From Pirellula staleyi DSM 6068 (GTDB taxonomy: Bacteria; Planctomycetota; Planctomycetia; Pirellulales; Pirellulaceae), in contig CP001848.1 of the NCBI GenBank assembly GCA_000025185.1, positions 3,030,001 through 3,062,000 on the forward strand: a stretch of DNA of 32,000 bases, in the 5' to 3' direction. The notes under the pieces were generated by a model. That model saw only the letters and a program-made list of their open reading frames with translations. It made no database searches and was not told the origin of the DNA. The position numbers were made by a program, and so were the translations under genes. The first letter of the stretch is position 1; each line of letters begins with the position of its first letter. This document shows positions 1-32,000 of the stretch, one piece after another.

Positions 1-2370
1 GCGGGTCAACTTCTCGACAATCGGTTTGCCGTCGAGATCGGCTGGAAGGTTGCTAACCGTCGTCAGGTCGTACGATTTGCCACCCGTTTGCCGGGCCAAT
101 TCGTTTTGGATTTTCTCGTCCCGAACCGCGCGGCGACGTTCGGCCGAAAGAGGCGTCACTTCGAACCGCTGTTCGTCGAACTTGCCCGTCACTGGATCTT
201 TCACACGCAGGCTGTATTCGCCCGTGGCGAGGACCGGTATGCGAACTTCAAACACACCATCGCGGAGCATCGGCACGTTAATGGTGCGCGTTTCATCGCC
301 GCTTGGTGCAGGAATGGTAAGTTCCCCTTCCAGACCTCGCAGCGGAAGGGTTTCATCCGTCAGCGGCTCGTAGTTTTCGTCATACGCTTCGACGGTGAGG
401 GTCACCTTATCTTCGGCGCGATACTGCTGCTGATCGAGCCGCGCCACAAAACGTTTATCGCTCCCGAGCGCATGGCTCATGCCGAGCTGATAGATCAGCT
501 GCGACCAGAATTGACGGTAGTACTTCTCGCCGTAGCGTTTGCGGAGTCGCCACGTTTCGTTCATGCCGAGGTAGATCACTTCCCCTTTGCCATACTGACG
601 GGCGGCAATCAGAGGTTGGGGCGTTTTGCCATCGGCACATTTGTCGGTGGGATGTTCGGCTAGAGCGAACGCTTGTCCGTGCAAAGCCGAGACAGGCTGA
701 TACCAGGGAAGCTCGCCGAGGTTATCCCACGCCTTCAGATTTTCCGCTTCACTGGTGCCGAGTTGCATGAAGGGATAGCGGGCAGCGTGGGGCGTGATCT
801 GCGGACGAAACTCAGGATACTTCGGCGATGTTCGCAGTTCGGCCGAAGGATCGACGATCACTGGCAGCATGTCGGCCAGCGGGGTTTGGTGCAATTCGCG
901 CGGACCAAACCGGGGTCCTGCAATCACCACGAGGCCGCCACCGAGGTTGCCGACATATTCCTTGAGCATCTCGCAAAAACGATCGTTGATCGCAGCGCGG
1001 GGCATATCGTCGAGGAAGATCACGTCGCTGGCGAAAAAGTCACTCCGCTTCGGTGTGAGGGTCGGCAGAAAGAGCACATTAGCTTCGCGAACACGGGGAT
1101 CGGACGATCCGAGAAACGTCCGAAAACCTTGCATGCCGACCAGCTTGTCGCGGTGAAACACTTCCTTGATGAAACGCCATTCCCAGGTCGGTTCGTTGGC
1201 GACATACATCAGCCGCAGATAGTCGTCGATGATATTCACCTGACGTGTGGCACGATTGTTCTGATCGATCAGTTCCCCTTCGACCGGGTCGACTGTCGCC
1301 GTGAATTCAAAGCGGCCCGATTCGTCGGGCGTGAATGGTAGCTCGACCGTTTCAACTCCCGCAGTCAGTGTGACGGTTCGATCGCCGACCTTGATCGACT
1401 CGGCCATCTCGCTCGAAGCTTCACCACTCAGTTTGCGGGCCATCACCGAGACACTTACCGTTTGTCCGGTCAGTCCACTTTGACGGAGCTTTACCATCAC
1501 GGTGCTGCGTTCGGCCTTCTTCATTTTGGGATCGGTTTGCAGATCGACCGCGAGATCGACCGCTTCCGTTACCCCGAGTCCGACGGCATAGACCGGCACA
1601 CCGAGACGCGCGGCGAGCGATTGGTCGGCCGATCCAATGGGGGAAGGTCCCGAGTTGTTCGCAAAGTCGCTGAGGATCACCACACCTGCGAGACGACTCG
1701 AACCAAACTGCTGCGAAAGTTCGGTCATGACACTTCCGACCGCCGTCACTTTGCCGGTGGTCGAGAGCTGCGCGGCGAGAAACTCCGGATCGATTTCGCT
1801 TGTCCCTTGCGGATTGAGCGACAGTTTTTTGAGCTGGCTGGTGGTGTTGCCGTCGAACAGGAACGCTTCGATTTCGAAGTTCCCTTGCTTTTGAAGTTCG
1901 ACAAGCAAGTTGGCGTTTCGTTTTTTCAGCAGCGCCTGGATGTAGGCCATCCGGCTTTTCGGTTTTTCTTCCGGAGTGAGATTTTGGGCCTCGACAGCGG
2001 CATCGATCGTTTGGCGATCGGCGTCGGTCAGTTCATCTTCAATCGCCATGCTGTCGGTGCCATCGACAATCACATAGAGGAGCGGTTTTTGCTCGCTCGT
2101 GACGGTCAATTGCAGCACAGGATCGGCGAGGGTAATCAGCAGCACCGCTAGGAGCAGGCCGCGACAAGTGGCGAGCGCCACGCGCAGGGCGGGAGATCCG
2201 CGATGCTGATATTTCCAGTAAAAGACCTGCGCGGCGATCAGCAGCGCGACAGCGCCGAGGAAGACCCAAAACGGTCCATCCTGGGCCCAAGCTGCGGCTA
2301 GCGAAGGCTTGATTTCGTCGATAGCGACGGTGTTTTCGAGTCCGAGAAGCCAACCTAAGGTGCGTGTCAT
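1..2370 (-). CDS. VWA-like multi-domain membrane protein of Bat/aerotolerance-operon type; partial, C-terminus lies beyond the window start
   Basis: Absent from the ORF track because it has no in-window stop. Read on the minus strand from ATG 2370-2368, the frame stays open to position 1 (790 codons). Own translation: MTRTLGWLLGLENTVAIDEIKPS...FWVFLGAVALLIAAQVFYW...CRGLLLAVLLITLADPVL (two N-terminal TM helices) ...KPLLYVIVDGTDSMAIEDE (MIDAS-like DxTxS) ...AGVVILSDFANNSGPS. ATGA stop/start overlap with the upstream gene at 2367-2370. The + strand ORFs 88-663, 673-1341 and 1462-2151 share its codon boundaries and are antisense shadows. Confidence 0.8.
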   Translation of the reverse strand, partial: MTRTLGWLLGLENTVAIDEIKPSLAAAWAQDGPFWVFLGAVALLIAAQVFYWKYQHRGSPALRVALATCRGLLLAVLLITLADPVLQLTVTSEQKPLLYVIVDGTDSMAIEDELTDADRQTIDAAVEAQNLTPEEKPKSRMAYIQALLKKRNANLLVELQKQGNFEIEAFLFDGNTTSQLKKLSLNPQGTSEIDPEFLAAQLSTTGKVTAVGSVMTELSQQFGSSRLAGVVILSDFANNSGPSPIGSADQSLAARLGVPVYAVGLGVTEAVDLAVDLQTDPKMKKAERSTVMVKLRQSGLTGQTVSVSVMARKLSGEASSEMAESIKVGDRTVTLTAGVETVELPFTPDESGRFEFTATVDPVEGELIDQNNRATRQVNIIDDYLRLMYVANEPTWEWRFIKEVFHRDKLVGMQGFRTFLGSSDPRVREANVLFLPTLTPKRSDFFASDVIFLDDMPRAAINDRFCEMLKEYVGNLGGGLVVIAGPRFGPRELHQTPLADMLPVIVDPSAELRTSPKYPEFRPQITPHAARYPFMQLGTSEAENLKAWDNLGELPWYQPVSALHGQAFALAEHPTDKCADGKTPQPLIAARQYGKGEVIYLGMNETWRLRKRYGEKYYRQFWSQLIYQLGMSHALGSDKRFVARLDQQQYRAEDKVTLTVEAYDENYEPLTDETLPLRGLEGELTIPAPSGDETRTINVPMLRDGVFEVRIPVLATGEYSLRVKDPVTGKFDEQRFEVTPLSAERRRAVRDEKIQNELARQTGGKSYDLTTVSNLPADLDGKPIVEKLTR

Positions 2371-4997
2371 TGCGGCCTCGCCTGGGCGAGAGGAAAGGTC
2401 GTCACAGCCGCACTGGAGCGGTCACTTTGAATCGTCGGCCAAGCCAGCACTGACATCTCGACGAGCAGGAGGATCAAGACCAGCAGCACCAGATACCACC
2501 AGGAGTATTGGCCACGAATCGCGGTTCCTGCGAGGCTGATCTCGTCGCCGGCACCAACCCAGCGGAGCTTGCTCCCTGCGGTGAGTTCTTCGAACTTTGT
2601 TTGCGACATCGGAGCGAGTTCCGATTCTTCCGGATCACCGGCAATGGCAATCGGCAATCGCCAAACGACCGCTTGTGCGGCCTCGTCGCTGGCGGGATCA
2701 GCGGGGTCGCTCGTGCCGCTGGCAAGCGGCGTGGTGCGATAGGCGACCACTTCGTAGATGCCTCGGTCGAGGAGCGAGGCGAGCGTTACACCCCGCTGTT
2801 CGGTGCCGATGTAGCCCACATCGAGTGGCTCGGGAAGTCCGGCCTGTTTAGGGCGGAGCAGCTGCACCGAAAGATCGGCATCGTCACTTGGCAAAGGGAG
2901 GACCAGTTTGTCGATCGCGGGAAAATTGCGGCGTGGCAAGGTTGCTTCGGTCATGCTCCGGAGGATCCTGTCGAACACCAGCACAGCGTTAGTTTTGGGG
3001 AGTGTGTTCCACGACGACAAAACGCCAGTGGTGACGAGCATCACTTGCCCGCGACCCATCCGACGCTCGATGAGGAACGGCGATTGAGCGGGATCGTCGT
3101 AGCGAGCAATCACGCGCGGCACTTCGCGGTCGACCAGCTGCGCGATCTTGCGGGCGCGAGCTGCTGGATCAGCGGGGAGCAGATCCTCGTCGCTGGTTGT
3201 TTGCGAAGTGGCCCAGACGAGCCAGGTGGGACGGAGTTCTTTGAGTCGATCGGCGTCATCGTGCAGCTTTTGCTGCTCGATGGCCGAAAGTTCGCCACGT
3301 GCTTCGCGGGGGGCGAGTTCTTCGCGGCGCGTGTGAATCGTAGCGAGTTCTTCTAGCTCGGCGACCAGACGCGCCGCGAGCTGTTTTTTGAGTGTTTCGA
3401 GCGTTTCGCCTCGCGCGTCGGCGGAGATCGCTTTGAAGAAAAACGGCTCGCTATAGAGGTCGCGAAGGTCATCTTCGGCCACGCCAGCTAGCTGAAAGTA
3501 CGACTCGCCCGACAGGCTGTCGAAGGCGAGGTTGAAGGGTTGCAAATTGGCCCCCGCGACTTCGGGGACTTCGCCAATCGCTTCGCTGGCCAGTGGTACG
3601 GGGAGAATCCCTTGGCCATCGAGCCACGCATCTTCGTTCCAGCGAGCCGGGTTGAAATCGGCCCCAGCAGCGATGAGGAGCTGCCCCCCTTGGCGGACAT
3701 AGTCGCGAAGCAGCGGCGTCATTTCGCCGGGAGCTTCGATCCCTGCGATGACGACGAGCCGCGACTGCGCGAGGAGCTCTTGCGTGAGCTGAGCAGGGGT
3801 AATGTGCTCGACACGGACGAGTTGGCGAGGCTGCTCGCTGCGCGAAGTGCGTGGCGCGAGGAGTTGTCGCAGATGTCGCGTTTCGCCGAGGCGGCCCTTG
3901 ATCGGGTCTTCACTCTCAGCGCCGTACTGATCGATGAACAGCACGGGAAGAGCGGCGACCACTGGGGCAGCGAGCGAGCGCTCGTCGTCTTCTGGAAGTC
4001 GATCGGGAGTGAGGCTCGCCCGGAGCGCGACGAAGACAGGCTTTTGGGGTTCGGGAAGTTCCGAGAGGGTGCTGAAGACGTACTCGAAGTCGACTTCACG
4101 CTGACTTGCGCCAGCTTCGAGCGAAATCGTTTTCTCGCCGATCACCGTCTCGCCAAGCGCGAGTGTCACTTGAATGTTTTGGCGAGGTTCGGTCCCTGCA
4201 TGAGCCACCGTCACGACAATTGTGGTGGGGGTTTCGATATCGGCCAGACCATCTTGCAGCTTGATGTCGGCGATCCAGGTGTTGTCGCCAACTCCGGTTC
4301 CGACATCGACGATTTGCATCGGCGGCACATCGGCCAGCGAACCTTGCGAACCGAGATCGCGAAAGTTGCGCTGCTGAGCATCGCTGAAAAGGACGATTCG
4401 TTTGGCGAGTTCGGGAGCAGCTTCGCTCGCTTTTTTGGCTTCGTTGATGGCGCCGAGCAAACTTCCTTGCCGATCGACAATCGCGATTCGGCCAATCGCT
4501 TCGCTGGCGAGTTCGTGAGTGGCGTAGGGATCGGGGCTATACCCTTCGCGACTGCCGCAGAGAGGAATCACCGAGATCTGACTGCCGCTGGGAAGGAGTT
4601 CGACAAACTGACGAGCGCGATCTTGAGCTTTGGCCAGCAGTGTGCTGCCGATGGCGTCGCTCGATTGAAAGCCCATGCTCAAGCTGTTGTCGACCAGCAG
4701 GATGGCATGCAGCGGCTGACCACTGCTGAACTCCTCTTGCTGCGACGAGAAGAAGGGGCGTGCGAGTGCTAGTCCGAACAGCAGAACGGCGAGTGTTCGG
4801 AGCGCTAGGAGAATGAGGTCGCGAATCTGGAGCATCTTGCGATTGCGCTCGAGCGCTTCACGCAAAAAGTCCATCGCAGCCCACTGCACAACGCGGTATT
4901 GCCGCCGGTTGAGCAGGTGAATGATCACCGGCCCCAGCGCGAGCAAGGCTCCCGCAGCAGCAAATTGCCAGGCAGTGAGTGAGGGAAGAAAGTTCAT
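2367..4997 (-). CDS. BatA (aerotolerance regulator N-terminal) domain / VWA domain membrane protein
   Basis: 876-aa ORF. The N-terminus MNFLPSLTAWQFAAAGALLALGPVIIHLLNRR is the typical BatA N-terminal TM domain. A second TM is LILLALRTLAVLLFGLALA. VWA MIDAS motif LLVDNSLSMGF. The central LVVIAGIEAPG...GGQLLIAAGADF looks like a GATase1-like fold. C-terminal TM is WWYLVLLVLILLLVEMSVLAW. Confidence 0.85.
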   Translation of the reverse strand: MNFLPSLTAWQFAAAGALLALGPVIIHLLNRRQYRVVQWAAMDFLREALERNRKMLQIRDLILLALRTLAVLLFGLALARPFFSSQQEEFSSGQPLHAILLVDNSLSMGFQSSDAIGSTLLAKAQDRARQFVELLPSGSQISVIPLCGSREGYSPDPYATHELASEAIGRIAIVDRQGSLLGAINEAKKASEAAPELAKRIVLFSDAQQRNFRDLGSQGSLADVPPMQIVDVGTGVGDNTWIADIKLQDGLADIETPTTIVVTVAHAGTEPRQNIQVTLALGETVIGEKTISLEAGASQREVDFEYVFSTLSELPEPQKPVFVALRASLTPDRLPEDDERSLAAPVVAALPVLFIDQYGAESEDPIKGRLGETRHLRQLLAPRTSRSEQPRQLVRVEHITPAQLTQELLAQSRLVVIAGIEAPGEMTPLLRDYVRQGGQLLIAAGADFNPARWNEDAWLDGQGILPVPLASEAIGEVPEVAGANLQPFNLAFDSLSGESYFQLAGVAEDDLRDLYSEPFFFKAISADARGETLETLKKQLAARLVAELEELATIHTRREELAPREARGELSAIEQQKLHDDADRLKELRPTWLVWATSQTTSDEDLLPADPAARARKIAQLVDREVPRVIARYDDPAQSPFLIERRMGRGQVMLVTTGVLSSWNTLPKTNAVLVFDRILRSMTEATLPRRNFPAIDKLVLPLPSDDADLSVQLLRPKQAGLPEPLDVGYIGTEQRGVTLASLLDRGIYEVVAYRTTPLASGTSDPADPASDEAAQAVVWRLPIAIAGDPEESELAPMSQTKFEELTAGSKLRWVGAGDEISLAGTAIRGQYSWWYLVLLVLILLLVEMSVLAWPTIQSDRSSAAVTTFPLAQARPQ

Positions 4998-5108
4998 CGG
5001 GCCAGTTGCTTCACAAGTAGGTGAGGTCGTGTCGAAGAGACGCCGCAGCGTGGCGTGCCGAGCGTTCGTCTTGGAGGATCAGTTCTCGCTGCTTTAATAT
5101 TCGCCGCT

Positions 5109-6323
5109 TTAGTTTTCGCTGTATTTCTGACGGAAGCTTTCGATCTTTCCCTCTTGCAGGATGGGGAGATAGCGATTGGGAATCGCCAGGATGAAGCAGG
5201 CGACACTCGTGCCGTAGAGTTCTCCTTCTTTCCCGCCGACGCGGCCGCCGCCACGGGCTCCGTTGTCGCGCCAACAGCCGTGGATGTTCGGTTCCCCAAC
5301 TTTGTTGATTTGCGATTCGACCAGATAGTCGCGTAGCAGAGGATAGTTGGTTTGCCAGTACTCGCCGTTGACTTGATAGAGCGCTTGGCCGACGTAGTAG
5401 AGCGTGTAGGCATCGAACGGCATGTTGCCGTCGCGATTTTTGGACTTTGGAAGTTCGCGAATCGCTGCCTGGATCACTTCCATGTTTTTGGGGATGCGCC
5501 AGTCGTCGTACTGACCGAACTCTTGCAAGCAAACGACGCCACAAGCGGCCATGGCGATCGAAGGGCCACCACCACCTCGGCCGTAGGTGAACTGCCCCGG
5601 CATTTTTTGCTGTTCGGCTTCGGTAGCCCGACGATCGCCGCTGGGGCTGTAATGCTCGCGAACACTCGTGATGGCGAGGTTGATCACTTCGGGGGGAACT
5701 TCGAGACCACTATCAACCGCCGAGCGGAGCGCCTTGGCCTGCATCACCGCGAGGCTGAGGTCGTGACCAAACTGCTGGCGTTTGGCTTGATAGTCCCAGC
5801 CGCCATCTTCGCACTGCGTGCTGGCGATCAGTTTGAGGGCGTTATCGAGCACACGATTGAGCCGCCGGTCTTTGGTGGTGGTCATGCCGTGCGCTTGTCC
5901 GAGGACAAACGTCGCCAGACCATGGTTGTACATGTCGCGCTGCTGGTCGGAGATGTTCAGCAGCCCCGAGGGCTTGGCGTTATTGGTGACATACTCGATG
6001 GCCCGGTCGAGTTCGCGACCATACTTTCCCCGTCCTGGAGCATGACCGGCCGACATGAAAGCCAAGGCCCCCATGCTCACCAGACCGAGATCTTTCGAGC
6101 CCCAGTTCCCCTCGGGACCTTGATTGCGAGCAAGCCAATCGAGCCCTCTGTCGAGAGCCAGTTCGCTGGCAGGGGTGAGTTCGTTGTCGGGCGTGAGCAG
6201 CGGACCGGCGACCGCGCGAGTTGCGGCAGCGGGTGTCTTCGAGCCCTCTTGGGCGGCGAGCGGACCGACGACGAGCATCGGCAGCAGCGCGGCAAGAATC
6301 GAGTAGCGGAAAACGGAGGGCAT
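5109..6323 (-). CDS. secreted prenyltransferase / squalene-cyclase-repeat (alpha/alpha-toroid) protein
   Basis: 404-aa ORF with a signal peptide (MPSVFRYSILAALLPMLVVGPLAAQEG). It carries QW-type repeats typical of terpene cyclase/prenyltransferase-fold proteins (ARNQGPEGNWG, STQCEDGGWDYQ). Confidence 0.8.
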   Translation of the reverse strand: MPSVFRYSILAALLPMLVVGPLAAQEGSKTPAAATRAVAGPLLTPDNELTPASELALDRGLDWLARNQGPEGNWGSKDLGLVSMGALAFMSAGHAPGRGKYGRELDRAIEYVTNNAKPSGLLNISDQQRDMYNHGLATFVLGQAHGMTTTKDRRLNRVLDNALKLIASTQCEDGGWDYQAKRQQFGHDLSLAVMQAKALRSAVDSGLEVPPEVINLAITSVREHYSPSGDRRATEAEQQKMPGQFTYGRGGGGPSIAMAACGVVCLQEFGQYDDWRIPKNMEVIQAAIRELPKSKNRDGNMPFDAYTLYYVGQALYQVNGEYWQTNYPLLRDYLVESQINKVGEPNIHGCWRDNGARGGGRVGGKEGELYGTSVACFILAIPNRYLPILQEGKIESFRQKYSEN

Positions 6324-6682
6324 CGCTGCTTATGTCCAGTTGGCGGAAGGGCTAGGGACAGAAGGATCGGGATGGACTTTAGTCGACAGTGCGGAGGGGA
6401 CGTGGCACGTCGAAAAAGCCTGCTCCTATCGTGATTCGAATGTCGCGGTAGGTGAAGCAGTGAATCGTCGGCCGCTAGTGGAATTACGGTTCCTCGAGGT
6501 GATCAGGAACCGCCCCGAGCGGGCAGCAGGCAAGCGATCTACCACGTTATGGCCGCCCAACGAGTTCCGTTACACACGGATGCGCAGGACGCTGGGAAAA
6601 ACGGGCAAAAACGGCGGAAATCGTCGAGAAAAGCCGGGGATTGCGGACTTTAGCCCGTGAAACGCTTCTCCCCCCAGCGAAA

Positions 6683-9600
6683 CTACTCGACGGCGAGGGT
6701 TTTGAAATACCACGGGGACGCACCACCGCCCGTTTGCAGCAGCTCGAGGGTGATCCAGTCGGTGCTCGCTTGGGCAGGGGAGAGATCGGCAGTGAGGTTC
6801 ACCCAGCGATCGGGAAAAGCAGCGTCGGTGATGACGGTTTCCTGCAGCACGCGATCGCCGCAGCGGAGGGTGATTTTCCCTTCCCAGCCGTTGTCGCGAG
6901 CCGCTTCGAGCCGCAGTTTCTTCCCGCCAGTGAGCTTGGCGGCGGGCATGCTCCAGAGGATCGGATTGTTTGTATCCCCTCGCAGAGAAACCACTTGCGA
7001 CTTGCCGTGTGCTTCCGCCAGAAGTCCCGTTCGGTCCCCCGCTTGGGCCTCGAGCAGCTGAAACGGGCTTGCGAGCAGCGCGGTGGCCTCGCGAAGTTCG
7101 GGCGCTAGCCGCTGCTGCCAGGCGCGGGTCGAGGGATCGAGCACGACGACCGGCAGCGCAGGTCCGCTGGGGGTCAGCTCCACCAAATCGCGCGTGGTGT
7201 CGTGCTGCGACTTGCCGAACCAGAGCCAAATGCGGTCGCCTCGCAGCTGCATCAGTCCGATGCGTGGCTCGTCGTCGTCGAGCCCTTCGAGCTTCGCGCT
7301 TTGGGTCGGAAGTCCGGTGGCGGCATCGATCCAGATCAGGCGACTGGCGCGGGGCTTTTCGTTTTCCTTCAGAGGGTAGCGGGTCGCGATCAGCAGCGAC
7401 TTAGCGCCGAGCATGACCCGGGGATGCATGTGCGGCGCATCGTAGGTCCAGACGCTCCGACCTGTCGCCGGATCAAGCGCCGTGAGACCTGTCGACTCTT
7501 CAGCGATGAGCTGTCCGGCGGCGATGCCAGTGATGCCGACGAGCGATGGCAGCACGCGCGACCAGCGGAGCCGTCCCGTTTTGCGATCGACCGCCAGGAG
7601 TTCGCGAACCCCAGCCTGAGCGATGTAGGCGGTATCACCCACCACCAATGGCGGCTGAAAACGTTGCCGCACCCAGCTGCTATCTTCCTCCGGAGGCATG
7701 GTGGTTTGCTTACGCATCCAGCGGACTTGTCCCCGAGGATCGAAGGCGACCACGATGCCGCCGAGCGACGCAATCGCTTGATCGAGATCGGCAGCGACAT
7801 CGCACTGCTGACGTGCGAGCCAAATGCTTCGCAGTCGCACAATTTCGTGCGTCGATTGAATCTGTCCACTTGCCCAGTCGACCAGTTGCCAGGTGACCAC
7901 CGCTTCGTCTTGCTCCAGAGGCGAAAGTCCCATCACGCCGAGACGACCTTGCAGCAAGATCGGATCGGAAATGAAGCGTTGTCGATCGGGGCTCGCGGTA
8001 TTCCAAAGGAGTTTGCCCGACGATTTTTCGTAGCAGCAGAGTTGCGGCGAGTCGCCGTAGTGCATGCGTATGAAAATGCGGTCGCTGGTGACGACGGGAC
8101 GAAACGGAATGCCGGTCAGTTTCTGCGCTGCTTGCATCGAGCCGGGTGGAGCTTGCGATTGCCAGAGGCGAGTGCCGTTGTTGCTGAGGTCGTAGGCGGC
8201 GAGCTGAAAACGATTGCTGACGTAAAGGATGTTGCCATCGAGCACTTGCTCGATCTGCAAATCGACCCACGGAACTTTGTTTTGATTCGTGCGGCTCCCT
8301 TGTTCTTCGTTGGGGCGCTCGCCAGCAGGGCCATCGAGTCGGGCTTGCGTTTTGAGGGTATACGACGTGGGAGCGGGGACGTCGGTGACCGGCGCAGCCA
8401 CGGCGGTGAGACCACGATCGCCCCGCGCGATCATCTCGCGAATCATCGTTTCGTAGTTGCTGGCCGACATCGAAATGTCACCAAAACGGACGTCGGCGGT
8501 GACGGGGGCTTCAGCTTCGACACCGAGCATAGCGGCGGCGAGTCGAATGCGGGGAGCCAACTCGGCAGCGAGCGCTGGATTGCGCGCGCGGGCTTGCTCG
8601 TACTCGAGTCGCGCACGCTCGAACCAGCCACTGGCCAGCGCGCGATCGCCGAGCCACTGATGCGCTTCGGCAGCGGAATCGGTTCCTGAAAATTGAACAG
8701 CAGCGAGTTCGACCAGCGGCGCGTTGCCCGACAAGGTGGCCTGCGCTAATCGAAGCTTCGCGAGGGGAGCAAACTGGGTGGCCAAGGCTTCGCGAAGCGG
8801 GGGATGATCGGCCAGCATCAGATCGATGGCTACCGGCAAACTGGCGAGCAAACTGCGGTCGCCGAAATAGGGTGCTACACCGGGAGCCGATTCGGGATCG
8901 ATCGACGTGATCATCCGCGCGGCATCGTTCCACGCTTCGCTTTCGATCACCGACTGAATCTCGGTGAGGCGCGAGTAGGTATCTTTGCTCAGCTGTTCGA
9001 TGAGGGGATGACGCCAGCCATCTTTGAGTCGCGTGAGTCCTTCGCCACTCGCATCCACGCGCGAGCGGAGGGCAATGCTCTCGGCCCAGTCGAGCAGCGG
9101 CGCACGCTCGGCGGTGTGATAAAAGCGAAGCTGCTGGCTGAGCATCAGAATGTCGGCCGGATTTCCTTCGTAGACCGCGTGGCACAGCAGCGCCCGAAAC
9201 AGATCGCTCGGGTCGAACTCTTGCTGCTGCCAGGAATTGACCGAGTACGACAAACTTGCGCGACGAATTTCGCTAAACGACTGCACTCCGGTGCGGGAGA
9301 TTTCGCGCATCGCCAGATCGATGAATCGCTGCGGAACACTGCGCCGCATCGACTGATTGTTGCGAAAGTCGGACGTCATCAAAGCGGCATCGGAAAGCGC
9401 TGCGATTTGTTTTTCGAGCGGCAGCGTGGCGAGCAGCGGATCGTCGAGCAGGCCTTCGAGTACCGGAAATGAAACCTTGCTCGTTAAGCCTTGCGCCAGC
9501 GTAGCGACGGCAAACGTACGTCGCCACGCATCGAGCGGCACTTCGCGCGGCTGACTGGCAAGTAGCGCCGCTTGCCACTGCGCATACGTCGTCAGGTCTC

Positions 9601-11428
9601 CGACGTGCGGCACTTTTGCGAGCAAGTCCGCTTGGGCTAATTGCGTTAGTCCGGTGAACTCGCGCAGTTCGATGCGCTGGATCGTGATTCCTGTTTTGGG
9701 CGTTTTTTGAGGGATTTCGAGCCCAATCGACATCACTTCGCCGGGCTGATTTTCGTGCGGCACATCGACCGTGGCCCACGACTTTCCATCGGCGCTCAGC
9801 GACCAGCGGACACTGCCGCAACCGTAGTTCAGTTTCACAAAGCAGGCGGTTTGCGTCGCGGCGAGTGGCCGTTCGGTGTAGGGATAGAAATCGGCTTCCC
9901 ATTCGGTTTCCCAGCCCCGAAGTCGCGCGACGAGTGGGCAATCGCCACGCTTGTTTTTGAGGAAGCGGAGAACTTCGTGCGACTTGCCGTCGGCGCGACC
10001 GAGAAAAACGCCGGTCCCGGGACCAATGTCGGCCAGCTGGAGCACCACTTCACCAAGCACAGGCCGAGGCAAGAGAGCGACATAGTTCAAGCGTCGTTCG
10101 GGGTTGTCGGCCGAGAGACGAATGCCTCCGCCTGCCACCGGCTGAGGCATGAACTTAGCAGCCCACTCGAGGTCTTCCTGCGAGGGTGTTTTGCTGGGGT
10201 TCGCAAACTGCCAAGTGAGTTCGGCCGGCTTCTCGATCGCAAGTGCCACCGGTGCTGAGTGGAGTGGTCGTGGGTCTCCCTCGGTCCGGACCAACTCGAT
10301 CCCATGAAAGGCTACGCGTCCATCGAAATAGACGTCGTCGGGAGCTGTTGGCAGCGGAGCGGTGATGAGCTGCACATCGCCGCGCGAGAGAATGATTTGT
10401 CCGTTTCGATAGCGGAGCTCGATCGGACCACCGTGCCGAATTTCGCTCCGTCGATTTCGCTCGTCGTCGGTCGAAGTGAGGGTGAACGATTGGCTTTTGG
10501 GACGCGGCTTATTGCCGTCGCGGGTGTGGGTGTAAGCAGCCCATTTGTAGCTTTGATCTTCGTAGTAGTAGAGCGTTACGCCCGACGATCCGCTGTAGCA
10601 GTGGATCTGCAGCTGATTGTAGTTTTCGAGCGACAGCCGCAGCGCCGAATCGTTGGTCCAGGGGGACAGCAGGCGAGCAATTCCCTCGAGCTGTGCACAC
10701 TTGCCGCGCTGCGTGTTGGTGTCGGCGATGCGGTGATTCATGCCGGGAACGGCAGCAAACCAGGGGCGCACATCGGCTGTCAGCGGCAATTTCTTCTCGG
10801 TGTCGAATTGACGAAACGCCACTTCCGACAGGGGTGGCAGCGGTCCCTGCGCATCGATCACCGCCTGCCACGGCAGGGGTGGTGGAGCGGGTTTCACCGG
10901 CTCACTCGTAGCAGCTGGTGCCGGATTGCCAGGAGCGTTTTCAGCACGCGGAGGTGTTGGGCCACTCGGCTGGCCTGAAGCTGGCTGGCTCGCTGGATCT
11001 TCTGCATCGCTTGACGATGCTGCCGCTGTTTTGTCGTCAGCCGTTTCTGGCTGGTCGGCGTCTGATTCGTTGGTCTCTTTCGCGGGATCATCAGCTGAAT
11101 CGACCGAGGCGATGCTCGGCGCGATGACGTTCCACAGAATGGCCCCCGAGAGCCCGACGATCGGAATCACCAACAGCAGCGCGATCAGCACCACGCGCGA
11201 GTTGCCTTGCGCGAGCGACGGCTGTCGCGCCAAGATTTGCTCGGGAGTGAGCTTGGTGGAGCGCGCCAAAACGACGGAGAGCTTCGTGTCGACTTCCAGT
11301 TGAGCGGCGAGTGCTTCGCGGATCGCGGGGGAAGTTTCGAGGCGAGAACGTAGGAGTTCGATCTCTTCGAGCGTCAACTCTTCAGGAGCTTTTTGCTCGA
11401 CGAGAGCGAGCAATTGCTCGTCGGTCAT
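6683..11428 (-). CDS. giant single-pass anti-sigma-factor-like protein with a PQQ/BamB-like beta-propeller ectodomain
   Basis: 1581-aa ORF whose ATG overlaps the stop of the upstream ECF sigma gene (ATGA, 11425-11428). The N-terminal ~75 aa are helical and anti-sigma-like (LTLEEIELLRSRLETSPAIREALAAQLEVD). One TM at aa ~78-103 (VVLIALLLVIPIVGLSGAILWNVIA). An acidic/Pro-rich linker spans aa ~105-188. Six repeats with the [AV]xDxxxGxxxW PQQ-like signature lie in aa ~1055-1420 (nt ~7169-8266): AAYDLSNNGTRLW, CCYEKSSGKLLW, VAFDPRGQVRW, LAVDRKTGRLRW, TALDPATGRSVW, IWIDAATGLP. Confidence 0.85.
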   Translation of the reverse strand: MTDEQLLALVEQKAPEELTLEEIELLRSRLETSPAIREALAAQLEVDTKLSVVLARSTKLTPEQILARQPSLAQGNSRVVLIALLLVIPIVGLSGAILWNVIAPSIASVDSADDPAKETNESDADQPETADDKTAAASSSDAEDPASQPASGQPSGPTPPRAENAPGNPAPAATSEPVKPAPPPLPWQAVIDAQGPLPPLSEVAFRQFDTEKKLPLTADVRPWFAAVPGMNHRIADTNTQRGKCAQLEGIARLLSPWTNDSALRLSLENYNQLQIHCYSGSSGVTLYYYEDQSYKWAAYTHTRDGNKPRPKSQSFTLTSTDDERNRRSEIRHGGPIELRYRNGQIILSRGDVQLITAPLPTAPDDVYFDGRVAFHGIELVRTEGDPRPLHSAPVALAIEKPAELTWQFANPSKTPSQEDLEWAAKFMPQPVAGGGIRLSADNPERRLNYVALLPRPVLGEVVLQLADIGPGTGVFLGRADGKSHEVLRFLKNKRGDCPLVARLRGWETEWEADFYPYTERPLAATQTACFVKLNYGCGSVRWSLSADGKSWATVDVPHENQPGEVMSIGLEIPQKTPKTGITIQRIELREFTGLTQLAQADLLAKVPHVGDLTTYAQWQAALLASQPREVPLDAWRRTFAVATLAQGLTSKVSFPVLEGLLDDPLLATLPLEKQIAALSDAALMTSDFRNNQSMRRSVPQRFIDLAMREISRTGVQSFSEIRRASLSYSVNSWQQQEFDPSDLFRALLCHAVYEGNPADILMLSQQLRFYHTAERAPLLDWAESIALRSRVDASGEGLTRLKDGWRHPLIEQLSKDTYSRLTEIQSVIESEAWNDAARMITSIDPESAPGVAPYFGDRSLLASLPVAIDLMLADHPPLREALATQFAPLAKLRLAQATLSGNAPLVELAAVQFSGTDSAAEAHQWLGDRALASGWFERARLEYEQARARNPALAAELAPRIRLAAAMLGVEAEAPVTADVRFGDISMSASNYETMIREMIARGDRGLTAVAAPVTDVPAPTSYTLKTQARLDGPAGERPNEEQGSRTNQNKVPWVDLQIEQVLDGNILYVSNRFQLAAYDLSNNGTRLWQSQAPPGSMQAAQKLTGIPFRPVVTSDRIFIRMHYGDSPQLCCYEKSSGKLLWNTASPDRQRFISDPILLQGRLGVMGLSPLEQDEAVVTWQLVDWASGQIQSTHEIVRLRSIWLARQQCDVAADLDQAIASLGGIVVAFDPRGQVRWMRKQTTMPPEEDSSWVRQRFQPPLVVGDTAYIAQAGVRELLAVDRKTGRLRWSRVLPSLVGITGIAAGQLIAEESTGLTALDPATGRSVWTYDAPHMHPRVMLGAKSLLIATRYPLKENEKPRASRLIWIDAATGLPTQSAKLEGLDDDEPRIGLMQLRGDRIWLWFGKSQHDTTRDLVELTPSGPALPVVVLDPSTRAWQQRLAPELREATALLASPFQLLEAQAGDRTGLLAEAHGKSQVVSLRGDTNNPILWSMPAAKLTGGKKLRLEAARDNGWEGKITLRCGDRVLQETVITDAAFPDRWVNLTADLSPAQASTDWITLELLQTGGGASPWYFKTLAVE

Positions 11429-12171
11429 GCGGCACCACCACGTTTCGTATCAAGACAATGCTTGAGCGCTTGCCGCGCTCGATGGACCAAAAGTTTCACA
11501 GCCCCTTCGCTCCGTTTCAGGTACTCGGCGATCTTGGCCATGCGCAGCTGTGCGCCATAGCGAAGTTCGATCGCCTGCCGAGCACTGGGGCCCAGCGAAC
11601 TGATGCAGGCGGGCAAATGCTGCATCGATTCATCGTCGTGATCAGCCACCGAGACACGGAGTTCGTCGATCTCGAGGCAGAGCTCGGTCCAGGCGACTTC
11701 TTTGCGGCGCTGGCGCTTGCGTACATGCTCGCGGAGCACGTTCCGCGCGATGCCGATCAGCCAACTTCCCACCGCCGAAGCTCGATCAAGCCGCTCGCGC
11801 CCCAGATAGCAGCGTAGGAAAACTTCCTGGCTCAAATCTTCAGCGTCGGAGTGTTCGGTGAGCCGTGCTCGCAAGAATCCGAGCACCGTTTGCTGATAGA
11901 GCTCAATCAGGACCGAGAAAGCTTTTTTGTCCCCCCGCTGTACTGCTTGCACCAGCGCGTGATGCCCCGAGACTTCGTAGGCCTCGCCGCGACGCTGCGT
12001 CGCTTCCCCCGACGCTGCCAAATCGCGCACGACCGACAGGTCGCGAGCCATCTCGAGGGCAGCGGAGGTGGGACGAGACGTTTTCACGCGATCTTCACTT
12101 CCAGGAGCGGTGGGGGCAGGGGGCTCGCAAGGCGGAGGGCGGTCGGATTTCGATGACTCATCTTGCTGCAT
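11425..12171 (-). CDS. ECF-type RNA polymerase sigma-70 family factor
   Basis: Sigma-2 region (LVQAVQRGDKKAFSVLIELYQQTVLGFLRARL...AEDLSQEVFLRCY) and sigma-4 HTH (ARQAIELRYGAQLRMAKIAEYLKRSEGAVKLLVHRARQAL). The start is uncertain. The ORF-track GTG at 12309 is unlikely because codon third positions in 12172-12309 are A/T-rich. ATG 12171 gives ~60% GC3 up to 12052. ATG 12051 (208 aa, ~79% GC3 just downstream) is the conservative alternative. Confidence 0.8.
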   Translation of the reverse strand: MQQDESSKSDRPPPCEPPAPTAPGSEDRVKTSRPTSAALEMARDLSVVRDLAASGEATQRRGEAYEVSGHHALVQAVQRGDKKAFSVLIELYQQTVLGFLRARLTEHSDAEDLSQEVFLRCYLGRERLDRASAVGSWLIGIARNVLREHVRKRQRRKEVAWTELCLEIDELRVSVADHDDESMQHLPACISSLGPSARQAIELRYGAQLRMAKIAEYLKRSEGAVKLLVHRARQALKHCLDTKRGGAA

Positions 12172-12425
12172 CGATCCATGCCAACATCGTAGTCGGTCGC
12201 TCCCACGGTTCGCAACTTTTTCTTCAGCACTTGCATGCAGGTTTGTCGGCGTCGACAAGAGGTTCGACAACGGGGGGCGATCCTCAACAACTGGAACTGC
12301 AGCAACCACTTACGATCGAGCTAGCCGAGCGGCCGAAAGGGGAGGCACGATCGACGTATCAGCAGATGGCTGCGGGGACAAATCGTGTTACGTCAATTTC
12401 CGCACAGTCGCGCGGCAAGCAACCC

Positions 12426-13307
12426 CTAACGTGTTGGTGGCGCTGGTTCTGGACGTTCTTTACAGGGATGCTGAAATGGCAATTTGCCACCCCGCCACGC
12501 TCCCTTGGCTTCGTGCTCGAGCTTGGCATACGCCTCGGCCAGTTCAATCACCGCGTCGTCGCTCCGGTCGACCTGCAGATCGAGCCAAAGTTTGAATTCG
12601 GCTTCGTCCTGCTCGCGCACCTTGTCGACACGGATGCCAGCTGCCAGACGTCCCCGATGATCACCGCCAGCACAGTCCCCTGCGAGGAGCGCGGCCATCA
12701 AACGGTCGGCGAGCGAGCCTTCGGTCGCTTCGTAAGCAGCTGCCATGCCGGCGATCACTTCGCGGCCGGTCAGCGTGTTCCCTTGGCAGCTGTAGAACTT
12801 GCCGGTCTGAGCCCCCCAGTACGAACTTTCCTTCGGCGCAGTATCGGGGTTGTGCACAGCCACTTCCCCCTTCATGTTCACGATCGCCAGTTGCCGAGCT
12901 CCCGGCTGAGGATCGCTCTCGAGCAGTTCGGCGAGCACACGCTCGGGGCGTTTTCCTTCCTTGAGCATCGCCAAGGCCGGCTCGCCCCATTTGGGAACGT
13001 GATAGTGCTGCGTGCAGAACGCGCCGATCCCCGCTTTGACATACGGAACGACGCGCCCCACGGAAGGGTACATGCTCGCGACTGCAGCCCCCACTTCGCC
13101 ATGCTCGGGATCGCAGGCGACGATTGAAAACGTAGCGACAATCTCGCGGCGCTCGCGCTGCTGTGCTAGTTCGTCGCGCGCGATGCTCGAAAGATCGTCT
13201 CCCCAGCTAGGAGCGAGCGCTGCGGGACTTAGTGAAGAGAGGCCGAGAGCCGAGCCGGTAAGAAGTGCTCGCGAGAGCAACGATCGGCGATGAATTTTGG
13301 TGTTCAT
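12426..13307 (-). CDS. Tat-exported DUF1028 family (Ntn-hydrolase-fold) protein
   Basis: 293-aa ORF. Twin-arginine signal (MNTKIHRRSLLSRALLTGSALGLSSLSPAALA). After a ~35-aa spacer comes the DUF1028 hallmark TFSIVACDPEHGEVGAAVAS, the nucleophile-proximal motif of this family. Confidence 0.85.
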   Translation of the reverse strand: MNTKIHRRSLLSRALLTGSALGLSSLSPAALAPSWGDDLSSIARDELAQQRERREIVATFSIVACDPEHGEVGAAVASMYPSVGRVVPYVKAGIGAFCTQHYHVPKWGEPALAMLKEGKRPERVLAELLESDPQPGARQLAIVNMKGEVAVHNPDTAPKESSYWGAQTGKFYSCQGNTLTGREVIAGMAAAYEATEGSLADRLMAALLAGDCAGGDHRGRLAAGIRVDKVREQDEAEFKLWLDLQVDRSDDAVIELAEAYAKLEHEAKGAWRGGKLPFQHPCKERPEPAPPTR

Positions 13308-13389
13308 CGCCGTAGTGTGGCGTTAGCATCGGGCGAGTGCAATCAAAATTTCGCCGCACTCGCACACGCACCATAGCGGCCAGAATGAT

Positions 13390-14445
13390 CTACTGGCCGA
13401 CGAGCGTAATTGGAATCGGGCTGTCGAACCCATGTCCCAGCACCGAGTCGTTCGGATCGGTACCAGCAGCTACAGCACCTTGATGATTGTGGAACGGATC
13501 ATCGGGAAGCGAATCACAATCGTGGCACGAGATGAAAGCGATGTGGCCATCCTCGTAGAGCACGTTTTGACCACGTCCGCCATGATTGCTCGAGCGGCGT
13601 CCAGGCTGCGAATCGCAAGGAGCATCGCCGAGCAAAGCGTAGTTGGTGCGGCGAGCATTGGCAGGAGCAAACAGGCTGCCGTTCATCAGGTGTCCCATCG
13701 CGTAGCCAAAGCTGCCACCCATCCGCTCGCGAAGTTTTTGCAGCGACGATTTGTCGGCACGATCGATTTCATCGAGTGTCGGGATGGCAAACGAACTCAC
13801 ATCATTAGCTAGTTTCGACGAAGGACAGAGGAGCAAGCGGGGATCGCTCACCAACTCGCTAGAAACGAGCATCGGGCCATAAATGCCGGGGGACGATCGA
13901 TTTCCGGTCTGCGAAATCTGCGGGAAACGATGATCGGGATCGTGGTCGCTATATTCCTGCAGCGCGAACCCGAGTTGACGCAAATGATTTTGGCAAACGG
14001 CCAGCTCGGATTGAAAGCGGCTGTGAGCGATGGCTGGGAAGAACAGCACCAGGGCCGCCACACTCACGCTAATGCCCATCAGCACGTCGGAGAGCGAATA
14101 CCAAGTGCGCGAGGAATAGCTGGCCGGACTGATTTCCGACAGGTGAGGCTGATCCTGAAAATCGACAGCCGTCGCGAGCCTTGCCTGCGCCACCGACACC
14201 AGTGGCGAGACTTCCTCGACCGGTGTGGCCAGCACGAAATCGAGCGTGCGTGAGGCGAGGTCGGCGGGTGGTTCGTGATAGAGCGGGGCATCGCATAGCC
14301 CCACAATGTCGAGCTTGTCGCGCAAGCGCATCAGCTCTTCGGCAAGCCGTGGGTCGGCTGCCAGTTGTTGTTCGACTTGCTCAATTTCCGTGCGCTCAAG
14401 CGCTCCGAGCAAGTAGCCAAGCAAATGTTCGCGGCTGGTACTCAT
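13390..14445 (-). CDS. anti-sigma factor fused to a pilin-like DUF1559 (H-X9-DG type) extracytoplasmic domain
   Basis: I place the start at ATG 14445-14443 (MSTSREHLLGYLLGALE...), giving an ATGA overlap with the sigma gene stop at 14442-14444. The ORF-track start 14472 would overlap the sigma gene by 31 nt. Cys/His-less ZAS-like N-terminus, then one TM (VLMGISVSVAALVLFFPAIA). Next come a DUF1559-type helix (FQSELAVCQNHLRQLGFALQEYSD..RFP) and a C-terminal box NHGGRGQNVLYEDGHIAFIS. Confidence 0.85.
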   Translation of the reverse strand: MSTSREHLLGYLLGALERTEIEQVEQQLAADPRLAEELMRLRDKLDIVGLCDAPLYHEPPADLASRTLDFVLATPVEEVSPLVSVAQARLATAVDFQDQPHLSEISPASYSSRTWYSLSDVLMGISVSVAALVLFFPAIAHSRFQSELAVCQNHLRQLGFALQEYSDHDPDHRFPQISQTGNRSSPGIYGPMLVSSELVSDPRLLLCPSSKLANDVSSFAIPTLDEIDRADKSSLQKLRERMGGSFGYAMGHLMNGSLFAPANARRTNYALLGDAPCDSQPGRRSSNHGGRGQNVLYEDGHIAFISCHDCDSLPDDPFHNHQGAVAAGTDPNDSVLGHGFDSPIPITLVGQ

Positions 14446-15086
14446 GGGCTTTCGGGGTGGGAGTGATTCCACATCTCGGTGAGCTTCAGCACGGCAGCAT
14501 GCACACGGCTTTTCACGGTTCCTACGGGGATCCCCAGCACGTCGGCAGCTTCGCGATACTTCAGCTCTTGGAAATAAACCAGGTCGATCACTTGCCTGAG
14601 TCCTTCAGGTAGTTGCTCAACCGCATCACTAATCCAAGTACGTCGTTCTTCCGAATTGAGTTGGGCAGTCGGATTCGGTTCGCTGCTGACCAAGAGGTCC
14701 ATCAGCGTGCCGAGATCGTCACCACCCGTCGAACTCGTTCGGTCGAGACTCACCATCCGATGGCGTTTGCTCCTTCGCTGTGCATCAATCGCCTGGTTGG
14801 TGGCAATGGTGTAGAGCCAAGGACGAAACGAGCGATCAGCTTCGAATTGTCCGCACTTCAAGTGCACTTGCAGAAATGCAGCTTGAAAGGCGTCTTCGGC
14901 CAGTTCGGCGTCCTGCAAGTACCGCCGCAAGTAGCTGTAGAGTTCCCGTTGATAGCGGCCTACGAGTTCCGAGAAGTAATCTCGGTGACGCGTGTCGCGA
15001 TAACGGGTGAGCAGCTGCTCGTCAGTCAGTGACGACAGGTTAACACCAGTGTTCTGGGAAGCGATCTCTGGGAAGGTGGCTTTCAT
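14442..15086 (-). CDS. ECF-type RNA polymerase sigma-70 family factor
   Basis: 214-aa ORF. Sigma-2 (FSELVGRYQRELYSYLRRYL...AEDAFQAAFLQVHLK...FRPWLYTIATNQAIDAQRR) and sigma-4 (LPEGLRQVIDLVYFQELKYREAADVLGIPVGTVKSRVHAAVLKL). Confidence 0.9.
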   Translation of the reverse strand: MKATFPEIASQNTGVNLSSLTDEQLLTRYRDTRHRDYFSELVGRYQRELYSYLRRYLQDAELAEDAFQAAFLQVHLKCGQFEADRSFRPWLYTIATNQAIDAQRRSKRHRMVSLDRTSSTGGDDLGTLMDLLVSSEPNPTAQLNSEERRTWISDAVEQLPEGLRQVIDLVYFQELKYREAADVLGIPVGTVKSRVHAAVLKLTEMWNHSHPESP

Positions 15087-15278
15087 CGTTTGTTACGAAC
15101 CGCTGGGAGATTTAGTTCGCATCTTTCGTGAAGTGTTCCCTCGGGCGAGGCCGCGATACAACCAATAGCGACGTTTCGGCGAATGGCCGAATTCTAGCAA
15201 TCGAGGTCAGGAAAGTCTGCAGTCGAATCGACTGACCGACAAACCTCGATTGTTTCCCTCGCTACTGGAACGGCCGAT

Positions 15279-15307
15279 TTGACAGCCGCCAGAGGGCGTC
15301 TTACACT
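15279..15307 (+). promoter_or_regulatory. candidate sigma-70-type promoter for the permease gene
   Basis: TTGACA (15279-15284), 17-nt spacer, TACACT (15302-15307), ending 27 nt upstream of the GTG start at 15334. Sequence match only. Planctomycete promoter rules are poorly defined. Confidence 0.3.
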
Positions 15308-15333
15308 CACGCCACCAACTAGAAGCAAGCCCC

Positions 15334-17040
15334 GTGCCTGAAAGCTCGCGCGTGCCGAAAACAGACTACCAGTGGGCCACCAAAGGCGATGTTAACGCGT
15401 TCTTTGGCTTGATGTTAGATAATGTCGCAAATTTGCTATTGACGGTAAGTCTGCTTTCAGGAGTGTTCGGTTTTCCTGAAAGAATTGCACTTCGCTACAT
15501 GATCCCGGGTACCGCTATCGGGGTACTTGTCGGCGATCTTCTCTTCTTCTGGCTGGCCTTCCGTTTGGCCCGAAAAACCGGCAGTAAGTCCATTACTGCC
15601 ATGCCTTTAGGTCTCGATACACCCAGCACCCTCGGCATGATTTTCTTTGTCCTGGGGCCCGCCTTCCTCGAGGCTCAGAAAACCCTAAGTGTTGACGAAG
15701 CTGCACTTTACACCTGGCGACTCGGGATTTGTGCCATTTTTACCAGTGGGTTGTTCAAACTTGCATGTGCCCTCGGCAGCAACTGGATTCGCCGGGTCAT
15801 CCCCCGGGCGGGGCTGCTCGGCTCCCTCACCGCCATCGCTTTGGTCCTGATTAGTTTTCTTCCGCTGCTCGAAATCCTCCACATGCCGATTGTCGGCTTT
15901 GTGTCGCTAGCAGTCGTCCTGACGACACTTGTCGCGCGGGTCGAATTGCCTTTCAAGCTCCCCGGAGCGTTCGGCTCGCTCCTGATCGGGGGCATTCTTT
16001 ACTACGCGCTGCGCTATGCCGAAGGTTCGGGAATTTTGCCCGCTCCTTTGCATCTTCCGGCCGAAGGGACCCCGATTAACCCGGCCCTGGGGCTCCTGCC
16101 GTACGAATGGATGAGCGTCTTTTCGTTCCAGTGGCTCACCGCGTTCAACGACTCGATCAACTACTTGCCGATCGTCATCCCCTTTGCGCTCGCCACGGTC
16201 GTCGGCGGGATCGACTGCGCTGAAAGTGCCGCCACGGTCGGCGACGACTACGACACCCGCGAAGTGATCGGCGTCGAAGCGCTCGCCACCATCGCAGCCG
16301 CTCTTTGCGGCGGTGTGATTCAGTCGACCCCCTACATCGGCCATCCCGCCTACAAAGCGATGGGAGGTCGCGCCGCCTATGTTTTAGCGACTGCCATTTT
16401 TGTTGGAGCTGCTGGACTCTTAGGTTTCTTTGGCTATCTCTACGTCGTGATCCCCAAAGTGACTGTCTTTCCGATCCTCATTTTCATCGGTCTCGAGATC
16501 ACCGCCCAAAGCTTCCTGGCGACTCCCAAACGGCACTACGCCGCCCTGGCCATCGCGTGTGTCCCGGCGCTAGCGCAACTCGGACTGATTTTTCTCGACA
16601 AAACCTTTGGCGACGGCCTGATGTTCGAGAACAAGATTTCCGTCGACAGCCTCAAAACCCCGGGACTCGCCGAAGAGATCACCACCCTGCGGATTCTCGC
16701 CAACGGCTTTATTCTCACTAGCCTGTTTTGGTCGAGCGGCTTAGCGATGATCATCGACCGACGGCTCGGCGTCGCGGCTCTGTTTTTCCTAGCTTCGGGG
16801 GTCTGTACCCTGTTTGGCATCGTCCATAGCCCGCAGCCCGGCAGCCCGATGTTCTTCCCCTGGGATCTCACTCCCGAATTGGCCCGCCCCGTTTTTCAGT
16901 ACGCGACGGGCTATTTCCTCGTCGCTGCTATGCTCGGCCTCTGGCAGCTGTACCTCAATTTCCAAGGGATCGAGCCGCTCGAAGGGGATGAAGATCCGCA
17001 CGCTCTCGCTCCCCCTTCGCCAACAGCCGACTTGTCGTAA
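15334..17040 (+). CDS. polytopic permease, NCS2/AzgA-like (xanthine/uracil permease superfamily) candidate
   Basis: 568-aa ORF with a GTG start and roughly 13 hydrophobic segments along its length. N-terminal pattern ATKGDVNAFFGLMLDNVANLLL...AMPLGLDTPS and overall size resemble AGZA/AzgA-type purine permeases. Family assignment is by recollection, not by search. Confidence 0.8.
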   Translation: MPESSRVPKTDYQWATKGDVNAFFGLMLDNVANLLLTVSLLSGVFGFPERIALRYMIPGTAIGVLVGDLLFFWLAFRLARKTGSKSITAMPLGLDTPSTLGMIFFVLGPAFLEAQKTLSVDEAALYTWRLGICAIFTSGLFKLACALGSNWIRRVIPRAGLLGSLTAIALVLISFLPLLEILHMPIVGFVSLAVVLTTLVARVELPFKLPGAFGSLLIGGILYYALRYAEGSGILPAPLHLPAEGTPINPALGLLPYEWMSVFSFQWLTAFNDSINYLPIVIPFALATVVGGIDCAESAATVGDDYDTREVIGVEALATIAAALCGGVIQSTPYIGHPAYKAMGGRAAYVLATAIFVGAAGLLGFFGYLYVVIPKVTVFPILIFIGLEITAQSFLATPKRHYAALAIACVPALAQLGLIFLDKTFGDGLMFENKISVDSLKTPGLAEEITTLRILANGFILTSLFWSSGLAMIIDRRLGVAALFFLASGVCTLFGIVHSPQPGSPMFFPWDLTPELARPVFQYATGYFLVAAMLGLWQLYLNFQGIEPLEGDEDPHALAPPSPTADLS

Positions 17041-17177
17041 TTGTCCGTCGCGCGATCCAAACCAGTGACACCCTGTACTGGCTCGCACGGCAAACGACCA
17101 CTCCACTTTCACGCGCCCCCTTGGTAGGTTCACTAGGCACACTCTCTCCTCACTCTCGTGCCTCGGAGTCAGCCTCG

Positions 17178-17855
17178 ATGTCGCTTGTGCGTGTACTCGA
17201 AAACGAAGTGATGGACTCGCTGGAAGAGGCCACCACCTACGACGAGATGGATCACTCGACGGTGAACACCCGTTTTGTCGATGATTTGCTCGCCGCTGGT
17301 CTCCCGGGCAACGACGTGCTCGACCTCGGGACTGGCACCGCACGGATTCCGATGGAACTTTGTCGCCGCCACGCCGATTGCCGCGTGATGGCTGTCGACG
17401 CCGCCGGGGCGATGCTCGATCAGGCCTATTACAACATCAGCGCCGCTGAACTAACGGGCCGCATTCAACTGGCCCAGGCCGACGGTCGCAAGCTCCCCTA
17501 TGCCGACGGGCTGTTCCACGCCGTCATTTGCAACACGATCGTCCACCACATCGCCGATCCGCTCCCCGTCCTCGCCGAAGCTGTTCGGGTCACCGCCCCT
17601 GGTGGCCTGCTGATGATCCGCGATCTCACCCGCCCCGACACAGAAGAACAGCTCGCCACGCTCGTCGAGCAATACGCGGGCCAGGAAGCTCCCTATGCCA
17701 AGCAGATGTTTGGGGACTCGCTCCGGGCCGCCTTCACCCTCGCCGAAATCCGCGACATGGTCGCCTCCCTCGGCTTTCCCCCCGACACCGTCACCATGAC
17801 CAGCGACCGTCACTGGACTTGGCTCGCACGGAAGGGATCAGAGACTAGAGAATGA
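17178..17855 (+). CDS. class I SAM-dependent methyltransferase
   Basis: Motif I VLDLGTGTARIPMEL, then RVMAVDAAGAML, post-I/II elements (LPYADGLFHAVICNTIVHHI) and PGGLLMIRDL. I prefer ATG 17178 (MSLVRVLENEVMDSLEEATTYDEMDH) over the ORF-track TTG 17121. Confidence 0.85.
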   Translation: MSLVRVLENEVMDSLEEATTYDEMDHSTVNTRFVDDLLAAGLPGNDVLDLGTGTARIPMELCRRHADCRVMAVDAAGAMLDQAYYNISAAELTGRIQLAQADGRKLPYADGLFHAVICNTIVHHIADPLPVLAEAVRVTAPGGLLMIRDLTRPDTEEQLATLVEQYAGQEAPYAKQMFGDSLRAAFTLAEIRDMVASLGFPPDTVTMTSDRHWTWLARKGSETRE

Positions 17856-17894
17856 GACTAGAAATTAGCCGCTTGAGGCCGCGGGCCATTTCGG

Positions 17895-17957
17895 GGTGCC
17901 ATGCTCCTGCCCTGCCCCGGGTGCCGTGCTCCTGTCGCGTCAGCAGCAGGAGCATGC
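17895..17957. repeat. REP-like palindromic element, family A copy 1 (left-arm half copy plus full hairpin copy)
   Basis: Half copy ggtgccatgctcctgcc at 17895-17911. Full copy gggtgccgtgctcctgtcgcgtcagcagcaggagcatgc at 17919-17957 matches the 21226-21264 copy at 36/39 positions. Arms CGTGCTCCTG/CAGGAGCATG pair with one G-U. It lies 40 nt after the methyltransferase stop. Confidence 0.8.
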
Positions 17958-18195
17958 TGAAGTGCAGCCGGATGCCGCTACAGAAATTCTTCGTTGGCAC
18001 AGATTTGGTGCTCGCGTGAATCGCGGCATCTCGTAGCCCGACCGCGCATCGAGCCGAGCCCGTCGCACGACAGTCAAGTCTTCTTCTCTCGCCAACTCCA
18101 ACAATCCCGAATCTCTCACAGGAAATAGTTTGCCAAGCTGCAATTCTCTGTGCCATCATACGCAAACTTCTGGCAGTGCCAGATACCATTAAAGT

Positions 18196-18816
18196 ATGGC
18201 AAATTTACCCCTAGGTGCTTCTATGTTGCGTTGGATCACATCACTAATTCTTTCGCTTGCTGTACTCGTAACTGCCAGTGCTGCCGATGCTCAAAGCACC
18301 ACAGAGTACTACCCTCTCAAGAAGGGAAATGCCTGGACCTATAAAGCTGGCAAGGTAGTAGAGCTACAAGTGAAGGTTTCAGAAGTCGCTGAAGACGGAA
18401 CCGCCACCCTTGATACTGTCCACAATGGCATGACGGTTGCTACCGAGAAAGTGATCGTGAAGGAAGATGGTATCTATCGATCGGAACTCGCAGGAATGGA
18501 GATTAGTCCACCCGTCAAGATATTGAGTTTGAAGGACAAACAGCCCAGCGCCGATGGAACGACTTGGGAAATAATGGCTGACATCGGCACTTCCAAATTG
18601 AAGGGCACCTCCAAAAAGGGGAGCGAAAAAGTGAAAGTCCCGGCAGGCGAGTTCGACGCAGTGGTTGTTGACTTCGATGGCGAAGATGTCACGCTCGGTC
18701 TCAAAACGACGGCAAGAACATGGTATGTGCCCAAAGTCGGAGTGGTGAAAATCAGCATTAAAGTGCTCGGCAACGAGACGGTCCTCGAACTCGAAAAATT
18801 CACCCCTGGTGAATAA
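18196..18816 (+). CDS. secreted beta-rich hypothetical protein (compositional outlier)
   Basis: 206-aa ORF. Signal peptide MLRWITSLILSLAVLVTASAADAQ. An alternative start ATG 18223 is preceded by aGGTGcttct. The mature part (YYPLKKGNAWTYKAG...VPAGEFDAVVV...RTWYVPKVGVVKISI) is rich in alternating beta-strand patterns. Hand-counted GC of three 60-nt blocks is 45-52%. Confidence 0.8.
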   Translation: MANLPLGASMLRWITSLILSLAVLVTASAADAQSTTEYYPLKKGNAWTYKAGKVVELQVKVSEVAEDGTATLDTVHNGMTVATEKVIVKEDGIYRSELAGMEISPPVKILSLKDKQPSADGTTWEIMADIGTSKLKGTSKKGSEKVKVPAGEFDAVVVDFDGEDVTLGLKTTARTWYVPKVGVVKISIKVLGNETVLELEKFTPGE

Positions 18817-18872
18817 TTCCCCCGAAAGCTCAGGGGACTGAAAGCCGTCTCACGGATTCCACCGTCCTTGCC

Positions 18873-18910
18873 GAGTGCCATGCTCCTTTCGCAGCAGCAG
18901 GAGCAAGTGG
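18873..18910. repeat. REP-like palindromic element, family A copy 2 (degenerate)
   Basis: gagtgccatgctcctttcgcagcagcaggagcaagtgg. It has the same arms as copies 1 and 3, with a 3-nt shorter loop and one arm mismatch. It lies 57 nt after the stop of the secreted-protein gene. Confidence 0.7.
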
Positions 18911-18976
18911 ACGCCATGTCCCGCATTCACATTTCCCTACTCCCCCGGCTGTCGCAGTAAACACCCCTCGCAGTTG

Positions 18977-19059
18977 CCTCTCCCAACTCCCTTTCCCGCC
19001 TCATAGTCCCTAGCCTCTAGTTCCCAGCCCCTTCCCTTACTCCCTTCCCACCTCTTTCC
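18977..19059 (+). other. 83-nt polypyrimidine (C/T) tract upstream of the dehydrogenase gene
   Basis: Hand count gives 69 of 83 bases as C or T on the + strand (83%). TCCC/CTTCCC words recur. It ends 66 nt before GTG 19125. Confidence 0.7.
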
Positions 19060-19124
19060 GTAGAAACTACAATTTTGGGTTTCCTACAACTCGTTTCCCT
19101 CTCAACAGATAAGAGACTCTGCTC

Positions 19125-20195
19125 GTGGCAAGCCCTTTGAAACTCGCGGTGATTCCCGGCGACGGGACCGGTCCTGAAGTAACAGCCGAAGCCCTGAAGG
19201 TGCTCGCTGCCATCGCCAAGCTCGAAGGCTTTACCTACGAGACCACCACTTTTGACTGGGGTGGCGAACGCTATCTCAAGACAGGCGAAACACTTCCCGC
19301 TGGTGGTGCCGACGAACTTCGCAAGTTCGACGCCATCTATCTCGGCGCTGTCGGTCACCCCGATGTGAAGCCTGGCATCCTCGAAAAGGGGCTCTTGCTT
19401 GAGCTCCGCTTCCAGCTCGACCAGTACGTCAACCTTCGCCCGGTGAAGTTGTTCCCTGGCGTGGAGTGCCCGCTTGTCGGCAAAGGTCCCGAGCATATCG
19501 ACTTTGTGGTTGTTCGCGAGAACACCGAAGATATGTACGCTGGCATCGGTGGCTGGCTCAAGAAGCACACGGCCGACGAAGTTGCCACCCAGACCGCTGT
19601 TTACACCCGCAAGGGTTGCGAGCGCGTGATCCGCTGGGCCTTCGACTACACGATGAAGCGCAACAACCCCAAGGGCAAAATGCTCACGCTCGTCGCCAAG
19701 ACGAACGTCCTCACCTACGGCCACGATCTGTGGTGGCGCACCTTCCAGGATGTCGCCAAGGACTATCCCGAAGTGAAGGCCGACTACAACCACGTCGACG
19801 CCTGCTGCATGTGGATGGTGAAGAATCCCGAATACTACGACGTGATCGTCACCACCAACATGTTTGGCGACATCATCACCGACCTCGGCGCGATGATCCA
19901 AGGTGGTCTCGGCGTCGCTTCGGGGGGCAACATCAACCCTGATAAGGGTGGCGTGAGCATGTACGAACCAATGGGTGGTTCGGCTCCCAAGTACACCGGT
20001 CAGAACGTCATTAACCCAATCGCCGCCATTGCCGCCATGAGCATGCTGCTCGAACATAGCGGACAGCCCAAAGCGGGCGCTCGCGTGATGGATGCCATCC
20101 AAAAAGTGACCGGCACCAAGATGAAGAGCCAAAACGCTGGCAAAATGGGCTACGGCACCAAAGAAGTCGGCGATCTGGTGATTGCTCACCTGTAG
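19125..20195 (+). CDS. isocitrate/isopropylmalate dehydrogenase family enzyme, DmlA/TtuC-like subfamily (3-isopropylmalate / D-malate / tartrate dehydrogenase)
   Basis: 356-aa ORF with a GTG start. Motifs [74 protein letters not shown] and [23 protein letters not shown]. It is nearly co-linear with E. coli DmlA as I recall that sequence, and it may be the organism's LeuB. Confidence 0.9.
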
Positions 20196-20224
20196 TCGAG
20201 CAGCGGTTAGTGGCGACGACACCG

Positions 20225-20253
20225 CAGCCTAGGTTGCTCTTCGACCTAGGCTG
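20225..20253 (+). terminator. perfect 10-bp hairpin after the dehydrogenase gene (terminator candidate)
   Basis: CAGCCTAGGT (20225-20234), loop tgctcttcg, ACCTAGGCTG (20244-20253), starting 30 nt after the TAG stop at 20193-20195. No clear U-tract follows. Confidence 0.4.
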
Positions 20254-20289
20254 AAGGTGATCTAGGTTTGGATGGCGGGGCGAATCGCT

Positions 20290-20322
20290 GGGTGGCACTG
20301 CTGGCTTGTTCAGCAGTGTGAA
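20290..20322. repeat. REP-like palindromic element, family B copy 1 (inverted orientation)
   Basis: gggtggcactgctggcttgttcagcagtgtgaa. Its reverse complement matches the 21360-21392 copy at 32/33 positions. Arms are CACTGCTGG/TCAGCAGTG. Confidence 0.8.
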
Positions 20323-20397
20323 TCGTGAAAGCCGAGCCACCTTGTCGAGCATCCCTGAGGCCCACGTACTCGAACCTTCCTTTTGCGGAGACTCGCG

Positions 20398-21171
20398 ATG
20401 ACGGTCAGCGACTTGTTCAGCTTGAAGGGAAAGACGGCCCTCGTTACTGGCGGCAGCAAAGGGATCGGCCTCGCCGTCGCGCGGGGCTTTGCCGAAGCTG
20501 GAGCCAAAGTCGCCATCGCCTCGCGGAAAGTTGCTGATCTCGAAAAGGCCAAAGCGACCATCGGCGAAGGGCTCGATACGCAAGTCGAGTACTTCGTCAC
20601 CGACATGAACGACCGCGATCAAGTTGGCAAACTGGCCGCTGATGTGCTGGCTAAGTTCGGCCGCTGCGATGTGCTGTTCAATAACGCAGGAAACAACAAA
20701 CCGCAGAACCTCGTCGACACCACCATGGAAGTGTGGGACGAAATCCTCGAACTCAACTTCACCAGCTGCATGCTGCTGTCGAAGCATCTGGTCCCCGGGA
20801 TGATCGAGCGCAAATGGGGCCGCATCATCTACACTTCAAGTGTGATGGCTCTCGCTTCGAATCCAGGTCGCGGGCTCTATTCCGCTACCAAAGCAGCTCT
20901 TGTTGGTATGTCCCGTGCACAGGCTCTCGAGCTTGGTCCGCACGGCATCACGGTCAACTGCCTCGCGCCAGGACCGATTGCGACCGACCTGCCGATGAGT
21001 CTCTTGTCCGACGAGCAGAAGAAAGCATTTGCTTCGCGCACCGCTCTGCTTCGCTGGGGCCAAGTGGTTGATATGGTCGGCCCGGTGCTGATGCTCGCCA
21101 CCGATGCCGGCGCCTACATCACCGGCACCGTCATCTCCGCCGACGGCGGCATGCTCTGCCGCACGTTTTAG
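20398..21171 (+). CDS. SDR family NAD(P)-dependent oxidoreductase
   Basis: TGGSKGIGLAVARGFAEAGAKV (TGxxxGxG), NNAG, and catalytic YSATKAALVGM (YxxxK). I prefer ATG 20398 (MTVSDLFSLKGKTALVTGG) over the ORF-track TTG 20383. Confidence 0.9.
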   Translation: MTVSDLFSLKGKTALVTGGSKGIGLAVARGFAEAGAKVAIASRKVADLEKAKATIGEGLDTQVEYFVTDMNDRDQVGKLAADVLAKFGRCDVLFNNAGNNKPQNLVDTTMEVWDEILELNFTSCMLLSKHLVPGMIERKWGRIIYTSSVMALASNPGRGLYSATKAALVGMSRAQALELGPHGITVNCLAPGPIATDLPMSLLSDEQKKAFASRTALLRWGQVVDMVGPVLMLATDAGAYITGTVISADGGMLCRTF

Positions 21172-21225
21172 AACGCTGTTTGCAAGTTGCCTCTGGTGGT
21201 TGTCGACAACTCCTCGTCTCCTGCT

Positions 21226-21264
21226 GGGTGCCATGCTCCTGTCGCGTTAGCAGCAGGAGCATGG
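21226..21264. repeat. REP-like palindromic element, family A copy 3 (best hairpin)
   Basis: gggtgCCATGCTCCTGtcgcgttagcagCAGGAGCATGG has a perfect 11-bp stem with a 12-nt loop. It lies in the gap between two convergent genes. Confidence 0.8.
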
Positions 21265-21286
21265 AAAGTGCGACGATGGTTAAAGG

Positions 21287-21322
<36 letters not shown>

Positions 21323-21359
21323 GCAGCAGGAGAATGGGATGTGTATCGCTGTCACAAGG

Positions 21360-21392
21360 TTCACACTGCTGGACAAGCCAGCAGTGCCACCC
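21360..21392. repeat. REP-like palindromic element, family B copy 3
   Basis: ttcaCACTGCTGGacaagCCAGCAGTGccaccc has a perfect 9-bp stem and a 5-nt loop. A right-arm half copy of family A (gcagcaggagaatgg, 21323-21337) lies between B copies 2 and 3. Confidence 0.8.
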
Positions 21393-21418
21393 AAACAAAT
21401 CAATTGCAAGCTGTTGAC

Positions 21419-22765
21419 CTACAGCGTCCAGCCTTTGCGGTACTCTTTGTGCAGCAGCGGTTCGGCCTCGGCGTAGTTGGTGAACTTCATGTCAGCGGCG
21501 TTCCAGTCGAGCTTCTTTCCGGCGCGGTAGGCCACGGTGCCGAGCAATACCGCTTCGGTGAGTGCCCCGGCATACTCGAAGTTGCAAGTGGTGGTGCCAC
21601 CGTCGCGAATTGCAGTCGTCCATTCGCGGTGATGACCAATCGAGCGTGGAATCGTTTCCGCGGGAAGCTTGTACCCTTCGAACTTTTCTTCGGGGAACAA
21701 GACGTAGTCGCCGTAGTTGGCCAGCAGCATCCCGTCGCTGCCGATGAACAGCAGACCACCCGACCAATCGGCGGGCTTGGTCTTGCTGTGCGACAGCTTC
21801 TTCAGCAGTTCAGGCCGACGACCGCTGTCGTACCAAAACAGCTTCACGGCTGGCGATTCGCCACGAGCTGGATACTCGTAGGTTGCTTCGCACCAGTCCG
21901 GGCAGCTGACGCTATCGACCGGTGGTCCCTTGGCTTCGACCGAAGTCGGAGCCTTCAGGTCGAGCGCCCAGTGCGCGAGGTCCATGAAGTGACAGCCGAA
22001 GTCGCCGAGTGCTCCGTTGCCATATTCCCAGAAGCGGCGCCACTGAAACGGATGGACGTCGCTCGAGTAGGGGCGATCGGCAGCGGGGCCAAGCCACAAA
22101 TTCCAGTCGAGACCAGCAGGAGCTTCAGCTGCGGTGAATTTCGCTCCGCTGTACTGCGCACCTGCCCACACATGCACATCGCTCACTTTGCCGATGGCGC
22201 CACTTTGAATGATCTCGACCACGCGACGATAGTTGTCGCCTGCATGAATCTGATTGCCCATCTGCGTGACGAGCTTCTTTTCTTTCGCCAAGTTGTTGAG
22301 CGTGCGGGCTTCGAGCACCGTGTGCGTTAGCGGCTTTTCGCAGTAGACATGCTTGCCCAATCGCAAAGCCATCGCAGCTGCGGGGGCGTGCGTATGATCG
22401 GGCGTACCAACAAGCACGGCGTCGATTTTGGCCGCTTGTTTGTCGAGCATGTCGCGGAAATCGCGATAGCAGGTGGCTCCGCTGTGCTGATCTTTCACCT
22501 TCGCCATCAGGTTGTCGTCGACATCGGCCAGCGCGACGATTTCCTCGCCGAGTCGGGCTACTTCGCCGAGATTTGCTCCCGCGCGACCCGTCACACCGAT
22601 AGCGGCGATGCGCAGTTTTTCGCTAGCCAATCGCGAAGCGCGAGCGGGTGACTCGCTGACGTAAGCGCCGAGCGAGAGCGCGCCGAGAGCAGCGGCCGAC
22701 GTCGTGAGAAACTTTCGGCGACCAGCCAGCAGCTTCGAGCTGTGCAATGCTTGATTACTCTTCAT
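21419..22765 (-). CDS. Tat-exported Gfo/Idh/MocA family oxidoreductase (GH109-like architecture)
   Basis: 448-aa ORF. Twin-arginine signal (LLAGRRKFLTTSAAALGALSLGA). Rossmann start LRIAAIGVTGRAGANL, then DAVLVGTPDHTHA and YCEKPL motifs of the family. Confidence 0.9.
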   Translation of the reverse strand: MKSNQALHSSKLLAGRRKFLTTSAAALGALSLGAYVSESPARASRLASEKLRIAAIGVTGRAGANLGEVARLGEEIVALADVDDNLMAKVKDQHSGATCYRDFRDMLDKQAAKIDAVLVGTPDHTHAPAAAMALRLGKHVYCEKPLTHTVLEARTLNNLAKEKKLVTQMGNQIHAGDNYRRVVEIIQSGAIGKVSDVHVWAGAQYSGAKFTAAEAPAGLDWNLWLGPAADRPYSSDVHPFQWRRFWEYGNGALGDFGCHFMDLAHWALDLKAPTSVEAKGPPVDSVSCPDWCEATYEYPARGESPAVKLFWYDSGRRPELLKKLSHSKTKPADWSGGLLFIGSDGMLLANYGDYVLFPEEKFEGYKLPAETIPRSIGHHREWTTAIRDGGTTTCNFEYAGALTEAVLLGTVAYRAGKKLDWNAADMKFTNYAEAEPLLHKEYRKGWTL

Positions 22766-22839
22766 CGTTACCAGAACCTAATCAGGTGGAAAGAACAAAA
22801 CAGAATCAAAACTTGGAGAACATCGAGAGGTTTTCAGCC

Positions 22840-23859
22840 TTACTTCGATTCGACTTCAGCGAGCCGAGCGCCGGCCAATTTCGTGGCCTTTTCCATCACG
22901 CTGGCGATCGTCACCGGACCGCCACCGGTCCGTTTACTTTCGTCGGCCGCTTCCATGAAGGCATAGAGTTCGATCGTTTCTGCGGGATCGATCGGCGCTT
23001 GACCACTCCGGAAGAATTTCGCGATTTCGACCATCAAAGGACGATAGCCGGCGAACTTGCCGATCTCGCGCGAGCCTTTCGTGCCGAAAGCGAAGCCGCC
23101 ATAGCCGGCGCTTCCTTTGCGAATGCCGCGGAACGTGCCGATTCGTCCATCGCTCCACTGACCGACGGCGAGATCGAAATCGGGAGTCGAGACGCGAGTG
23201 ACTTTCTCGCAGCCAGTTCCCATGATGGTATAGAGCGTTTCACAGCCGTGGATCCCATACCAGTAGAGCTCGGGGTGTGTCTTTTCGAGCGAGCAAGGGC
23301 TGAAGGCGTCGCAGCCTGTCACTTCGCCGAGGGCTCCTGCGCGAATCTCTTGAGCGCCGGGGGCATAGCGCAGCGACGAGCTCGAGAACATCGGGCAATC
23401 GTATTTCTTAGCTGCTTCGTACAAGGCAATCACGTCGACAAGTGAACCAGCGACAGGCTTGTCGATGAAGACCGGCTTCTTGGCTTTGAAGACTGGCAGC
23501 GCTTGCTCGAGGTGAGGCCGACCATCGTTGGTTTCGAGCAAGACCGCATCGACTTCAGCGAGGAGGGCGTCGATCGAGTCGACAATCTTCACCCCTTGCT
23601 TCTGCACTTCTTCGATATATCCCGGCACGCGGCTGGTGCTCGACTCGATATCGGGGCTCCCTTTAGGGTAGGCCGCAACGATCTTGAATCCCGCGAGGTC
23701 TTCGGTTTGGTCGGGTTTGTTGAACTCCTTCGTGAACGCCGTGGCGTGCGAAGTATCGAGGCCAATAATCCCGAGACGCATCACTTTCGAGTCCTCTGCC
23801 AAGGTAGGTGAAATCAGTACAAAACCCAGAGTGATAGCGAGCAGCGTGCGAACGTACAT
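22840..23859 (-). CDS. secreted Gfo/Idh/MocA family oxidoreductase
   Basis: I place the start at ATG 23859 (MYVRTLLAITLGFVLISPTLAEDSK, signal peptide, AGGA 10 nt upstream). ATG 23886 (MPLIAGSPS...) is the alternative. Rossmann MRLGIIGLDTSHATAF, then VDAVLLETNDGRPH and FIDKPVA. The 483-aa ORF-track version (to 24291) reads through the neighbour's 3' end as Arg-rich nonsense. Confidence 0.85.
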   Translation of the reverse strand: MYVRTLLAITLGFVLISPTLAEDSKVMRLGIIGLDTSHATAFTKEFNKPDQTEDLAGFKIVAAYPKGSPDIESSTSRVPGYIEEVQKQGVKIVDSIDALLAEVDAVLLETNDGRPHLEQALPVFKAKKPVFIDKPVAGSLVDVIALYEAAKKYDCPMFSSSSLRYAPGAQEIRAGALGEVTGCDAFSPCSLEKTHPELYWYGIHGCETLYTIMGTGCEKVTRVSTPDFDLAVGQWSDGRIGTFRGIRKGSAGYGGFAFGTKGSREIGKFAGYRPLMVEIAKFFRSGQAPIDPAETIELYAFMEAADESKRTGGGPVTIASVMEKATKLAGARLAEVESK

Positions 23860-24014
23860 CGAGGGAGATCCTGCGATTAGAGGCATGTGCCTGGCGGTTA
23901 GGTGACAAGTGGAAACAGCGTCGCGAGGGAGATTGGCGAGCGGAGTGTTGGTTTGCTTGGGAGGACTACTGAGCTGGTTGGTGCAGGAGTGAGTAACACC
24001 TCCGTGAATGACAT

Positions 24015-25454
24015 TCAGCGGGCTCCAGCCGCTTGGTGAAGCGACAGCAGCATTTCGACAGCCGACTCGACCAGCAGTTCGCCACCACCCGAGGCGACGC
24101 GTGAATTGACCACTTCGTAGCTCCCTTCGACGAACGCTTTTTTCGTTGGAATGTAGGCCGGTGCATCGTTGCAAAGTTCGAGGACGAGCGTTTGCTTGAA
24201 GGGGGATTTTTCTTTGATCGCCAGCCCAAGTTCGGTGAAGACTTCGCCCGGTAGGCAGACGATAGCGACATCGCGCGAAAGGGCGATGCAATTCAGCCGC
24301 ACCGGGAGTGGTTTTCCTTGGTAGCGAGCTGCGAGATCGACGATTTTGGTCGCTTCCACTTGCTCGAGAAAACCGAGTTCTTTGGTGCCGACGAGCGCGA
24401 GCTGCGATTTGGCTTTAGCGAGTTGCTCCTCGGAGTACACTTGCACGGGAACTTCCACCACGCGCATCGAGGCGGCGAGTTGCGCTCCCATTCTGGTCTC
24501 AGTTTTTTCGAGCCCCTTGGTGACGGCGCTGGCAAGCTGCGCACCGATGCGGGCTGCTTCTTCCTGTCCCTTTTGCGGGCGGTTGTGCGACACGTCGATA
24601 TGGTTGATATCGCCGCAGCATCCGAGCCCAAAGATCGATGTGCATTGGTTGCCCAGTTTCGCCGCGATTGCGTCGTGGAGGTACTTGGGATAGTCGGCGC
24701 TGAATTCCGTTCCACCGACTGTGTCGAGATGGAGGGCAAAATTCACCAGCGACGCTGCGACCTTGTCCCCGGTCTTAAACAGCACAACGCCGACATCGGG
24801 ATCGATCGGTCCTGCGACCCGCACGATTTGCGGATTCAGCTTGCCAGGATTGAAGCGGACCGAACCATCCTGCATCACAAATCGGCGGTTGAAGGAGATG
24901 CTCGTTTCGTGCCCGGTGGCATACTCGATCGTGGTGGTCTCGAGTTTCTGGGCGGCGTCGCTGGCAACTTGCACCAGTTTCTCGACGAGGAACTTGGGGT
25001 AGTCGAGTTCGGGCTTAACTTGTTCGGCTGCAGCGGCCTGCTTGGCTTTCCACCAGTCGAGCAGTACGCCGCCGTAGAGGGGACCCGTGTGCGAATGGGT
25101 CGCGGCAATCACGATGTGCTGCTCGTCGATCGACAGCTTGTGGGCGATTTGGCTGCGCGCTTCGGTGGTCAGCTCGCGGCTGACCCCAATCAAATCGCAC
25201 ACAATCAAAACGGTGGTAAGTTCGCCTTGCTGTAGCACGAGAGCACGGGCGTAGAGCGGGTCGTGCGTGCCGGTCGACAGCCGCTCGTAGAAATAGCCGC
25301 TCATGCGGTACGGCTCGGGGGGCGTGATATCGATGACCGCTGCGCCAACTTGCAGCGGCGGGAGAATTGCCCAGCAAGGGGAGGCGAGTGCGGACGCAGC
25401 TAGAAACAGTAGCGCGAGCGCAGCCAATGAGCGGGCGCGAGGCGAGCCAAACAT
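24015..25454 (-). CDS. secreted neutral/alkaline ceramidase N-terminal-domain-like hydrolase
   Basis: 479-aa ORF with a signal peptide (SLAALALLFLAASALASPCWA). VGAAVIDITPP...MSGY...GTHDPLYARALVL...VLIVCDLIGV...IAATHSHTGP matches the pattern I associate with the ceramidase_alk-like family common in planctomycetes. Assignment is by recollection. Confidence 0.75.
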   Translation of the reverse strand: MFGSPRARSLAALALLFLAASALASPCWAILPPLQVGAAVIDITPPEPYRMSGYFYERLSTGTHDPLYARALVLQQGELTTVLIVCDLIGVSRELTTEARSQIAHKLSIDEQHIVIAATHSHTGPLYGGVLLDWWKAKQAAAAEQVKPELDYPKFLVEKLVQVASDAAQKLETTTIEYATGHETSISFNRRFVMQDGSVRFNPGKLNPQIVRVAGPIDPDVGVVLFKTGDKVAASLVNFALHLDTVGGTEFSADYPKYLHDAIAAKLGNQCTSIFGLGCCGDINHIDVSHNRPQKGQEEAARIGAQLASAVTKGLEKTETRMGAQLAASMRVVEVPVQVYSEEQLAKAKSQLALVGTKELGFLEQVEATKIVDLAARYQGKPLPVRLNCIALSRDVAIVCLPGEVFTELGLAIKEKSPFKQTLVLELCNDAPAYIPTKKAFVEGSYEVVNSRVASGGGELLVESAVEMLLSLHQAAGAR

Positions 25455-25773
25455 GCAGGATCTCCCAGGCAGGAGTGGGGAGAGTGGCGGATAAGGAAGT
25501 GGCGTTGCCTCGGTACTGTGGCGAATTAACGGAGCCGACGCAAGTCTTTTCTTTGCCAGGGGCTAGGGAAGCGCTCTGCTGGGGCAGGTGAACGCTGCTG
25601 AGGGGCTGCCCCATCGTGCGGTATTGCCACATCGCGCACGATTCCGAAAAGTCGGCAAAAACCGTTCGAATTCTCGGGATTTAGCGAGCGTCGACGGTTT
25701 GCGAACCTTGACCTTGGCGGGGGCCGTTCCTACCATGGCCTGATTACACCTCTTCCACGAAAGTAGCCAGGTT

Positions 25774-26463
25774 ATGGAGTCGACGGATCTGAAATTGGCG
25801 GCCAGTCACGCAGGATGTTGTTCTGCCGACGCTGGCTCCGAAGGTGTGAGTGCTCACGAGGCACTGGTAAACACGCCGGAGTCGGCCATGAAGTCTCCCG
25901 TCGATCTGCAGCGGATCGAGCGCGCGGTACGCGAAATCCTGGCGGCTGTGGGAGAAGATCCCGATCGCGAAGGGCTCCTCGAAACGCCTGCCCGTGTCGC
26001 TCGCATGTATGCAGAGATGTTCAGCGGGCTGAAGCTCGATCCCCGCGAGCACACGCGTAAGTTCTTCACCGAACAGTACGACGAAGTGGTGCTGGTGCGC
26101 GACATCAGCTTCTGCAGCATGTGCGAACATCACCTGCTGCCGTTCATCGGTCATGCCCACGTCGCTTATATCCCCAATGGCAAAGTGATCGGCCTCTCGA
26201 AGATCGCTCGCGTGGTGGAAGTGATTTCGCGACGCCCCCAAGTGCAAGAGCGAATGACCGAAGACATTGCGAACCTGCTGGTCGACGAATTGCACGCCAA
26301 AGGTGTGGCTGTGGTGGTGGAAGCATCGCACAGCTGCATGACGATTCGAGGGGTCCGTAAACCAGGAAGCTCGATGGTCACCTCGGCCATGAAGGGCTTG
26401 TTCCGATCGAACCTTTCGACCCGTGCCGAAGTGATGCAGCTGATCTACGGCAGTAAGCGATAA
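25774..26463 (+). CDS. folE: GTP cyclohydrolase I (FolE, type IA)
   Basis: [67 protein letters not shown] and [15 protein letters not shown]. Start is ambiguous. ATG 25888 ([14 protein letters not shown]) gives 191 aa, co-linear with B. subtilis FolE. ATG 25774 adds 38 aa that include SAHEALV, reminiscent of the E. coli FolE N-terminus (VHEALV). Confidence 0.92.
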
Positions 26464-26471
26464 GTGCAGGC

Positions 26472-27263
26472 GTGGGATCGATTGTTCTGATTCTGATCGA
26501 GTTCATGTTTCGCATGTGCTTGGGCATTTCACTGGCGATGGCGGTCACCCCTGCGCGCTACGTGACGAGTGGTTTCTATCGCGTTCATCTGTGGGTGATC
26601 ATGGGGCTCGCCACATTCGGCGGGCTAATGATTTACTCCTCGATGTCGGCGGCTGAGGCACCAGCCTACTTAAAACCGCAGCTCTATCTGGCGATTGCAA
26701 TTGCTGTGGTCAGTTACATCGGGGCGGTGATCTGGATGTACGAAGCGAGCCGCGCGGGAGTTGCTGCGCTACTGATAGTCAGCCTGCTGTCGCTTGTTGC
26801 AATGCTCGCTGCGGTGCTGAAACTCTCCGCCGCAATGATCGCCTGGCAAATGCTCGATCGCATTACCGGAAGTTTTGTCGTCGGGCTTGTCACCACGGCG
26901 ATGCTGCTGGGGCACTGGTACCTCAACACCCCCGGCATGCGACTCGAACCGCTACGCCAACTGCTGATTCTGCTGGCGCTCGCGATTCTGCTTCGGATGC
27001 TCTTTTCCGGCGCGGGACTGATTGCCACCTATGCTGTGGCCGATTCGGCACCTCCCCTCACGCAGAGCTGGATCGCGTTTCTCTCGCTCCGCTGGATTGC
27101 CGGTCTGCTGGCGACACTCGGGCTCACTTGGCTGACGTGGCTGACGCTCAAAATTCCTAACACGCAAAGTGCGACCGGCATTCTTTACGCGGGGGTGATT
27201 TTGGCGCTGATTGGCGAACTAACTTCCCAGCTGATGAGCGCGCAGAATCCATTTCCGCTATGA
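26472..27263 (+). CDS. hypothetical polytopic membrane protein (about 7-8 TM)
   Basis: 263-aa ORF with a GTG start 8 nt after the folE stop (internal ATG alternatives at 26505 and 26514). Hydrophobic segments run throughout, and the conserved-looking motif LLGHWYLNTPGMRLEPL is present. I do not recognise a family. Confidence 0.7.
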   Translation: MGSIVLILIEFMFRMCLGISLAMAVTPARYVTSGFYRVHLWVIMGLATFGGLMIYSSMSAAEAPAYLKPQLYLAIAIAVVSYIGAVIWMYEASRAGVAALLIVSLLSLVAMLAAVLKLSAAMIAWQMLDRITGSFVVGLVTTAMLLGHWYLNTPGMRLEPLRQLLILLALAILLRMLFSGAGLIATYAVADSAPPLTQSWIAFLSLRWIAGLLATLGLTWLTWLTLKIPNTQSATGILYAGVILALIGELTSQLMSAQNPFPL

Positions 27264-27334
27264 TGTAGGGTTGGTAATCGTCTGTAGACCAACGCGCGAA
27301 GTCCCTGCCAACGTCGCGCTGGAGACCCGGCTCG

Positions 27335-27847
27335 ATGAACGTCACGTATCGTTGTCCCCACTGCGACCAACTCGCCCAGGCGTCGTTCACGGCTGAGTCG
27401 AGCGAGATTGTCTGCACAGCCTGCAACCACCGTCTGCAAGTTCCCGAAGGTTCCTGCACCAACGAGCAGGTGACGCGGTGCCTCGTCTGCCCGAGCCAAG
27501 AGCTCTACATTCGTAAGAACTTTCCGCAGGGGCTCGGCGTGACGATTGTCGCGCTGGGGATCATCGGCAGCACGATTGCATGGTATTATCACTATCGGTT
27601 CGTGGCCTACGGCTTTCTCTTCGGCACGGCGTTAATCGATTTACTCTTGTACCTGTTTGTAGGTAATCTACTGCAGTGCTATCGATGCCAGGCGCAATAC
27701 CGAGGCGTCCCTGGGCTCGAGAACCACGAGCCGTTTAATCTGGAAACCCACGAGCGCTATCGGCAACAGGCGATTCGACTCGCGGAAGCCGAGCGGGCTC
27801 AAGCAGCCAGCAAAGCCGCCAGTGGTTCGAGCACACCGGCCAGTTGA
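27335..27847 (+). CDS. zinc-ribbon membrane protein (four CxxC motifs, two TM helices)
   Basis: 170-aa ORF. CPHC...CTAC form the first ribbon. CLVC is followed by two TM helices (LGVTIVALGIIGSTIAWYY, FVAYGFLFGTALIDLLLYLFV) and then CYRC. The C-terminal tail is Ala/Gln-rich. Confidence 0.75.
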   Translation: MNVTYRCPHCDQLAQASFTAESSEIVCTACNHRLQVPEGSCTNEQVTRCLVCPSQELYIRKNFPQGLGVTIVALGIIGSTIAWYYHYRFVAYGFLFGTALIDLLLYLFVGNLLQCYRCQAQYRGVPGLENHEPFNLETHERYRQQAIRLAEAERAQAASKAASGSSTPAS

Positions 27848-27990
27848 CTATGTACCCGCTCGAGGGCACTTGCTCGATAGGCCGCTGGTTTTGCTTTACG
27901 AAGTTTGTGACTGATCACGCTGGGATGAATCGGGCCGACGCACCGTTGTAAACACCTCACGATTCTTCTTACTCCCCCCTCCACATCACC

Positions 27991-30990
27991 ATGGATCAGC
28001 AGCGCGAACGGATCGAAGCTGATTTGCGGGGACTGCTGGCAGGCCAGGTGTTCTGCGACGACTTCACCGTCCAGATGTACTCGACCGACGCGAGTATCTA
28101 TCAAGTCCGGCCGCTGGGAGTGGTTCGTCCGCGCGGCGTTGCCGATGTGCGGGCCCTCGTCCGCTACGCTGCTGAAAATTCCATCTCGCTCCACGCACGC
28201 GGCGCCGGCACGGGGCTCGCTGGCGAATCGCTCGGACCAGGTCTCGTCGTCGATTTCTCGCAAGCGATGCGCCGCATCGTGAGTCTCGACCAAGATACCG
28301 TGACGGTTCAGCCCGGGGTGGTGCTGGGGCAACTCAATCGCTACCTCGCCAGTTTTGGGAAGCAGTTTGGACCGAGCCCAGCCACCGGTGGCGTTACCAC
28401 CATGGGGAGTGTTCTCGCGCTCGACAACTCGGGAAGCAACTGGCTCCGGCATGGGAGCGCCCGCCGCCATATTTTGTCGATGCAGGTGGTGCTGGCCGAT
28501 GGCGAATCAATGGAAGTCGCCAAGCATCGTGTGACCGACGATCCGGTAGTCGATCCATCTCCTCGTCGCCGCGAACTGGTGCGCCGACTTGCGGAGCTAA
28601 TTCAGCGCGAATCACGCGTCATTCAGTCGCAGCAGCCCAAAAGCTGCGTCAATCGCGTCGGCTATCACCTGCACGATGTCCTCGAAAATGGTCAGCTCGA
28701 TCTGGCCCGTTTGCTCGTCGGTTCCGAAGGGACTCTCGCCCTCATCACGCAGGCGACTCTTCGAATCGTGCCGATTCCCAAGCATCGGGCGCTGATGGTG
28801 GTCTTCTTCGATCGGCTCGAGTCGGCGGTGCAGGCAGCGATGGATGCCGCTGCTCTCGGCCTCGCGTCGTGCGATTTGATGGACCGACGCATTCTGACAC
28901 TGGCGCGCGATACCGATCCGCGCTACGCTGCGATCATCCCGCGCGATGCCGAAGCGATGCTGCTGGTCGAACAGCAGTCGGACGATGCTGCCGAGGTGGT
29001 TGATAGCCTGCAGCAAGTGGCGATGCACTGGCAGCGCAAGCGTCGACTTGCCTTCGACACGAAGTTGGTGCAATCTCCCGACGACTGCGATGCCTTGCGG
29101 CGCATGGCGCGGCGCGTTTCCCCCACGCTCTACCGCGTGGCTGGCCCCGAGCGTCCCACGCCGTTCATCGAAGATATTGCGGTTCCCCCCGATCGGCTCG
29201 CCGACTTCGTGGTGCGGATGCAAAACACGCTCAAAGCGCATCAGGTCACCGCGTCACTCTTTGCCCACGCCGGGCATGGTCAGCTGCACGTTCGGCCGTT
29301 TTTGAATCTGGCCGACCCAGCGCACGTGCGCAAAATGCATGCGATCGCCAGCGAACTCTATCAGCAGGTGCTCGACGTCGGCGGCACGATCAGTGGCGAG
29401 CATGGCTGCGGGCTCAGCCGCACTTGGTTTGTCAAACGTCAGTGCGGTCCGCTGTACGACGTGCTTCGCGAAGTGAAACGCATTTTCGATCCGCAAAATC
29501 TGCTCAATCCCGGCAAAGTGGTCGCCGATGTCCCGCAGCCTCTCGTAAAAAATCTCCGCTCCTTTGCCGCAGCGGGAGAGATTGAAGAGACCACCATTTC
29601 GCTGCCGAGCGAAACCGAAGTGACCGTGGTACATGAGCCACCAGGCCGCATGGAATCACCGCTCGAACTCCATCTGGCGTGGAACGAACCGCTGCCGATG
29701 GTTGCCAGCGAATGCAACGGCTGTGGACGTTGCCGAACGCAGTCGCCCGAGATGCGAATGTGCCCCATTTTTCGGATGGCACCCGCCGAAGAAGCATCCC
29801 CTCGCGCGAAAGCCAATCTGCTGCAAAGTTTTGTCGCGGGACAGCTCGACGTGGCCGATCTCACGAAAGAGCGTTTCAAAAACATCGCCGACTTGTGCGT
29901 GAACTGTCATCAGTGCCGGCTCGAATGTCCTGCGGCGGTCGACATCCCCAAGCTGATGATCGAATCCAAGGCGCAGTACGTTGCTGGCAACGGACTCGAC
30001 ACCACCGACTGGATTCTCTCGCGACTCGACTGGGTCTCGCGCTGGGGGAGTCGGTTGATGCCGATCGCGAACTGGATTTTGCGAACTCGCTGGACCCGCT
30101 GGCTAATGGAAAAAGCGACCGGAATTGCGCAGGGTCGAAAATTGCCGCGCCTCGCCTCGTCGAGCTTTTTGCGTCGCGCCGAGAAACGTCGACTCACTCG
30201 TCCCACCCGTCGGGTCGGCACGAAAGTCCTCTACTTCGTCGACGTCTATGCCAACTATTACGACGTCAAACTGGCCGAGTCGTTTGTCAGCGTCCTCGAG
30301 CACAACGGCATTGCCGTCTACGTCCCGGCCGAGCAGTTGCAGTCGGGGATGGCCAAGATTTCGCTCGGGGATGTCGAGCGCGCAAGGCCCTTGGTGGCGC
30401 AGAACGTGGCGATGCTCGCCGATGCTGTGCGGCAAGGCTACACCATAGTCGCCACCGAACCATCGGCCGCCCTCTGCCTGACGCACGAGTACCCCACTTT
30501 ACTCGACGACGACGACGCCAAACTGGTCGCCGCTAACACCAAAGAAGCGTGCCAGTACCTCTGGGAAATGCATGCCACGGGGCGACTCGAACTCGACTTC
30601 AAGCCTCTGAACATCACCGTCGGACATCATGTGCCGTGTCATCAGCGCGCCTTAAGCGATAAAAGTTTTTCGCGGCTGCTGCTGGGGCTCCTCAAAGGAG
30701 TGACCGTCAAGCCGATCGAGCGCGGCTGTAGTGGCATGGCCGGCACGTTTGGCCTGCGCCGCGATAACTACCGCACCAGTCTCCGCGCTGGATTCGGCCT
30801 CATCGCCGCGCTCCGCGATCCATCGATCGAAGTCGGTGTGACCGAGTGCAGTTCGTGTAAAATGCAGATGGAACAGGGGACCACCAAGCCGACGATTCAC
30901 CCGATTAAGTTGCTCGCCCTGGCGTACGGATTGCATCCCGAATTCGAGCAGCTGCTGACTTCGCGCAGCGAAGAGTTGGTGGTGACATGA
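27991..30990 (+). CDS. FAD-linked oxidase fused to 4Fe-4S dicluster and CCG domains (YdiJ-like D-2-hydroxyacid dehydrogenase / GlcD-GlcF fusion)
   Basis: 999-aa ORF. N-terminal PCMH-type FAD domain (PLGVVRPRGVADVRALVRYAAENSISLHARGAGTGLAGESLG). Two CxxCxxCxxxCP ferredoxin motifs (CNGCGRCRTQSPEMRMCP; CVNCHQCRLECP). C-terminal cysteine-rich CCG-type region (HVPCHQRAL...ECSSCKMQMEQG). Length and order match E. coli YdiJ. Confidence 0.9.
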   Translation: MDQQRERIEADLRGLLAGQVFCDDFTVQMYSTDASIYQVRPLGVVRPRGVADVRALVRYAAENSISLHARGAGTGLAGESLGPGLVVDFSQAMRRIVSLDQDTVTVQPGVVLGQLNRYLASFGKQFGPSPATGGVTTMGSVLALDNSGSNWLRHGSARRHILSMQVVLADGESMEVAKHRVTDDPVVDPSPRRRELVRRLAELIQRESRVIQSQQPKSCVNRVGYHLHDVLENGQLDLARLLVGSEGTLALITQATLRIVPIPKHRALMVVFFDRLESAVQAAMDAAALGLASCDLMDRRILTLARDTDPRYAAIIPRDAEAMLLVEQQSDDAAEVVDSLQQVAMHWQRKRRLAFDTKLVQSPDDCDALRRMARRVSPTLYRVAGPERPTPFIEDIAVPPDRLADFVVRMQNTLKAHQVTASLFAHAGHGQLHVRPFLNLADPAHVRKMHAIASELYQQVLDVGGTISGEHGCGLSRTWFVKRQCGPLYDVLREVKRIFDPQNLLNPGKVVADVPQPLVKNLRSFAAAGEIEETTISLPSETEVTVVHEPPGRMESPLELHLAWNEPLPMVASECNGCGRCRTQSPEMRMCPIFRMAPAEEASPRAKANLLQSFVAGQLDVADLTKERFKNIADLCVNCHQCRLECPAAVDIPKLMIESKAQYVAGNGLDTTDWILSRLDWVSRWGSRLMPIANWILRTRWTRWLMEKATGIAQGRKLPRLASSSFLRRAEKRRLTRPTRRVGTKVLYFVDVYANYYDVKLAESFVSVLEHNGIAVYVPAEQLQSGMAKISLGDVERARPLVAQNVAMLADAVRQGYTIVATEPSAALCLTHEYPTLLDDDDAKLVAANTKEACQYLWEMHATGRLELDFKPLNITVGHHVPCHQRALSDKSFSRLLLGLLKGVTVKPIERGCSGMAGTFGLRRDNYRTSLRAGFGLIAALRDPSIEVGVTECSSCKMQMEQGTTKPTIHPIKLLALAYGLHPEFEQLLTSRSEELVVT

Positions 30991-31247
30991 GCCAGACAGC
31001 AGTCACCTATCGCATCAAACTGTTTGCCGCCGCCAAGCAGTTGGCAGGGCGCGGCGAGATTGAAATTGAACTTGCGCGTGGTGTAGCAGTGGGAACGCTT
31101 CGCGCGGCAATCGTAGCGCACTATCCCGAGCTGACTTCGCTCGTAAAAGCAGGCCGCATTGCCGCCGGCGCGAGCTATGTCGACGACTCCACGCTGCTCG
31201 ATCCGTCGGCCGAGCTGGCCCTCATTCCTCCGGTGAGTGGAGGGTAG
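30987..31247 (+). CDS. moaD: molybdopterin synthase sulfur-carrier subunit MoaD (ThiS/MoaD family)
   Basis: 86-aa ORF ending ...LIPPVSGG (C-terminal Gly-Gly). ATGA overlap with the preceding gene (30987-30990). It sits directly upstream of moaE. Confidence 0.85.
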   Translation: MSQTAVTYRIKLFAAAKQLAGRGEIEIELARGVAVGTLRAAIVAHYPELTSLVKAGRIAAGASYVDDSTLLDPSAELALIPPVSGG

Positions 31248-31253
31248 CAAGCC

Positions 31254-31685
31254 ATGATCGAAATCACACAGAGCCCCATCGATAGCGCCCAGGTACTCGC
31301 TGCCGTACAGTCGACCGCTGCCGGCGCCGCTGTTCTTTTTTTAGGAACAACCCGCGAGTTCACCCACGGAAAACAAACGGTGCGGTTGGCCTACGAGGCG
31401 TACGAGCCGATGGCCCTCGCGGAGCTGAAGAAACTTGCCGAAAAAGCATCGTCGCAGTGGCAGCTCACCGCCGTGGCCATCGTCCATCGCGTGGGAGAAG
31501 TGGGCCTCGGAGAAGCGAGTGTCGCCATCGCCGTCAGCTCGCCGCATCGCGACGCCGCCTTCGCCGCCGGAAAATGGATCATTGACACGCTGAAGCAAGA
31601 TGTGCCAATCTGGAAGCAGGAACATTGGTCCGATGGAACGACAGAATGGCAACATCCAGGAGCCTCTGACGGCAGCCGATCATGA
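31254..31685 (+). CDS. moaE: molybdopterin synthase catalytic subunit MoaE
   Basis: 143-aa [49 protein letters not shown] and [13 protein letters not shown] are typical MoaE motifs. GGAGGG lies 10 nt upstream of the ATG. Confidence 0.9.
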
Positions 31686-32000
31686 ACGATCACGAGCCGC
31701 TGGTCGATGCGTTTGGTCGCGTGCATACCAGCTTGCGAATTAGTGTGACCGATCGCTGCAACATCCGCTGCTTCTACTGCATGCCGGATACCGCTCTTCG
31801 TTTTCTCCCTCGCAGCGAAATCCTGACGTTTGAAGAGATCGAGCGTCTGGTCCGCATTCTGGCCCCGCTGGGAGTGAGCAAACTCCGGCTCACCGGTGGC
31901 GAGCCGCTGCTGCGGGCCGATCTGGCGGGGCTCGTGCGCCGACTCAGCGCGATCGAGGGGGTCGCGGAAGTGGCGATGACCACCAACGGCATCTTGCTCG
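31682..32000 (+). CDS. moaA: GTP 3',8-cyclase MoaA (radical SAM), partial; continues beyond the window end
   Basis: Not in the ORF track because it has no in-window stop. ATG 31682 overlaps the moaE stop (ATGA). Own translation: [35 protein letters not shown]... (CxxxCxxC radical-SAM cluster) ...[14 protein letters not shown]...MTTNGILL. Confidence 0.9.

Follow-up and report, generated by a model that had tools for sequence, protein, structure and literature searches.

A putative ECF sigma switch of planctomycetes with a pilin-type helix and a divergent DUF1559 head in its anti-sigma factor

The closest described systems include membrane-bound anti-sigma factors, pilins, and regulators that respond to pilins. 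In Escherichia coli, the periplasmic domain of the anti-sigma factor RseA binds RseB, and DegS cuts RseA in response to the C-termini of outer-membrane proteins. An intramembrane feedback between PilA and PilS of Pseudomonas aeruginosa is said to have been described by Kilmury and Burrows in 2016; the pool of pilin in the membrane is reportedly read via contacts of the alpha1-N helix, Glu5 included, with the transmembrane regulator. Few paralogue families of Planctomycetes are as large as that of the DUF1559 prepilin-like proteins, and we know of no function assigned to them. There are 68 DUF1559 copies in P. limnophila, two of which are essential (PMC10632474), and 91 proteins of Tuwongella possess both an N_methyl and an SBP_bac_10 domain (PMC8567305).

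Sequence comparison confirms that Psta_2329 of Pirellula staleyi DSM 6068 is a chimera of a zinc-free anti-sigma domain, a linker, and a helix and head derived from DUF1559. An earlier note, made from the DNA sequence alone, had proposed an anti-sigma factor with a DUF1559-derived sensor. This architecture is supported, but Psta_2329 itself scores below the threshold of the DUF1559 model PF07596, and its head lacks the DITDGTSNT..GER block. No description of an anti-sigma/DUF1559 fusion was found in the searchable literature.

Gene layout, sigma factor, and promoter

The locus lies in a 32-kb window, which is the whole stretch of P. staleyi DNA that was analyzed. Its features, in window coordinates, are the following:

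15334..17040, plus strand: gene of a permease-like membrane protein (ADB17001.1, 568 aa; name from GenBank), transcribed divergently
15094..15118, minus strand: predicted ECF promoter GAACTAAATCTCCCAGCGGTTCGTA, with GAAC at -35, a 17-nt spacer, and CGTA at -10
14442..15086, minus strand: ECF sigma factor gene (ADB17000.1, 214 aa), with regions 2 and 4 only
13390..14445, minus strand: anti-sigma/pseudopilin fusion gene Psta_2329 (351 aa), annotated as "hypothetical protein"
14221..14445, minus strand: predicted cytoplasmic class I anti-sigma domain, residues 1-75 of Psta_2329 (NCBIfam models, AF2 helices)
14101..14220, minus strand: variable cytoplasmic linker, residues 76-115 (low pLDDT, alignment gaps)
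13942..14100, minus strand: pilin-type alpha1 helix, residues 116-168 (hhalign, PDB profile matches, AF2)
13390..13941, minus strand: predicted periplasmic head, residues 169-351 (divergent, trimmed DUF1559 head)

The open reading frame that starts with the ATG at 14445 is 100% identical to Psta_2329 in the NCBI record of strain DSM 6068. Its start codon overlaps the stop codon of the sigma gene in a 4-nt ATGA (14442-14445), just as the earlier note had described. The product of the sigma gene matches the Pfam models Sigma70_r2 (1.2e-17) and Sigma70_r4_2 (3.9e-15) and the sigma70-ECF model TIGR02937 (5e-33). Its closest solved structure is SigW of Bacillus subtilis (5wuq_A, 5e-22), and it resembles also a sigmaE structure (1or7_A, 2.7e-19). 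The restriction to regions 2 and 4 and the GAAC / CGT(A) promoter agree with a sigmaW-like ECF sigma factor (group 4).

The promoter GAACTAAATCTCCCAGCGGTTCGTA ends 7 nt before the ATG of the sigma gene, which implies a leaderless or near-leaderless sigma mRNA. It is the sole match to GAAC-N16/17-CGTA in the window, and the motif occurs once, at the matching position, in all 81 related loci with enough upstream DNA, where it ends 4-11 nt before the sigma ATG. A scan of both strands of 628 kb yielded 114 matches, about 82 of which represent the sigma-promoter site; away from the sigma start, the frequency of the motif is close to the chance rate. The motif fits TGAAAC-N16-CGTA, the consensus of sigmaW-type promoters. 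The sigma operon is most likely autoregulated from this site.

Architecture of the fusion protein

The N-terminus of Psta_2329 (MSTSREHLLGYLLGALERTEIEQVEQQLAADPRLAEEL) is ZAS-like but free of Cys and His, as had been noted earlier; it contains no H-x3-C-x2-C zinc motif, and no Cys or His is found at the positions corresponding to the ZAS zinc ligands (residues 30-48, AADPRLAEELMRLRDKLDI). The Pfam model zf-HC2 matches 5 of the 32 family members, and these only weakly (best 3.7e-4). The proposed assignment of this part to the anti-sigma domains is corroborated by the models NF052375 ("antisigma"; best 9.8e-16) and PRK13920 (best 8e-13), both of which match all 32 members (residues 4-88); the values for Psta_2329 itself are 3.5e-7 and 8e-8, respectively. 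AF2 predicts helices at residues 5-13, 18-30, 32-48, and 63-73, the fourth of which is conserved and carries the motif PPxGLAxRTCxFV. In a Foldseek search of the PDB, the best match of the domain is RsiW (5wuq_C; TM 0.62 on target, E 1.4), followed by RslA (3hug_P), neither of them significant (both E>1). Residues 1-75 are, as judged from these profiles, a class I anti-sigma domain of the Cys/His-less kind. The linker that follows is the length-variable, gap-rich part of the family alignment and is predicted to be disordered, with a mean pLDDT of 42-68 per 10-residue block over residues 81-120 and values <50 at residues 97-112 (AF2).

The single transmembrane segment recognized in the earlier note is located within residues 116-142, with the core VLMGISVSVAALVLFFPAIA (residues 121-140, nt 14026-14085) as the sole stretch of Psta_2329 with a 19-residue Kyte-Doolittle mean >1.6. 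The residue immediately preceding the span is most frequently Arg in the family alignment. The positive-inside rule and the topology of pilins suggest a single-pass protein with a cytoplasmic N-terminus and a periplasmic head.

The span is part of a helix with the motif CQNHLRQLGFALQEYSD, in which CQNHLRQLGFALQEY aligns with the helix motif of DUF1559 (CxNxLxQxG) and C151 (nt 13993-13995) marks the motif start. In pilin numbering, Y116 occupies position +1, D120 (nt 14086-14088) position +5, and P137 position +22, with W115 at -1. The family profile aligns with that of canonical DUF1559 proteins over 62 columns comprising helix and motif (hhalign probability 98.2%, E 5.4e-14). Among PDB entries, it matches geopilin (7tgg, E 0.007) and PilE1 (8pfb_G, E 0.0077), in both cases over the alpha1 helix. 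AF2 predicts a continuous helix at residues 118-168, and the spacing between position +5 and the Cys is 31 residues in the fusion family and canonical DUF1559 alike.

Asp is found at position +5 in 243 of 263 relatives and Glu in just 3; Pro occupies position +22 in 260, and the residue at +1 is aromatic or hydrophobic (W/F/M/Y/L). At -1, 136 of these 263 relatives carry Arg, 30 carry Ser, and 19 carry Gly, and Psta_2329 itself has Trp; of 115 canonical DUF1559 prepilins, 113 have Gly or Ala at this position and 113 have Glu at +5. The earlier claim that the anti-sigma domain replaces both the leader and Glu5 is therefore correct for the leader and Gly-1, but the position of Glu5 is kept as D120. 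TIGR02532 (the NCBIfam model of the prepilin N-terminal methylation motif) and PF07963 (N_methyl; Pfam) are absent among the reported matches of Psta_2329 and its homologs. Psta_2329 lacks the hallmarks of a cleavable prepilin (a short basic leader with Gly/Ala at -1, F/M at +1, Glu at +5) and has the alpha1 helix, Pro22, and beta-sheet head of a pilin. With the anti-sigma domain standing in place of Gly-1 and the short leader, it should be an unprocessable pseudopilin. The near-invariant Asp at +5, the hydrophobic or aromatic residue at +1, and Pro22 indicate that contacts of the pilin-type helix are still under selection and part of the working of the protein.

The head retains a second Cys (C207, nt 13825-13827) within LLCPSS. 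C207 is invariant (263/263 relatives), C151 is present in 262 and H288 in 261 of them, and the pair C151/C207 corresponds to the invariant C42/C129 of canonical DUF1559. The box near the C-terminus, NHGGRGQNVLYEDGH, has indeed the H-X10-DG spacing reported before (H288-X10-D299-G300, nt 13546-13587). A head-only hhalign comparison with the canonical head is weak but colinear (P 3.1e-4, probability 39.5%), placing LLCPSS on FxCPSD and SSNHGGRGQNVLYEDGHIAFIS on FSSxHPG-GANFLFADGSVRFIS with a one-residue gap at the box. AF2 models the box of Psta_2329 on a beta-hairpin (E292-297/E302-306) followed by a helix (307-312), matching the topology of the canonical hairpin (E258-263/E268-272) and helix (277-284). 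The canonical central block (NYxG...GNGxF..NSxxRFxDITDGTSNT..VGER) is absent from the head of the fusion family, where a shorter helical segment (IPTLxEiDxA..L...Q.MGGxYGYnmGy) takes its place; the C-terminal tail (DDPFHNxxGxVAAGxDxxDxVLG) is family-specific.

The search models for DUF1559 match the homologs more clearly than Psta_2329 itself. PF07596 aligns with only 17 residues of Psta_2329 (18.2 bits, E 0.0028), below its gathering threshold of 23.3 bits, but matches 23 of the 32 homologs at E<0.01 (best 2.1e-8), several of which exceed the threshold (P0052, 35.0 bits; P0036, 34.7 bits). The H-X9-DG model (TIGR04294) has no match in Psta_2329 and weak matches in 9 of the 32 homologs (best 0.0063). 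Foldseek found no significant match in the PDB for either the fusion head or the canonical DUF1559 head, so that the relationship of the folds rests on sequence. Overall, the comparisons point to a DUF1559 head that is trimmed and divergent and has kept the Cys pair and the His-DG box.

Family spread and candidate modes of signaling

The whole architecture is present in full length in 415 proteins (90% clusters). The pilin-like half has about 755 representatives (50% identity, E<=1e-30); the 86,823 representatives that match its profile at E<=1e-3 include the generic pilin helix and are no proof of DUF1559 membership. A survey of GTDB species genomes recovered 510 fusion loci, and the position 3' of an ECF sigma gene, anticipated in the earlier note, recurs throughout, with an orthologous sigma gene (50-72% identity) directly upstream in 83 of the 83 loci examined. 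In 26 related loci, the distance from sigma stop to fusion ATG amounts to -4 or -8 nt, and for most of the remaining loci it does not exceed 25 nt; sigma pairing and close spacing are those of a co-encoded class I anti-sigma factor. The predicted switch, built around a stress-type sigma factor, is conserved across Pirellulales and occurs in hundreds of related planctomycetes.

In about 48 of the 83 loci, the sigma gene is preceded by an ortholog of ADB17001.1 (mostly 55-73% identity) in divergent orientation, often followed by the methyltransferase gene found at 17121-17855 of the window. ADB17001.1 has no match in Pfam or NCBIfam, and the window scan revealed no ECF-type promoter facing its gene. 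It is a putative neighbor of the system rather than an established component. No protease, T2SS, or T4P genes were found near the fusion in the window or in three gene-annotated contigs (L001-L003), and no DUF1559 genes are linked to it in the same sequences.

The two genes probably form an ECF switch of the sigmaW/RsiW type that is autoregulated and has a pilin-derived input module. The alpha1-N helix would form the single membrane anchor and the trimmed DUF1559 head the periplasmic input domain. At rest, the anti-sigma domain would keep sigma bound near the membrane. When the pilin-like module receives a periplasmic or intramembrane cue, the anti-sigma factor would be inactivated, most likely through regulated proteolysis of the kind seen in RsiW and RseA, and the released sigma would transcribe a regulon together with its own operon, which is probably leaderless.

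It is conceivable, at considerably lower probability, that the pilin-like part is a mimic that senses the pseudopilin pool or the assembly of a pseudopilus. The earlier note had suggested the assembly state of a pseudopilus or a ligand as the possible input. The uncleavable alpha1 would dock in the membrane with mature DUF1559 pilins (Asp5 pairing with their free N-terminal amine), with the assembly platform, or with the prepilin peptidase; depletion or accumulation of pilins, or engagement of a T2SS/T4P-like machine, would change the conformation or stability of the anti-sigma factor and set sigma free. With about the same low likelihood, the protein would act as a decoy pilin toward DUF1559 pseudopilins or their assembly platform, and sigma activity would report the state of the pool or machine. 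The residues involved in pilin-pilin and pilin-machine contacts are kept under strong selection (Asp at +5, 243/263; an aromatic or hydrophobic residue at +1; Pro22, 260/263) and the rest of the span varies, the family profile is in perfect register with pilin alpha1-N, and canonical DUF1559 prepilins are massively paralogous in such genomes (68 in P. limnophila; PMC10632474). Linkage to T2SS, T4P, or DUF1559 genes is lacking in the window and contigs L001-L003, however, and a bulky N-terminal domain in the cytoplasm rules out normal packing in a filament; because the acidic residue is systematically Asp, not Glu, the contact geometry need not be pilin-like. It is rather unlikely that the pilin part is a mere anchor and degradation handle, with generic envelope damage being read by site-1/site-2 proteolysis as in RsiW, and that the DUF1559 origin of the head is an evolutionary accident unconnected to pilin biology. 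The sigmaW-like sigma factor and promoter, the trimming and divergence of the head relative to canonical DUF1559, and the lack of a linked pilus or secretion gene in the sequences named above would agree with such a passive role, but the conserved intramembrane Asp is not accounted for by it. Moreover, the polar residues N287, H288, R291, Q293, N294, D299, D315, N320, and D333 of the head are invariant across relatives of 35-50% identity, which, together with the conserved family-specific tail, argues for specific binding or a fold-dependent function.

A much less probable scenario is a prepilin with a giant leader, in which processing by the peptidase before residue 116 is the activating step that frees the anti-sigma domain, sending it to the cytoplasm with or without sigma and the mature DUF1559 pilin to the membrane. 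Positions +1, +5, and +22 are in prepilin register and 19 of 263 relatives have Gly at -1, but known prepilin peptidases need a small residue at this position, which is Arg in 136 and Ser in 30 relatives, Trp in Psta_2329, and Gly or Ala in 113 of 115 canonical proteins; the absence of TIGR02532 and PF07963 among the reported matches points in the same direction. An artefact, be it two genes (a small anti-sigma factor and, from an internal start, a DUF1559 prepilin) or the chance resemblance of a hydrophobic helix, is of negligible probability. A few short database entries (224-260 aa) start near the helix; these have no G-F-x-x-x-E leader and seem to result from truncated gene calls. No prepilin cleavage motif is present in any frame of the window or the related loci L001-L003, and the homology is not confined to the hydrophobic span but includes the CxNxLxQxG motif, Cys pair, and His-DG box beyond it. 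The open reading frame is uninterrupted and full-length in the 415 proteins and 510 loci, which stem from independent assemblies. The readings as two genes or as an artefact fail because the fusion is widespread and placed behind an ECF sigma gene in all 83 loci examined.

Significance and comparison with known systems

The fusion would provide the first regulatory context for the DUF1559 family, and the predicted ECF switch a direct experimental route to the recognition target of the DUF1559 head and the process that it serves. Because the promoter motif of the switch is sharply defined, its regulon is both predictable and measurable. For the sigma-factor field, it would add a type of sensor whose membrane span is derived from a pilin and keeps the residues of pilin interaction, which suggests intramembrane signaling rather than purely periplasmic ligand binding. 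If the uncleavable helix indeed acts as a decoy pilin, the locus would represent the first case of a sigma/anti-sigma circuit controlled by recognition between pilins within the membrane and offer the first functional entry into the DUF1559 expansion of Planctomycetes.

Among the systems described, sigmaW-RsiW of B. subtilis is similar in that SigW is the nearest solved sigma factor and RsiW the top structural match of the anti-sigma domain; both systems have a gene for a single-pass anti-sigma factor with a cytoplasmic N-terminus directly after the sigma gene in an operon that is, or here is predicted to be, autoregulated. Psta_2329 differs from RsiW by the absence of the H-x3-C-x2-C zinc site and by a span and ectodomain derived from pilin and DUF1559; the operon appears to be leaderless, and proteolysis of the PrsW/RasP type is here an assumption. 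The locus shares with sigmaE-RseA of E. coli a zinc-free class I anti-sigma domain in a single-pass inner-membrane protein and, presumably, the sequestration of sigma, and the N-terminal domain of Psta_2329 matches the "putative anti-sigmaE protein" model PRK13920. By contrast, no counterpart of RseB or DegS is apparent at the planctomycete locus, whose promoter is of another type.

The canonical DUF1559/SBP_bac_10 "PulG-like" prepilins (PF07963 + PF07596) agree with Psta_2329 in the helix register, the aromatic residue at +1, the acidic residue at +5, Pro22, the helix motif, the second Cys in CPS[SD], and a terminal beta-hairpin that bears the His...DG box and leads into a helix. Unlike these proteins, Psta_2329 has neither a leader nor Gly/Ala at -1, carries Asp instead of Glu at +5 and H-X10-DG instead of X9, and possesses a 115-aa cytoplasmic anti-sigma extension and a longer, family-specific C-terminal tail. 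The distance between the two Cys residues is 56 residues in the fusion family and 86 in canonical DUF1559, and that from the second Cys to the His is 81 versus about 138 residues, the latter an approximate regex estimate.

Major T2SS pseudopilins and type IV pilins (GspG/PulG, PilA/PilE, geopilin) have the same alpha1 helix by profile, followed by a beta-sheet head. In contrast to these pilins, Psta_2329 should remain unprocessed and unable to expose a free, N-methylated residue 1; its head has no significant structural match among solved pilins, and no assembly genes are found nearby. The similarity to PilA-PilS of P. aeruginosa, the nearest analog of the pilin-mimic scenario and a precedent for the readout of a membrane pilin pool, is a functional analogy only: in that system, a histidine kinase is paired with a separate, cleaved pilin, whereas in the planctomycete fusion the pilin-type helix is located inside the regulator itself.

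Operon structure and the sigma promoter

The locus, in Pirellula staleyi DSM 6068, encodes a sigmaW-like ECF sigma factor and, co-transcribed with it, a single-pass protein that contains a bona fide anti-sigma domain and is often translationally coupled to the sigma gene. The autoregulatory promoter of the pair is conserved. The elements in the window are:

13390-14445, minus strand: fusion ORF, 100% identical to Psta_2329 (ADB16999.1, WP_012911261.1, UniProt D2R3P5)
14442-15086, minus strand, upstream of the fusion ORF: ECF sigma factor ADB17000.1 ("sigma-24, ECF subfamily")
15094-15118, minus strand: sigma promoter GAACTAAATCTCCCAGCGGTTCGTA, from the GAAC-N16/17-CGTA scan

Psta_2329 is named "hypothetical protein" in the databases, and two of its homologs have been named "anti-sigma factor RsiW" by JGI. 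The features that the earlier note had read from the sequence are all present: the ATGA overlap between the sigma stop codon and the ATG of the fusion gene (14442-14445), an N-terminus without zinc ligands (MSTSREHLLGYLLGALERTEIEQVEQQLAADPRLAEEL), a single hydrophobic span (VLMGISVSVAALVLFFPAIA, residues 121-140, nt 14026-14085) followed by HSRFQSELAVCQNHLRQLGFALQEYSD, and a C-terminal box NHGGRGQNVLYEDGH, in which His288 is separated by ten residues from Asp299-Gly300. The sigma factor comprises only regions 2 and 4 (Pfam, 1.2e-17 and 3.9e-15; TIGR02937, 5e-33), and its closest solved relative is SigW of B. subtilis (5wuq_A, 5e-22).

The promoter emerged from an alignment and subsequent scan of the upstream regions of related loci. 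In all 81 loci with sufficient upstream sequence, a single GAAC-N16/17-CGTA element precedes the sigma gene (N16 in 43 and N17 in 38 loci), with an extended consensus of yGAACyyTy...GrTnCGTAgaaa and a 3' end mostly 4-11 nt from the sigma start codon. The window contains no other match in its 32 kb, against a chance expectation of about one. In the related loci (628 kb, both strands), the element matches 114 times; about 82 of these matches represent the sigma promoter, and the remainder occur at roughly the chance rate; a recurrent extra match, antisense within the permease coding sequence, was discarded as reflecting conserved codons. At 15087-15118 (minus strand) and at the same position in most of the 81 loci, the space between the -10 element and the sigma ATG is too small for any Shine-Dalgarno sequence.

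The GAAC/CGTA element is the ECF promoter of the sigmaW type, which makes it almost certain that the operon is autoregulated. Because the -10 element CGTA abuts the sigma ATG, the mRNA of the pair is probably leaderless or nearly so.

Anti-sigma domain, pilin helix, and DUF1559 head

The earlier assignment of the N-terminal part to the anti-sigma domains is borne out by matches of residues 4-88 to the NCBIfam models NF052375 ("antisigma", 3.5e-7) and PRK13920 ("putative anti-sigmaE protein", 8e-8), which also match all 32 aligned homologs (best 9.8e-16 and 8e-13). Since the H-x3-C-x2-C ligands are absent from this domain and Pfam zf-HC2 gives only weak matches, in 5 of the 32 homologs, its sequence identifies it as a zinc-free class I anti-sigma domain. 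The AF2 model of the fusion protein (mean pLDDT 85.3) places helices at residues 5-13, 18-30, and 32-48; a fourth helix (63-73) coincides with the most conserved stretch of the family, PPxGLAxRTCxFV. The best Foldseek matches in the PDB are RsiW (5wuq_C) and RslA (3hug_P), which at E>1 are supportive rather than probative. Residues 1-100, used by themselves as the query for homologs, gave a single match and were uninformative.

The membrane span and the ectodomain of Psta_2329 apparently derive from a DUF1559 prepilin. The proposed DUF1559 identity of the C-terminal part is sub-threshold for the window protein itself (PF07596, 18.2 vs 23.3 bits, covering residues 151-167 only) but clearer at the family level, where PF07596 matches 23 of the 32 homologs, several above threshold. 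When compared with solved pilins, the family profile aligns precisely on alpha1-N (7tgg, E 0.007; 8pfb_G, E 0.0077), placing "f-r-L-v-D-L-L-vaaavl...ffPal" on "F-T-L-I-E-L-L-IVVAII...AIPq".

Canonical DUF1559 prepilins provide the closer comparison. A consensus probe retrieved 120 of them (117 with PF07963 and PF07596, three with PF07596 alone), and 30 with both domains were aligned. In hhalign, the C-terminal part of the fused family matches this alignment over 62 columns (probability 98.2%, E 5.4e-14), pairing RTWYSLSDVLMG...FFPAIAHSRFQSELAVCQNHLRQLGFALQEYSD with R-GFTLVELLVVIAII... The colinear alignment of the heads persists when the helix is left out (P 3.1e-4, probability 39.5%), and LLCPSS and SSNHGGRGQNVLYEDGHIAFIS of the fused family are paired with FxCPSD and FSSxHPG-GANFLFADGSVRFIS of the canonical proteins. 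The NYxG...RFxDITDGTSNT..GER block of the canonical head is missing from the fused family, which has a shorter helical segment instead. Common to the AF2 models of both types are a helix of about 51 residues and a terminal beta-hairpin that bears the His...DG box; a short helix comes after the hairpin. When searched against the PDB with Foldseek, the fusion model has no significant match, head included; the canonical model yields pilin-helix matches only (E>=0.24) and no significant match for its head. An exhaustive HMMER search with the pilin-like half recovers 86,823 representatives at E<=1e-3, 2,190 at <=1e-10, and 755 at <=1e-30. The first of these counts takes in generic pilin helices and calls for caution. 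Among the best 150 matches, most have about 80-186 additional N-terminal residues ahead of the matched region.

The signature positions of the pilin N-terminus were counted among 263 members of the fused family and 115 scored canonical DUF1559 proteins.

Residues at pilin signature positions
Position -1: fused, Arg 136, Ser 30, Gly 19 of 263 (Trp in Psta_2329); canonical, Gly/Ala 113/115
Position +1: fused, W/F/M/Y/L; canonical, Phe 113/115
Position +5: fused, Asp 243, Asn 13, Glu 3 of 263; canonical, Glu 113/115
Position +22: fused, Pro 260/263; canonical, Pro 113/115

Position +5 and the helix Cys are 31 residues apart in both groups. Accordingly, the earlier view of a replaced leader and Glu5 is correct for the leader, which is gone along with Gly-1, but not for the acidic position +5, which is kept together with the rest of the pilin N-terminus. 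Because the leader and Gly-1 are lost, the fusion protein should not be cleavable by prepilin peptidase. The residues mediating helix-helix and machine contacts in pilins are nevertheless under strong purifying selection in a family that is otherwise only 35-50% identical. Of all features of the locus, their retention in a protein predicted to be uncleavable is the most intriguing. Among the canonical proteins (P0264-P0383), Ala rather than the classical Gly precedes Phe+1 in 43 of 115, which suggests that the prepilin peptidase of planctomycetes is less strict at position -1.

Distribution and gene neighborhood

The fusion is not confined to one genome. Full-length relatives form 415 entries (322-383 aa) in 90% clusters, and the species-representative genomes of GTDB contain 510 loci, of which the best 80 belong to Pirellulaceae, Pirellulales, Thermoguttaceae, Blastopirellula, and Anatilimnocola. 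In all 83 loci compared (the best 80 of 510 and three fetched earlier), the fusion gene is immediately preceded on its own strand by an orthologous sigma gene (50-72% identity), with a stop/start overlap of 4 or 8 nt in 26 loci and a gap of <=25 nt in most others. The anti-sigma factor is less conserved (35-48% identity) than the sigma factor. Two loci (L024, DASZUP010000295.1; L031, DASZUP010000037.1) are separate contigs of the same MAG, SMAG_U6108, each with a sigma/fusion pair; the pair may thus be duplicated in some genomes, as paralogs, or the bin may be mixed. On the metagenomic contig L003 (3347-3975), the orthologous sigma gene is split into ORFs of 95 aa (region 2) and 73 aa (region 4); this copy is a pseudogene unless the split stems from a frameshift or sequencing error.

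A hidden internal prepilin gene and a canonical DUF1559 neighbor were ruled out, since a six-frame regex scan of the window and three annotated contigs (L001-L003) detected no G-F-T-L-x-E prepilin start. Short relatives (224-260 aa) were considered as stand-alone pilins but are probably truncated gene calls because they have no leader or G-F motif. Eight proteins of 246-258 aa (P0128, P0149, P0166, P0174, P0186, P0223, P0225, and P0262) start just before the pilin-like helix and have no anti-sigma domain; P0149 reads N-G-W-T-W-A-D, with Gly at -1.

The neighboring genes in the window are:

15334-17040, plus strand, divergent: permease-like gene, 568-aa membrane protein (GenBank "MFS transporter xanthine/uracil permease")
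17121-17855, plus strand: class I methyltransferase gene, beside the permease-like gene
12426-13307, minus strand, directly downstream of the anti-sigma gene: DUF1028 gene (1.5e-61), with a twin-arginine-like signal HRRSLLSRALLTGSALGL
11425-12309, minus strand: second sigma factor, 294 aa, comprising regions 2 and 4 and an extra N-terminal stretch of about 115 aa

The permease-like protein has no Pfam or NCBIfam match. In about 48 of the 83 loci (e.g., L002, 824-3246; L004, 748-3145), its gene and the methyltransferase gene accompany the sigma/anti-sigma pair in divergent orientation, and the promoter scan found no ECF-type promoter directed at either gene. The DUF1028 gene is absent from all 83 related loci and is therefore probably not part of the system. 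Genes for T2SS, T4P, prepilin peptidase, or site-1/site-2 proteases are absent from the window and from L001-L003.

A second ECF-type pair is located just downstream (6683-12309, minus strand). The stop codon of its sigma gene overlaps the start of a 1581-aa protein by ATGA (11425-11428). In this protein, a helical N-terminus is combined with one transmembrane segment (VVLIALLLVIPIVGLSGAILWNVIAP) and a PQQ_2/BamB-like beta-propeller (1.4e-30). Anti-sigma models do not match it, but it may represent a further anti-sigma factor that carries a giant ectodomain.

Signal reception and comparison with known systems

In the proposed mechanism, the anti-sigma domain would hold the sigma factor at the membrane until a cue sensed by the pilin-like module leads to inactivation of the anti-sigma factor, most probably through regulated proteolysis, by analogy with RsiW and RseA. 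The freed sigma factor would then amplify its own operon and switch on a further regulon. Two modes of sensing compete. The head may bind a periplasmic ligand or partner, which would fit its many invariant polar residues and conserved tail; alternatively, the alpha1 helix may sense other pilins or an assembly machine inside the membrane, which would fit the conserved Asp5 and Pro22.

The earlier note knew of no description of such a fusion, and none was found: the searchable literature on DUF1559, SBP_bac_10, H-X9-DG, or the Psta locus tags makes no mention of an anti-sigma fusion, and that on anti-sigma factors with pilins or pseudopilins contains nothing relevant, although an unremarked description at the level of an ECF group is possible. 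Neither pilins nor DUF1559 come up in the main text of the ECF reclassification paper. A DUF1559-type sensor would be moderately surprising to a specialist. DUF1559 is a very large orphan family, and because the promoter of the pair is sharply defined, the sigma/anti-sigma system opens an experimental approach to its function.

In kind, the Psta_2329 system is an ordinary pair of an ECF sigma factor and a class I anti-sigma factor. It differs in its putative sensor, and this is apparently the new element: a presumably non-cleavable, DUF1559-derived pseudopilin that also supplies the transmembrane helix.
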